Assembly (NCBI GenBank): GCA_036825435.1
Contig: DAISYG010000025.1
Location: 1 to 23,417, forward strand
Direction of reading: 5' to 3'
Length of the DNA: 23,417 nt
DNA from: Casimicrobiaceae bacterium
Lineage (GTDB): Bacteria; Pseudomonadota; Gammaproteobacteria; Burkholderiales; Casimicrobiaceae
In this document: positions 1 through 23,417 of the stretch, piece by piece
How positions within the stretch are numbered: the stretch's first letter is position 1
How the letters are laid out: each line of letters starts with the position of its first letter
Notes under the pieces: model-generated
Seen by the model: only the letters and a program-made list of their open reading frames with translations
Databases searched by the model: none
Told to the model about the DNA's origin: nothing
Position numbers and translations under genes: made by a program

Positions 1-333
1 CAACTGAACTCAAGAGACTGAGTGGACCCTTTTCCATACCTAGCCATCTAAAATATTTCCAAGTTGGACATTTTAAGGATTTTCCTATACCAGACGTGTA
101 CCGCAGATTTGTTATCAAGAAATTACGAAATTTCATACGCATAAGTCCAATATAGAAGTTAAAAATTAATGGAAAATATACGATAACCTTGTTTTTGGTA
201 TTGTTGATAATTGCATTTCGTTCATTTATATTTTTTCAGCTTATATTATTAAAATAAGCAATAAGTACCGGAACAGAAAGCCTTCACGGTCTTCTGCTCT
301 GTATTGAACCCATCCCTTTGAAGGAGTTTAGAA

Positions 334-606
334 ATGAAGAAATTCATCGTTGCTGTATTCATTGCTTTATTCTCTCTCAGCGTATTTGCTGCGGTTGATA
401 TCAACACGGCCACCAAGGAAGAGTTGCAAACCTTGTCAGGCGTCGGTCCGGAAAAGGCACAAGCCATTATTGATTACCGCACTGAAAACGGCCCGTTCAA
501 AACGACCGATGATCTCACCAAAGTACGCGGTTTCGGCGAGAAAACAGTAGAAAATTTGAAACCGTCCATTTCGGTTTCAAGCGAAACCAAGACCGCCAAA
601 AAGTAA
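334..606 (+). CDS. comEA: ComEA-type competence protein: small periplasmic helix-hairpin-helix DNA-binding / DNA-uptake receptor. It has a signal peptide followed by an HhH domain.
   Basis: 90 aa. N-terminal signal peptide MKKFIVAVFIALFSLSVFA. HhH motif region DINTATKEELQTLSGVGPEKAQAIIDYRTENGPFKTTDDLTKVRGFGEKT, typical of ComEA/ComE1. SD GAAGGAG 8 nt upstream of the ATG. A hairpin terminator lies downstream. Confidence 0.85.
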   Translation: MKKFIVAVFIALFSLSVFAAVDINTATKEELQTLSGVGPEKAQAIIDYRTENGPFKTTDDLTKVRGFGEKTVENLKPSISVSSETKTAKK

Positions 607-651
607 TTTTTGTTCGAGAGCAGTCAAAACAAGTCGTTTTATGCAAAAAAA

Positions 652-677
652 GGGCTACGCAAAAACGTAGCCCTTTT
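652..677. terminator. Rho-independent terminator hairpin. It ends comEA and may also act for the convergent tRNA-fMet.
   Basis: GGGCTACG-caaaaa-CGTAGCCC followed by TTTT. An A-run lies on the other side, so it could work in both directions. Confidence 0.6.
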
Positions 678-684
678 AAAAATT

Positions 685-761
685 TGGTTGCGGGGACAGG
701 ATTTGAACCTGTGACCTTCGGGTTATGAGCCCGACGAGCTGCCAGACTGCTCCACCCCGCG
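685..761 (-). tRNA. Initiator tRNA-fMet (anticodon CAU)
   Basis: The reverse complement reads CGCGGGGTGGAGCAGTCTGGCAGCTCGTCGGGCTCATAACCCGAAGGTCACAGGTTCAAATCCTGTCCCCGCAACCA. It has the C1xA72 mismatch and three consecutive G-C pairs in the anticodon stem (GGGCTCATAACCC) that mark initiator tRNA. It is close to the E. coli fMet tRNA sequence. CCA is encoded. Confidence 0.92.
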
Positions 762-773
762 TCTGAATCGCGG

Positions 774-802
774 ATTATATTCGATCACCCGTTTACGGTC
801 AA
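774..802 (-). promoter_or_regulatory. Sigma70 promoter for tRNA-fMet: TTGACC, 17-nt spacer, TATAAT.
   Basis: The minus strand reads TTGACCGTAAACGGGTGATCGAATATAAT, with about 13 nt between the -10 box and the mature 5' end. An 8-bp inverted repeat GTTTACGG/CCGTAAAC (791-798 and 819-826) overlaps the -35 box. Confidence 0.55.
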
Positions 803-932
803 ATGCCAAACAACGACTCCGTAAACTTATGCGCGTCGTCTCTTCACAACGAAAACAAACGCCACATTTAATGCTTCGTTAATCTTCCGCCACTAATTTG
901 TCATCACTTATCATTCATTTGCGGAGGATTTT

Positions 933-1739
933 ATGTCTATTCGAAATTTTTTCATGGCCATGACCACAGCGCTGATCATTCCACTATCGGCGCATGCACA
1001 AACGACTTCATCGCTGTCGGATTACACCGATATTTGGTGGAATCCTGATACGTCCGGTTGGGGTGTCAACATGGTGCAGTCCGATCAGTTTATTTTTGCG
1101 ACGTTTTTCGTTTACGACGTGGATGGTAACCCGTGCTGGTACGTTGCCGAAATGGATTATCAGAACAATATTTTCAGCGGAAAGATCATCAAAACCAAAA
1201 GCGCGCCTACGCGTGATATCTGGACGCCTGTCAACGTTCAGCGCACAGTTGTCGGCAACGCCGTCTTCACCCCTGAGTCCTCGACAAAGGGCACAATCAC
1301 ACTGACGTTTGACGATGGCGTGGTTTTGACCAAACAAGTCGAACGTCAAACGCTCAAAGCGCCAACCATACAAGAAGAAGAGTCGGCCGTTTACCAGGCA
1401 ACGATCAAAACGAAATATGAAGAAGAAAATCGTGGCAATGATCGCGTATGGTATTCAACGCATACCTCAACGATGCGCTTCACCAAAAACGGCAATCAGG
1501 GAACGTTAAGCTTCACCAACAACGACGGCGTTGATTGTCAGATTACCGGACCACTCGAAGTCAAAGGACGGAAATACGAGATCGACGATGATTTCGGTCG
1601 TTACACCTGCAGCAACGGCTACAGCGCCAAAGGCGAGCTTGATTTGCAATTTACGTCCAGCGGCGGCATGGTCGGCTCTTGGGAAACCGAATATCGGAAC
1701 TATGAAGAAGAAGCACATTTCACTGCAATCAAACAATGA
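933..1739 (+). CDS. Hypothetical secreted protein of 268 aa. It has a cleavable signal peptide and two internally repeated beta-rich halves.
   Basis: SD GGAGG lies 7 nt upstream. Signal peptide MSIRNFFMAMTTALIIPLSAHA-QT. Repeated motifs GTITLTFDDG, GTLSFTNNDG and GELDLQFTSSGG suggest a duplicated domain. I recognise no family. A terminator follows. Confidence 0.6.
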   Translation: MSIRNFFMAMTTALIIPLSAHAQTTSSLSDYTDIWWNPDTSGWGVNMVQSDQFIFATFFVYDVDGNPCWYVAEMDYQNNIFSGKIIKTKSAPTRDIWTPVNVQRTVVGNAVFTPESSTKGTITLTFDDGVVLTKQVERQTLKAPTIQEEESAVYQATIKTKYEEENRGNDRVWYSTHTSTMRFTKNGNQGTLSFTNNDGVDCQITGPLEVKGRKYEIDDDFGRYTCSNGYSAKGELDLQFTSSGGMVGSWETEYRNYEEEAHFTAIKQ

Positions 1740-1760
1740 AAACATTATCACCGAGAAAAA

Positions 1761-1787
1761 CCTGCCTGTTTCAAGGCAGGTTTTTTT
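1761..1787. terminator. Bidirectional rho-independent terminator between the hypothetical gene (+) and the sensor kinase gene (-).
   Basis: CCTGCC-tgtttcaa-GGCAGG followed by TTTTTTT. An A-run (AAAAA) precedes it on the + strand. Confidence 0.65.
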
Positions 1788-1798
1788 ATTTGATGGCT

Positions 1799-3166
1799 TT
1801 ATTGGTCAAAAGACAATGTTGCGCTAAACCCACCATCAGAACGGTTGCTCGCACGGAATGTAAAACCATGCAGTTCGGCAATCCGCTTGACGATCGAAAG
1901 GCCCAAACCACTGCCTGTTTGTGTCTGCCCGGGCGGACGGAAGAAACGCTCTTCAAGACGATCGAGATATTCCGATGCAACGCCGGGACCGTCATCGTCA
2001 ACGCGAATGCCTTCGTGCGAAAGATGAACGACGATTTCGCCGCCGTCGTGAATATAGTGTGCTGCATTATCCACCAGGTTGCGCAACAACAGCGTCAGCA
2101 AAACCGAATTACCATTCAGTACAGGTGGCGGTGAAACCTCTTCAAATCGCAACACGATGTGTCGTTTATCGGCAAACGGTTTCACTTCAGCAAACACCGA
2201 TTCAACAATGGCGCGCCAGTCAATCGGTTCGGCGTCCTGAACCTCTCGCAAAGAATCCAGCCGTGATAAAGCCAATAATTGCTCGACGAGACGTGTCGCA
2301 CGATCAATTCCGATGATCAATTGATTCAGCGCATGGTTACGCGCCTCGTCATCATCACCGGCAAGTTGCGCGACTTCGGCCTGAACGCGTAGCGCGGAAA
2401 GTGGCGTGCGCAACTCATGCGAAGCATCCGCGGTGAAACGACGCTCATGAACCAGCGCATCGGCCATATGCTGAAAAAGCTTGTTCAATGCCCGCACCAA
2501 CGGTTGAACTTCGGTTGGCACACGGTCGGGAGCAATTGGTGTGGCATCGCCTGGATTTCGGTTCGGCAATTCTCTTGCTACTGCACGCAGCGGAGAAAGT
2601 TCGCGGCTGATCAGCCAAACAATCGCAATCAACATCAAAGGCAACGTTAACAACCATGGTAAAAGAGTTGTGGCAATCAGTCCCAGCGTCAAATCCTGTC
2701 GGAATTCCAACTCCTGGCCAACCACGATGCGGAAACGTCCATCCTGAGACGTCAGATAGAAAAAACGCCAAAGCTCATCTTCGTCATCATCGTCGTCACG
2801 TAAATAATTGTTAATGAAGCCGTTGATCGAAGTACTGAATGGTATGAACCGTCCTTTGTCACCATCGTTGAGAAACATCTGTCCATCAAGGGAAAAAACG
2901 GCAAAAGCCAGGGCGTCATCTTCTTCCTCGCCCTCATCGCCTTCCTCTATAACATGTGATGTTTTGGGTAAACTAAACGATCGATTCTGAAACAACGCAT
3001 CAAGGTCGGCATACGCCAGACTCTTGGCAAAAAGTATTTGCTGTGTATCGAACAGTTCATTAAGCGCATGACGCGTTTGAAAATAAGAAACCGCGCTGAT
3101 CACCAACCAAATAATCAGAGCGACGGCTGAAAAGAAAACCGTCAGACGCAAACGAAGGCTTTTCAC
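1799..3166 (-). CDS. Two-component sensor histidine kinase of the BasS/QseC/PmrB type. It has two TM segments, a periplasmic sensor domain with poly-acidic tracts, and HAMP, HisKA and HATPase_c domains.
   Basis: 455 aa. H-box [14 protein letters not shown]1 [17 protein letters not shown] and TM2 [24 protein letters not shown]. Periplasmic acidic stretches [11 protein letters not shown] and DDDDDEDE. C-terminal G-boxes DDDGPGV and GSGLGLSIV. It overlaps the upstream response-regulator gene by 4 nt (ATGA). Confidence 0.9.
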
Positions 3167-3840
3167 GACTGATGCTCCTGAGGAACTTCATCCAGAACAT
3201 AACCGATGCCGCGCACCGTGCGAATAACCTGATTACCCAGCTTTCGGCGCAGATGATGAATATGAACATCAATCGCGTTGCTCTCGATTTCGCTTTCCCA
3301 GTTGTACAGTTTTTCAATGATCATTTCGCGCGGCAATACTCGTCCTTTGTTCTGCATGAAAAGTTCGAGCAGCGCCAACTCGCGTGCCGCCAGCACCACC
3401 GGCATTCCGTGGTGTGTGACCGTGCGGGAGGCCGGATCAAACGTCAGCGCACCACATTGCAACACGGCGGTCGCTTCCCCGTGCCGTCGCCGAATCAGGG
3501 CGTTAAGCCGCGCTACCAATTCACTCAGCGCAAATGGTTTGACCAGATAATCATCGGCGCCCGCGTTAAGCCCGGCGACACGTTGATCCAACGCGTCGCG
3601 CGCGGTCAGGATCAGCACGGGAACATCTTGCTTATCCTGTCGCCATCGCGCCAGCACATCCATGCCGTCGAGCCCTGGCAGACCGAGATCAAGCACTACC
3701 GCGTCGTAAGGGGCAGACGCAAGCGCCTTTTGTCCGGCAATACCATCACGAAACCAATCCACGGCAAAACCGTACCGGAACAAGCCCGCTTTGAGACCAT
3801 CACCGATCAGCGGATCATCTTCCAAAAGCAGGATGCGCAT
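3163..3840 (-). CDS. OmpR/PhoB-family response regulator (BasR/QseB/PmrA-like)
   Basis: 225 aa. Receiver motifs [29 protein letters not shown] and [14 protein letters not shown]-terminal winged helix [12 protein letters not shown]. It is translationally coupled to the kinase gene. Confidence 0.9.
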
Positions 3841-3860
3841 GATGGTTTATTCGCTCGCTA

Positions 3861-4142
3861 TTATTTGTCCGGGCGAGAATGAATCAACGCCCCGTCAGCG
3901 TCGTTGAAATACACTTTGACGCGTCGCTTTTCCTTATCATAGCCTTCGATCTTGTAGCAATTATGTTCATACTCGAATTCGCGTACTTGATAGCCATCTT
4001 GCTCCAGTTTGAGGAAAAATGACGACAACAACATCGGTTGCGCCGCAGGTGCTTTGTTGCAATAGCGATCATCGTCGGCAAATGCGGGCGTCGCCAGAAA
4101 AGAAGCGGCGATGATGATCGGAAGAATGAGATGCTTTTTCAT
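3861..4142 (-). CDS. PepSY-domain periplasmic protein, first gene of the two-component operon.
   Basis: 93 aa. Signal peptide MKKHLILPIIIAASFLATPAFA. A YEHNCYKIEGYDKEKRRVKVYFNDADGALI PepSY-like core. SD AGGAG 7 nt upstream. Its stop codon lies 20 nt from the response-regulator start. Confidence 0.7.
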   Translation of the reverse strand: MKKHLILPIIIAASFLATPAFADDDRYCNKAPAAQPMLLSSFFLKLEQDGYQVREFEYEHNCYKIEGYDKEKRRVKVYFNDADGALIHSRPDK

Positions 4143-4205
4143 GTGATAACTCCTGTTCTTTGATTTTGGGAGACTTTCCCTGCGACAAATAATCGCCGAG
4201 AGAAA

Positions 4206-4221
4206 TTAACGCAATATTAAC
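4206..4221 (-). promoter_or_regulatory. Candidate response-regulator binding site: direct repeat TTAAC-N6-TTAAC with 11-bp periodicity, upstream of pepSY.
   Basis: The + strand reads TTAACgcaataTTAAC (4206-4221), about 65-80 nt upstream of the pepSY ATG. PmrA/QseB-type regulators bind direct YTTAA-type half-sites spaced one helical turn apart. A GATTAT -10-like hexamer lies about 11 nt downstream on the minus strand. Confidence 0.3.
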
Positions 4222-4373
4222 ATGAGGCGGTCATGTGCCAGAACGTAACGACTTGCCGAAGACAAGAGAAGAATACCGATGAGAAGAAAACTCAATTCGT
4301 GTAAAGCAGCGCGCAATAAATGGCGCCGTTTTCAATTTGATGAAATGCTCAGGTGGCGTTGGAAAAAATCGAC

Positions 4374-4464
4374 TGGCGGAGAGAGCGGGATTCGAACCCG
4401 CGTCAGGGTATTCCCCTGAACACGCTTTCCAGGCGTGCGATTTAAACCACTCATCCATCTCTCC
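4374..4464 (-). tRNA. tRNA-Ser (anticodon GGA)
   Basis: The reverse complement reads GGAGAGATGGATGAGTGGTTTAAATCGCACGCCTGGAAAGCGTGTTCAGGGGAATACCCTGACGCGGGTTCGAATCCCGCTCTCTCCGCCA. It has a long variable arm, anticodon loop CTGGAAA, and a perfect 7-bp acceptor stem. CCA is encoded. Confidence 0.9.
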
Positions 4465-4590
4465 GCGGCAGGGCTTGGCATTGTACCGCAGCCCGTTCGC
4501 CATTTCCAACGAATCGCAGGTAATTTCCGCGAATTTTCGCCTTTTCCGCTGATCACACCATTTTTTCGCTCTCAAAGCTTGCCGATACAC

Positions 4591-4620
4591 TTGGAAAGAA
4601 TGCACGCTTTGTTTTATAGT
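4591..4620 (+). promoter_or_regulatory. Possible sigma70 promoter for the membrane-protein gene: TTGGAA, 18-nt spacer, TATAGT.
   Basis: The hexamers lie about 60 nt upstream of the ATG at 4680. The match to consensus is weak, so confidence is low. Confidence 0.25.
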
Positions 4621-4679
4621 GTCGTCTTTCATGTCATGATGTTTCGCCCATTTTTTCACGGAAATCACAAGGTTATCGC

Positions 4680-5960
4680 ATGAACCCCACCACCATGCAG
4701 ATTATCGCCACGACGCTTTTTGGTCTGGCGGTCATCCATACATTCTCATCCAGTTTCATTGCGGGTCTGGGACATCGCTTCCCGGTGCACGCGGGAATGT
4801 GGCATCTGCTGGGTGAGGTCGAGGTTGTTTTCGGCCTGTGGGCAGGCGTCATGATGGTGGTGATGTTCATTCACCTCGGCAACAAGGAAGCGCTTGCCTA
4901 TATCGAAGGGCGTAACTTCACCGAACCGCTGTTCGTGTTCTCGATCATGGTGGTGGCGGCGAGCCGTCCGATCACGCGGTCGGTGCGAGACGTAGTGCGC
5001 TGGCTGGCGAGAAAATTATCAAAACCGCTACCATTGGAAGAATCGCTAATCCTTTATTTTTTGACAATGTCGGTGATTCCGCTGTTCGGTTCATTCATCA
5101 CCGAGCCTGCGGCGATGACTCTGGCGGCATTGATGTTGCGCGACACATTTTTATCGCAAGCGATGCCCGCGCGCGTGAAATACCTCACGCTCGGCGTATT
5201 GTTTGTGAATATTTCCATCGGCGGCGCGTTAACGCCTTACGCAGCACCACCCATTCTGATGGTCGCCGGTCAGTGGAATTGGGATTTGACCTTCATGATC
5301 ACCACATTCGGCTGGCGTTCTCTGATTGCCGTCATTCTGAACGCGTTGATCGTCAGCTACATTTGCCGCAAAGATATTCCGCGCCACGCAACCATCGTGA
5401 TCTCCAAGGAAACGCACATTCCGCTGATCATCACCATCATCCATTTCATTTTTCTCGCCGCGATTGTTGTCTTTGCGCATCATCCGGTTATTTTCATTCC
5501 GCTCCTGCTGTTCTTTCTGGGTCTCGCCGCCGCCTACCCGCAGTTTCAGAACCGCATGATGATGCTACGCGAGAGCATGCTCGTCGCGTTCTTCCTCGGT
5601 GGCTTGGTCGTGCTTGGCGGCATGCAGGCTTGGTGGCTTCAGGATGTTCTTGGCGGCATGTCACCACAGGCATTATTTTGGGGCGCGACGGCTTTGACCG
5701 CGATCACCGACAATGCGGCGCTGACGTATCTCGGCTCATTGGTGGAAGGCACCGACGCCGCGTTCAAATATTCGCTGGTGTCCGGCGCGATTGTCGGTGG
5801 TGGTTTGACCGTCATCGCCAACGCGCCCAACCCTGCCGGTATCGCCATTCTGAAAAACCGTTTCGAAGACGATTCTGTCAATCCGTTAAAACTTTTCCTG
5901 GCCGCACTTGGTCCCACATTATTAGCCGCCATCATGTTTCTCCTGCCGTTCGGGCGGTAA
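4680..5960 (+). CDS. Polytopic inner-membrane transport protein (about 11-12 predicted TM segments). I assign it to no family; it may be an ion-transporter/permease.
   Basis: 426 aa and extremely hydrophobic throughout, with conserved-looking segments TEPAAMTLAALML and AITDNAALTYLGSLVEGT. SD AAGG upstream. The numerous overlapping ORFs in other frames are artefacts. Confidence 0.7.
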   Translation: MNPTTMQIIATTLFGLAVIHTFSSSFIAGLGHRFPVHAGMWHLLGEVEVVFGLWAGVMMVVMFIHLGNKEALAYIEGRNFTEPLFVFSIMVVAASRPITRSVRDVVRWLARKLSKPLPLEESLILYFLTMSVIPLFGSFITEPAAMTLAALMLRDTFLSQAMPARVKYLTLGVLFVNISIGGALTPYAAPPILMVAGQWNWDLTFMITTFGWRSLIAVILNALIVSYICRKDIPRHATIVISKETHIPLIITIIHFIFLAAIVVFAHHPVIFIPLLLFFLGLAAAYPQFQNRMMMLRESMLVAFFLGGLVVLGGMQAWWLQDVLGGMSPQALFWGATALTAITDNAALTYLGSLVEGTDAAFKYSLVSGAIVGGGLTVIANAPNPAGIAILKNRFEDDSVNPLKLFLAALGPTLLAAIMFLLPFGR

Positions 5961-5984
5961 ACTTTTATTGGTTTGAACATCGAC

Positions 5985-8270
5985 ATGTCCAACGAAAATT
6001 TCCGTAAAGCTGCGCTTTTCTACCACCGTCAACCCACCGCCGGAAAAATTGAAGTCGTGCCCAGTAAAGCGCTGGTCACACAACGCGATCTGGCGCTCGC
6101 GTATACGCCCGGTGTCGCTGCCGCGTGCGAAGAAATCGTGCGTGCGCCGGAAGAAGCGCGTACGCTCACCGCTCGCGGCAACCTGATCGCCGTGGTGACC
6201 AACGGCACCGCCGTGCTCGGCTTGGGTAATATCGGCCCGCTCGCGGGTAAGCCTGTGATGGAAGGCAAAGCCGTGTTGTTCAAAAACTTCGCCGGTGTCG
6301 ATTGTTTCGATCTGGAACTGGACGAACCCGACCCGCAAAAAATGGTGGACATGATCTGCGCGATGGAGCCGACCTTCGGCGGCATCAATCTGGAAGACAT
6401 CAAAGCGCCGGAGTGTTTCTACATCGAAGAGCAATGCCGTCAACGGATGAAGATCCCCGTTTTTCACGACGATCAGCATGGCACGGCGATTATCGTCGGC
6501 GCTGCAATCATCAACGGTTTGCGCGTGGTGGAAAAAGATATCAAGGATGTGCGCATCGTCTGTTCGGGCGCCGGTGCGGCGGGCTTGGCGTGTCTGAAAA
6601 TGCTTGAACTGTTGGGTGCAAAAAAAGAAAATATTTGGTTGTGTGATATTCACGGTATCGTGTATGAAGGACGCACTGTCGACATGAATCCGCTGCGCGA
6701 ACATTATGCGCAGAAAACCGATAAACGCACGTTGCAGGAAGCGCTGGATGGCGCAGATGTATTCCTCGGTTTATCGGCGGCGCGCGTCGTGCAAAAGGAA
6801 TGGTTGCCGACGATGGCGGAAAAACCGCTCGTGTTTGCGTTGGCGAATCCCGAGCCGGAAATTCTTCCCGAATTGGTGAAGGAAGTGCGCCCCGATGCGG
6901 TGATCGCCACTGGGCGTTCCGATTACCCCAATCAAGTCAACAACGTTTTGTGTTTTCCGTTCATTTTCCGTGGTGCGCTCGACGTCGGCGCCACGCAAAT
7001 CAACGATGAAATGAAAATTGCGTCGGTGTACGCCATTGCCGACTTGGCGATGGCCGAGCAATCCGACATCGTTGAAGCGGCATACAACATCGAAGACCTC
7101 AATTTCGGTCCCGAATATTTGATTCCCAAGCCGTTCGATCCGCGCTTGATTCTGCAAATTGCGCCAGCAGTCGCCAAGGCTGCGATGGATACCGGCGTCG
7201 CCACACATCCGATTACCGACTTCGAAGCGTATCAAGAGAAACTGCTCGCGTTTGTTTATCACTCCGGCTTCATGATGAAGCCGGTGTTTGACGCAGCACG
7301 CGCAACACGTCGTCGCATCGTGTTGGCGGAAGGCGAAGAAGAACGCATGTTGCGCGCCGCGCAAATCATCCGTGACGACAAGATGTGCGACCTGACGCTG
7401 ATCGGTCGCACCGAAGTGATCGAACGTCGCATCAAACGCCTCGGCTTGCGCATTCGTCCCGGCAAAGACTTCGAAATCATCGATATTGAAAAAGACAAGC
7501 GCTTCGATGAAATCTGCGAAGAATATTATTCATTGACGCAACGCAAAGGCGTCACACCCGCCTATGCCAAACTGGAAGTGCGTCGTCGCCCGACGCTGAT
7601 CGGCTCAATGGCAATCCGACGCGGCGAAGCAGACGGCATGGTCTGCGGGCTGGTCACCGAATACATGCGTCATCTGCGCTATATTGATCAGATCATTGGC
7701 GCCAGACCCGGCGTCAAAACCTACGCGGCAATGAACGCCGTGATGCTGAAAAACCAAACCCTGTTCATCACCGACACCTACATCAACCGCGAACCAAGCG
7801 CCGAAGAGTTGGCGGAAATCACGTTGATGGCGGCCGAAGAAGTGCGCAGTTTCGGCATCGAACCCAAAGTCGCGCTGCTCTCGCATTCAAATTTCGGCAC
7901 CAGCGATTGGCCAACGGCGAAAAAAATGCGCGACACGTTGACGCTGGTGCAACAACTCGCGCCCGATCTCGAAATCGAAGGCGAAATTCAGGGCGATGCC
8001 GCGCTCAGCGAAGAAGTGCGCGCACGCGTTTTCCCCAACGCCCGTATCTCGGGTGCGGCCAATTTGTTGGTGATGCCCGGCATCGACTCTGCCAACATTT
8101 CATTCAATCTGTTGAAAATTACCGGTAGCAGTAATGTCACGATTGGTCCGGTTCTGCTCGGCGTCAGCCGCCCCATTCATATCCTGACGCCGTCCGCCAC
8201 GGTGCGCCGCATTGTCAACATGGCGGCACTGGCCGCCGCACAGGCTAATCTTCACGCAGAATTCAATTGA
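5985..8270 (+). CDS. maeB: NADP-dependent malic enzyme (malate dehydrogenase, oxaloacetate-decarboxylating). The malic-enzyme domain is fused to a C-terminal phosphotransacetylase-like domain.
   Basis: Collinear with E. coli MaeB over the full length. Examples: [76 protein letters not shown]. The ORF track starts at TTG 5973, but the ATG at 5985 ([11 protein letters not shown]) aligns with the MaeB N-terminus. Confidence 0.95.
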
Positions 8271-8437
8271 TGCGTACGACGTGTGACGCGAATCACTCGC
8301 AAAACCATGCTCTGGACGATGTTACAGCCAATCACAAACCCCGCTTCCATTGTGGCGCGCGTTGCCTGACAATAAGAACTCCGTAGATTGTTAGAGACAG
8401 CCTTGTTGTCTCAGTGTATTTTTTTGGTTGCGACACA

Positions 8438-9346
8438 ATGACTTCTTTCGCGCTTTATCTTTTCATCGTTGTGGCGGTATTGATGACGGTTCTGGCACTG
8501 GCTTGGATCGGTCCCCGTCTTTTTTCCGCACCGGAGCTCGAACCTTCCGTCGATGAAAACACGTCCAACCTGCTCGTCTATCAAGACGAACTTGCCCAAC
8601 TCGATCGTGAGTTTTCCCTAGGCAATATTTCCCAAAAAGATTTTGAAGAAGCGCGCACGGAATTAAGCAAACGGATGCTCTCTGAAGTGGATGATAAAGA
8701 CGACGTGAAATCGCGCGCGCCGCTGTCGCATTGTCTTTCCTCTGCTACTCAAAAAATCGGGCTGGTGGTGATGGGGCTGGTGCCGGTGCTCGCCGCGGGT
8801 TTGTATCTGCATATCGGCAACATCCAGATGTTTACGGTCATGAAAGATGAATCCGGCGGCGGTCAAACCATCTCGCAACAACTGCGCGCACATCTTGCTG
8901 CCAATCCCGAAGACGCGCGCGCTTGGGTGTTTCTCGGTCGCGCCGAAATGGAAGCCAATCATTTCAACGAAGCAACGACCGCGTTCGAAAAAGCCATTGC
9001 CGCATCCGGCAAAGTAGCGAACGACGCAACCGTTCTTTGCGAATTGGCCGAAGCGATCGGTATGCGTCAAGGTGGCACGTTCCGCGGTCGTCCACATGAG
9101 CTCGTCAAACAAGCGCTGGAATTGGCGCCAGGCAACCCGGTCGCTCTGGAAATGGCGGGCAGTGCTGCTTACGAATCGCACGATTACAAAACTGCTGCGC
9201 GCCATTGGCGGGCTTTGCGCGACATGCTTGCGCCTGATTCCCGTTCCTACCAAGAGCTGAGCGTTGCCATTGCTCGCGCCGAAGCGGAAATCGAAGAAGA
9301 AGCGGACGCACCAACCAGCACGGCTGCCGTAAAACTGACTCCGTAG
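8438..9346 (+). CDS. CcmI/CycH-like TPR membrane protein: an N-terminal TM anchor followed by TPR repeats.
   Basis: TM segment ALYLFIVVAVLMTVLALAWIGP. This is followed by the CcmI-characteristic LVYQDELAQLDREFSLGNISQKDFEEARTELSKRML segment and TPR repeats (ARAWVFLGRAEMEANHFNEATTAFEKAI). The ATG at 8438 is preferred over the GTG at 8414 given by the ORF track, because the maeB terminator hairpin overlaps 8414. Confidence 0.6.
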   Translation: MTSFALYLFIVVAVLMTVLALAWIGPRLFSAPELEPSVDENTSNLLVYQDELAQLDREFSLGNISQKDFEEARTELSKRMLSEVDDKDDVKSRAPLSHCLSSATQKIGLVVMGLVPVLAAGLYLHIGNIQMFTVMKDESGGGQTISQQLRAHLAANPEDARAWVFLGRAEMEANHFNEATTAFEKAIAASGKVANDATVLCELAEAIGMRQGGTFRGRPHELVKQALELAPGNPVALEMAGSAAYESHDYKTAARHWRALRDMLAPDSRSYQELSVAIARAEAEIEEEADAPTSTAAVKLTP

Positions 9347-9396
9347 TCCCGCGTTGCCGCGTCCACCTTTGGGTTGATACATACAGGGAAAAACAA

Positions 9397-10788
9397 GTGG
9401 ATACTGCAACATCAAAAAAAGCGATTGTGATTGGCGCCGGTCTCTCCGGCTTGACGACTGCTTATCGTCTGCACAAGCAAGGCGTTGACGTTACCGTTCT
9501 CGAAAAAGAATCACGTACCGGCGGTGCGATCGGCTCCGGCAGAAAAGATGGCTTTCTGTGGGAGTCCGGCCCCAATAACGGGCTCGATACTTCACCTTTA
9601 ATCAACGAATTACTCGACGACCTTGGCATTCGCCAAGAGCGCCTCGGCGCCAATAAAATCGCCGATCGCCGTTTCATCGTGCGTGACGGAAAATTGATTC
9701 CGCTGCCGATGTCACCCTCTTCTTTTTTGACCACGCCGCTTTTTTCACGCAAAACCAAGCTCGGCTTATTGCGCGAGCCATTCATCAAACCATCGTCACC
9801 GGAAATGGAAGAAAGCGTCGCTGGTTTTGTTCGTCGCCGTTTAGGTGAAGAATTTCTGCATTTCGCCATAGACCCGTTTGTTTCCGGCATCTACGCCGGA
9901 GATCCGGAAATTCTTTCCGTGCAAGCAGCATTCCCCAAACTTTTTGCACTGGAGCAACGCTATCACAGTCTGATTCGCGGCACGGTCATGGGCGCGCGCG
10001 AGCGCAAGCGCAACGCGGAAAAAGCAAAAAACGAAGCCAAGAGTTTTTCGTTCAAAGAAGGTATGCAAACACTCACCGACGCGTTGACGAAAAACCTTCC
10101 CGATGTGCAGACTGGTATCGAAATCGACAGTATTCATCGTGATGATTCGGGCGTATGGCACGTCAACGGCAAACGTGATGGCGAAGCGCAAAGCTGGCAA
10201 GCCTCAACACTCGTCTTGTCCGCGCCCGCTGATGCTGTGTCCTCATTGCTAGCGCCTTTCGCTGAAGATGCCGCCGCCGCGCTCAAAGCCATTCCCTATG
10301 CGCCGGTCGCCACGCTGGTCAGCGTTTGGAAACGCGAAGATATCGCGCATCAACTCGATGGCTTCGGTTTTCTGGTGCCGCGCCTGGAAGGGCTTGAAAT
10401 TCTCGGCACTTTGTTTTCCAGTTCCATGTTCGACTACCGTACCGACAGCGATCATGCTGTGCTGACCACGTTCATCGGTGGCATGCGTTGTCCGGGGCTA
10501 CCTTATAAAGGCGATGAAGCATTGCTCGGCATCATGCAAACTGATTTATCCAAACTGATCCGCGTTCAACAGCCTCCGTTGTGGACGAAGATCAACCGTC
10601 ACCCGCGTGCGATCCCGCAATACACGTTCGGTCATCTCAAACGCATTGAGCGTGTCGAAGCCGTGAAAAACGCATTCCCCGGCATTTTCTTTAGCGCTAA
10701 CTGGAAAGGTGGTATCGCGCTGGGTGACTGCATCAAAAATGGACACGCGGTGGCAGACGAAGTCGTTGCGTTTCTCAAAACTATCTGA
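9397..10788 (+). CDS. FAD-dependent protoporphyrinogen/coproporphyrinogen oxidase (HemY/PPOX family, amine-oxidase fold)
   Basis: 463 aa with a GTG start and an AGGGA SD. N-terminal Rossmann motif AIVIGAGLSGLTTAYRL...VLEKESRTGG. GFLWESGPN motif typical of PPOX. The length fits HemY. Confidence 0.65.
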   Translation: MDTATSKKAIVIGAGLSGLTTAYRLHKQGVDVTVLEKESRTGGAIGSGRKDGFLWESGPNNGLDTSPLINELLDDLGIRQERLGANKIADRRFIVRDGKLIPLPMSPSSFLTTPLFSRKTKLGLLREPFIKPSSPEMEESVAGFVRRRLGEEFLHFAIDPFVSGIYAGDPEILSVQAAFPKLFALEQRYHSLIRGTVMGARERKRNAEKAKNEAKSFSFKEGMQTLTDALTKNLPDVQTGIEIDSIHRDDSGVWHVNGKRDGEAQSWQASTLVLSAPADAVSSLLAPFAEDAAAALKAIPYAPVATLVSVWKREDIAHQLDGFGFLVPRLEGLEILGTLFSSSMFDYRTDSDHAVLTTFIGGMRCPGLPYKGDEALLGIMQTDLSKLIRVQQPPLWTKINRHPRAIPQYTFGHLKRIERVEAVKNAFPGIFFSANWKGGIALGDCIKNGHAVADEVVAFLKTI

Positions 10789-10832
10789 TTCCCCTTTGCC
10801 CCAGCGGCTTGGCAATTCGCCCGCCTTGAGGT

Positions 10833-10863
10833 ACCGTTGCTCGATTCGCAACGGTATTTTTTA
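10833..10863 (+). terminator. Rho-independent terminator after the oxidase gene
   Basis: ACCGTTGC-tcgattc-GCAACGGT followed by ATTTTTTATT. Confidence 0.6.
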
Positions 10864-10903
10864 TTGAACGCGTTTAGAACGTATCTATACGGGGAAGAGA
10901 ACC

Positions 10904-12346
10904 ATGGAAGCAGGACATTACGGCCAACTGCGCCGCGCACTCAAAAACCGTCATATCCAATTAATCGCTTTAGGCGGAGCAGTCGGCACGGGGCTTTTCC
11001 TCGGTTCGGCAGGCGTCATGAAAATGGCGGGGCCTTCGATGGTGCTCGGTTACGCGATCGGCGGACTCATCGCGTTTCTCATCATGCGCCAACTCGGCGA
11101 AATGATTGTACAAGAACCCGTCGCCGGATCGTTCAGCTATTTTGCTTATAAATATTGGGGCAACTTTGCCGGTTTCCTTTCCGGCTGGAATTACTGGGTG
11201 CTTTACGTGTTGGTCAGCATGGCGGAGCTCACGGCAGTCGGTGTTTATGTGCAATTCTGGTGGCCGCATATTCCGGTTTGGGTTTCGGTCATCGTCTTCT
11301 TTCTGTTGATCAACGCCATCAACCTTGCCAATGTCCGTCTCTATGGCGAAATGGAGTTCTGGTTTGCCATCATCAAAGTCGTCGCCATCATCGGCATGAT
11401 TCTTCTCGGCGCGTATTTGCTATTAACCCAAACCGGTGGAGAACAAGCCGGTATCAGCAACCTATGGTCGCACGGCGGTTTTTTCCCGATGGGCATCACC
11501 GGCATGATCATGGCGATGGCGATTATCATGTTTTCATTCGGCGGACTGGAGTTAGTCGGCATCACCGCCGCCGAGGCAAGCGAACCGGAAAGAACCATTC
11601 CGCGTGCGATCAACCAAGTGATCTATCGAATCCTGATTTTCTACATCGGCGCACTGACAGTATTGCTCGCGCTTTATCCGTGGGATCAATTGGTCGAAAT
11701 CATCGGACAGGGCGGACACGATTACAGCAACAGTCCGTTCGTGTTGATCTTCTCGCAAATCGGCATTCCCGCTGCTGCGCATATTCTGAACTTCGTCATC
11801 CTCACCGCCGCACTCTCGGTGTACAACAGCGGCGTGTATTGCAACAGCAGGATGTTGTATGGCTTGGCTTTGCAGGGGAATGGTCCCAAATTTTTGATGA
11901 AGGTGGATCGGCGCGGCGTTCCCGTTTTCGCGATTGCGCTGTCGTCAGCGGCAACGTTGATCTGCGTTATCATCAACTACACCATTCCGAAAGAAGCACT
12001 GAGTATTTTGATGTCGCTGGTGGTTGCGGCGCTCGTCATCAACTGGGCGATGATCAGCTTGGCGCATCTGAAATTCCGCGCTGCGCAGAACAAAAAAGGC
12101 GTCGTGACAAAATTCAAATCCATCGCCTACCCGTTCAGCAATTACCTGTGCATCGCCTTCATGATTTTCATTCTGGTGATCTTGATGCTGATGCCCGGCA
12201 CCGAACCATACCGCCTCATCGCACAAGGTGAAATCGGCAAAGGCCTTGGTATGTTGTTGAGCAATGTCAGCATCTCCGTACTGGTTCTGCCGTTCTGGAT
12301 CCTATTGCTATGGCTTGGTTATCGCTTCAAGGAAAAGCGAGCGTAA
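10904..12346 (+). CDS. Amino-acid permease of the APC/AAT family (AnsP/AroP/CycA-like)
   Basis: 480 aa with 12 TM segments. Signature LKNRHIQLIALGGAVGTGLFLGSA. EMEFWFAIIKV matches the conserved AAT-family motif (nearly identical to E. coli AnsP). SD GGGGAAGAG upstream. Confidence 0.9.
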   Translation: MEAGHYGQLRRALKNRHIQLIALGGAVGTGLFLGSAGVMKMAGPSMVLGYAIGGLIAFLIMRQLGEMIVQEPVAGSFSYFAYKYWGNFAGFLSGWNYWVLYVLVSMAELTAVGVYVQFWWPHIPVWVSVIVFFLLINAINLANVRLYGEMEFWFAIIKVVAIIGMILLGAYLLLTQTGGEQAGISNLWSHGGFFPMGITGMIMAMAIIMFSFGGLELVGITAAEASEPERTIPRAINQVIYRILIFYIGALTVLLALYPWDQLVEIIGQGGHDYSNSPFVLIFSQIGIPAAAHILNFVILTAALSVYNSGVYCNSRMLYGLALQGNGPKFLMKVDRRGVPVFAIALSSAATLICVIINYTIPKEALSILMSLVVAALVINWAMISLAHLKFRAAQNKKGVVTKFKSIAYPFSNYLCIAFMIFILVILMLMPGTEPYRLIAQGEIGKGLGMLLSNVSISVLVLPFWILLLWLGYRFKEKRA

Positions 12347-12500
12347 TCACTTCCTTTCCTTACGTCTGTTTTTTCGACCGCATCGCGCATCATGCCGCGG
12401 TGTGTTTTTGTGACCTCAAACAAAGGCTTTCTTTGAACAAGCAAAGAGAAGAAAACCGATGCTTGCAAGAATCTGTTTCGTCGTCAGAAAATCCTGTTGG

Positions 12501-13364
12501 TTATTGTAGTCCATCCGAATATAAATGTACGGTTTCCCGCAAAAAGTGATCCAGTTCCTCGACGTTCTTGTGCTCCATTTTCTGCTCAAAATCATTTGAA
12601 GCAAGGCGATTCAGTTCCTGCTCGATAAATGCATGGATACCCGGCCAGCGCTCACTGTATTCCGCTTCACCGGAACGCATTTTAATATCCAGCAGACGAT
12701 TGATTTCATCAAGCAGCGCCGGATCGTCCAGCGTACCAACAGCAAGATCGGCAAAGCGCATCGGCGGCTGGCCTTGACGGGTTTCAATCCAGCGTACCGC
12801 CAACAGCGGGCGCAAAACATACAGATATTTTTTCAGGCGCACCTGATCATCTTGCAAATAGCCACGAAAATTGCTTTTCGCCATCGTCAGATAATGGTGG
12901 TAGCCCTTCAACGATGAAAAATGCGTCTGCGCCAATACGCGCAACCGCCGAACCGTTTCCGCTTCTTCGCGGTAAACAACCGGCGAATCGAGCCATTCCA
13001 GCAACACCGGATTGGATCGCAACAATAACTGCAACGTCTTGCGCAGTTCCCAACCATTGATATCAAGCGCATCATCAATGGGCAATTCGATGACATCGCG
13101 CTGAGGTTCAACCGACAGATACCATGGCAAACGAGGCACATAGATGAAGCGTACATCGTAATCGCTGTCCGGTGATGCAAAGCCCCAGGCACGGCTTCCC
13201 GATTCACAGGCATAAAGGATCGTGACCTCGTACTTTCGTTCGATGCCCTGCAATGATTGCACGATGGCAGCACGTACGTTTTCATCAATGGGATGATTGC
13301 TTGATATTTTCGGGTTCATTTGCCTGACCGTTTCTTCATTTGTCTTCTTCACCCTTTCACACAC
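12501..13364 (-). CDS. Pol-beta-superfamily nucleotidyltransferase, RtcB-associated. It is the last gene of the rtc operon.
   Basis: 287 aa. Nucleotidyltransferase motif YACESGSRAWGFASPDSDYDVRF (GS...DxD). The start overlaps the rtcB 3' end by 16 nt (GTG at 13364). An alternative ATG at 13319 would give 272 aa. Confidence 0.75.
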   Translation of the reverse strand: MCERVKKTNEETVRQMNPKISSNHPIDENVRAAIVQSLQGIERKYEVTILYACESGSRAWGFASPDSDYDVRFIYVPRLPWYLSVEPQRDVIELPIDDALDINGWELRKTLQLLLRSNPVLLEWLDSPVVYREEAETVRRLRVLAQTHFSSLKGYHHYLTMAKSNFRGYLQDDQVRLKKYLYVLRPLLAVRWIETRQGQPPMRFADLAVGTLDDPALLDEINRLLDIKMRSGEAEYSERWPGIHAFIEQELNRLASNDFEQKMEHKNVEELDHFLRETVHLYSDGLQ

Positions 13365-14581
13365 ACCACCTGCCGCAACGTATGCACCACTTCGACCAGC
13401 GAATGCTGCGCATGCATCACGGCGTCAATATCCTTGTAGGCCATCGGAATCTCGTCGATCACATCGCTGTCCTTACGGCACTCCACATGCGCCGTCGCAC
13501 GAACCTGATCGTCCACATTGAAACGACGCTTGGCCTCGTTGCGGCTCATCACCCGCCCTGCACCATGGCTGCACGAACAGAATGATTCCTCATTACCAAG
13601 ACCACGAACAATATAACTTTTGGCGCCCATGGATCCGGGGATGATACCCAACTGCCCCTTGTATGCCGACACCGCACCTTTGCGGGTAACCCAGATGTTC
13701 TCACCGAAGTGCGTTTCGCGCTGTACGTAGTTGTGGTGGCAGTTTACCGCCCCCCTATCGGTGGCAAACGGTTTGGCGATTGATGCCCGTACTGCGCTGA
13801 CCACGTTCGCCATCATCGCATCACGGTTCCGACGCGCATAATCCTGCGCCCAACCCACTGCCTCAATGTAATCATCGAAGTACTCGCTGCCTTCTTCAAA
13901 ATACGCAAGATCACGATCGGGCAGATGGATCATGTGTTTTTCCATGTCCTTTCTCGCCAGATCGATAAACAGCGTACCGATGGCATTGCCCACACCGCGC
14001 GAACCCGAATGCAGCATCAACCAGACACGCTCGCTCTCATCCAGACATACCTCGATAAAATGGTTGCCCGTTCCCAGCGTTCCCAGGTGTTTATGGTTGT
14101 TCGTGTTTTTCAGGCACGGGTATTTTTCGGTGATGCGCTCGAACCCGGGCAGCAACGCCGTCCACATCGCGTCAACGTTCTGCGGCGTATCGTGCCACGA
14201 CCCTTTATCACGCTTGCCCCTTGATACTTCACGCCCATGCGGTACCGCTTTTTCAATCGCGCAACGCAATGCATACAGGCTATCCGGGAGGTCGGAAGCC
14301 GTCAGCGTGGTGCGCGTTGCCATCATGCCACAACCGATATCCACACCGACTGCCGCCGGGATGATCGCAGCCTGCGTCGGGATCACACTGCCGATGGTCG
14401 AGCCCTTACCGAGATGCACGTCCGGCATGACCGCCAGGTGATGGAAGATGAATGGCATCTGTGCCGTCGCCAGCAATTGTTTGCGCGCGCCATCCTCCAC
14501 CGGCACACCCTGCGTCCACATTTTGATTGCCGCGCTGCCTTCCTGTTCAATAATGTTGTAGTCCATTTTCACTTCATTCAT
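13349..14581 (-). CDS. rtcB: RNA 3'-phosphate/2',3'-cyclic phosphate ligase RtcB (RNA-splicing ligase)
   Basis: 410 aa. The N-terminus MNEVKMDYNIIEQEGSAAIKMWTQGVPVEDGARKQLLATAQMPFIFHHLAVMPDVHLGKGSTIGSVIPT is collinear with E. coli RtcB. Metal-binding NCHHNY and the GMP-histidine motif CSHGAGR are present. The start overlaps the upstream Zn-ribbon gene by 8 nt. Confidence 0.95.
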   Translation of the reverse strand: MNEVKMDYNIIEQEGSAAIKMWTQGVPVEDGARKQLLATAQMPFIFHHLAVMPDVHLGKGSTIGSVIPTQAAIIPAAVGVDIGCGMMATRTTLTASDLPDSLYALRCAIEKAVPHGREVSRGKRDKGSWHDTPQNVDAMWTALLPGFERITEKYPCLKNTNNHKHLGTLGTGNHFIEVCLDESERVWLMLHSGSRGVGNAIGTLFIDLARKDMEKHMIHLPDRDLAYFEEGSEYFDDYIEAVGWAQDYARRNRDAMMANVVSAVRASIAKPFATDRGAVNCHHNYVQRETHFGENIWVTRKGAVSAYKGQLGIIPGSMGAKSYIVRGLGNEESFCSCSHGAGRVMSRNEAKRRFNVDDQVRATAHVECRKDSDVIDEIPMAYKDIDAVMHAQHSLVEVVHTLRQVVCVKG

Positions 14582-14939
14582 TGATTATCTTTCTTTCCAT
14601 CTTTTTCATTTTTCCTGCTTCACTGATTCTACGTGCCTCGGCTTTCCGTTGTCGTTCCTTTGCACGACAAGCCCGGCAACGCACTGCGATCGAGTCAGGA
14701 TTTCCACGCATTTGCTCATACCAGCGCTTCCGCCGTGCGGCATACCAGATTTCCTCTTTTCCACAATCCTTGCAAGTGAACGGAAAATCTTCATAATAGC
14801 CTTCGGGAAAACGCATCGACAGAACCCATGCATCCCAGGGATCCAATCCTTCGGTATTTACCGGTACCCGCTGATGATTTTTCTCCAGAAAACTTTTCTT
14901 TCTTTGCTTTCTGGCGGATACTTTTTTCTTGATACTCAT
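14574..14939 (-). CDS. Small basic zinc-ribbon protein (two CxxC pairs), translationally coupled to rtcB.
   Basis: 121 aa from ATG 14939 (MSIKKK...), with a GGGAG SD 5 nt upstream. The ORF track starts at 14957. Motifs FTCKDCGKEE and VRCRACRAKE form a C4 zinc ribbon. The termini are lysine/arginine-rich. I recognise no family. Confidence 0.6.
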   Translation of the reverse strand: MSIKKKVSARKQRKKSFLEKNHQRVPVNTEGLDPWDAWVLSMRFPEGYYEDFPFTCKDCGKEEIWYAARRKRWYEQMRGNPDSIAVRCRACRAKERQRKAEARRISEAGKMKKMERKIINE

Positions 14940-15074
14940 CATCGCTCCCAAAATCACATGTCAGAGAACAGGCATCAGACATCAGTAAAAGTATCTCTTC
15001 GCTCTGACTGAAAAACTTCTATCTCCGATCAAGCCCAAAAGTTTCCTTGTTCTCCGCAACATCCAAAATATCGG

Positions 15075-15220
15075 CGTCATTCCCGCGCAGGCGGGAATCC
15101 AGCCCACATTGATCAATAAAGATCATCCCGCCATTTCGGATTACCTTTTCGATAGCGCACAATTTCCACCGACCGTTTCCACAATCGTTTTTCTGGATTC
15201 CCGCCTGCGCGGGAATGACG
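15075..15220. repeat. Small MITE-like element. Perfect 26-bp terminal inverted repeats, each containing a dRS3-like ATTCCC-N8-GGGAAT hairpin, flank a 94-bp core.
   Basis: 15075-15100 CGTCATTCCCGCGCAGGCGGGAATCC is the exact reverse complement of 15195-15220. Each arm is itself a hairpin (CCCGC-gcag-GCGGG). It lies in the 340-nt gap between the SPFH gene and the Zn-ribbon gene. The architecture resembles neisserial dRS3/NIME repeats. Confidence 0.55.
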
Positions 15221-15299
15221 CCACAATGTTGGAGAAGCCTTCTGCTCTTCGCTCTCTGTCATCTGTAGCAGGGGAGGCAAATTCCTCCCCTACCATCCT

Positions 15300-16550
15300 T
15301 TAACCAGCCTTCAGCGACACCAGACCATTCAACACCTGATCCAGGCCACCCACCACCGAAATGCGGTCGATCCGTTCGGCCACGCGCTCCAGGGTTTCCA
15401 GTTCCTTGAGGCGCAACGCCACCGGGTTGTCTTCCATCACCTTGGCGGTATTGAGCAGCGAACGTGTTGCGTTGGTTTCTTCACGACGGCGGATCACGTT
15501 GGCTTCCGCCACTTTCTGCGCTTCCACCACGCGGGCAAGAATATCCTTCATCTCGCCCGGCAGCACGATATCGCGCACGCCGAGGCTCATCACTTCAAGA
15601 CCAAAACCTTCCAGTTTGGTTTTCAAATGTGCGCTGACCATCTCATCAATACTCTGCTTGTTTTCAAGAATCGCATCGAGCGTACGCGTACCCACTGCCG
15701 CACGCAAACCGAACTGCAATTCGCGGTACAAGTATTCAACCGGCTTGTTGACCTGCGCAAACGCCAGTGCCACATCGGTAAAGCGCCAGTTGGCCACCAG
15801 CGTCAGACGCAAACCAACGCGATCCTTGGTCAGGATTTCCTGACCGCTGACCTCCATCGCCTGCAAACGCGTATCCACCAGTTCAAGTTGCACCTCACGG
15901 TTGAAGCGCCAGAATGCACGCAAGCCGGGCGACAACAATTGCTCCACCTTGCCGTCGATGCGCAACACACCAACATGGTACGCGGGCACCTGCGCGACCA
16001 ACACGCCGTCCAGACCGATCACCGCACGGTTTTTCAGGTTGGCCGCGTTGAGCTGCTTCGCCACCTTTTCGGGCAATTCGGTATGGTCTTCCAGCTTGAA
16101 ACGCTCCAAACGGTGCTGCTTCAAACCTTTCCAGACATAGTGCCGTGCGCCCGGTGCCAACACCTCAACAAGGATATCGTTCTCAAAACGCAAACCTGTT
16201 TCATTTTCTTCCAGCACCATGGTGATGAAATGTTCTTCCGCAACCTGCGGATCATTCATCAGCAAATATTCCACCACATGATTTGCATGCATCACGCTGT
16301 CCTGTACGCAATTGCCCATCGTCCGTCTTTTCAGCGGATCGAACAGCCAATAGCGGCCAGGCGCAAGAATCCGTTCAAAATCGTCATCACGAAACAAAGT
16401 GCCCTTTTCGTTGTGCTTCACAACATATCTTTTGAAAAACAACATATTCATTCTCCCATCAATCGCCAACCTGTCGCCGGTTCGACGGACTTCCTTCTCG
16501 GCACCTGCGAGGAGGCTCATCACAAAATCCATGTTCATCTGGCAGCGCAC
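15300..16550 (-). CDS. SPFH/band-7 (stomatin/HflKC-like) domain protein. It has an uncharacterised N-terminal domain of about 170 aa and no TM anchor. It is the first protein gene of the RtcR-controlled operon.
   Basis: 416 aa. The C-terminal half carries the SPFH signature: VLRIDGKVEQLLSPGLRAFWRF...ILTKDRVGLRLTLVANWR...LGVRDIVLPGEMKDILARVVEAQKVAEANVIRRREETNATRSLLNTAKVM. I see no hydrophobic helix. The start is uncertain, with several in-frame Met in the first 11 codons and no clear SD. Confidence 0.75.
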   Translation of the reverse strand: MRCQMNMDFVMSLLAGAEKEVRRTGDRLAIDGRMNMLFFKRYVVKHNEKGTLFRDDDFERILAPGRYWLFDPLKRRTMGNCVQDSVMHANHVVEYLLMNDPQVAEEHFITMVLEENETGLRFENDILVEVLAPGARHYVWKGLKQHRLERFKLEDHTELPEKVAKQLNAANLKNRAVIGLDGVLVAQVPAYHVGVLRIDGKVEQLLSPGLRAFWRFNREVQLELVDTRLQAMEVSGQEILTKDRVGLRLTLVANWRFTDVALAFAQVNKPVEYLYRELQFGLRAAVGTRTLDAILENKQSIDEMVSAHLKTKLEGFGLEVMSLGVRDIVLPGEMKDILARVVEAQKVAEANVIRRREETNATRSLLNTAKVMEDNPVALRLKELETLERVAERIDRISVVGGLDQVLNGLVSLKAG

Positions 16551-16698
16551 GGTGTTGCTGTGCTTGCGAGGTTCACACCGACTTCATCATTCGCTTCGTC
16601 ACCGATGCAGATTGGGCGTCGGCCAAACCGGCGGCGGCGCTTGCGCGATCCGCAGTCGGCAGGTATTACATTTATAAAAGTGTCATCAAGAATGACTT

Positions 16699-16789
16699 GC
16701 TTTGGAGCGGGACTTGAACCCGCGACAGACCGATTCCTCGTCGGTTACTCTATCCAACTGAGCTATCCAAATACGGGATTCGAACCCAT
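16699..16789 (-). ncRNA. tRNA-like element (tRNA mimic or pseudo-tRNA) in the leader of the rtc operon. A 74-nt cloverleaf is preceded by an extra T-arm-like hairpin.
   Basis: Minus strand: ATTTGGA-TA-GCTC-AGTTGGATA-GAGT-A-ACCGA-CGAGGAA-TCGGT-CTGTC-GCGGG-TTCAAGT-CCCGC-TCCAAAG-C. The D-arm, T-arm, U8, G18G19 and C48 are canonical. The anticodon loop has G33 and anticodon AGG. The acceptor stem has an A1xG72 mismatch. No CCA is encoded. Immediately 5' of it (16773-16789) lies ATGGGTTCGAATCCCGT, a second T-arm-like hairpin. Confidence 0.5.
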
Positions 16790-16874
16790 GCCTTAACGGT
16801 TTCCAATAGACAAGCATCAAACAGCAGCGGCATACGCACAGACAACAGCCGAAGTCCGGTTCGTGCGCACCGGT

Positions 16875-17156
16875 GGGGCTAGAGCGTGCCGACACGAGTT
16901 TTGCTATTGTCATTGATCGGCACGGCGGGCCAGACAAGGCGGAAAACGCAACGCATGGTGGTTCCCATGGGCAAGTTTTCCAACGCAGTATGGCGCGCTG
17001 TGCCGTTCAACCCGAAGGGCTGGCACTGGTAAACAGCCATTCTTCGTCATTCGTCGTTTATTTGGATTAACCAAACTGCTCTCCTCATTCCTCGACTAGC
17101 CGCTTACCAGTACCAGTGGCAACAACAAAACCCGTGTCGGCACGCTCTAGAACCCC
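16875..17156. repeat. Long-range 22-24-bp inverted repeat (GGGGCTAGAGCGTGCCGACACG / CGTGTCGGCACGCTCTAGAACCCC) enclosing about 235 nt of non-coding sequence in the rtc operon leader.
   Basis: Bases 16875-16898 pair with 17133-17156, with 18 contiguous identical base pairs plus a flanking GGGG/CCCC. This would form a long closing stem in the minus-strand transcript. The only ORF inside (16873..17070 +, 65 aa) is on the wrong strand and has no support. Confidence 0.5.
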
Positions 17157-17200
17157 GAACCTGTCAGCCAGTGTTTGACCATCATGTCTGCCTTCTTTAT

Positions 17201-17216
17201 TGCCAGTTCTGTGCCA
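17201..17216 (-). promoter_or_regulatory. Sigma54 (RpoN) promoter driving the rtc operon leftwards, presumably activated by RtcR.
   Basis: The minus strand reads TTGGCACAGAACTGGCAAT. The -24 element TGGCAC and the -12 element TGGCA, separated by 5 nt, match the consensus TGGCAC-N5-TTGCA at 9 of 10 core positions. It lies about 145 nt upstream of the divergent rtcR start, with an AT-rich region in between. Confidence 0.6.
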
Positions 17217-17360
17217 ATAAATCGCTGACGCTGAAAATAACTGCAAGTCTTTGTATTAACAGATATAAAATTTTTTCATGAGTTTCTGCTATCAAATTTC
17301 CCCATTCATTTTTCTATTTTTGCTAGAATATTTGATATATTTTTATATAAAATGATAATC

Positions 17361-18950
17361 ATGAAGAAGACGGTGGTCATCGGTTTTCTCGGCACGCAGC
17401 TCGACAATGGCGGACGCGGCAGCGACCGTTGGAAAAAATGGCGCCCCAGCATCGCCATCTGCCAGCAGGAAAATCTGCCCGTACATCGGATTGAGTTGAT
17501 TCACGATGCACGCAGCCGCAGTCTGGCGGGGCGCGTCGCCGAGGACATCGTTTCGGTATCGCCACACACCGAGGTGCGGCACATCGAAAAACAATTACGC
17601 GACCCCTGGGACTTTGAAGAGGTCTATACGCTGTTGCTTGATCTGGCGCGCTCGTACCCGTTCGACACCGAAAACGAAAACTATCTGATTCACATCACCA
17701 CCGGCACGCACGTCGCGCAGATCTGCTGGTATCTGCTCACCGAAGCACATTATTTTCCAGCGCAACTGTTGCAGGCATCGCCACCACTCAACCGTAAAGG
17801 CGTGCTCGACCGTGCAGGCACGCATGCGATTATTGATCTGGATCTTTCCCGCTACGACAAAATCGCACAGCGTTTTCGCGTCGAGCAAGCCGATACCGTC
17901 AGCCGCCTCAAGTCCGGCATTGCCACACGCAACCCCGCGTTCAATACCATGATCGAACGCATTGAGCGGGTGGCCGGACGTTCGCGCGCGCCGATGCTGC
18001 TGGTCGGCCCCACCGGAGCGGGCAAATCATTCCTCGCGCAACGCGTTTATGAATTGAAACGTGAGCGACAACAACTCAAAGGCCGCTTCGTCGAAGTCAA
18101 CTGTGCCACGCTGCGCGGAGATGCTGCGATGTCGGCATTGTTCGGCCACGTCAAAGGCGCGTTTACCGGCGCACAGTCGGAACGCGCCGGGTTGCTGCGC
18201 TCGGCGCACGGCGGCGTGCTGTTCCTCGACGAAATCGCCGAACTGGGACAGGACGAACAGGCGATGCTGCTCAAGGCCATTGAGGAAAAACACTTTCTTC
18301 CGTTCGGTGGCGACAACGAGGTCAGCAGCGATTTCCAACTCATCGCCGGTACGCACCGCGATTTGAGGCAGCGCGTTCGTGAAGGACTTTTCCGCGAAGA
18401 TTTGTACGCCCGCATCAACCTGTGGACGTTCACCCTGCCCGGTCTTGCCAAACGCACCGAAGATATCGAGCCGAACCTGGATTACGAACTTGAGCGTTAC
18501 GCATGCGATTACGGTGTACAGGTTCGCTTCAATGTCGAAGCGCGCCGCCATTACCTGACATTCGCCTGCTCCACCGAAGCGCAATGGCCCGGCAACTTTC
18601 GTGAATTGACTTCCAGCGTTACCCGCATGGCAACGCTATCGACGGGTGGGCGCATCACCGAGCAAGATGTTCTCGATGAAATCGCCCGTTTGCGCGAAAG
18701 CTGGCACGAGCCTGCCCGTGCGGATCAGGTTGCCGTCGTGCTGGGCGATGCTGCACAGACCATCGACCTGTTTGACCGCTGCCAGCTCAATACCGTACTG
18801 CGGGTTTGCCACGACAGCCGAACCCTGTCAGAAGCCGGACGCACCTTGTTCGCTGCGTCGCGTCAACACAAAAAACAAACCAATGACGCCGACCGCCTGC
18901 GCAAATATCTGCTGCGCTTCGGACTGGATTGGGAGGCGGTACATCGGTGA
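17361..18950 (+). CDS. rtcR: RtcR: sigma54-dependent transcriptional activator with an N-terminal CARF domain, an AAA+ domain and a C-terminal HTH.
   Basis: The N-terminus MKKTVVIGFLGTQLDNGGRGSDRWKKWRPSIAICQQ...YLIHITTGTHVAQICWYLL is collinear with E. coli RtcR. Walker A GPTGAGKS. Sigma54-interaction motif GAFTGA. The ORF track starts at 17352 (MIIMKK...). 17361 matches the E. coli start and gives 529 aa. Confidence 0.9.
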   Translation: MKKTVVIGFLGTQLDNGGRGSDRWKKWRPSIAICQQENLPVHRIELIHDARSRSLAGRVAEDIVSVSPHTEVRHIEKQLRDPWDFEEVYTLLLDLARSYPFDTENENYLIHITTGTHVAQICWYLLTEAHYFPAQLLQASPPLNRKGVLDRAGTHAIIDLDLSRYDKIAQRFRVEQADTVSRLKSGIATRNPAFNTMIERIERVAGRSRAPMLLVGPTGAGKSFLAQRVYELKRERQQLKGRFVEVNCATLRGDAAMSALFGHVKGAFTGAQSERAGLLRSAHGGVLFLDEIAELGQDEQAMLLKAIEEKHFLPFGGDNEVSSDFQLIAGTHRDLRQRVREGLFREDLYARINLWTFTLPGLAKRTEDIEPNLDYELERYACDYGVQVRFNVEARRHYLTFACSTEAQWPGNFRELTSSVTRMATLSTGGRITEQDVLDEIARLRESWHEPARADQVAVVLGDAAQTIDLFDRCQLNTVLRVCHDSRTLSEAGRTLFAASRQHKKQTNDADRLRKYLLRFGLDWEAVHR

Positions 18951-19192
18951 ACGCTCCCTGGAAAGTAAAAGCGTTCATTCAGAAAGTTGATCGTTCAAGT
19001 GCACTATTTTTCTCTCGAAAGACAGCAACACAAACGTTTTCAAACACCAATAAATATTAAAAAATTATCGCTTTCCCGCCATTGTGATATGAACTGTTTC
19101 CAGATGCCAACAAAACGTCATGGAAAAGTATGGCAACCAGTGCCATCATCGTAGTGCGCTCATTTGAACGCCATTTGAAAACAGAGGATGAC

Positions 19193-19399
19193 ATGAAAAA
19201 CGAAACCGACATCGAAAAATTAGAAACAAAACTGGCGAAATACACGGTTCAAACGGAGCTGGCAAACCAGAAACTCGTTAAATTGTGCAAAATCATAAAT
19301 AGCTTGGTCGATTCATTGTCTTTTGATGATTCGATTACCGAACGCCAATACAATCGGATCAAAACGGAACTCAATCAGATCGAATCGTCATTGAACTGA
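19193..19399 (+). CDS. Small hypothetical coiled-coil protein (68 aa) in an AT-rich islet
   Basis: SD GAGG 6 nt upstream of ATG 19193. The ORF track starts further upstream at 19130. The composition is heptad-like (EKLETKLAKYTVQTELANQKLVKLCKIINSLVDSL). A strong terminator follows. Local GC is much lower than in the rest of the window. Confidence 0.35.
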   Translation: MKNETDIEKLETKLAKYTVQTELANQKLVKLCKIINSLVDSLSFDDSITERQYNRIKTELNQIESSLN

Positions 19400-19429
19400 T
19401 TTCAAGCAGACACGAACCAATTCCCACCA

Positions 19430-19461
19430 AGCCTGCCGGAAAATCCCGGCAGGCTTTTTGT
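19430..19461 (+). terminator. Rho-independent terminator after the small ORF
   Basis: AGCCTGCCGG-aaaatc-CCGGCAGGCT followed by TTTTGTT. Confidence 0.6.
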
Positions 19462-19560
19462 TGAACGCGTCAAAAAGCAATTATTTGCTTATCAGACCGT
19501 ATTCCGTCGGTTCGTTTTGTTTTTCAGTTTTCAAGGTATCAATACTTTTTTTGAAGAAGG

Positions 19561-20130
19561 CTAAATTTCCAACCGTTCCTCGTTCAACGTCGGCTCGCCA
19601 ATCCCTCGGTTGCAGATGCACAGTGCGCCCGTTTGCAACGCATCGAGAATGCGCAGTGTTTCTTCCGGATTGCGCCCGACGTCAAGGTTGTTGACTGAAA
19701 CGTGTTGAATAATGTTGCCGGGATCGACAATGAACGTCGCGCGAAATGCAACACCCGTTTTGGAATCACGGACGCCCAACTGATCGATCAAAGCCCCCAT
19801 GGGGTCGGCAAATTGCCAGTGCGCCAGTTTATCCAAATCAGCATGGTCTCGCCGCCACGCCAGCTTGGCGTACTCGTTATCAAGAGAACCGCCGATCAGG
19901 ACCGCGTTGCGATCCAAAAATTCTTTGGACAGTTTGTTGAAAGCGATGATTTCCGTCGGGCAAATGAAGGTGAAATCCTTGGGATAAAAATAAAGTGTTT
20001 TCCATTTGCCGGGAAACGATTTTTCGTTGACGGGCGTAAAAGCCGACACACCGTTTTCTTCCGGATGGTTAAACCCGGGTTTCACGCCCATGACTTCAAA
20101 CGCTTCCAATTTCTCGCCGATTGTTTTCAT
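19561..20130 (-). CDS. ahpC: Peroxiredoxin of the AhpC/TSA family (alkyl hydroperoxide reductase subunit C-like)
   Basis: 189 aa. Peroxidatic Cys motif FYPKDFTFICPTE. C-terminal resolving Cys region GALCICN...GEPTL. SD AGGAGTG upstream. Confidence 0.85.
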   Translation of the reverse strand: MKTIGEKLEAFEVMGVKPGFNHPEENGVSAFTPVNEKSFPGKWKTLYFYPKDFTFICPTEIIAFNKLSKEFLDRNAVLIGGSLDNEYAKLAWRRDHADLDKLAHWQFADPMGALIDQLGVRDSKTGVAFRATFIVDPGNIIQHVSVNNLDVGRNPEETLRILDALQTGALCICNRGIGEPTLNEERLEI

Positions 20131-20301
20131 CGTTCACTCCTGTTTTGGTCTTATATGGTGAAAAAGGTACGCCGATCATACCCGAACGGCGCATATTCAA
20201 ACGATGATTTTACGAAACGCGCGTTCTGGAGCGCTTTGTTACGCCCGAGCAGAATCGCGCGGGCGCAAAGAGAATAGAAACTGTGATTTGAAGAGCGCGT
20301 T

Positions 20302-20781
20302 TTACGCGGATAAGCGAATGTTTTCTTCCGCCGGTAATTGGATGCCGTCAACCCATTCCTTCTGCAAAGTACCTTCACTTTTGATTTTGTGAATCAGATG
20401 TGCGCAGGTATGGCACATGGTTTTGATTTGCTCCGGATCGCGCGTCCAGTACAAAACCCGCTTGCCTTCGCGTTTGCGACTCACCAGCCCCGCCTGATGC
20501 AAGAGCGCCAAGTGACGGGAAACATTGGTTTGTGTTGCTTTGGTTGCTTCGACAATATCCGTCACCGAGCGCTTTTTCTGACAGGAAAAGTGCAGGATTT
20601 TCATCCGCGTGGGATCGGAAAGCAGCGAAAAATAGCGGGAAACGGCGTCAAAAACGCGCGCCATTTCGGGGGAAGACGTATCCGGACGCACGCGACCTTT
20701 GTCATCAATCGTGGTCGGAACCGAACGTTCGATCATATCGGTCACATCCGAAATACTCAGAATATTGTTGGCTTCTGACAT
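20302..20781 (-). CDS. ArsR/SmtB-family HTH transcriptional regulator with an N-terminal extension of about 60 aa, immediately upstream of ahpC.
   Basis: The HTH region DPTRMKILHFSCQKKRSVTDIVEATKATQTNVSRHLALLHQAGLVSRKREGKRVLY is typical of ArsR. An ATG start at 20781 (MSEANN...) gives 159 aa. The ORF track uses a TTG at 20805. Confidence 0.75.
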   Translation of the reverse strand: MSEANNILSISDVTDMIERSVPTTIDDKGRVRPDTSSPEMARVFDAVSRYFSLLSDPTRMKILHFSCQKKRSVTDIVEATKATQTNVSRHLALLHQAGLVSRKREGKRVLYWTRDPEQIKTMCHTCAHLIHKIKSEGTLQKEWVDGIQLPAEENIRLSA

Positions 20782-20906
20782 GTTATGTTCATCCAGTAAT
20801 AACAAGGAGGATTATACTCCATATGACGCCCGAGCGACGTTCTGCGCCGTGTCGGTTCGTATTATAAGCCAGATAAACCGCAAAAAAACGTGCCATTTAT
20901 GGAGGA

Positions 20907-21229
20907 TGGTGGGCCCCCTGGGAGTCGAACCCAGCACCAACGGATTATGCGTCCCACTACGGCTTTCACCGCCCCTTTCGGGTTTGTAGGCTGGACTGTC
21001 TCTTGTCTTTACGACTCGCCCGTTCAGTCTCTACACCTTCCCGCCGTTTGCGGCGGGCTTGGCTCGGGATTGCCACGTGTCGGCCACAGAGGGTTCCCCG
21101 AATTTGAGCGATTCTACGACGACGCAGAGTGAACTTACCTCGCCGCAACCCAAAAACAGCGCCATGCGGTGAACGTTTAGGCGCTGTTCGTCAAGTCCGC
21201 TGCTCTAACCATGCATGAGCTAGAGGCCC
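20907..21229 (-). tRNA. tRNA(CAU) gene (tRNA-Ile2/Met-like) interrupted in the anticodon loop by a group I intron of about 244 nt. The exons are 21229-21194 and 20949-20907.
   Basis: 5' exon (minus strand): GGGCCTC-TA-GCTC-ATGCATGGTTA-GAGC-A-GCGGA-CT. 3' exon: CATAA-TCCGT-TGGTG-CTGGG-TTCGACT-CCCAG-GGGGCCC-A-CCA. Joining them gives a 79-nt tRNA with a 7/7 acceptor stem (one G-U pair), a canonical D-arm and T-arm, and anticodon loop CUCAUAA. It is overall very similar to E. coli tRNA-Ile2 (ileX). The 5' exon ends in U and the intron ends in G, as group I splicing requires. Confidence 0.75.
20950..21193 (-). ncRNA. Group I self-splicing intron (subgroup IC3-like, the Azoarcus/cyanobacterial tRNA-intron type). 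It has no ORF.
   Basis: The intron (minus strand) contains TCAAATTCGG, GGCAAT...CCGAGCCAAGC and GAAGGTGTAGAGACTGAACGG. These correspond to the conserved J3/4-P4, P6-P7 and J8/7-P7 core segments of the Azoarcus tRNA-Ile intron. A P2-like hairpin ACAGCGCC...GGCGCTGT sits near the 5' end. The terminal nucleotide is G. The exact splice junctions are provisional. Confidence 0.75.
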
Positions 21230-21303
21230 GTATTTCATGTTTTGAAAAGCAAGGCGATGTTACCACCTCGCTCCGTTTTTTCCAACGCAAACCCGATGCG
21301 TCG

Positions 21304-21969
21304 TCAGCGCACCGTCAGCGTTTGCACGCCGTCAGCACCACCGATCAGAATCACATCGGCGCCGCGACGAGCAAAAATACCGACGGTCACGACACCCGGA
21401 ATTTGATTGATCGCGGCTTCCATTTCAACCGGATTGACCAGATCCAAACCGCGCACATCCAGAACCGTGTTGCCGTTATCCGTCACCACGCCACTGCGCC
21501 ATTCAGGTTGCCCGCCCAAACGCGCCAACTCGCGCGCAACAAAGCTGCGCGCCATCGGGATCACTTCCACCGGTAACGGAAACTGCCCGAGCACCGGCAC
21601 AAGTTTTGACTGATCGACGATGCACACGAACTTTTGCGCCACCTGCGCGATGACTTTTTCGCGCGTCAACGCACCGCCACCACCTTTGATCATCGCGCCA
21701 TGTTTGGTGACTTCATCCGCGCCGTCGATGTACACCGGCAGATCGTTAACGTTGTTCAATTCTTCAACGCGGATATTGTGTTTTTTCAACAGCGTCGTCG
21801 TTTTTTCCGAACTGGACACCGCGCCGTGAATGGCGCCTTTCCGCTTCTCCGCCAACGCTTCGATAAAATATTCGACCGTGCTGCCCGTACCAACACCCAA
21901 CCAAGCATCATCCTCAATGTAGCGCAACGCCGCTTCGGCGACAGCGCGTTTTTGTTCATTCTGCGACAT
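21304..21969 (-). CDS. rpiA: Ribose-5-phosphate isomerase A
   Basis: 222 aa from the ATG at 21969 ([15 protein letters not shown]...), with a GAGG SD 9 nt upstream. Motifs [14 protein letters not shown] and [11 protein letters not shown] are diagnostic for RpiA. Confidence 0.9.
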
Positions 21970-22160
21970 CTTTTTTTCCTCACTCATAAGATGAAACAAC
22001 TTCTGTCATGGTACACCATCGCCCGGATGCTTCGTAGATTTGTCATGGTTTTGCCGCATTTATCGTGCACAATCAACGCATGTTTTTTGTCACTGCCCGC
22101 CAATGATTTACTCGCTCTTTGTCGATGTCCTTATAATGTTGGCTTTTTACTGAATTGATT

Positions 22161-23303
22161 ATGTCGCGCTTCCTTACCGCTTTCCTCCTCGCCCTTTCCT
22201 TCACCGTCTCCGCGCAAACCGCGCCGCCAATTGCCGCCGCGCTGCCTGCGCCAACGATTGACGCCACATCGTATCTGCTCGTGGATGTCGCCAGCAATCA
22301 AGTGCTGCTCGCGCACAACAGCGACGAGCCGCGCGAACCCGCGTCGCTGACCAAGCTGATGACGGCTTACCTTGCCTTCACGGCGTTACGCGAGCAAACG
22401 ATCCGTCTCGATCAAACCGTCAAAATTTCCGAAAACGCCAAAAAAGCGATCGGCTCACGAATGTTCGCCGACCCACGCGTTCCGGTTTCGGTCGATGAAC
22501 TGCTGCACGGCATGATCATCCAGTCTGGCAACGACGCCTCCATCGCGTTGGCAGAACTGCTCGCCGGTGATGAAGCCGCATTTGCCGCAATGATGAACGA
22601 ACAAGCGAAGAAACTGGGCATGACCAAAACGCATTTCGTCAACAGCACCGGTTTGCCTGATCCGCAACATTATTCCACCGCCGCCGATATGGCGAAGCTG
22701 GCGATTGCGGTCATCAACGACTTCCCCGAATACTATCCGCTGTATTCACAAAAGGAATACACCTACAACAAAATCACGCAGCAGAACCGCAATCGCCTGC
22801 TCAAAACCGACCCTTATGTGGACGGCGTGAAAACCGGCTACACCGACAGCGCCGGCTGGTGTTTGATTGCGTCGGCGAAGCGCGGCGAACGACGCTTACT
22901 TTCGGTCGTAATGGGTGCGGCATCCGACGCGGCGCGCGCGGCAGAAAATCAGAAGCTACTCAACTGGGGCTATCAGGCGTTTGATGTTGTGCAGCTTTTC
23001 TCGGCAGAGCAATCCGTTTCAAAAATCCGCGTTTGGAAAGGTGATGCGCCCGAGGTCAACGTCGGTTTGGCGAAGCCTGCTTATTTATCCGTGCCTAAAG
23101 GTCAGGGCGACAAACTCAAATCCAAGATGGAAGCACAAACGCCTCTTGCTGCGCCCGTGAACAAAGGACAGGTCGTTGGCAAAGTACTGGTGCAGTTTGA
23201 TGATAAATCCGTCGTTGAACTGCCGTTGACCGCGCTCGACGATGTGCCACCCGGTGGTTTTTTCCGTCGTGCGTGGGATGCCATGCGGCTTTGGTTTCAA
23301 TAA
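22161..23303 (+). CDS. dacC: D-alanyl-D-alanine carboxypeptidase (PBP5/6 family, S11 serine peptidase)
   Basis: Signal peptide MSRFLTAFLLALSFTVSA. Active-site motifs SLTK (SxxK), SGN and KTG(YT). A C-terminal PBP5-type beta-sandwich domain. The ATG at 22161 is preferred over the TTG at 22155 given by the ORF track. Confidence 0.9.
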   Translation: MSRFLTAFLLALSFTVSAQTAPPIAAALPAPTIDATSYLLVDVASNQVLLAHNSDEPREPASLTKLMTAYLAFTALREQTIRLDQTVKISENAKKAIGSRMFADPRVPVSVDELLHGMIIQSGNDASIALAELLAGDEAAFAAMMNEQAKKLGMTKTHFVNSTGLPDPQHYSTAADMAKLAIAVINDFPEYYPLYSQKEYTYNKITQQNRNRLLKTDPYVDGVKTGYTDSAGWCLIASAKRGERRLLSVVMGAASDAARAAENQKLLNWGYQAFDVVQLFSAEQSVSKIRVWKGDAPEVNVGLAKPAYLSVPKGQGDKLKSKMEAQTPLAAPVNKGQVVGKVLVQFDDKSVVELPLTALDDVPPGGFFRRAWDAMRLWFQ

Positions 23304-23417
23304 TCGCCGGATTCCTCTTTATCTTGCCCCCGCTCGCAACACTCTTCAAGAGTTTTTAGGAAGCTTGGATTCAACCACGAAGTGCAATTTTGACAACAGG
23401 AAGAAGGGTCAGGATGC

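Follow-up and report, generated by a model that had tools for sequence, protein, structure and literature searches.

A probable Band-7/b7a-tRNA class RtcB RNA-repair operon with a structured leader RNA in a Casimicrobiaceae bacterium

Introduction

Does an RtcR-linked rtcB operon that encodes an SPFH protein, a zinc ribbon and a nucleotidyltransferase, with no rtcA, represent a new RNA-repair module or one more member of a known system? The locus that raises this question lies in a Casimicrobiaceae bacterium, on the 23.4-kb stretch of DNA analyzed here (hereafter, the window), and its gene set had been read from the sequence as unusual, forming a distinct, possibly undescribed RNA damage-response module. 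RtcB beside a Band-7 protein and a b7a-tRNA was catalogued by Burroughs & Aravind (Nucleic Acids Res 2016; 44:8525), as relayed in passages of bioRxiv 10.1101/312249, and sections of PMC12776372 and PMC6514570 also cite this Band-7/RtcB neighborhood. Profile searches and synteny upheld the observation itself, namely a five-protein RNA-repair locus with a tRNA-like RNA in the window.

Results

The rtcR gene (17352-18950, plus strand) encodes a 532-aa activator with CARF, sigma-54 AAA+ (GAFTGA) and HTH domains. The protein scored 830 bits against NCBIfam RNA_repair_RtcR (NF038308; cut-off 650), matched PF06956 (RtcR/CARF) and PF00158 (Sigma54_activat) with the GAFTGA motif present, and was called RtcR--CARF_AAA_HTH by PADLOC with 862.7 bits, which confirmed the predicted regulator, divergent to the promoter. 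The candidate sigma-54 (-24/-12) promoter, TGGCACAGAACTGGCA, is located at 17216-17201 on the minus strand with GG-N10-GC spacing, exactly where it had been predicted, and is directed into the operon. This motif is the sole match within the window; by itself it is not significant, as 61 of 100 shuffled versions of the window have at least one match. We therefore rely on position: in a survey of 62 leaders, the window's own included, 59 carry an equivalent motif at the same distance from where rtcR starts (mostly 130-150 nt, within a range of about 110-275 nt). Together with the domain assignments, this positional conservation supports the prediction of an RtcR/sigma-54 RNA-damage-response operon, and conserved synteny is the ground on which operon-wide co-transcription of the four genes from this promoter is presumed.

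All remaining features are on the minus strand, apart from two repeat elements given without strand. The rtcB gene (13349-14581) encodes an intact 3'-phosphate/5'-OH RNA ligase (PF01139, E = 1.4e-129), as predicted, whose metal- and GMP-binding catalytic motifs line up with those of solved RtcB structures. Downstream, rlaP (12501-13319) encodes an RNA-ligase-associated Pol-beta nucleotidyltransferase of 272 aa with a GS...DxD motif; Pfam places it in the RtcB-linked RlaP family (PF10127, 327.7 bits), as had been guessed. Relatives align to the long ORF only from residues 19-24 onward, and the JGI call is 272 aa. The start is ATG 13319, which leaves a 29-nt gap after the rtcB stop instead of the overlap that had been assumed. 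The naming and biochemistry of the RlaP family are given in PMC12776372. RlaP leaves a 3'-OH on its products, an end that RtcB cannot join; this mismatch is acknowledged in the same paper and counts against the explanation that we favor for the locus.

Upstream of rtcB, a gene for a basic C4 zinc-ribbon protein (zf_Tbcl; 14574-14939) overlaps the rtcB start (14581) by 8 nt. PF13451 (E = 3.5e-10), the CxxC...CxxC motif and the JGI call of 121 aa agree with the predicted start at 14939 and with the overlap, and about 25 of 80 related loci have a homologue at this place, with Band-7 on one side and RtcB on the other. The repeat search also recovered the element expected between the SPFH and zinc-ribbon genes, a palindromic MITE/REP-like sequence of 172 nt (15062-15233) with 41-nt arms (15062-15102 and 15193-15233) that are 90% complementary. 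At least 120 metagenome contigs contain its 27-nt core, GTCATTCCCGCGCAGGCGGGAATCCAG, and its match to Rfam WsnRNA46 is sub-threshold (50.1 bits vs 65.3). A short T-run comes after the palindrome; the element could attenuate read-through from the SPFH gene to the zinc-ribbon gene, a point against the explanation that we favor.

The first gene of the operon (15300-16451) encodes a soluble SPFH/Band-7 ('slipin') protein (PF01145, E = 6e-31) with an N-terminal beta-repeat region, the SPFH domain and long C-terminal helices, which partly resembles major vault protein. A hydrophobic or transmembrane segment was not detected (best 19-residue Kyte-Doolittle mean, 1.40), in line with the predicted cytoplasmic location. 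The predicted length of 416 aa was revised: homologues of about 379 aa align from ATG 16451 or 16445, indicating a protein of about 381-383 aa. The stretch 16465-16514 was considered as SPFH coding sequence and rejected, being leader RNA structure. In standard assays, P. aeruginosa lacking its Band-7 gene (PaFlo8) showed no phenotype, an observation that counts against our favored explanation.

Between the promoter and the SPFH gene is a structured non-coding leader (16452-17190), its 5' end placed from the promoter position. The non-coding leader had been predicted correctly, its length of about 640 nt had not: it measures about 740-750 nt, compared with about 480 nt in relatives. In an alignment of 38 non-redundant leaders, the consensus comprised 71 base pairs, 52 of them with compensatory changes. 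Of the cells, 94.2% were paired, compared with 35-46% when partners were slid, and the covariation score was 0.445, compared with at most 0.11 and reached in none of 500 shuffles. The single-sequence fold of the window leader gave z = -7.6. Covariation of this strength indicates that the entire leader is a conserved multi-domain RNA, for which Rfam holds no family apart from a tRNA match.

Covariation resolved the leader into several domains. Hairpin H1 (16872-17161; arms 17161-17154 and 16878-16872) shows compensatory changes in 6 of 7 pairs among the leaders of relatives, and H2 (16829-16871), with such changes in 8 of 12 pairs, ends in an invariant GTATGCCGC block. The long 3' rod (16465-16660; helices H8-H14) has 32 pairs, 26 with compensatory changes, and was recovered independently by the single-sequence MFE fold. 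The loop of H1 holds a foreign inverted-repeat insertion (16879-17150; 268 nt net) with 37-nt terminal arms (16879-16915 and 17114-17150) and CTAG at each end; the repeat search recovered it, and there is no second copy in the window and none in a metagenome scan. The long inverted repeat that had been predicted is thus present, but as it is absent from all aligned relatives it is a window-specific insertion and not a native leader feature. Both repeat insertions, in the leader and in the SPFH/zinc-ribbon gap, are secondary events.

The tRNA-like element predicted in the leader (b7a-tRNA; 16699-16772) forms a full cloverleaf. ARAGORN calls it 'tRNA-Pro(agg)' and the Rfam tRNA model gives it 46.5 bits, below the 64.1 and 61.6 bits of the window's two genuine tRNAs. 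These two calls, and the annotation of the PAO1 counterpart as tRNA-Arg4, would suit a tRNA-Pro(AGG) gene that truly decodes and is intergenic by chance, with the SPFH gene as an unrelated membrane-scaffold neighbor, a reading that we find barely credible. U33 is replaced by G, positions 1:72 are mismatched and CCA is not encoded. Bacteria generally limit A34 to tRNA-Arg(ACG), so that a proline tRNA with the anticodon AGG would be an exception. In 50 of the 62 leaders an orthologous element precedes the Band-7 gene; elements at this position show about 15 different 'anticodons', many of them with 6- or 8-nt loops. From order to order, their acceptor stem (TTGGA/TCCAA), D arm and T arm hardly change, whereas the anticodon arm is free to vary. 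Nor does the SPFH gene look unrelated, as its product has no membrane anchor and about 68 of the 80 loci show it in synteny with rtcB. The pattern indicates that the element is not a decoding tRNA. Beside it, a T-arm-like hairpin, GGGTTCGAATCCC (16774-16789), was recognized from relatives' leader folds as what is left of an upstream tRNA-like module without a D arm, which in most relatives consists of an acceptor stem, a short hairpin and a T arm, in Pseudomonas is a full cloverleaf, and in the window has lost its acceptor strand.

Within the 23.4-kb window, neither RTC (RtcA) nor TROVE (Rsr) domains were found in any sizeable ORF, and tblastn with RtcA from a related locus gave no match, which upholds the predicted absence of rtcA and rsr. 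The abstract of PMC9650030 reports that activation of E. coli RtcR requires both RtcA and RtcB; as rtcA is not visible here, this counts against our favored explanation.

Close Band-7 homologues are encoded in at least 560 species genomes. We fetched 80 related loci; 74 loci, the window and 73 relatives, have full flanks. The synteny RtcR<Band7>[ZnR]>RtcB>[RlaP]>[RtcA] is kept across Rhodocyclales, Burkholderia, Pseudomonas and others, and zinc ribbon, RlaP and RtcA are each present or absent, with all combinations represented among the 80. Zinc ribbon and RlaP without RtcA occur only in the window among the 74 full-flank loci, which is what speaks for the original prediction of a distinct module made of SPFH protein, zinc ribbon, RtcB and nucleotidyltransferase without RtcA. 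Against it, 11 loci have the full set of the window plus RtcA, 13 have RtcR<Band7>RtcB>RlaP without RtcA, and rtcA is missing from 22 RtcR-linked loci with full flanks. This view also fails because the components and their linkage have been published as a conserved rtcB neighborhood, as cited in bioRxiv 10.1101/312249, PMC12776372 and PMC6514570, and are present in PAO1 as PA4581-PA4585; we regard it as very improbable. An operon without rtcA is ordinary lineage-level variation, and the window represents a particular selection of optional accessory genes with no new architecture. As the gene set was catalogued in 2016 and is found in Pseudomonas aeruginosa PAO1, the locus is a further member of a known system.

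Discussion

We consider it highly likely that the locus is a Band-7/b7a-tRNA class RtcB RNA-repair operon under RtcR/sigma-54 control, working as follows. Damaged RNA, for example tRNA halves with 2',3'-cyclic-phosphate ends, would be sensed by the CARF domain of RtcR, judging from Salmonella and E. coli RtcR, and RtcR would activate the putative, positionally conserved sigma-54 promoter. The transcript would start with the long RNA whose structure covariation reveals, running from two 5' hairpins through the degenerate tRNA-like module and the cloverleaf to the rod of roughly 200 nt, and its tRNA-like part is probably excised or kept as a stable non-coding RNA. The anchor-less SPFH protein is predicted, on the model of stomatin, HflK/C and vault assemblies, to build a ring or cage; the basic zinc-ribbon protein would be among the downstream products, and RtcB would join RNA ends carrying 3'-P or 2',3'>P to those carrying 5'-OH. 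SPFH protein and tRNA-like RNA may form a scaffold/cofactor ribonucleoprotein for the ligase, as hypothesized by Burroughs & Aravind and parallel to Ro60/Y RNA in the Salmonella operon. The scaffold role originally suggested for the SPFH protein is in line with that published hypothesis.

It is possible, although we think it unlikely, that the leader serves chiefly in cis, as a regulatory RNA for the Band-7/rtcB mRNA (attenuator, processing or translation control), and does not give rise to a ribonucleoprotein cofactor acting in trans. The 3' rod closes only 14 nt before the Band-7 start codon, beside the ribosome-binding site, and could gate translation of the first gene, and the leader is conserved as a single unit together with the operon. 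The tRNA-like modules could also be decoys or sentinels for anticodon nucleases, whose cleaved 2',3'>P fragments feed back to RtcR: RtcR is known to respond to damaged tRNA and 5' tRNA halves, so that a tRNA-like element inside an RtcR-controlled transcript makes positive feedback possible. Yet the anticodon loops of orthologous elements differ in sequence and even in length, which speaks against a specific anticodon nuclease recognizing them, and the element stays beside Band-7 in 14 of 17 loci without adjacent rtcR, which suggests that it is tied to the protein rather than to RtcR. The cis-regulatory and cofactor models are not mutually exclusive.

Several known systems resemble the Band-7/b7a-tRNA operon proposed here. 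The eukaryotic vault particle (major vault protein and vault RNA) is among the closest. Escherichia coli rtcR/rtcBA shares the divergent rtcR, the sigma-54 promoter and the RtcB ligase; by its canonical description it differs in having rtcA and in lacking Band-7, tRNA-like RNA, zinc ribbon and RlaP. Salmonella rsr-yrlBA-rtcBA is likewise an RtcR-controlled rtcB operon that opens with a putative scaffold protein and ncRNAs, and its YrlA RNA has a tRNA-like domain; the YrlA covariance model reached only 17.5 bits on the window (threshold 69). Its scaffold is Ro60, compared with an SPFH fold here, and the window has no TROVE/Ro60 protein; passages of bioRxiv 10.1101/312249 propose the Band-7/b7a-tRNA pair as functionally analogous to Salmonella Ro60 and Y RNAs. 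With Band-7/b7a-tRNA systems, as described in parts of the literature, the window shares RtcB beside SPFH/Band-7 and a tRNA-like ncRNA, the optional RlaP and the frequent RtcR/sigma-54 control. It adds the zf_Tbcl zinc-ribbon gene, like about a third of relatives, and differs in the lack of rtcA in the operon, the eroded upstream tRNA-like module and the two repeat-element insertions. In P. aeruginosa PAO1, the genes are PA4581 (rtcR), PA4581.1 ('tRNA-Arg4'), PA4582 (Band-7, PaFlo8), PA4583 (rtcB), PA4584 (RlaP) and PA4585 (rtcA). PAO1 differs in having rtcA, and the cited PAO1 descriptions do not mention a zinc-ribbon gene. The Pseudomonas loci that we fetched and aligned (L052-L079) carry two complete tandem tRNA-like cloverleaves, compared with one and a remnant in the window. 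PAO1 and the window share the order and orientation of rtcR, tRNA-like RNA, Band-7, rtcB and rlaP, and in both the tRNA-like gene is without CCA.

Conserved structure of the sigma-54 leader RNA

The original prediction placed a near-consensus sigma-54 promoter opposite rtcR. A −24/−12 promoter of the form TGGCAC-N5-TGGCA (TGGCACAGAACTGGCA; 17216–17201, − strand) is predicted there as the sole match in the window. Taken alone the motif is not significant, as 61 of 100 shuffles of the window also gave a match. What makes the promoter credible is positional conservation: of the 62 leaders analysed, 59 have an equivalent motif equally far from the rtcR start. In a simple scan for promoters and terminators, sites were no more numerous than in shuffled DNA, and the gaps between genes contained no internal promoter.

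Between this promoter and the SPFH/Band-7 gene lies a tRNA-like cloverleaf (16699–16772, − strand), the b7a-tRNA, which was recognised by ARAGORN and scored 46.5 bits with the Rfam tRNA model, compared to 64.1 and 61.6 bits for the two genuine tRNAs of the window, tRNA-Met(CAT) (685–761) and tRNA-Ser(GGA) (4374–4464), both ordinary genes on the − strand. In 50 of the 62 leaders, ARAGORN found an orthologous element whose position is fixed, and 14 of the 17 loci with no adjacent rtcR also have a tRNA-like element 5ʹ of Band-7. The cloverleaf would suit a decoding tRNA. The window's copy has a G in place of U33, a mismatched 1:72 pair and no encoded CCA, and among the orthologues the anticodon differs by locus, many being abnormal "anticodons" of two or four bases, and the loop length varies. 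On these sequence features the element is a tRNA mimic, and a decoding role was rejected.

To define the structure around the mimic, 38 non-redundant leaders were aligned from promoter to start codon (alignment A2) and the alignment was then folded. Compensatory changes were present in 52 of the 71 consensus pairs. Standard pairs filled 94.2% of the cells, compared to 35–46% when the partners were slid by one to three columns, and the covariation score was 0.445, compared to at most 0.11 with slid partners; none of 500 shuffles attained the observed pairing and covariation values. In the window, the alignment structure consists of hairpin H1 (17161–17154 paired with 16878–16872), hairpin H2 (16871–16829), a T-arm-like hairpin (16789–16774), the cloverleaf and a rod of seven helices and about 200 nt (16660–16465), all on the − strand, with the rod closing 14 nt 5ʹ of the Band-7 ATG. 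The entire sigma-54 leader (16465–17161, − strand) is thus a conserved, strongly covarying RNA of several domains that extends well beyond the tRNA-like element. In a permissive Rfam search of 14900–17400, no family except tRNA matched the leader, and the remaining hits were sub-threshold and at chance level.

A second tRNA-like module was found just 5ʹ of the b7a-tRNA in most relatives (L013, L018, L041, L056, L063 and others among the fetched loci). It usually consists of an acceptor stem, a short hairpin and a T arm, with no D arm, and is a complete cloverleaf in Pseudomonas, so that the Pseudomonas loci fetched carry two cloverleaves in tandem. In the window (16774–16828, − strand), only the T-arm hairpin of this module survives.

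Repeat elements in the leader and in the Band-7/zinc-ribbon gap

The leader of the window also contains an inverted repeat of 272 nt (16879–17150) with terminal arms of 37 nt and CTAG at both ends, which lies precisely within the H1 loop. H1 can still form around it and was predicted by the single-sequence fold (z = −7.6). We call the repeat an insertion because it is absent from every aligned relative, and not because other copies were seen: the window holds no second copy, and a metagenome scan with the terminal repeat gave no match. Its structure suggests that it may be mobile.

Band-7 and the zinc-ribbon gene are separated by an unusually long gap because a palindromic repeat (15062–15233) with 41-nt arms fills it. 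The 27-nt core of this element, GTCATTCCCGCGCAGGCGGGAATCCAG, was present in metagenomes of many environments, on at least 120 contigs (L082–L161 among the stretches fetched), and the element is a common palindromic repeat; it also showed a partial, sub-threshold match to Rfam WsnRNA46. Since the hairpin is followed by a short T-run, it might attenuate transcription.

Gene content and boundaries of the operon

The window is contig PaHGMunAill_c0000339 of JGI metagenome sample 3300000059. The ORF listing and profile searches agreed with the predicted arrangement, in which RtcR is divergent to genes for an SPFH protein, a zinc-ribbon protein, RtcB and a nucleotidyltransferase. The rtcR gene (17352–18950, + strand) encodes CARF, AAA+ and HTH domains, with GAFTGA present in the translation, and matched the NCBIfam RtcR equivalog NF038308 with 830 bits (cut-off 650). 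The remaining genes are on the − strand. The SPFH/Band-7 gene (15300–16451; PF01145, E = 6e-31) is directly 5ʹ of rtcB on the same strand. The C4 zinc-ribbon gene (PF13451 zf_Tbcl, E = 3.5e-10) has its ATG at 14939, as predicted, and its end at 14574 overlaps the rtcB start at 14581 by 8 nt. RtcB (PF01139, E = 1.4e-129) had been described as intact, and its motifs mpDvHlGkG, GtGNHF, HsGSRG and c..HGAGR aligned with those of solved RtcB structures, indicating an intact active site. A profile search placed the nucleotidyltransferase in the RlaP family (PF10127, 327.7 bits, cut-off 23); the protein is full-length, covering profile positions 2–248 of 249, and the Pol-beta catalytic motif is present in ESGSRAWGFASPDSDYD. 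A PDB sequence search returned no solved relatives of RlaP or the zinc-ribbon protein, and neither matched an NCBIfam model. As RtcR alone in the operon was recognised by PADLOC, the operon is absent from this defence catalogue.

The operon ends after rlaP, because a convergent gene for an amino-acid permease ends 154 nt beyond it. The absence of RtcA and Rsr was borne out across the window: a Pfam scan of the other sizeable ORFs found housekeeping genes only and no RTC or TROVE domain, and tblastn with the RtcA of a related locus had no match anywhere in the window. The YrlA covariance model reached 17.5 bits (threshold 69) in the permissive Rfam search of 14900–17400.

Two gene starts required revision. 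The SPFH protein had been given as 416 aa, whereas its homologues, of about 379 aa, begin to align at M34/M36 of that ORF; therefore the start is 16451 or 16445. The region 16452–16550 was ruled out as a coding N-terminus, since the homologues start later and the stretch is the 3ʹ arm of the covarying rod. For rlaP, homology to relatives starts at residues 19–24 of the long ORF, the Met of the relatives lies just 5ʹ of there, and the JGI gene call is 272 aa. The start is therefore the ATG at 13319, 29 nt past the rtcB stop, rather than overlapping it as first proposed; the GTG at 13364 was rejected as the start.

Distribution of the neighbourhood among relatives

When one genome per species was scanned, at least 560 stretches were found to encode a close relative of the SPFH protein. 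From these, 80 loci were fetched and typed by tblastn with the window's proteins and the RtcA recovered from those loci. RtcR was divergent at a nearly constant distance of 585–776 nt in 61 loci, and RtcB was directly 3ʹ of Band-7 in about 68. The zinc ribbon was present in about 25 of the 80, RlaP in about 40 and RtcA in 31. Among loci with full flanks, the arrangements were RtcR<Band7>RtcB>RlaP (13 loci), RtcR<Band7>RtcB>RlaP>RtcA (12), RtcR<Band7>ZnR>RtcB>RlaP>RtcA (11), Band7>RtcB (7), RtcR<Band7>RtcB (6), RtcR<Band7>RtcB>RtcA (5) and RtcR<Band7>ZnR>RtcB (3), ZnR being the zinc ribbon. The window has the architecture of the 11-locus set minus RtcA, and rtcA is often missing, as for instance in Burkholderia and several Pseudomonas.

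The proposal of a possibly undescribed module did not survive the neighbourhood search and the literature, which place the locus in a conserved rtcB neighbourhood already catalogued, in print since 2016 and carried by P. aeruginosa and Burkholderia. As a discovery, the locus itself adds little.

The closest loci by Band-7 identity, four from termite-gut MAGs (L003, L004, L005 and L007), encode after Band-7/ZnR an RtcB that is only 29–34% identical to that of the window, so a different RtcB paralogue is present there; in L003, a 72%-identical RtcB lies beyond rtcR. Within this lineage, the ligase seems to have undergone replacement or rearrangement. Separately, some Pseudomonas operons (L056, 9809–10387; L076, 9856–11235; and similar loci) carry extra conserved genes between rtcB and rlaP, encoding a 192-aa protein in six loci and a 459-aa helical-repeat-like protein in five.

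No membrane anchor in the SPFH protein

Among named relatives, the SPFH protein is closest to that of Stenoxybacter acetivorans (72% identity), alongside betaproteobacterial MAGs from termite gut. The window's protein contains no hydrophobic segment (best 19-residue hydropathy mean 1.40), and the N-terminal transmembrane or hairpin anchor of stomatin, HflK/C and flotillin is absent from it. The AF2 model (pLDDT 79.8) predicts that a soluble N-terminal half rich in beta structure is followed by an SPFH domain and long helices at the C-terminus. Most of this predicted architecture of N-terminal beta repeats, SPFH domain and long helix can be aligned with the major vault protein, with a poor global superposition; the modelled resemblance is a lead and not an established homology.

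Possible function and comparison with known systems

The present analysis shows the anatomy of the locus, its conservation and the structure of its RNA; the functional scheme that follows is inference or published hypothesis. In the best-supported reading, RtcR would sense damaged RNA and activate the sigma-54 promoter, and the transcript would provide a tRNA-like structured RNA and encode a soluble oligomeric SPFH protein, a basic zinc-ribbon protein, RtcB and RlaP. Broken RNA would then be sealed by RtcB, and excised 3ʹ nucleotides restored by RlaP. By analogy with Ro60 and Y RNA, the SPFH protein and the RNA may serve as a scaffold or cofactor. Physical or functional cooperation of SPFH protein, tRNA-like RNA and RtcB in RNA repair is a published hypothesis of Burroughs and Aravind (2016), as cited in a preprint on the YrlA structure.

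The conserved RNA may comprise about 480 nt, made up of the two hairpins at its 5ʹ end, the tRNA-like modules in tandem and the rod of about 200 nt. We entertain as a tentative and rather doubtful possibility that the b7a-tRNA is only one domain of this RNA, which together with the anchor-less, partly vault-like SPFH protein would form a bacterial vault- or Ro-like RNP organising repair by RtcB and RlaP. If the flanking RNA domains are undescribed, the RNA would represent a new class of large structured RNA tied to RNA repair. The interest of the locus is modest; its extended leader RNA most deserves further work. The neighbourhood is genetically tractable in P. aeruginosa and Burkholderia, which carry it, and the covarying leader and the anchor-less, somewhat vault-like protein could guide experiments in model organisms.

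Published work on Pseudomonas touches several of these components. According to PMC12776372, PF10127 was named RlaP by Burroughs and Aravind (2016) from its place in RNA-ligase operons. The RlaPs of P. fluorescens and P. aeruginosa, whose genes are located between rtcB and rtcA, extend RNA 3ʹ-OH ends by one or two NMPs in vitro and prefer nicked-tRNA mimics (PMC12776372). The 3ʹ-OH products are incompatible with RtcB. The P. aeruginosa SPFH gene PA14_60630 (PaFlo8) is "embedded within the rtc locus", and its deletion had no phenotype in standard assays (PMC13086221). In the PAO1 annotation, a CCA-less "tRNA-Arg4" (PA4581.1) lies between rtcR (PA4581) and the PA4582–PA4585 cluster (PMC13637947).

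Compared with the rsr-yrlBA-rtcBA operons of the Ro60/Y-RNA type, the window lacks the TROVE protein Rsr and the YrlA/YrlB RNAs. It shares the divergent RtcR and the predicted −24/−12 promoter with the canonical rtcBA operon, whereas the RtcA cyclase is not in its operon. Its nucleotidyltransferase has the profile and Pol-beta motif of the RlaP family. With an intact ligase, Band-7 5ʹ of rtcB and a tRNA-like RNA upstream, the locus belongs to the RtcB repair systems of the Band-7/b7a-tRNA type.

Follow-up and report, generated by a model that had tools for sequence, protein, structure and literature searches.

An RlaP-family nucleotidyltransferase gene closing a predicted RtcR-linked RNA-repair operon with a tRNA-like leader in a Casimicrobiaceae bacterium

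Introduction

The RlaP family of nucleotidyltransferases was named in 2016 by Burroughs and Aravind on the basis of comparative genomics and, as later accounts of that work describe, was predicted to restore nucleotides to RNAs trimmed after endonucleolytic cleavage. Biochemical data have since been reported in a single, not yet peer-reviewed preprint on the orthologues of Pseudomonas fluorescens (PfRlaP) and P. aeruginosa (PaRlaP) (Carruthers, Fatma and Huang, bioRxiv December 2025; PMC12776372). Both enzymes add one or two NMPs to the 3'-OH of RNA, an end group that they require; RNA is their only substrate, DNA and protein being inactive. They show little NTP specificity, accepting dATP as well, work better with Mn2+ or Co2+ than with Mg2+, and, when given an annealed tRNA mimic, extend the 3' end at its nicked anticodon loop in preference to the one at its acceptor. 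Pre-treatment with RlaP partly rescued the aminoacylation of a ligated tRNA missing one nucleotide. The crystal structure of PfRlaP consists of an N-terminal nucleotidyltransferase domain and a C-terminal helical domain, the last helix of which packs onto the N-domain. The same preprint draws attention to a mismatch in end chemistry, in that the product of RlaP carries a 3'-OH whereas RtcB needs a 3'-P or a 2',3'>P end, and notes that members of the family also occur with 5'-phosphate ligases (PMC12776372).

The regulator of RtcR-controlled RNA-repair operons has been studied in Salmonella, where binding of 5' tRNA halves with a terminal 2',3'-cyclic phosphate to the CARF domain of RtcR switches it on. 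In one class of such operons, a Band-7 gene is preceded by a tRNA-like non-coding RNA, the b7a-tRNA, which a 2018 preprint describes as experimentally unvalidated (bioRxiv 10.1101/312249). Here we analyse a locus of this class in a Casimicrobiaceae bacterium, in which an ORF directly downstream of rtcB had been predicted, from the sequence alone, to encode an RNA-end-modifying nucleotidyltransferase.

Results

The ORF downstream of rtcB encodes an RlaP-family protein

The window, meaning the whole stretch of DNA that was analysed, comprises 23,417 nucleotides of contig DAISYG010000025.1 (assembly GCA_036825435.1). On its minus strand, positions 12501..13364 form an open frame of 287 codons from a GTG, directly downstream of the gene for the 3'-phosphate RNA ligase RtcB (13349..14581 on the same strand; full-length PF01139 match, E 1.4e-129). 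The original prediction of a Pol-beta nucleotidyltransferase beside rtcB, which proposed a search against the Pfam nucleotidyltransferase families, is borne out by that search: the protein matches PF10127 (RlaP; 'RNA repair pathway DNA polymerase beta family') over profile positions 2-248 of 249, with E 7.2e-98 and 327.7 bits against a cutoff of 23. This full-length match, together with thousands of homologues in the databases (60-70% identity for the closest), shows the ORF to be a real gene, far beyond chance. Two phage profiles annotated as nucleotidyltransferase, PHROG 14344 (E 1.6e-92) and PHROG 388 (E 3.4e-12), are matched as well. By its profile matches the protein is an ordinary member of the RlaP family, and RlaP is the RtcB-linked Pol-beta nucleotidyltransferase of comparative genomics to which the prediction had alluded.

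PF10127 was the sole match in Pfam, with no PolyA_pol/CCA domain, and NCBIfam has no RlaP model. The prediction had named best profile matches to antibiotic nucleotidyltransferases, together with a lack of conserved linkage to rtcB, as the outcome that would speak against it. Searches of Pfam and NCBIfam (E up to 0.01) found no aminoglycoside or other antibiotic nucleotidyltransferase family, PADLOC gave no significant match to such an enzyme, and rtcB is linked to the gene in 52 of the 80 loci described below. A marginal PADLOC match to PDC-S09 (E 7.8e-4), in which no stretch passed alone, was disregarded.

Which start codon is used bears on the relation to rtcB. Initiation at GTG 13364 gives 287 aa and a 16-nt overlap with rtcB, whereas the in-frame ATG 13319 gives 272 aa and leaves a 29-nt gap past the rtcB TGA (13351..13349). 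We favour the ATG because the N-termini of most of 19 aligned homologues lie within a few residues of it, 6-10 residues ahead of a conserved (S/A)HP motif; because public gene calls list precisely this 272-aa product (P0001), on three metagenomic contigs; and because in 52/52 orthologous loci the RlaP match begins beyond the end of the RtcB match, mostly by 2-130 nt. The homologue N-termini and the public gene call likewise make GTG 13364 the less likely start. Since neither codon is preceded by a well-spaced Shine-Dalgarno site, ATG 13319 is probable rather than proven, and the likeliest form of the gene is 12501..13319 on the minus strand. A length of about 270-290 aa had been predicted, a range that takes in both forms. 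The predicted overlap with the rtcB stop codon holds for the GTG but disappears with the likelier ATG, and is probably an artefact of choosing the longest ORF.

The Pol-beta active-site motif, ESGSRAWGFASPDSDYD, is encoded at 13155..13205 (minus strand; residues 54-70 of the 287-codon ORF). Its spacing, given originally as x9, is in fact x10: in the numbering of the 272-aa protein, used from here on, G41-S42 is followed by ten residues and then D53-Y-D55-V. In an alignment of 52 homologues the stretch A37-C-E-S-G-S-R-x-W-G-F-A-S-P-D-S-D-Y-D-V-R-F58 is invariant except at x (A44 here), as are D75, E78 and D86. The Pol-beta signature, hG[GS] followed after 9-13 residues by D-h-D-h and by a third conserved carboxylate, is therefore present in the window protein, and D86 is probably the third catalytic carboxylate.

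By secondary structure, an AF2 model of the protein (pLDDT 91.4, pTM 0.88) is alpha/beta in its N-terminal half and helical in its C-terminal half, with the last helix at 253-269; this predicted architecture is consistent with that described for the PfRlaP crystal structure. Searching a copy of the PDB without the PfRlaP coordinates, the 272-aa sequence gave no match at E up to 0.01. The solved structures that best matched the model by fold were ANT(4')/kanamycin nucleotidyltransferase (E 2e-6, 12% identity), 3c18, Hailong HalB and AAD(9), with TM scores of 0.44-0.48, 9-16% identity and rmsd of 8-10 A; TUTases appeared only at E above 0.01. These remote matches reflect the common two-domain Pol-beta architecture.

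Layout and control of the operon

Upstream of rtcB, and overlapping its start by 8 nt, lies a gene for a small treble-clef zinc-ribbon protein (zf_Tbcl; 14574..14957, minus strand; PF13451, E 3.5e-10), for which NCBIfam has no model; a zf_Tbcl gene has the same position in five related loci (L004, L028, L030, L042 and L054). The first coding gene on this strand encodes an SPFH/Band-7 protein (15300..16550; PF01145, E 6e-31). It is preceded by a structured leader in which a T-arm hairpin is followed by a tRNA-like cloverleaf (16689..16809, minus strand, the cloverleaf at 16699..16772), recognized by ARAGORN, Rfam and our covariance model R1. Divergent from these genes, on the plus strand, is rtcR (17352..18950), encoding a CARF-AAA+-HTH sigma-54 activator (PADLOC RtcR, E 1.9e-260; Pfam RtcR and Sigma54_activat on an identical contig). 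The same order is visible in an exact JGI metagenome contig and in a Rhodocyclaceae relative.

Between rtcR and the operon, a single match to the sigma-54 promoter pattern was found on the operon strand, TGGCACAGAACTGGCA at 17201..17216 (minus strand), which reads TGGCAC-N5-TGGCA from 17216 to 17201, with the -24 GG and -12 GC and one mismatch. Such patterns occur in the window as a whole no more often than by chance, so that position is the main argument for this promoter candidate. A divergent rtcR with a putative sigma-54 promoter is what RtcR-regulated rtc operons have. No internal promoter was found in a scan between rtcB and rlaP; past rlaP the same scan gave no convincing terminator on the minus strand, and a gene for an amino-acid permease follows in convergent orientation. 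RtcA was searched for within the window and gave no match. We conclude that the predicted operon consists of a sigma-54-like promoter, a tRNA-like leader RNA, and genes for SPFH/Band-7, zinc-ribbon, RtcB and RlaP proteins, with rlaP last.

The SPFH and zf_Tbcl genes are separated by a spacer (14958..15299) with a 41-bp inverted repeat (15062..15102 and 15193..15233) that contains a REP-like palindrome, ATTCCCGCGCAGGCGGGAAT, which we take to resemble the neisserial dRS3 repeat. Matches to the 41-bp repeat occur at unrelated positions in loci of Gallionella, Gallionellaceae, Lysobacter and Casimicrobium as well, and the repeat probably represents the insertion of a small repeat element into the operon.

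Conservation of the linkage to rtcB and rtcR

Linkage was assessed in 80 species-representative loci, mainly from Betaproteobacteria and Gammaproteobacteria, whose RlaP orthologues share 50-67% identity with the window protein; the operon proteins were located by tblastn in flanks of about 8 kb. RtcB is encoded upstream of rlaP in 52/80 loci, and its identity in most related loci that carry it is 64-81%. RtcR lies near rlaP in 50/80, RtcA in 31/80 and SPFH in 30/80, the last always between rtcR and rtcB or rlaP. As RtcA is absent from 49/80 loci, an rtcA-less operon such as that in the window is a common variant.

RlaP-bearing rtc operons fall into three types. Besides the SPFH type there is an Rsr type, in which a gap of 2-2.5 kb between rtcR and rtcB encodes Rsr/Ro60 (TROVE and vWA_Ro60), and a plain rtcR-rtcB-rlaP type, found in 9/80 loci. 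Rsr/Ro60 genes were seen at L038:4722-6419, L046:3945-5498 and L011:3567-5168, and in L023, L027, L076 and L006. In several Rsr-type loci a weak tRNA-like match immediately precedes rtcB, as at L046:5894-6082 and L076:6598-6710; these matches are presumably Y RNAs of the YrlA type.

Five Enterobacterales loci (L055, L058, L064, L069 and L081; about 4800..8800 in each) have the order rtcR-SPFH-rlaP, with no rtcB within about 8 kb; judged by gene order, RlaP is kept there under RtcR control without the ligase. In a further 19/80 loci, the fetched flanks of about 8 kb encode none of the five rtc-linked proteins covered by the search. Because of these 19 loci and the five rtcR-SPFH-rlaP loci, RlaP is not strictly dependent on RtcB. 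The neighbours of rlaP in the rtc-less loci are heterogeneous, including Fic, RhuM, TOTE AEP-helicase and housekeeping genes. Conflict-system neighbours were recorded at L060:8884-11247 and L060:6989-8074, L066:6400-7461 and L049:6769-7917 (TOTE AEP-primase/helicase fusion, RhuM-family and Fic proteins). In the Rhodocyclaceae relative (L004), rlaP lies within an rtcB-rlaP-rtcA operon, flanked by two ORFs of 210 aa and 107 aa (5182-5814 and 6813-7136) that have no Pfam match and no match in any other fetched locus.

The tRNA-like leader RNA

The operon leader is roughly 650 nt long and strongly structured (z = -5.9). Within it, ARAGORN and Rfam call a tRNA at 16699..16772 (46.5 bits), whose nominal identity is Pro-AGG and whose position 33 is a G; at a permissive threshold the tRNA model was the only Rfam match in the leader, with no YrlA or Y RNA match. 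The 3' end of the element is followed by AAG, CCA not being encoded. Alignment of 13 loci shows nearly invariant D- and T-arms and covariation in the anticodon and acceptor stems. Conservation does not extend to the anticodon loop, which is a GNRA tetraloop in Burkholderia loci and L068 and contains CAU in others. With an unconserved anticodon loop and no encoded CCA, the element is therefore a tRNA mimic rather than a decoding tRNA. Some 10 nt upstream of the tRNA-like module, 13/13 loci have a second conserved T-arm hairpin, and in L054 ARAGORN calls two tandem tRNAs; the second hairpin suggests tandem tRNA-like units.

Model R1, which describes the double module, scores 93 bits at the window leader. 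It exceeds 70 bits in 20 sources, this operon and 19 others (for example L004:1906-2030, L012:5122-5245, L054:4194-4314 and L068:4311-4432), in all 20 upstream of an SPFH gene and, wherever rtcR was located, between rtcR and SPFH. No locus without SPFH gave a match above 70 bits, and true tRNAs scored 57 bits or less. The SPFH gene of the window is thus preceded by a tRNA-like non-coding RNA, as in the Band-7/b7a-tRNA class, and this RNA is the b7a-tRNA of the literature.

The window leader also contains a 282-nt element (about 16875..17156, minus strand) with a near-perfect closing stem of about 37 bp and two inner hairpins. It is missing from all related leaders, and displaces the tRNA-like module by about 265 nt. 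No other copy was found in the window or the fetched loci, nor did an exact-match scan of metagenome contigs find its arm; it may be a MITE-like insertion. In several betaproteobacterial leaders, minimum-free-energy folds show very long hairpins, with helices of 42-67 bp, between the tRNA-like module and the SPFH start (L012:5296-5458, L015:5345-5507, L028:4984-5136, L007:5363-5470 and L019:3950-4118). These could be processing sites or another structured RNA.

Discussion

A probable fill-in enzyme of the Rtc response

We consider it highly probable, by sequence and by analogy with the Pseudomonas orthologues, that the gene encodes an RlaP-family, template-independent RNA 3'-terminal nucleotidyltransferase that stands last in an RtcR/sigma-54 RNA-repair operon and works by a proposed fill-in-then-seal route. 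This reading draws on the PF10127 match, the invariant motif, the AF2 model, the conserved gene order, the presence of RtcR with a sigma-54-like promoter, the 54% identity to a P. fluorescens orthologue sampled here and the biochemistry of the Pseudomonas orthologues. By analogy with Salmonella, tRNA damage would activate RtcR and so lead to sigma-54-dependent transcription of the operon. RlaP, with two metal ions held by D53, D55 and a third carboxylate, probably D86, would then extend a broken RNA at its 3'-OH by one or two NMPs, taken from any NTP, with a preference for the 5' half of a nicked anticodon loop, and the added nucleotides would replace those removed by trimming ribotoxins or exonucleases. 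A ligase would finally seal the break, although the 3'-OH of the RlaP product, set against the 3'-phosphate requirement of RtcB, stands against simple sealing by RtcB. The absence of rtcA from the window, the 19/80 orthologues without rtc genes and the five Enterobacterales loci without rtcB also count against a simple repair reading.

The original prediction had envisaged nucleotide addition, CCA-like or as a tag, to the 3' ends of repaired RNAs, and had called the activity untested. Nucleotide addition to RNA 3' ends is what the two Pseudomonas orthologues do, at one or two NMPs and not in a CCA-like manner; the target proposed for them is the damaged end before ligation rather than the repaired one, and the preprint of December 2025 has overtaken the statement about activity (PMC12776372).

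Three other readings of the gene have less support than RNA repair by RlaP. One is that the substrate is the operon's own leader RNA, that is the b7a-tRNA or, in Rsr-type operons, YrlA, whose 3' end RlaP would complete or tag, thereby maturing a decoy or cofactor RNA instead of mending cellular RNAs. In favour of this, a conserved tRNA-like module is co-transcribed upstream, here and in the 19 other sources detected by model R1, and its 3' end continues with AAG instead of CCA; weak tRNA-like matches occur just upstream of rtcB in Rsr-type RlaP operons; and RlaP labelled full-length tRNA-sized RNAs in total E. coli RNA (PMC12776372). Nevertheless, many RlaP operons have neither SPFH nor Rsr, 9/80 being plain and 19/80 lacking rtc-linked proteins, so that the function of the family cannot depend on tRNA-like or YrlA RNAs, and the in vitro preference for the nicked anticodon over the acceptor 3' end points the same way (PMC12776372). 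We regard a leader-RNA substrate as improbable. We think it just as improbable that RlaP marks broken RNAs with short untemplated 3' tails, diverting fragments from RtcB to degradation or signalling and so serving the Rtc response in quality control or feedback. RtcB cannot use the 3'-OH of the RlaP product, and with so little NTP specificity most additions would be of the wrong nucleotide (PMC12776372); moreover, RtcR senses only fragments with cyclic-phosphate ends, so altered ends could tune induction. Yet an enzyme that needs a 3'-OH is unable to extend the 2',3'>P or 3'-P ends used by RtcB and RtcR, RlaP treatment raised the aminoacylation of a repaired tRNA lacking one nucleotide, and the 5'-phosphate ligases found with the family have a chemistry that fits fill-in followed by sealing (PMC12776372).

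That the protein is an aminoglycoside or lincosamide nucleotidyltransferase, or an oligonucleotide synthase of defence signalling, which merely happens to lie beside rtcB, seems to us very improbable indeed. ANT(4')/kanamycin nucleotidyltransferase, 3c18, Hailong HalB and AAD(9) are its best fold matches, and some orthologues adjoin conflict-system genes (TOTE AEP-helicase, RhuM, Fic). These fold matches are remote, however, profile searches in Pfam and NCBIfam returned no ANT family, the PADLOC PDC-S09 match was marginal, the linkage to rtcB and rtcR is conserved, and the orthologues labelled RNA only. An antibiotic-nucleotidyltransferase identity was rejected on the profile searches and the remoteness of the fold similarity.

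A further reading concerns Band-7-type operons such as this one, which has no rtcA. In these, RlaP, SPFH and the tandem tRNA-like RNA might form a unit able to work without RtcB, in which RlaP would act on the RNA or be guided by it, as a pseudo-template or scaffold choosing the restored nucleotide; or another route might make ligatable 3'-phosphate ends. The five Enterobacterales rtcR-SPFH-rlaP loci speak for such a unit, which we hold to be unlikely, if a shade less so than a leader-RNA substrate.

Comparison with known systems

The family, its in vitro activity and the operon architecture of RtcR, b7a-tRNA, Band-7, RtcB and RlaP are all already known. What interest remains lies in the end chemistry of RlaP and RtcB and in the Band-7-associated tRNA-like RNA: the locus illustrates the puzzle of a nucleotidyltransferase that produces 3'-OH ends alongside a ligase that requires 3'-phosphate. 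The comparative set supplies concrete test loci, namely SPFH-type, Rsr-type, plain and rtcB-less rtcR-SPFH-rlaP loci and tRNA mimics with tetraloop anticodon loops.

Among more distant relatives, the CCA-adding enzyme, poly(A) polymerase and TUTases share with RlaP a Pol-beta core and untemplated addition of NMPs to an RNA 3'-OH, but additions by the RlaP orthologues stop at 1-2 nt and show little base specificity, and the C-terminal domain is different. ANT(4') (PDB 1kny, 6un8) has the two-domain Pol-beta nucleotidyltransferase fold as well; it differs from RlaP in its sequence (12% identity, TM 0.44-0.48, no profile match), in acting on a small molecule and in its lack of any genomic link with RNA repair. 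Phage T4 NrdC.11 and other phage RlaP-family nucleotidyltransferases belong to the same Pfam family (PMC12776372), as the PHROG 14344 and 388 matches of the window protein recall; NrdC.11 falls into similarity cluster 5, as against 1a for the Pseudomonas enzymes (PMC12776372), and has a phage context without an rtc operon.

Much closer are PfRlaP and PaRlaP, with which the window protein shares PF10127, the G-S...D-x-D motif and the position of rlaP directly downstream of rtcB under RtcR; its predicted architecture is consistent with their nucleotidyltransferase and helical domains. A P. fluorescens orthologue sampled here (L038), whose gene lies between rtcB and rtcA, is 54% identical to the window protein over the full length. 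In the Pseudomonas operons rlaP sits between rtcB and rtcA, whereas the window operon has no rtcA, ends with rlaP and opens with a tRNA-like leader followed by genes for the SPFH/Band-7 and zinc-ribbon proteins. RtcR control, RtcB, Band-7 and an upstream tRNA-like RNA are shared with the described RtcB-Band-7-b7a-tRNA and Rsr-YrlA-RtcB repair operons (Burroughs and Aravind 2016, as summarized in bioRxiv 10.1101/312249; Chen et al. 2014; Hughes et al. 2020). Sister loci swap SPFH and the tRNA-like RNA for Rsr/Ro60 and a weaker tRNA-like match. From the described Band-7 and Rsr operons the window differs in nothing of substance; it adds the 282-nt long-stem element to its leader, and its tRNA-like module has the second conserved T-arm hairpin ahead of it.

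Follow-up and report, generated by a model that had tools for sequence, protein, structure and literature searches.

A tRNA-shaped RNA that does not decode is encoded in the leader of a slipin-zinc finger-RtcB-RlaP operon of a Casimicrobiaceae bacterium. The element is located on the minus strand of the DNA stretch analysed here (23,417 nt of contig DAISYG010000025.1, GenBank assembly GCA_036825435.1; hereafter "the window"). Selection maintains the L shape of its body, and the anticodon loop is free to vary. Our best explanation as a whole, to which we give a probability of roughly 55%, is that the element is a non-decoding b7a-tRNA (band-7-associated tRNA), a module of the operon leader, and that its partner is the slipin encoded downstream.

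A non-decoding tRNA-like element

ARAGORN calls a 74-nt "tRNA-Pro agg" at position 16772-16699 of the minus strand. The Rfam tRNA model, a scan proposed in the preliminary description of this DNA, also recognises this segment (46.5 bits, threshold 29; window-wide E = 3e-7). The tRNA hallmarks listed in that description were each found. The acceptor stem (16772-16766/16706-16700) consists of six Watson-Crick pairs and an A1xG72 mismatch. It is followed by a D-arm (GCTC / AGTTGGATA / GAGT, 16763-16747) with one G-U pair in the stem, an anticodon arm (ACCGA / CGAGGAA / TCGGT, 16745-16729) exhibiting G33 and the "anticodon" AGG, a 5-nt variable loop (CTGTC, 16728-16724) and a T-arm (GCGGG / TTCAAGT / CCCGC, 16723-16707). 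Position 73 is a cytosine (16699), after which CCA is not encoded. U8, A9 and A26 are all present, and the positions providing the tertiary contacts of the L-shape are intact (U8-A14, G15-C48, G18/G19, G46, G53-C61, T54-A58). Neither ARAGORN nor Rfam finds a tmRNA in the window.

A covariance model of the family (R1) was built from 42 elements. It gives the window copy 79.3 bits, a score that is partly due to construction since this copy is among the 42 training elements. Family members score 64-96 bits on R1 and genuine tRNAs up to 66 bits, so that the two ranges overlap at the low end. The consensus pairs of the family cloverleaf are all formed in the window, giving all four arms.

The same element is found 250-340 nt upstream of the slipin gene in 74 of the 78 informative loci of Betaproteobacteria and Pseudomonas. 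In the alignment of 42 relatives, 95.2% of the cloverleaf cells are paired, compared with 31-44% in slid controls. Compensatory changes occur at 12 of the 20 pairs, including all five of the anticodon stem, and are seen in three of the four stems. The acceptor stem is the weakest helix; of its two outermost modelled pairs, 2-71 is broken in 21 of the 42 relatives and 3-70 in 10. The elbow positions (tertiary contacts of the D-loop, T-loop and variable loop) are near-invariant. The parts that are kept are thus the D-arm, the T-arm, the elbow contacts, the 5-nt variable loop, an acceptor stem of 5-6 bp and a covarying anticodon stem. The claim that this is a genuine, selected tRNA mimic rather than a normal tRNA is borne out by these data, and the cloverleaf is conserved in the related loci instead of decaying as a pseudogene would. 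A blastn search with the leader returned no match in E. coli genomes, and the b7a-tRNA sequence pattern had zero matches in 2.9 million viral contigs.

A decoding tRNA should have an anticodon loop of 7 nt with U33, and orthologues should share its anticodon. In the window copy position 33 is G, and the loop varies freely among the 74 elements in which it was parsed. A 7-nt loop, with many different sequences, is present in 29 of them, a tetraloop (GAAA, GCAA, GCGA or UUCG) in 25, and other lengths in the remaining 20, where 3, 5 or 9 nt occur. A canonical 7-nt loop that includes U33 and R37 does persist in many relatives (e.g. CUCAUAA, CUGAUAA). The "anticodon" nevertheless varies by species (Met, Ile, Thr, Asn, Val, Lys, Arg, Pro or none), and the acceptor sequence is kept regardless of it. 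None of the 74 elements encodes CCA. The anticodon loop is dispensable, and the tRNA elbow is not. The preliminary description regarded G33, A1xG72 and the missing CCA as three defects; all three are present, but they are traits of the family and not aberrations of this copy.

Operon context, family identity and known relatives

A sigma-54-type promoter (TGGCAC-N5-TGGCA, minus strand, 17201..17216), with GG and GC elements at canonical spacing, is located about 420 nt upstream of the element. The relaxed pattern GGCACG-N4-TCGC detects its equivalent in nearly all relatives with rtcR, at 440-570 nt before slipin. The divergent gene on the plus strand (17352..18950) encodes the sigma-54 activator RtcR with an RtcR/CARF-type N-terminal domain (Pfam RtcR and Sigma54_activat); its NCBIfam RNA_repair_RtcR match reaches 830 bits against a cut-off of 650.

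On the minus strand, 248 nt downstream of the element, the first gene of the operon (15300..16451) encodes a Band-7 (SPFH) protein (Pfam Band_7, 6e-31; stomatin matches in PDB), the homologues of which carry the name "slipin family protein". Its ORF can be read from GTG 16550 (416 aa), but this version is probably too long; the GGGAGA ribosome-binding site and the alignment of homologues point to ATG 16451. The N-terminal 150 residues exhibit no Pfam or PDB match. An AlphaFold2 model from a 12-sequence alignment (mean pLDDT 56.8, below 50 for the N-terminal 55 residues) is too poor for a fold search. The following genes, all on the minus strand, encode a small treble-clef zinc-finger protein (zf_Tbcl, 14574..14957; PF13451, 3.5e-10), the RtcB RNA ligase (13349..14581; Pfam RtcB, 1.4e-129) and the RlaP nucleotidyltransferase of the RNA-ligase-associated Pol-beta family (12501..13364; PF10127, 7e-98), whose homologues have been described biochemically (PMC12776372). 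There is no TROVE/Rsr gene in the window, as had been stated. The element had been correctly placed in the leader of an RtcB operon, downstream of a sigma-54 promoter. The first gene of this operon, however, is slipin and not rtcB, and the Band-7/slipin gene had been missed although it is the most constant partner of the element.

This constancy becomes apparent when metagenome contigs are scanned from the RNA side, with the b7a-tRNA sequence pattern. A slipin homologue (32-72% identity) follows on the same strand in 42 of the 43 loci whose downstream DNA extends for 900 nt or more, whereas only 14 of the 24 loci with 3 kb or more of such DNA contain RtcB. The element is thus linked more tightly to slipin than to RtcB. 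Although it is located beside rtcR in most loci, it is equally conserved in loci devoid of both rtcR and the sigma-54 promoter. An rtcR-less variant carries an HNH gene and, upstream on the same strand, arrays of genuine tRNAs. The 5' domain of the leader (see below) and the tandem tRNA-like pair accompany slipin in either context, RtcR/sigma-54 or HNH/tRNA-array, with RtcB adjacent or not. The partnership is not obligatory, since four slipin loci (L036, L043, L080 and L052) have lost the b7a-tRNA while keeping the promoter and the 5' leader domain.

The tRNA-shaped element is not new. According to the passage of a preprint treating this family (bioRxiv 10.1101/312249), Burroughs and Aravind predicted in 2016 (Nucleic Acids Res 44:8525) a b7a-tRNA encoded beside a Band-7 protein and RtcB. 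It was proposed to be, with Band-7, the counterpart of Y RNA with Ro and functionally redundant with YrlA; the same passage describes it as not experimentally validated as of 2018. Matched to this second-hand description, the window element is very probably a member of the b7a-tRNA family. It is a full cloverleaf in normal tRNA order, adjoins a Band-7/SPFH (slipin) gene on the same strand, and has the slipin-zf-RtcB-RlaP neighbourhood with a divergent rtcR. It also fits, with 79 bits, the consensus of 42 relatives taken from our own alignment. Nothing essential differs. The details proper to the window copy are G33, the CGAGGAA loop, the D-stem G-U pair and the TTCAAGT T-loop, together with a degenerate upstream mini-tRNA (T hairpin only) and a 268-nt insertion in the leader.

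A further likely relative is PA4581.1 of P. aeruginosa ("tRNA-Arg4"), an RNA detected by qRT-PCR, which is encoded between rtcR and the rtc genes, lacks CCA and has non-canonical positions. It is among the most up-regulated genes of a late cystic fibrosis isolate, and its levels in P. aeruginosa are similar with or without up-regulated rtc proteins. The papers reporting it treat the RNA as an odd tRNA-Arg and draw no link to b7a-tRNA. The window element occupies the same operon position, and related Pseudomonas loci exhibit the same layout; they carry two tandem cloverleaves, in contrast to the one cloverleaf and a hairpin remnant in the window. From this position and the related Pseudomonas species, rather than from the PAO1 sequence itself, we infer that PA4581.1 is orthologous to the window element.

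The preliminary description had proposed a Y-RNA-like mimic. As an analogy this coincides with the published b7a-tRNA hypothesis; as a class assignment it does not hold. The Rfam YrlA model (RF02553) matches the window only partially (model positions 30-81), with 17.5 bits against a threshold of 69. The matched segment crosses from the upstream T hairpin into the D-arm of the following module; this is the "dimeric tRNA" artefact of which Chen et al. 2014 warned (PMC4201824). Eight related loci gave no Rfam match to YrlA. Like YrlA, the element is a non-decoding tRNA mimic with a T-arm, a D-arm and an acceptor-like stem; its gene lies in rtcB operons controlled by RtcR, and it is a proposed RNA cofactor of a scaffold protein. 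Unlike it, the element has the normal tRNA order, whereas in YrlA a circular permutation gives the order T-arm, acceptor stem-loop, D-arm, within an enclosing 5'/3' stem. [quoted passage not shown] The motif occurs twice in the leader, once inside the private insertion and once at a non-conserved site, in neither case in a closing stem; we estimate the chance expectation at about 0.4 occurrences. With a score below threshold, normal tRNA order, no Ro-type stem and no rsr, membership of the YrlA/Y RNA class is rejected.

The structured leader

The second T-arm-like hairpin noticed in the preliminary description (ATGGG-TTCGAAT-CCCGT, minus strand) is present at 16789-16773 and directly abuts position 1 of the tRNA-like element. 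This hairpin is the relic of an additional tRNA-like module on the 5' side, which is a mini-tRNA lacking the D-arm in most relatives and a full cloverleaf in Pseudomonas and some others. The two modules form a tandem, with no gap in the window and one of a few nucleotides in the relatives inspected. In relatives the T hairpin of the upstream module is 97% paired and all five pairs of its outer stem covary; in the window the outer stem is missing and the T hairpin alone is left. On an independent set of leaders the outer stem of the mini-tRNA was not validated (46% paired), likely a consequence of the --keeplength alignment of a region of variable length. With covariation in relatives and single-sequence folds in its favour, we hold this stem with moderate confidence.

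The 5' part of the leader (minus strand, 16826..17169) forms a three-way junction identified by alignment and covariation. It combines a GGC...GCC helix with two hairpins, one of the form GGGG-loop-CCCC and one long, the latter closed by the conserved sequences GGUGCG / GCGUAUGCCGC. These helices are 91-96% paired in the alignment of relatives, with compensatory changes at 19 of 28 pairs, and 25 of the 28 pairs are formed in the window. In 15 independent leaders from metagenomes, the domain is 82-93% paired, compared with 11-55% in slid controls.

In the window, the apical loop of the GGGG/CCCC hairpin holds a palindromic insertion of 268 nt (minus strand, 16879..17146), which is not present in any of the 30 aligned relatives. 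Its outer stem comprises about 31 bp, of which the 18 bp checked are an exact inverted repeat; CTAG flanks the insertion on both sides, and its folding z-score is -12. The insertion is possibly MITE-like. Its mobile-element origin remains a guess, since the 18-nt terminal repeat has no second copy in the window and none in the metagenome contigs. We also considered the long 17156/16875 stem as the closing stem of a giant Y-like RNA, and rejected this candidate because the stem is part of the insertion private to the contig.

Just 3' of the tRNA-like element, a small hairpin (GUCAU-loop-AUGAC, minus strand, 16682..16696; compensatory changes at four of five pairs) is the counterpart of a conserved CUGUC...GACAG hairpin in relatives. 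The 3' domain (minus strand, 16465..16660) consists of mostly covarying helices: a closing helix GCCGAC / GUUGGC surrounds a GCAA-capped hairpin and a long irregular hairpin. Of its 55 pairs, 48 are formed in the window. Pairing is weaker (60-78%) on independent, more distant leaders. The domain reaches down to the ribosome-binding site, leaving about 14 nt to the start codon.

Without the insertion, the whole leader of about 475 nt is a conserved multi-domain structured RNA. Rfam has a model neither for this leader RNA nor for the b7a-tRNA family. The tRNA mimic may be one module of a larger, undescribed structured RNA of about 475-550 nt. This would be composed of five parts: the 5' three-way junction, the mini-tRNA or second cloverleaf, the b7a-tRNA, the short hairpin and a 3' three-way junction, which covers about 200-270 nt in the leaders. 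That the functional unit is a large particle formed by this RNA and the SPFH protein is a tentative and somewhat unlikely proposal. Were it true, the particle would resemble Y RNA-Ro or a stomatin-type cage loaded with RNA, with RtcB and RlaP as optional clients.

Possible roles of the RNA

The mechanism that we favour, a slipin partnership, is given somewhat short of even odds. The leader would be transcribed from the RtcR/sigma-54 promoter ahead of slipin-zf-RtcB-RlaP, so that activation of RtcR by damaged tRNA would produce the RNA alongside the repair proteins. Enzymes of tRNA processing would then, most likely, cut the tRNA-like module out of the leader. The excised RNA would be a partner, cofactor or scaffold of slipin/Band-7 and would give the repair machinery a tRNA-shaped handle. 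The b7a-tRNA with slipin would thus correspond in function to YrlA and its partner Rsr/Ro in rsr-yrlA-rtcB operons. Several points temper this scheme, among them the four slipin loci that have lost the b7a-tRNA and the slipin N-terminus devoid of Pfam or PDB matches. RNase P processing is uncertain given the short acceptor stem and the unpaired 1-72 position. The levels of PA4581.1, independent of rtc up-regulation, sit badly with a strict co-induction, though qRT-PCR does not distinguish the processed RNA from the leader.

Genes of tRNAs that share a transcript with an mRNA, and tRNA-like processing signals, are known from the tRNA-tufB operon and from the mascRNA of MALAT1. The b7a-tRNA likewise precedes a coding region on one transcript and is a likely substrate of RNase P/Z-type enzymes. 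The known cases differ: they are either true tRNAs used in decoding or eukaryotic elements limited to certain lineages, and no specific protein partner goes with either kind. By this comparison the tRNA-like modules could be mainly cis-acting processing or stability signals, cut by RNase P and RNase Z/E, and the RNA released would serve no purpose itself. The cuts would separate the 5' leader domain from the slipin-rtcB mRNA and determine the 5' end, stability or translation of this mRNA. The fixed position in the mRNA leader, the tandem arrangement of two modules, the genuine tRNA arrays upstream on the same strand in the rtcR-less relatives, which make it plausible that tRNA-processing enzymes act on the transcript, and the termination of the 3' domain at the ribosome-binding site are all in line with such a role. 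We nevertheless consider it unlikely. A processing signal has no need for near-invariant tertiary positions in the D-, T- and variable loops over such a phylogenetic distance; the acceptor stem, the main determinant of RNase P, is the weakest helix; and the element stays with slipin in loci that have another promoter and an otherwise different operon.

Less probable still is a role as decoy, sensor or competitive inhibitor, in which the RNA would sequester tRNA-cleaving toxins or signal their presence, or else would compete with nicked tRNA, or mimic it, at the CARF domain of RtcR and so tune induction of the operon. Anticodon nucleases read the anticodon loop. In the b7a-tRNA this loop is unconstrained, and about one third of the relatives carry a nuclease-resistant GNRA or UUCG tetraloop, so that the decoy or substrate role suggested in the preliminary description fits poorly. 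[quoted passage not shown] An RtcR-directed role cannot be the core function, however, because the element is equally kept without rtcR and without the sigma-54 promoter.

It is very improbable that the element is a working, if odd, tRNA, that is, a stress-induced back-up or recoding tRNA which is CCA-tailed, charged and used in translation. The canonical loop with U33 and R37 in many relatives, the annotation as tRNA in genomes (e.g. PA4581.1) and the real tRNA arrays of the rtcR-less variant would agree with it. The interspecific differences in "anticodon", the tetraloops and loops of 3, 5 or 9 nt, and the G33 of the window do not. Pairs 2-71 and 3-70 often fail, the window adding A1xG72, and an acceptor sequence conserved irrespective of the "anticodon" is incompatible with the identity rules of synthetases. 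Finally, G33, the 1-72 mismatch, the D-stem G-U pair and the missing CCA of the window copy might suggest a decaying tRNA pseudogene or a chance cloverleaf, but this reading, of negligible probability, is refuted by the compensatory changes in three of four stems, the Rfam E-value of 3e-7, the unchanged location in 74 of the 78 informative loci from genomes and the slipin gene just downstream in 42 of 43 scorable metagenome loci.

The slipin partnership is the reading that the overall pattern favours: a dispensable loop, a retained elbow and a constant slipin partner speak for a structural RNA-protein partnership over a decoy of anticodon nucleases. The window itself adds one member to a family predicted in 2016 and is not a discovery. 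Since this family has no Rfam model, genome pipelines label b7a-tRNAs as tRNAs with random anticodons, such as "tRNA-Pro AGG" in the window and "tRNA-Arg4" in P. aeruginosa, the latter having already misled experimental work. To our knowledge, the RtcR/RtcB field has neither in vivo substrates nor a role for the Band-7 and tRNA-like components. P. aeruginosa PA4581.1, together with PA4582-PA4585, provides a tractable model for this system.

The leader element and its operon

The minus strand of the window exhibits a tRNA-like cloverleaf at positions 16772-16699, as the preliminary description had recognized. ARAGORN labels this element 'tRNA-Pro, anticodon agg', and the Rfam tRNA model, proposed at that time as a check, matches it with 46.5 bits (threshold 29, E = 3e-7 in the window search). 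Two ordinary tRNAs of the window, Met-CAT (685-761, minus strand, Rfam 64 bits) and Ser-GGA (4374-4464, minus strand, Rfam 62 bits), serve as an internal comparison for this score. From 5' to 3' the element reads as the acceptor strand A-TTTGGA followed by TA, the D-arm GCTC-AGTTGGATA-GAGT followed by A, the anticodon arm ACCGA-CGAGGAA-TCGGT, the variable loop CTGTC, the T-arm GCGGG-TTCAAGT-CCCGC, and the acceptor strand TCCAAA-G with a final C. None of the positions underlying the L-shape is missing (U8-A14, G15-C48, G18/G19 in the D-loop, G46, G53-C61, T54/A58). Also seen in the sequence are the three defects first described, namely G33 (loop CGAGGAA), A1xG72 and the lack of CCA, and a second T-arm-like hairpin (ATGGG-TTCGAAT-CCCGT; 16789-16773, minus strand) abutting position 1 of the cloverleaf.

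The element lies, as anticipated, between a sigma-54-type promoter (TGGCAC-N5-TGGCA; 17216-17201, minus strand) and the first protein gene of the operon, in a leader of about 740 nt. This first gene is not rtcB. It encodes a slipin/Band-7 (SPFH) protein (16451-15300, minus strand), and is followed by genes for a treble-clef zinc finger, RtcB and the RlaP nucleotidyltransferase. The divergent rtcR gene (17352-18950, plus strand) is identified by Pfam RtcR and Sigma54_activat and by the NCBIfam RtcR equivalog (830 bits). The window has no gene for Rsr/TROVE, RtcA or archease, in agreement with the absence of Rsr noted earlier. The operon is flanked by housekeeping genes, and the nearest relatives are termite-gut Zoogloeaceae/Azoarcus metagenome-assembled genomes. 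Slipin residues 1-150, N-terminal to the SPFH domain, have no match in Pfam or PDB and no evident transmembrane segment; by eye, they seem to hold three SPFH-type motif repeats (xKxxExGxxFRxxxxxxxLxPG). The AlphaFold model of the slipin is of low confidence (pLDDT 57).

Conservation and family identity

Slipin homologues were aligned to obtain 80 genomic loci (L001-L080) from Betaproteobacteria and Pseudomonas. In most of them ARAGORN predicts a 'tRNA' on the same strand, 250-340 nt upstream of the slipin gene, whose identity differs by genome (Met, Ile, Thr, Asn, Val, Lys, Arg, Leu, or undetermined with 2-nt 'anticodons'). A covariance model built on 42 elements, the window copy among them, matches 74 of the 78 loci with sufficient upstream sequence. 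Members score 64-96 bits (outlier L037, 40.5), the window copy 79.3 and genuine tRNAs at most 66. In the 42-sequence alignment, cloverleaf pairing reaches 95.2% against 31-44% with slid partners, and both-sided changes occur in 12 of 20 pairs, including all five of the anticodon stem; the D-stem never covaries, being nearly invariant. In effect, the acceptor stem is 4-6 bp long, with pair 2-71 broken in 21 sequences and pair 3-70 in 10. The preliminary description had held that a decaying tRNA pseudogene would exhibit no conserved cloverleaf in relatives, and had proposed the covariation alignment; positional conservation and covariation together exclude that reading.

In the 74 elements whose anticodon arm was parsed, the loop has 7 nt and many different sequences in 29, is a tetraloop (GAAA, GCAA, GCGA, UUCG) on a lengthened stem in 25, and has 3, 5, 6 or 9 nt in 20; one parsed element exhibits an extended 25-nt arm. 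By comparison, hardly any variation is seen in the D-loop GG, T-loop TTCRANY, G46, G53-C61 or the variable loop of 5 nt. It is therefore the tRNA body with its elbow that is under selection and not the anticodon; G33 and the 'AGG' of the window are one draw from an unconstrained loop. Purifying selection maintains a tRNA-shaped RNA that does not decode. A real tRNA, as labelled by ARAGORN, or a pseudogene is, taking both together, a highly improbable account of it.

[quoted passage not shown] A 2018 preprint of the Wolin laboratory describes the family, which had no experimental validation at that date, reports occasional exchange of protein partners between b7a-tRNA and YrlA, and suggests that RNA ligation may involve tRNA-like molecules (bioRxiv 10.1101/312249). 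The features of structure and gene neighbourhood in its b7a-tRNA description are all found in the window. We regard the window element as a member of this family, known here through the preprint's description, with a probability of about 0.9. In P. aeruginosa, PA4581.1, annotated 'tRNA-Arg4', is located between rtcR (PA4581) and PA4582-PA4585; its position and the related Pseudomonas loci suggest that it is orthologous to the window element. It lacks CCA, has an unusual D-loop and amounts by qRT-PCR to about half of normal tRNA levels (2026 paper, PMC13637947), and it is among the most up-regulated genes of a late cystic fibrosis isolate (2021 study, PMC8743555). Neither paper links it to b7a-tRNA.

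The observation first reported thus stood, and its interpretation as a Y-RNA-like tRNA mimic did so in part: the element may work like YrlA in the latter's supposed role, yet it is not a YrlA. The Rfam YrlA model yields only a partial match of 17.5 bits (threshold 69) at 16790-16747 (minus strand), covering the upstream T hairpin and the cloverleaf D-arm. Neither a Ro-type closing stem, nor a conserved GNCGAAN0-1G motif, nor an rsr gene was found for the window element, and YrlA identity is rejected on these grounds. YrlA is a permuted tRNA (T-arm, acceptor stem-loop, D-arm), and dimeric tRNAs are named among its false positives (Chen et al. 2014). The weak match arises because the junction of adjacent tRNA-like modules mimics the permuted order.

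A multi-domain leader

An alignment of 31 leaders analysed with RNAalifold gave a consensus of 119 pairs, 90.6% paired against about 40% in slid controls, with compensatory changes in 88. The leader domains occupy 16826-17169 and 16465-16660 in the window, and about -520 to -15 from the slipin start in L001-L080. The first module is a 5' three-way junction, which holds a GGGG-loop-CCCC hairpin as well as a long hairpin whose closing sequences are the conserved GGUGCG / GCGUAUGCCGC. The second is another tRNA-like module, a D-arm-less mini-tRNA in most lineages and only the T hairpin in the window. Next come the b7a-tRNA and a short hairpin, and the last module is a 3' three-way junction ending about 14 nt ahead of the slipin start codon. 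Nearly all of the consensus pairs form in the window, and none of these domains has an Rfam family. Since the consensus was derived and tested on one alignment, it was re-tested on 15 metagenome leaders, none of which reaches 90% identity to a training sequence. The 5' domain held up, with 82-93% pairing, as did the tRNA-like helices, with 96-100%, the 3' domain being weaker (60-78%). The mini-tRNA outer stem (46% paired on these leaders) is not validated, a value likely caused by aligning a region of variable length.

Pseudomonas and several distant loci possess a complete second cloverleaf as the upstream module, often with a short UUCG-type anticodon loop (about 4070-4260 in L049, L051, L053, L055, L060, L063, L065, L067, L068, L070, L071, L073, L075, L076 and L078; also metagenome loci L103, L109, L120 and L121). 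The tandem tRNA mimics of these loci are 0-5 nt apart.

The folding z-score of the window leader (-7.3) is owed to a 31-bp stem (17156/16875), part of a palindromic insertion of 268 nt (17146-16879, minus strand; z = -12 on its own). Its outer stem is about 31 bp long, 18 bp being confirmed as an exact inverted repeat, and CTAG borders it at both ends. It is inserted in the apical loop of the conserved GGGG/CCCC hairpin, is absent from 30 of 30 aligned relatives, and has no further copy in the window or the metagenome contigs. Our guess is a MITE inserted at a site where the RNA can accommodate it.

Linkage with slipin and possible role

A pattern made from the RNA alone returned 61 loci from metagenome contigs and nothing from viral contigs. 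Downstream sequence of 900 nt or more is available for 43 loci, and in 42 of these a slipin homologue, in some cases diverged to 32-46% identity, lies 270-830 nt downstream on the same strand. Of the 24 loci whose downstream sequence reaches 3 kb or more, only 14 have RtcB (searched across the available contig DNA), and rtcR is missing from many loci. It is therefore slipin to which the RNA is tightly linked, which fits the family name; RtcB, RlaP and RtcR are common neighbours but not required ones. The b7a-tRNA and slipin occur without any RtcB in up to 14 kb of contig DNA in metagenome loci L081, L085, L095, L099, L106, L113, L115, L124, L129 and L133. In L085 and L113 the gene after slipin is a predicted Ser/Thr protein kinase, judged from an N-terminal sequence motif only.

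In one variant, both rtcR and the sigma-54 promoter are absent, and an HNH endonuclease gene (Pfam HNH_5/HNH) directly precedes the leader 5' domain, b7a-tRNA and slipin (genome loci L039 (2654-3989), L045, L046, L057, L058, L064, L066, L069, L072 and L079; metagenome loci L082, L085, L091, L095, L101, L110, L111, L113, L115, L117 and L131). In the genome loci HNH usually has an array ahead of it, with as many as 9 tRNA genes of canonical appearance (Asp, Phe, Arg-ACG, Pro, His, Glu, Leu, Gln, Tyr and others). In Anabaena, a tRNA array, rtcB and genes for a slipin and an HNH protein are likewise under common control in the TrcR regulon (PMC10272220).

Four slipin loci are counter-evidence to a slipin partnership. 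Pseudomonas donghuensis, P. rubra, P. entomophila (L036, L043, L080) and Chitinimonas (L052) have lost the cloverleaf and kept slipin, the promoter and the 5' leader domain; their leaders are about 75 nt shorter, and rtcR is retained except in L052. These loci are natural knock-outs, comparable with their relatives.

The b7a-tRNA is located between a conserved sigma-54 promoter and slipin, and is co-inherited with slipin. RtcB joins 3'-phosphate or cyclic-phosphate ends to 5'-OH ends. Damaged or nicked tRNA activates RtcR (PMC7790460; PMC10159003), RlaP adds 1-2 nucleotides to 3' ends of damaged RNA (PMC12776372), and SPFH proteins assemble into large oligomers (PDB stomatin and HflK/C entries). 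We tentatively propose, at somewhat less than even odds, a slipin cofactor: the RNA would be induced along with the operon, excised from the leader by tRNA-processing enzymes, and would bind slipin and help organise the repair of tRNA-like substrates. A purely cis-acting processing or stability signal is unlikely; the element does lie in the slipin leader. The decoy or sensor suggested earlier, with the sensor directed at RtcR, is more doubtful still. The slipin partnership is preferred to an RtcR sensor or an RtcB substrate mainly because of the tight RNA-slipin linkage. Relative to the 2018 description, what may be new for the family is the multi-domain leader, the slipin-centred linkage, and the rtcR-less variant with its HNH gene and tRNA arrays.

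Follow-up and report, generated by a model that had tools for sequence, protein, structure and literature searches.

Bacterial MITEs are characterized by terminal inverted repeats (TIRs), 5'-TA-3' termini, target-site duplication and long stem-loop transcripts (PMC2229807). The Correia or NEMIS elements of Neisseria are small, non-coding MITEs that carry TIRs, end in 5'-TA-3' and have a target duplication. They are intergenic and co-transcribed with their neighbours, their ends pair, and the duplex is cut by RNase III (PMC2229807). The RUP elements of Streptococcus pneumoniae are thought to be mobilised at TA by IS630-Spn1, and the ERIC/IRU and Caulobacter CIR elements are transcribed intergenic repeats with a conserved RNA structure, which in CIRs has more than one arm (PMC2229807).

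The bacterial Y RNAs (YrlA, RF02553), which bind Ro60/Rsr, are about 100 nt long and are conserved at their locus. [quoted passage not shown] The preprint describes a tRNA look-alike adjoining a Band-7/slipin gene and rtcB, and states that it was never validated.

The window, which is the whole 23,417-nt stretch of DNA analysed here, contains an RtcR-controlled RNA-repair operon on the minus strand, with the genes in the order slipin/Band_7, zf_Tbcl, RtcB and RlaP (Table 1). An inverted repeat in the leader of this operon, read in a first-pass annotation as the closing helix of a possible large structured RNA, is very probably the TIR pair of one copy of a non-autonomous transposon (MITE) that was inserted at a TA in the apical loop of a leader hairpin, H1. 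The family to which this copy belongs is like Correia/NEMIS in being small and non-coding, with TIRs, TA termini, dispersed intergenic copies and ends that pair, but it is unrelated to them in sequence. Correia elements are about 105-155 bp long, form A+T-rich simple hairpins, are found only in Neisseria and in some cases carry an IHF site, whereas the element described here is 266 bp long, G+C-rich and folds as a heavily covarying three-way junction, and the family has a wider range of hosts.

Table 1. Positions of the operon, leader and element features in the window
Feature	Position	Strand	Details
RtcR gene	17352-18950	divergent from operon	RtcR/CARF and sigma54-activator domains
sigma54-type promoter TGGCACAGAACTGGCA	17216..17201	-	-24 GG and -12 GC at consensus spacing
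Hairpin H1, 5' half GGGGUUC	17150..17156	-	from ortholog comparison
Complete element copy (putative MITE)	16880..17149	-	270 bp with both TAs; 266 bp between the TAs (16882-17147)
5' TIR GAGCGTGCCGACACG	17133..17147	-	TA before it at 17149-17148; aligns with the family TIR GGGCCTGTTNAC
Arm P2	17020..17116	-	single-sequence fold agrees with family consensus structure
Hairpin P3 CCC-UUC-GGG	17011..17019	-	from family consensus structure
Arm P4	16913..17010	-	conserved strands GCGUUG (16986-) and GCCUUG (16940-)
3' TIR CGTGTCGGCACGCTC	16882..16896	-	followed by TA at 16881-16880
Hairpin H1, 3' half G-CCCC-A-CC	16866..16879	-	runs into invariant motif CCGGUGCG (16873-16866)
T-arm-like hairpin CAUGGGUUCGAAUCCCGU	16773..16790	-	directly upstream of b7a-tRNA; conserved in orthologs
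tRNA-like element (predicted b7a-tRNA)	16772..16699	-	Rfam tRNA model, 46.5 bits
slipin/Band_7 gene	15300-16550	-	first of the operon genes

The helix formed by the repeat lies some 35 nt past the inferred transcription start, and the genes downstream of the insertion are intact. The position given in the first-pass annotation, about 30-55 nt past a predicted sigma54 start and upstream of a tRNA-like element, agrees with the promoter and tRNA-like element listed in Table 1. ARAGORN reports the latter as 'Pro AGG'; position 33, however, is a G, and A1 and G72 are mismatched. Going by its neighbours, the slipin/Band_7 gene and then RtcB, it is the predicted b7a-tRNA. The inserted element occupies a separate hairpin, some 110 nt further upstream.

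The inverted repeat had been described as 22 bp long. It is present where it was reported, but consists of 18 + 4 bp with a 2-nt bulge between them. The 18 nt of CTAGAGCGTGCCGACACG at 16879-16896 are perfectly complementary to 17133-17150, and the outer GGGG (16875-16878) and CCCC (17153-17156) pair only over the bulge at 17151-17152. The arms also reach further inward than noted previously, each being 37 nt long (16879-16915 and 17114-17150) and the two being 86% complementary, with a spacer of 198 nt. When the minus-strand RNA from 17170 to 16860 was folded, the minimum free energy was -163 kcal/mol, compared with -106.6 +/- 5.2 for dinucleotide shuffles (z = -10.9), and none of the 100 shuffles folded as stably. 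The fold has a closing helix of about 35 bp that encloses three hairpins. The structure of this RNA is far above chance level, and the very stable closing helix predicted for the minus-strand transcript was recovered.

The earlier opinion that the helix encloses no credible ORF also stands. Neither the 65-aa (plus strand) and 83-aa (minus strand) ORFs in the element nor a 53-aa JGI gene call within it have a Pfam match, stops fall at differing places among the homologous copies described below, and no ORF is conserved between copies. The possibility of a small conserved ORF starting from an ATG that follows the apical hairpin was weighed and discarded, as this codon is ATA in the window and four further copies and the frames terminate at varying places among copies.

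Loci for comparison were gathered via the slipin protein, and consisted of 80 genomic loci and two contigs with the rtcR-slipin-rtcB arrangement. These 82 orthologous loci are from Rhodocyclales, Burkholderiales, Pseudomonas and others. The equivalent of the promoter in the orthologs is GGCACG-N4-TCGC[AT], and the distance from the promoter to the invariant motif CCGGTGCG is 70-78 nt in more than 30 orthologs but 342 nt in the window. Likewise, rtcR and the tRNA-like element are 315-360 nt apart in most orthologs, 418 nt apart in one (L003) and 580 nt apart in the window. The orthologous leaders are about 270 nt shorter than the leader in the window. At the site of the difference, the orthologs read GGGGTTCC-AAAA-CCCCGCCGGTGCG (with a longer 5' context, ACAGGCCAGGGGTTCC-AAAA-CCCCGCCGGTGCG) and the window reads GGGGTTC-TA-[266 bp]-TA-GCCCCACCGGTGCG (longer 5' context, ACAGGTTCGGGGTTC). 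The boundaries of the element were set by this comparison. Using blastn and a profile search, the element was found in none of the 82 orthologous rtc loci.

Taken together, the leader distances and the base-level comparison with the orthologs place the extra DNA in the apical loop of H1, which is a real, conserved hairpin. In orthologs, H1 has the form GGGG-UUCCAAAA-CCCC, GGGG-UUCUGAA-CCCC and similar. Its stem covaries (GGGG/CCCC, GGGA/UCCC, ACGG/CCGU and GUGG/CCAC, plus an outer GGY/RCC helix), and its apex varies in length, with an extra helix there in Burkholderiales. This conservation was judged by direct inspection and with alifold, using an alignment that shows register shifts. Folding the reconstructed empty leader as a single sequence gave no useful signal (z = -0.19). 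The reconstructed empty site, GGGGTTC-TA-GCCCC, is compatible with the ortholog loops and would mean that the TA was duplicated. In the alternative, GGGGTTCGCCCC, the TAs would be part of the element. We infer the former, namely that the flanking TA is a target-site duplication rather than part of the element.

Copies of the element were found elsewhere. A BLAST search against plasmids revealed an intergenic match in a Halomonas replicon (E = 2e-21, with 168 nt of the core aligned at 75% identity) and, starting from the Halomonas copy, further copies were found on Azotobacter chroococcum and P. aeruginosa plasmids. The plasmid copies, found in four plasmid records, are each intergenic and flanked by unrelated genes, and one of them takes up the spacer that separates an acyl-CoA dehydrogenase gene from a CaiB gene. 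A search pattern built from the columns common to five BLAST-related copies, with 25 positions fixed, matched at least 120 metagenome contigs, some of which contain several copies. The pattern was also found at three places on two viral contigs; a BLAST search of the element against phage genomes gave no match. The host range includes Gamma- and Betaproteobacteria, plasmids and viral contigs. The family was not identified in the literature, where it was sought by TIR sequence and MITE keywords.

An alignment of 43 copies was used to derive an nhmmer profile and a consensus fold. The window copy, at 17149..16880, is a full-length match to the profile (142.9 bits, E = 6e-42) and belongs to a divergent subfamily (143 bits versus about 190). 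An exact scan of the metagenome contigs for the TIR variant of the window, GAGCGTGCCGACACGNGTTTTG, found no other copy in a collection that does not include the source contig.

The TIR consensus of the family is GGGCCTGTTNAC, also written GGGCCTGTT[ACG]AC. A TA is present at both flanks in the window copy and in all 51 complete unique copies, the flanks differ between all copies, and the target preference is Y-TA-R. Including the TAs, the length is 269-270 bp in 36 of the 51 unique copies. Past the first 12 nt or so, the sequence of the arms varies between copies yet stays complementary within each copy. One locus (L112, 3597-3776) carries a 179-bp TA-flanked element with the same TIRs and an unrelated interior, indicating that the core is not needed for end recognition. 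In another (L171, 7560-7582), a bare TIR-TIR palindrome, TA GGGTCTGT GAACAGGCCC TA, is present, which is possibly a deletion or excision remnant.

Two findings that the first-pass annotation had itself listed as counting against a structured-RNA reading, absence of the repeat from orthologous loci and its identity with the TIRs of a mobile element that has numerous copies elsewhere, were both made here, and the footprint of an inserted element, which it had offered as one alternative, is borne out. The data show the insertion with its boundaries and TA flanks, the lack of the element in the orthologs, the many copies elsewhere in unrelated contexts and the conserved family fold. Several features that mark a MITE were found, namely TIRs, small size (266 bp), lack of coding capacity, dispersed copies and presence or absence at orthologous sites.

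TA targeting is characteristic of the IS630/Tc1-mariner group and points to this group here. The MITE is probably of the IS630/Tc1-mariner type, and would be mobilised in trans by a DDE transposase of that type. As with RUP, the insertion is at a TA, and two Azotobacter copies of the present family have an IS630-family insertion sequence located exactly at a flanking TA. However, the TIRs of these ISs are unlike those of the MITE, and while the TIRs of RUP, which is 107 bp long, are also those of a known IS, no autonomous or parent IS with TIRs matching the present family was found in the 1.4 Mb of collected loci. A search for empty sites using the plasmid flanks gave none that were informative and exposed the adjoining IS630 copies. 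The same IS630-family IS (TIR GTGTTATGACACAGCTAAATCTG) is found in two Azotobacter plasmids, in L085 (1319-2501) and L087 (about 2714-3897), in one case at the left end of the MITE and in the other at the right, and the target was CTAG both times.

The consensus fold of the family includes 86 pairs in 10 helices. The two ends of the element form P1 (23 + 7 bp), which leads to a three-way junction bearing two long arms, P2 and P4, along with a tiny hairpin, P3. In the window copy, the minimum-energy fold is the same as the family consensus fold. The P2 strands GAGGAGAG (17086-17079) and AACGACGA (17058-17051) may be drawn as alternating G-C and tandem G.A pairs, and the apical hairpin of P2 is GUUUGG-loop-CCAAAU at 17076-17060. 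The invariance of GAGGAGAG and AACGACGA is partly due to the search pattern; the five copies found by BLAST share both independently. Compensatory changes are seen in P4, for example GGAAAAC/GUUUUCC versus CGGGGC/GCCCCG. In the alignment, 95.5% of the paired cells are able to pair, versus 36-42% in controls slid by 1-3 columns. Changes on both sides were seen for 66 of the 86 pairs, and there were 837 cells with two-sided changes compared to 135-198 in the slid controls. None of 500 shuffles reached any of the observed measures. The highly structured RNA that had been predicted from the window alone is matched by a family fold that is conserved with strong covariation. A dispersed repeat with a phylogenetically conserved RNA structure recalls ERIC/IRU and CIR, which differ in size (ERIC is about 127 bp), sequence and host range.

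The orientation of the copies is not even. Among 80 unique full-length copies, 45 are in the sense and 11 in the antisense orientation relative to two co-directional flanking ORFs (p = 5e-6), and 18 of 55 co-oriented upstream ORFs (loci L088-L207) end on a TAG made up of the flanking TA and the first G of the element, though both the orientation and the stop-codon counts rely on crude GC3-weighted ORF calls. In these G+C-rich genomes the element is often found on stop codons, regenerating a stop. We know of no description of ERIC/IRU or CIR with a fixed-length three-way junction or a preference for insertion at stop codons. Orientation-dependent effects on mRNA have been described for ERIC. 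In the window, the family reference strand corresponds to the minus strand, the one read from the operon promoter, and the copy is in the majority (sense) orientation.

The fixed length and the very strong covariation exceed what transposition needs, and 'just a MITE' may be an incomplete description. A tentative extension of the MITE explanation, possible though well short of probable, is that the core serves as a functional RNA module with effects in cis on whatever transcripts it enters, via processing, stability or protein binding, and that here it alters the processing or stability of the b7a-tRNA/RtcB transcript. Consistent with this are the extreme covariation in all ten helices, the fixed length of 269-270 bp, the element with the same TIRs and an unrelated interior, from which the core appears to be dispensable for end recognition, and the sense bias, which the window copy shares. 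However, the orientation test was built on crude gene calls. On the reference strand, G.U pairs also outnumber A.C pairs, 153 to 57, including at a G.U/A-U position (columns 76-92) that was left unconstrained by the search pattern, but the ratio falls to 73:57 when two invariant G.U pairs are left out. Part of the sequence conservation is due to ascertainment, as 25 positions were fixed by the pattern, and hairpin-templated correction of the quasi-palindrome, or a requirement for single-stranded DNA, could keep the arms complementary. The 266-bp element may conceivably, then, be a mobile, strand-specific structured RNA that spread by TA targeting and was retained for its RNA function, though on the sequences compared here we consider this doubtful. 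If true, a mobile-RNA element placed in the first leader hairpin would rewire processing of the b7a-tRNA/RtcB repair transcript.

That the helix instead closes an RNA specific to the Rtc leader and evolved in place, be it Y-RNA-like, riboswitch-like or a processing domain, is very unlikely. Points in favour of this reading, which the first-pass annotation had preferred, are the very stable fold and its location in the transcribed leader of an RtcR-regulated operon, related operons in Salmonella being known to encode Y RNAs. The element has in common with Y RNAs a long end-to-end stem around a structured module and an RtcR-controlled operon with rtcB, but it differs in being mobile: the same element is found between unrelated genes in other phyla and on plasmids, and it is missing from 82 of 82 orthologous loci. 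A Ro60/TROVE (Rsr) gene is not among the called genes of the locus, and the sole match to the YrlA model, at 16790-16747, is outside the inserted element and reaches just 17.5 bits, the gathering score being 69. In Rfam 15, no family matches the window copy (E <= 10) or nine loci with other copies (E <= 1), and only tRNAs and noise were seen at gathering and permissive thresholds.

Least probable is an RNA-level mobile element, such as a self-splicing intron, in a T-loop-like hairpin: the element is structured, covarying, mobile and of intron-like size, and small group I introns are found in tRNA loops of related Betaproteobacteria, but no Rfam intron or ribozyme family was matched in the same searches, the symmetrical TA-GGG...CCC-TA inverted-repeat ends are typical of DNA transposons, both orientations are represented among the copies, and the fold, a simple three-way junction, lacks the pseudoknotted group I core.

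For the MITE insertion, consequences for the leader can be proposed. From its sense orientation, the copy in the window would be co-transcribed with the operon leader and would fold on its own, with the ends pairing into a helix of about 31 bp stacked on the host GGGG/CCCC stem and the three inner arms forming the three-way junction. Because the element would fold autonomously on top of the host stem, H1, the downstream GGUGCG/CGYAUGCC stem and the b7a-tRNA could still fold, and the insertion would thus be tolerated. By analogy with Correia elements, the long, perfect duplex of about 31 bp is a plausible, even likely, RNase III site, and processing of the leader may change.

At this locus, a misleading trail is closed by assigning the large helix to a transposon insertion and not to a novel domain of the Y-RNA-like or riboswitch kind. 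The conserved leader is the shorter RNA of the orthologs, made up of H1, the GGUGCG/CGYAUGCC stem, the T-arm-like hairpin and the predicted b7a-tRNA. The insertion also shows that 270 nt can be accommodated in the apical loop of H1, which should be useful for dissecting the predicted b7a-tRNA transcript. More generally, the family is widespread, has no entry in Rfam 15 and shows covariation on a par with well-established structured RNAs. In genome scans, elements of this sort can pass for novel RNA genes, and they may act as portable RNA modules that alter the expression of operons.

Several further features of the leader were seen in the comparison. The conserved leader module takes up about 130 nt between the sigma54 promoter and the b7a-tRNA (16773-16873 in the window, minus strand) and is without a match in Rfam. 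It consists of H1 (GGY..GGGG-loop-CCCC.RCC), a long covarying hairpin with an invariant base, GGUGCG/CGYAUGCC, that includes an AU bulge, a variable region and the T-arm-like hairpin GGGUUCGAUUCCC. This layout, a conserved stem plus a tRNA-like part, is Y RNA-like, yet the operon is without an Rsr gene. The b7a-tRNA has been kept upstream of the slipin gene, at a distance of about 250-330 nt, in most of the 80 loci. Its 'anticodon' is free to vary among loci (Met, Ile, Asn, Thr, Val, undetermined and others), the anticodon stem covaries, and two tandem tRNA-like elements are present in many Pseudomonas loci.

In the window, a hairpin, GUCAUUCUUGAUGAC, followed by ACUUUUAU, is found 3 nt past the b7a-tRNA (16682-16696, minus strand) and could serve as a weak terminator, or as a processing signal that separates the RNA genes from the slipin ORF. 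The longest slipin ORF is 416 aa (GTG start) and the JGI call is 406 aa. Nearly all homologs are about 379 aa, and the true start is probably about 30 codons further downstream. The sequence of the window is identical to that of a contig in JGI metagenome 3300000059 up to about position 21093; the window runs to 23417.

Follow-up and report, generated by a model that had tools for sequence, protein, structure and literature searches.

The tRNA-Ile2 carries a CAU anticodon in which C34 is converted to lysidine, and in this form the tRNA reads AUA codons. The classical classes of bacterial tRNA introns are all of the IC3 type and comprise Leu.3Ug, Arg.5Ug, fMet.2Ug and Ile2.5Ug; 17 further classes were added to them in a survey of about 80,000 genomes, which reported 5292 split tRNA genes and whose seed alignment includes the introns Gba28.Ile2.2Ug and Sba135.Met.2Ug (Williams 2020, bioRxiv 10.1101/2020.01.27.920355). 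Insertions at position 33/34 were found to be common in tRNA-fMet (mSystems 2026, PMC13011429), and Table S5 of the same paper lists introns of 243-244 nt as 'Ile2 (CAT) 33/34 ... IC3' in the Acidobacteriota assemblies GCA_016700075.1 and GCA_016700175.1.

The window (the whole stretch of DNA that was analysed, 23,417 nucleotides) was found to contain a split tRNA(CAU) gene on the minus strand at 21229-20907, made up of a 36-nt 5′ exon, a 244-nt intron and a 43-nt 3′ exon (Table 1). With a probability of roughly nine in ten, the locus is a functional split tRNA-Ile2 gene interrupted at U33/C34 by an IC3 group I intron without an open reading frame, belonging to the class named 'Ile2.2Ug' or 'Ile2 (CAT) 33/34'. 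Introns at this site of CAU tRNAs were known before, and the class of tRNA-Ile2 33/34 IC3 introns is likewise on record, since both appear in Williams 2020 and in PMC13011429 Table S5. The preliminary description had regarded the site after U33 as different from that of the published tRNA(CAU) introns, and in this it was mistaken, as the classical cyanobacterial tRNA-fMet intron ('fMet.2Ug', 33/34) occupies the same site and the 33/34 site of tRNA-Ile2 itself has been published, as Gba28.Ile2.2Ug and in Table S5. The gene adds one diverged sequence of betaproteobacterial type to a class that has been documented mainly by surveys, and the known picture of group I introns and of tRNA processing is left unchanged by it.

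Table 1. Features of the split tRNA(CAU) gene, probably tRNA-Ile2, in window coordinates; position p of the intron corresponds to window coordinate 21194 - p
Feature	Position	Strand	Evidence
5′ exon of tRNA-Ile2(CAU), 36 nt, GGGCCUCUAGCUCAUGCAUGGUUAGAGCAGCGGACU	21194..21229	-	ARAGORN intron mode, sequence
Group I (IC3-type) intron, 244 nt, UGACGAAC...GUAGUGGGACG	20950..21193	-	ARAGORN intron mode, Rfam, covariation, CM R1
3′ exon, 43 nt, CAUAAUCCGUUGGUGCUGGGUUCGACUCCCAGGGGGCCCACCA	20907..20949	-	ARAGORN intron mode, sequence
P1 5′ strand, exon G-4 A-3 C-2 U-1 and intron U1 G2 A3; 5′ splice site between 21194 and 21193	21191..21197	-	7/7 pairs standard in the window
P1 extension hairpin, 10 bp, 16-nt loop UAAACGUUCACCGCAU	21154..21189	-	Pairing model, homologous hairpins
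P1 3′ strand, guide UUUGGGUU region, intron 41-47	21147..21153	-	Pairing model, A1
P2 hairpin, 8 pairs, conserved loop UAAGUUCACUCUG	21116..21146	-	92% of cells paired, double changes in 6/8 pairs
P3 5′ strand, partner 21016-21021	21106..21111	-	100% paired, 4/6 pairs compensatory
P4-P5-P5a-P6-P6a domain, including UUCGGGG / UCCCGA and GCC...GGU	21035..21101	-	Covariation helices 4-9, CM R1 alignment
P7 5′ strand G(A)GACU, guanosine-binding helix with 20993-20997	21026..21031	-	Invariant 29/29; RF00028, CM R1
P3 3′ strand GGGCGA	21016..21021	-	A1 covariation
P8 short hairpin GUC-GUAAA-GAC	21005..21015	-	100% paired, 2/3 pairs compensatory
P7 3′ strand AGUCC	20993..20997	-	A1, CM R1
P9 three-way domain: P9 CCUA/UGGG, P9a CCC-GAAA-GGG, P9b GCGGU-GAAA-GCCGU	20953..20990	-	97-100% paired, compensatory changes
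Terminal guanosine (omega-G), 3′ splice site directly after	20950	-	Sequence, ARAGORN; invariant 29/29

In intron mode, ARAGORN returned a single tRNA(CAU) of 79 nt over the whole interval, with the 244-nt intron placed in the anticodon loop between ggacT and Cataa, and excision of the intron gave back the canonical 7-nt loop. The 5′ exon was found to contain the 5′ strand of the acceptor, the D-arm with an 11-nt D-loop and the 5′ strand of the anticodon stem (GCGGA), followed by C32 and U33. The 3′ exon begins with the anticodon CAU (20949-20947), A37 and A38, followed by the 3′ strand of the anticodon stem (UCCGU), the variable loop, the T-arm, the 3′ strand of the acceptor, the discriminator A and an encoded CCA. 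Joined at U33-C34, the exons read ...GGACU-CAUAAUCC and form a perfect 79-nt cloverleaf with the anticodon loop CUCAUAA. The junction U33/C34 (ggacU/u...g/Cauaa) was the sole U/G combination that yields a 7-nt loop. The preliminary description had placed the gene at 20907-21229, with a matching 5′ half at a distance of 244 nt that restores the CUCAUAA loop, a 5′ exon ending in U, an intron ending in G and an insertion after U33 of whose exact junction it was unsure; the coordinates are exact (on the minus strand), the joined halves give the full cloverleaf, both terminal nucleotides are correct and the junction returned by ARAGORN was U33/C34.

With ARAGORN in its default mode and Rfam at gathering thresholds, the tRNAs found in the window were three others, and the split gene was missed, as its detection required the intron mode of ARAGORN and the E-value mode of Rfam. 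This split gene is overlooked by default tRNA and Rfam scans, so that a genome annotated in this way would seem to be without the essential AUA-decoding tRNA-Ile2.

The group I identity of the insert was supported by two covariance models. The Rfam model Intron_gpI (RF00028), which the preliminary description had suggested as a check, matched from end to end at 20969-21165 on the minus strand when a 751-nt region was searched in E-value mode (32.5 bits, E 2e-6), a score under the gathering score of 50. The Rfam group I seeds contain no bacterial sequence, and cut-offs of about 18-20 bits have been used for tRNA introns (Williams, bioRxiv 10.1101/2020.01.27.920355). A second model, CM R1, was built solely from 44 intron cores (J3/4 to P7′; alignment A2) of other tRNA-intron classes, namely tRNA-Leu, Arg, fMet, Thr, Phe, Lys, Ser and the Azoarcus-type Ile2, and it gave one match in the entire 23.4-kb window, at 20993-21106 on the minus strand (95.4 bits, E 2.3e-23). 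Both models, together with covariation, located the conserved catalytic core, with P3-P8, P4-P6 and the guanosine-binding helix P7. The three core strings TCAAATTCGG, CCGAGCCAAGC and GAAGGTGTAGAGACT quoted in the preliminary description were all found on the minus strand, and its reading of the insert as an IC3-type group I intron in a tRNA(CAU) gene agrees with RF00028, CM R1, ARAGORN and the covariation. A single-sequence MFE fold of the intron (z = -1.7) did not reproduce the group I fold and is uninformative.

The closest described system is the published Ile2 (CAT) 33/34 intron. It was found to share with the window intron the U33/C34 site, U-1, the omega-G, the length of 243-244 nt, the guide GGGUUGC, a P8 that is short and has a GUAAA loop, and a P9 domain of three-way form, and the type of host tRNA is probably the same. 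The full-length identity to the two published introns, which are labelled IC3 in PMC13011429 Table S5, was 71-74%, and through this homology the 244-nt intron can be assigned to the IC3 subgroup; CM R1, which matches the intron, was likewise built from the classical IC3 classes. The two sets differ in the P2 loop and in P5a, and the host tRNA of the window is of betaproteobacterial type (79 nt, with the unusual D-loop AUGCAUGGUUA) whereas that of the published introns is acidobacterial. Among the loci listed, the core identity of the window intron was up to 0.85 with Ile2.2Ug, up to 0.78 with tRNA-Leu, 0.70-0.73 with fMet.2Ug and 0.63-0.64 with the Azoarcus-type introns.

The cyanobacterial tRNA-fMet intron (fMet.2Ug, IC3) was found to be inserted at the same site of an identical loop (CU/CAUAA) and to have the same overall architecture, including the P9 domain and a P1 extension whose loop is of the UAAACG type. 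It differs in its initiator host, in the guide GGGC facing the exon GGCU (GGGUU and GACU in the window), in a longer P8 and in a core that is no closer to the window intron than that of the tRNA-Leu introns; some fMet introns are described in the literature as containing an endonuclease gene, whereas the window intron contains none. A transfer of the intron from tRNA-fMet to tRNA-Ile2, which is suggested by the common site and loop, is unsupported, because the core identity (0.73 for fMet and 0.78 for tRNA-Leu) does not favour the fMet introns over the tRNA-Leu introns. By core identity, the Ile2 33/34 class is followed by the tRNA-Leu(UAA) intron (Leu.3Ug), which is known from cyanobacteria, plastids and proteobacteria. 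It has the same IC3 core and P9 architecture, but it is located in another tRNA and at another site (U34/A35).

The Azoarcus-type Ile2.5Ug intron has tRNA-Ile2 (CAU) as its host, probably the same tRNA species as in the window, and shares the core strings CAAAUUCGG, CCGAGCCAAGC and GAAGGUGUAGAGACU with the window intron. Its insertion site follows the anticodon (36/37), behind a 5′ exon ending in CAU; it has the guide GUG, contains neither a P1 extension nor a three-way P9, and is 205 nt long. The 5′ exon of the window ends in ...GGACU and the anticodon is contained in the 3′ exon, which is not the Azoarcus-type 36/37 arrangement. The full-length identity to the Azoarcus intron was 56%. A 'slid' Azoarcus intron was rejected as an explanation, since the Azoarcus type is the most distant of the classes compared. 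The preliminary description had called the core nearly identical to that of the Azoarcus tRNA-Ile intron; the common core strings bear this out, but the class as a whole is the least similar of those compared.

The host tRNA contains a G1-C72 pair and the anticodon stem GCGGA/UCCGU, which are unlike those of an initiator, and a typical initiator tRNA (C1xA72, GGG/CCC stem) was found elsewhere in the window at 685-761. An elongator tRNA-Met(CAU) as host would make the element a member of the 'Met.2Ug' class, with the intron and the mechanism otherwise identical; ARAGORN labels every CAU tRNA as Met, and the presence of a Met.2Ug intron (Sba135.Met.2Ug) in the Williams seed set means that such a class exists. 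Against this identity, the published Ile2 (CAT) 33/34 genes (PMC13011429) were found to have exactly the anticodon arm of the window gene, GCGGACU/CAUAAUCCGU. When the spliced tRNA was compared by blastn with all complete E. coli genomes, the best full-length matches were all annotated as tRNA-Ile, with 77-81% identity, and they carry the anticodon CAT and are therefore of the ileX type. The host tRNA also contains C4-G69, C5-G68 and G27·U43, which we take to be determinants of TilS. An elongator tRNA-Met is thus unlikely, and on the strength of the E. coli matches, the anticodon arm, the non-initiator features and the presumed TilS determinants the host can be assigned to the tRNA-Ile2 type with moderate to high confidence.

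The architecture of the ribozyme was modelled by homology and compared with a MAFFT alignment (A1) of the window intron and 28 homologues (29 sequences), and the model contains P1, the P1 extension, P2, P3, P4, P5, P5a, P6, P6a, P7, P8, P9, P9a and P9b. All 73 modelled pairs of these 14 helices are standard in the window intron. Across A1, 88.8% of the cells were paired, compared with 31-43% when the 3′ partners were slid by 1-3 columns. Double changes were found at 36 pairs, and none of 500 shuffles matched the observed covariation score. The covarying helices were P2, P3, P4, P5, P6a, P8, P9, P9a and P9b, whereas P7 was invariant.

These data bear on whether the intron could be a decaying relic that no longer splices, the gene a tRNA pseudogene, with an intact tRNA-Ile2 encoded elsewhere in the genome. 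In favour of a relic, a scan of the upstream region gave no promoter-like site, and the view covers 23 kb of the genome, so that a second, intron-less tRNA-Ile2 gene could lie outside it. However, every modelled pair is standard and the spliced exons give a perfect cloverleaf with an encoded CCA. Of 111 columns that show no variation among the 28 relatives, the intron keeps 106, and the five departures correspond to swapped base pairs, two in P3 and one in P9, all of them compensatory; P7, J8/7 and the omega-G are intact. Such a pattern of conservation is what selection on a ribozyme leaves behind and is not that of a relic, and decay of the gene is considered very unlikely.

The split gene also contains a P1 helix. 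The preliminary description had seen no clean P1, yet a 7-bp P1 exists in which G44 stands opposite U-1 (U33) as a U·G wobble; this wobble was found in 29/29 homologues, as were the four exon pairs. The guide and the exon covary, since the fMet introns combine exon and guide through G-3:C and the Ile2 introns through A-3:U. The P1 extension is situated between the two strands of P1, and 68% of its cells were paired in A1, which is only loosely aligned by MAFFT in this part; the relatives and the fMet introns were found to contain homologous hairpins, with CCUAAA(G/C) in the loop. The hairpin followed by the U-rich guide resembles a terminator stem with a U-run and belongs to the P1 domain of the intron.

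Read as an intrinsic terminator or attenuator, this hairpin and the following UUUUU (21189-21149) would regulate the output of tRNA-Ile2 through a choice between termination and folding of the intron. The GC-rich 10-bp stem does stand directly before five U residues in the window copy. A terminator scan makes no call there, because the loop is 16 nt long; moreover, the U-run is not conserved, the homologues having AUGGGUU, UUGGGUU or AAGGGUU after the stem, and P1 requires the U/G stretch as its guide. A regulatory terminator is accordingly highly improbable.

Splicing of the 244-nt intron is predicted to proceed as follows. One precursor RNA would be transcribed from the split gene, and the intron would fold into the P1-P9 architecture that is shown by covariation. 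The exon nucleotides G30-U33 and the intron nucleotides 1-3 pair with the guide to form P1, and the U·G wobble at U33 would mark the 5′ splice site. By the established group I mechanism, an exogenous guanosine bound in P7 would attack after U33, the terminal G244 would then take the same site in P7, the 3′-OH of U33 would attack before C34, and ligation of the exons would restore the loop CUCAUAA. During this second attack, a short P10 may form between the CAUAA of the 3′ exon and the U-rich 5′ portion of the guide. As the intron abuts C34, the formation of lysidine at this nucleotide by TilS would have to come after splicing.

An identity of the 3′ part as the tRNA-like end of a one- or two-piece tmRNA was the first impression of the preliminary description, which then read it as the 3′ exon of a split tRNA. 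Such a tmRNA, with the upstream half an unrelated fragment, can be dismissed, as the beta_tmRNA match is weak (8.7 bits, E 2.5, where the gathering score is 84), ARAGORN finds no tmRNA, both halves build one complete cloverleaf and the same split architecture was found in at least 95 homologous loci.

Introns of this kind had been described as rare and patchy in the preliminary description, a view that does not agree with the 5292 split tRNA genes that Williams counted among about 80,000 genomes or with the at least 120 loci found in each of two scans. The first scan covered one-genome-per-species contigs with a core pattern common to tRNA introns and gave at least 120 loci in many phyla, most of which were placed by ARAGORN in tRNA-Leu(UAA), Arg(CCU) and CAU tRNAs. 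The second scan covered metagenomes with a pattern made of the 3′ end of the window-type intron and the Ile2-type exon (...GCATAATC); at least 120 loci were found, and after uniform re-splicing at least 95 of them were tRNA-Ile2-type genes with a U33/C34 intron. The window intron is therefore an ordinary one, and its class is common in environmental bacteria. The nearest relatives among the matches listed were the loci L226, L167 and L197, with blastn E values as low as 5e-66 and 77-79% identity over the entire split gene and about 72-73% over the intron, so that the window intron is about 27% diverged from its nearest homologue among these matches.

The 244-nt intron was found to contain no homing-endonuclease ORF, its sole ORF being a mechanical 60-aa TTG ORF that overlaps the ribozyme core. 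In the longer members of the family (560-705 nt), an ORF of about 121 aa was found in antisense orientation; it contains the motif CxxC...HH...CxxCH, and its Pfam matches to HNH families are sub-threshold only. This suggests that the family homes by means of an endonuclease whose gene was lost in the window copy, and as the window intron is without such a gene it has probably been inherited vertically and is no longer mobile.

The mature tRNA of L226, which contains a 33/34 intron, was found to be identical (79/79) to the tRNAs of L096 ('Comamonas sp. lk' MAG) and L120 (Neisseriaceae bacterium TC5R-5), both of which contain an Azoarcus-type 36/37 intron. In their flanks, L197 and L167, two loci with the 33/34 intron, show synteny with L096 (tblastx, 77% amino-acid identity over 474 residues). 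From the identical tRNAs and the syntenic flanks, a single, apparently orthologous gene seems to contain the 33/34 intron in some cases and the 36/37 intron in others. The chances are about even that orthologous tRNA-Ile2 genes of the lineage with the D-loop AUGCNUGGUUA contain one or the other of two unrelated IC3 introns, each at its own site. If this is true, one tRNA gene would have been invaded repeatedly and independently by different introns, or have had one replaced by another, and in the 33/34 family the antisense HNH-like ORF of the long members may be what drives the invasion. The window tRNA matches the tRNA of L096, L120 and L226 at 74 of 79 positions (94%), which points to a betaproteobacterial relative, and the window gene would be a diverged member of the 33/34 set in this lineage.

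Beyond the contigs of the source metagenome itself, JGI metagenome 3300000059, no synteny of the window flanks was found among the 240 loci compared, and consequently no orthologous locus, intron-less or intron-bearing, was found for the window organism. The gene is flanked by rpiA upstream and by an ArsR-family regulator and AhpC downstream, as identified by Pfam, and the flanks were also found to contain a DD-carboxypeptidase and RtcR.

Among the loci retrieved by the genome and metagenome scans (L numbers), the mature tRNA-Ile2 of L226, L096 and L120 was found to be identical at 79 of 79 positions. An intron at 33/34 was present in L226, L197 and L167, and an intron at 36/37 was present in L096 and L120; the introns of the two sets were unrelated and their sites differed. 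Synteny was also seen between the flanks of L096 and the flanks of both L197 and L167, at 77% amino-acid identity across 474 aa in tblastx. With the identity of the mature tRNA and the synteny of the flanks taken together, the 33/34 and 36/37 introns look to alternate at an apparently single orthologous tRNA-Ile2 gene.

Long members (635-705 nt) of the 33/34 tRNA-Ile2 intron family to which the window intron belongs were found, among the matches listed, in L125, L135, L154, L158, L165, L179, L189, L198, L210, L231 and L236, followed by introns of 561 nt in L132 and L143. These long introns were found to contain an ORF of ~121 aa that runs antisense to the tRNA and bears the motif CxxC...HH...CxxCH. 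The ORF matched HNH families of Pfam only below threshold (E 0.02-0.06), and it may encode an antisense homing endonuclease.

The intron mode of ARAGORN was frequently found to place the junction wrongly among the matches listed for the retrieved loci (L008, L047, L055, L069, L102, L119; L072, L106; and many of L124-L243). The call tRNA-His(atg) was in reality tRNA-Arg(CCU) with an intron after the anticodon, and tRNA-Ile(tat) was tRNA-Leu(UAA). The calls Leu(caa/taa) and Pro(cgg/tgg) in the metagenome loci were tRNA-Ile2(CAU) with a 33/34 intron.

A core pattern of the bacterial IC3 type was found in L068 (JAIPUR010000020.1, 1640-1676 (-)), a MAG labelled as Methanosarcinaceae archaeon. No split tRNA was detected by ARAGORN in the sequence surrounding this match. 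The contig could be mis-binned, as suspected by Williams for such cases (bioRxiv 10.1101/2020.01.27.920355), or the pattern could lie in a host other than a tRNA. The single contig of L022 contained two copies of the intron core pattern on opposite strands, ~500 nt apart, at 5630-5665 (+) and 6135-6169 (-), only one of which was resolved as a split tRNA-Leu(UAA).

Within the window, the only CAU tRNA besides the split tRNA-Ile2 was a tRNA-fMet without an intron, which cannot replace tRNA-Ile2. The encoded CCA of the split tRNA-Ile2 was followed in the transcript by UCCUCCAUAAAUGGCACGUUUUUUUGC. The hairpin and U run in this segment were not called by the terminator scan of the window, and possibly form the terminator of the tRNA-Ile2 transcript.

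Features of the window and their positions
Feature	Position	Strand	Remarks
tRNA-fMet	685-761	-	typical initiator; C1xA72, GGG/CCC anticodon stem
Operon: Band_7/SPFH, zf_Tbcl, RtcB, RlaP	12501-16550	-	headed by the atypical tRNA
Atypical tRNA, "tRNA-Pro(AGG)"	16699-16772	-	ARAGORN call; Rfam tRNA 46.5 bits
RtcR, sigma-54 activator	17352-18950	+	divergent from the atypical tRNA
Weak hairpin, then seven-U run	20880-20906	-	directly 3' of the split tRNA-Ile2

The element called tRNA-Pro(AGG) is atypical for a tRNA. Its anticodon loop was CGAGGAA, with G at position 33 where U is expected, the first acceptor pair was mismatched and CCA was not encoded. No match of the Y-RNA type was found for it in Rfam at E<=1. 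The element could be a tRNA-like RNA associated with an RNA-repair operon, in an arrangement that recalls YrlA/rtcBA.
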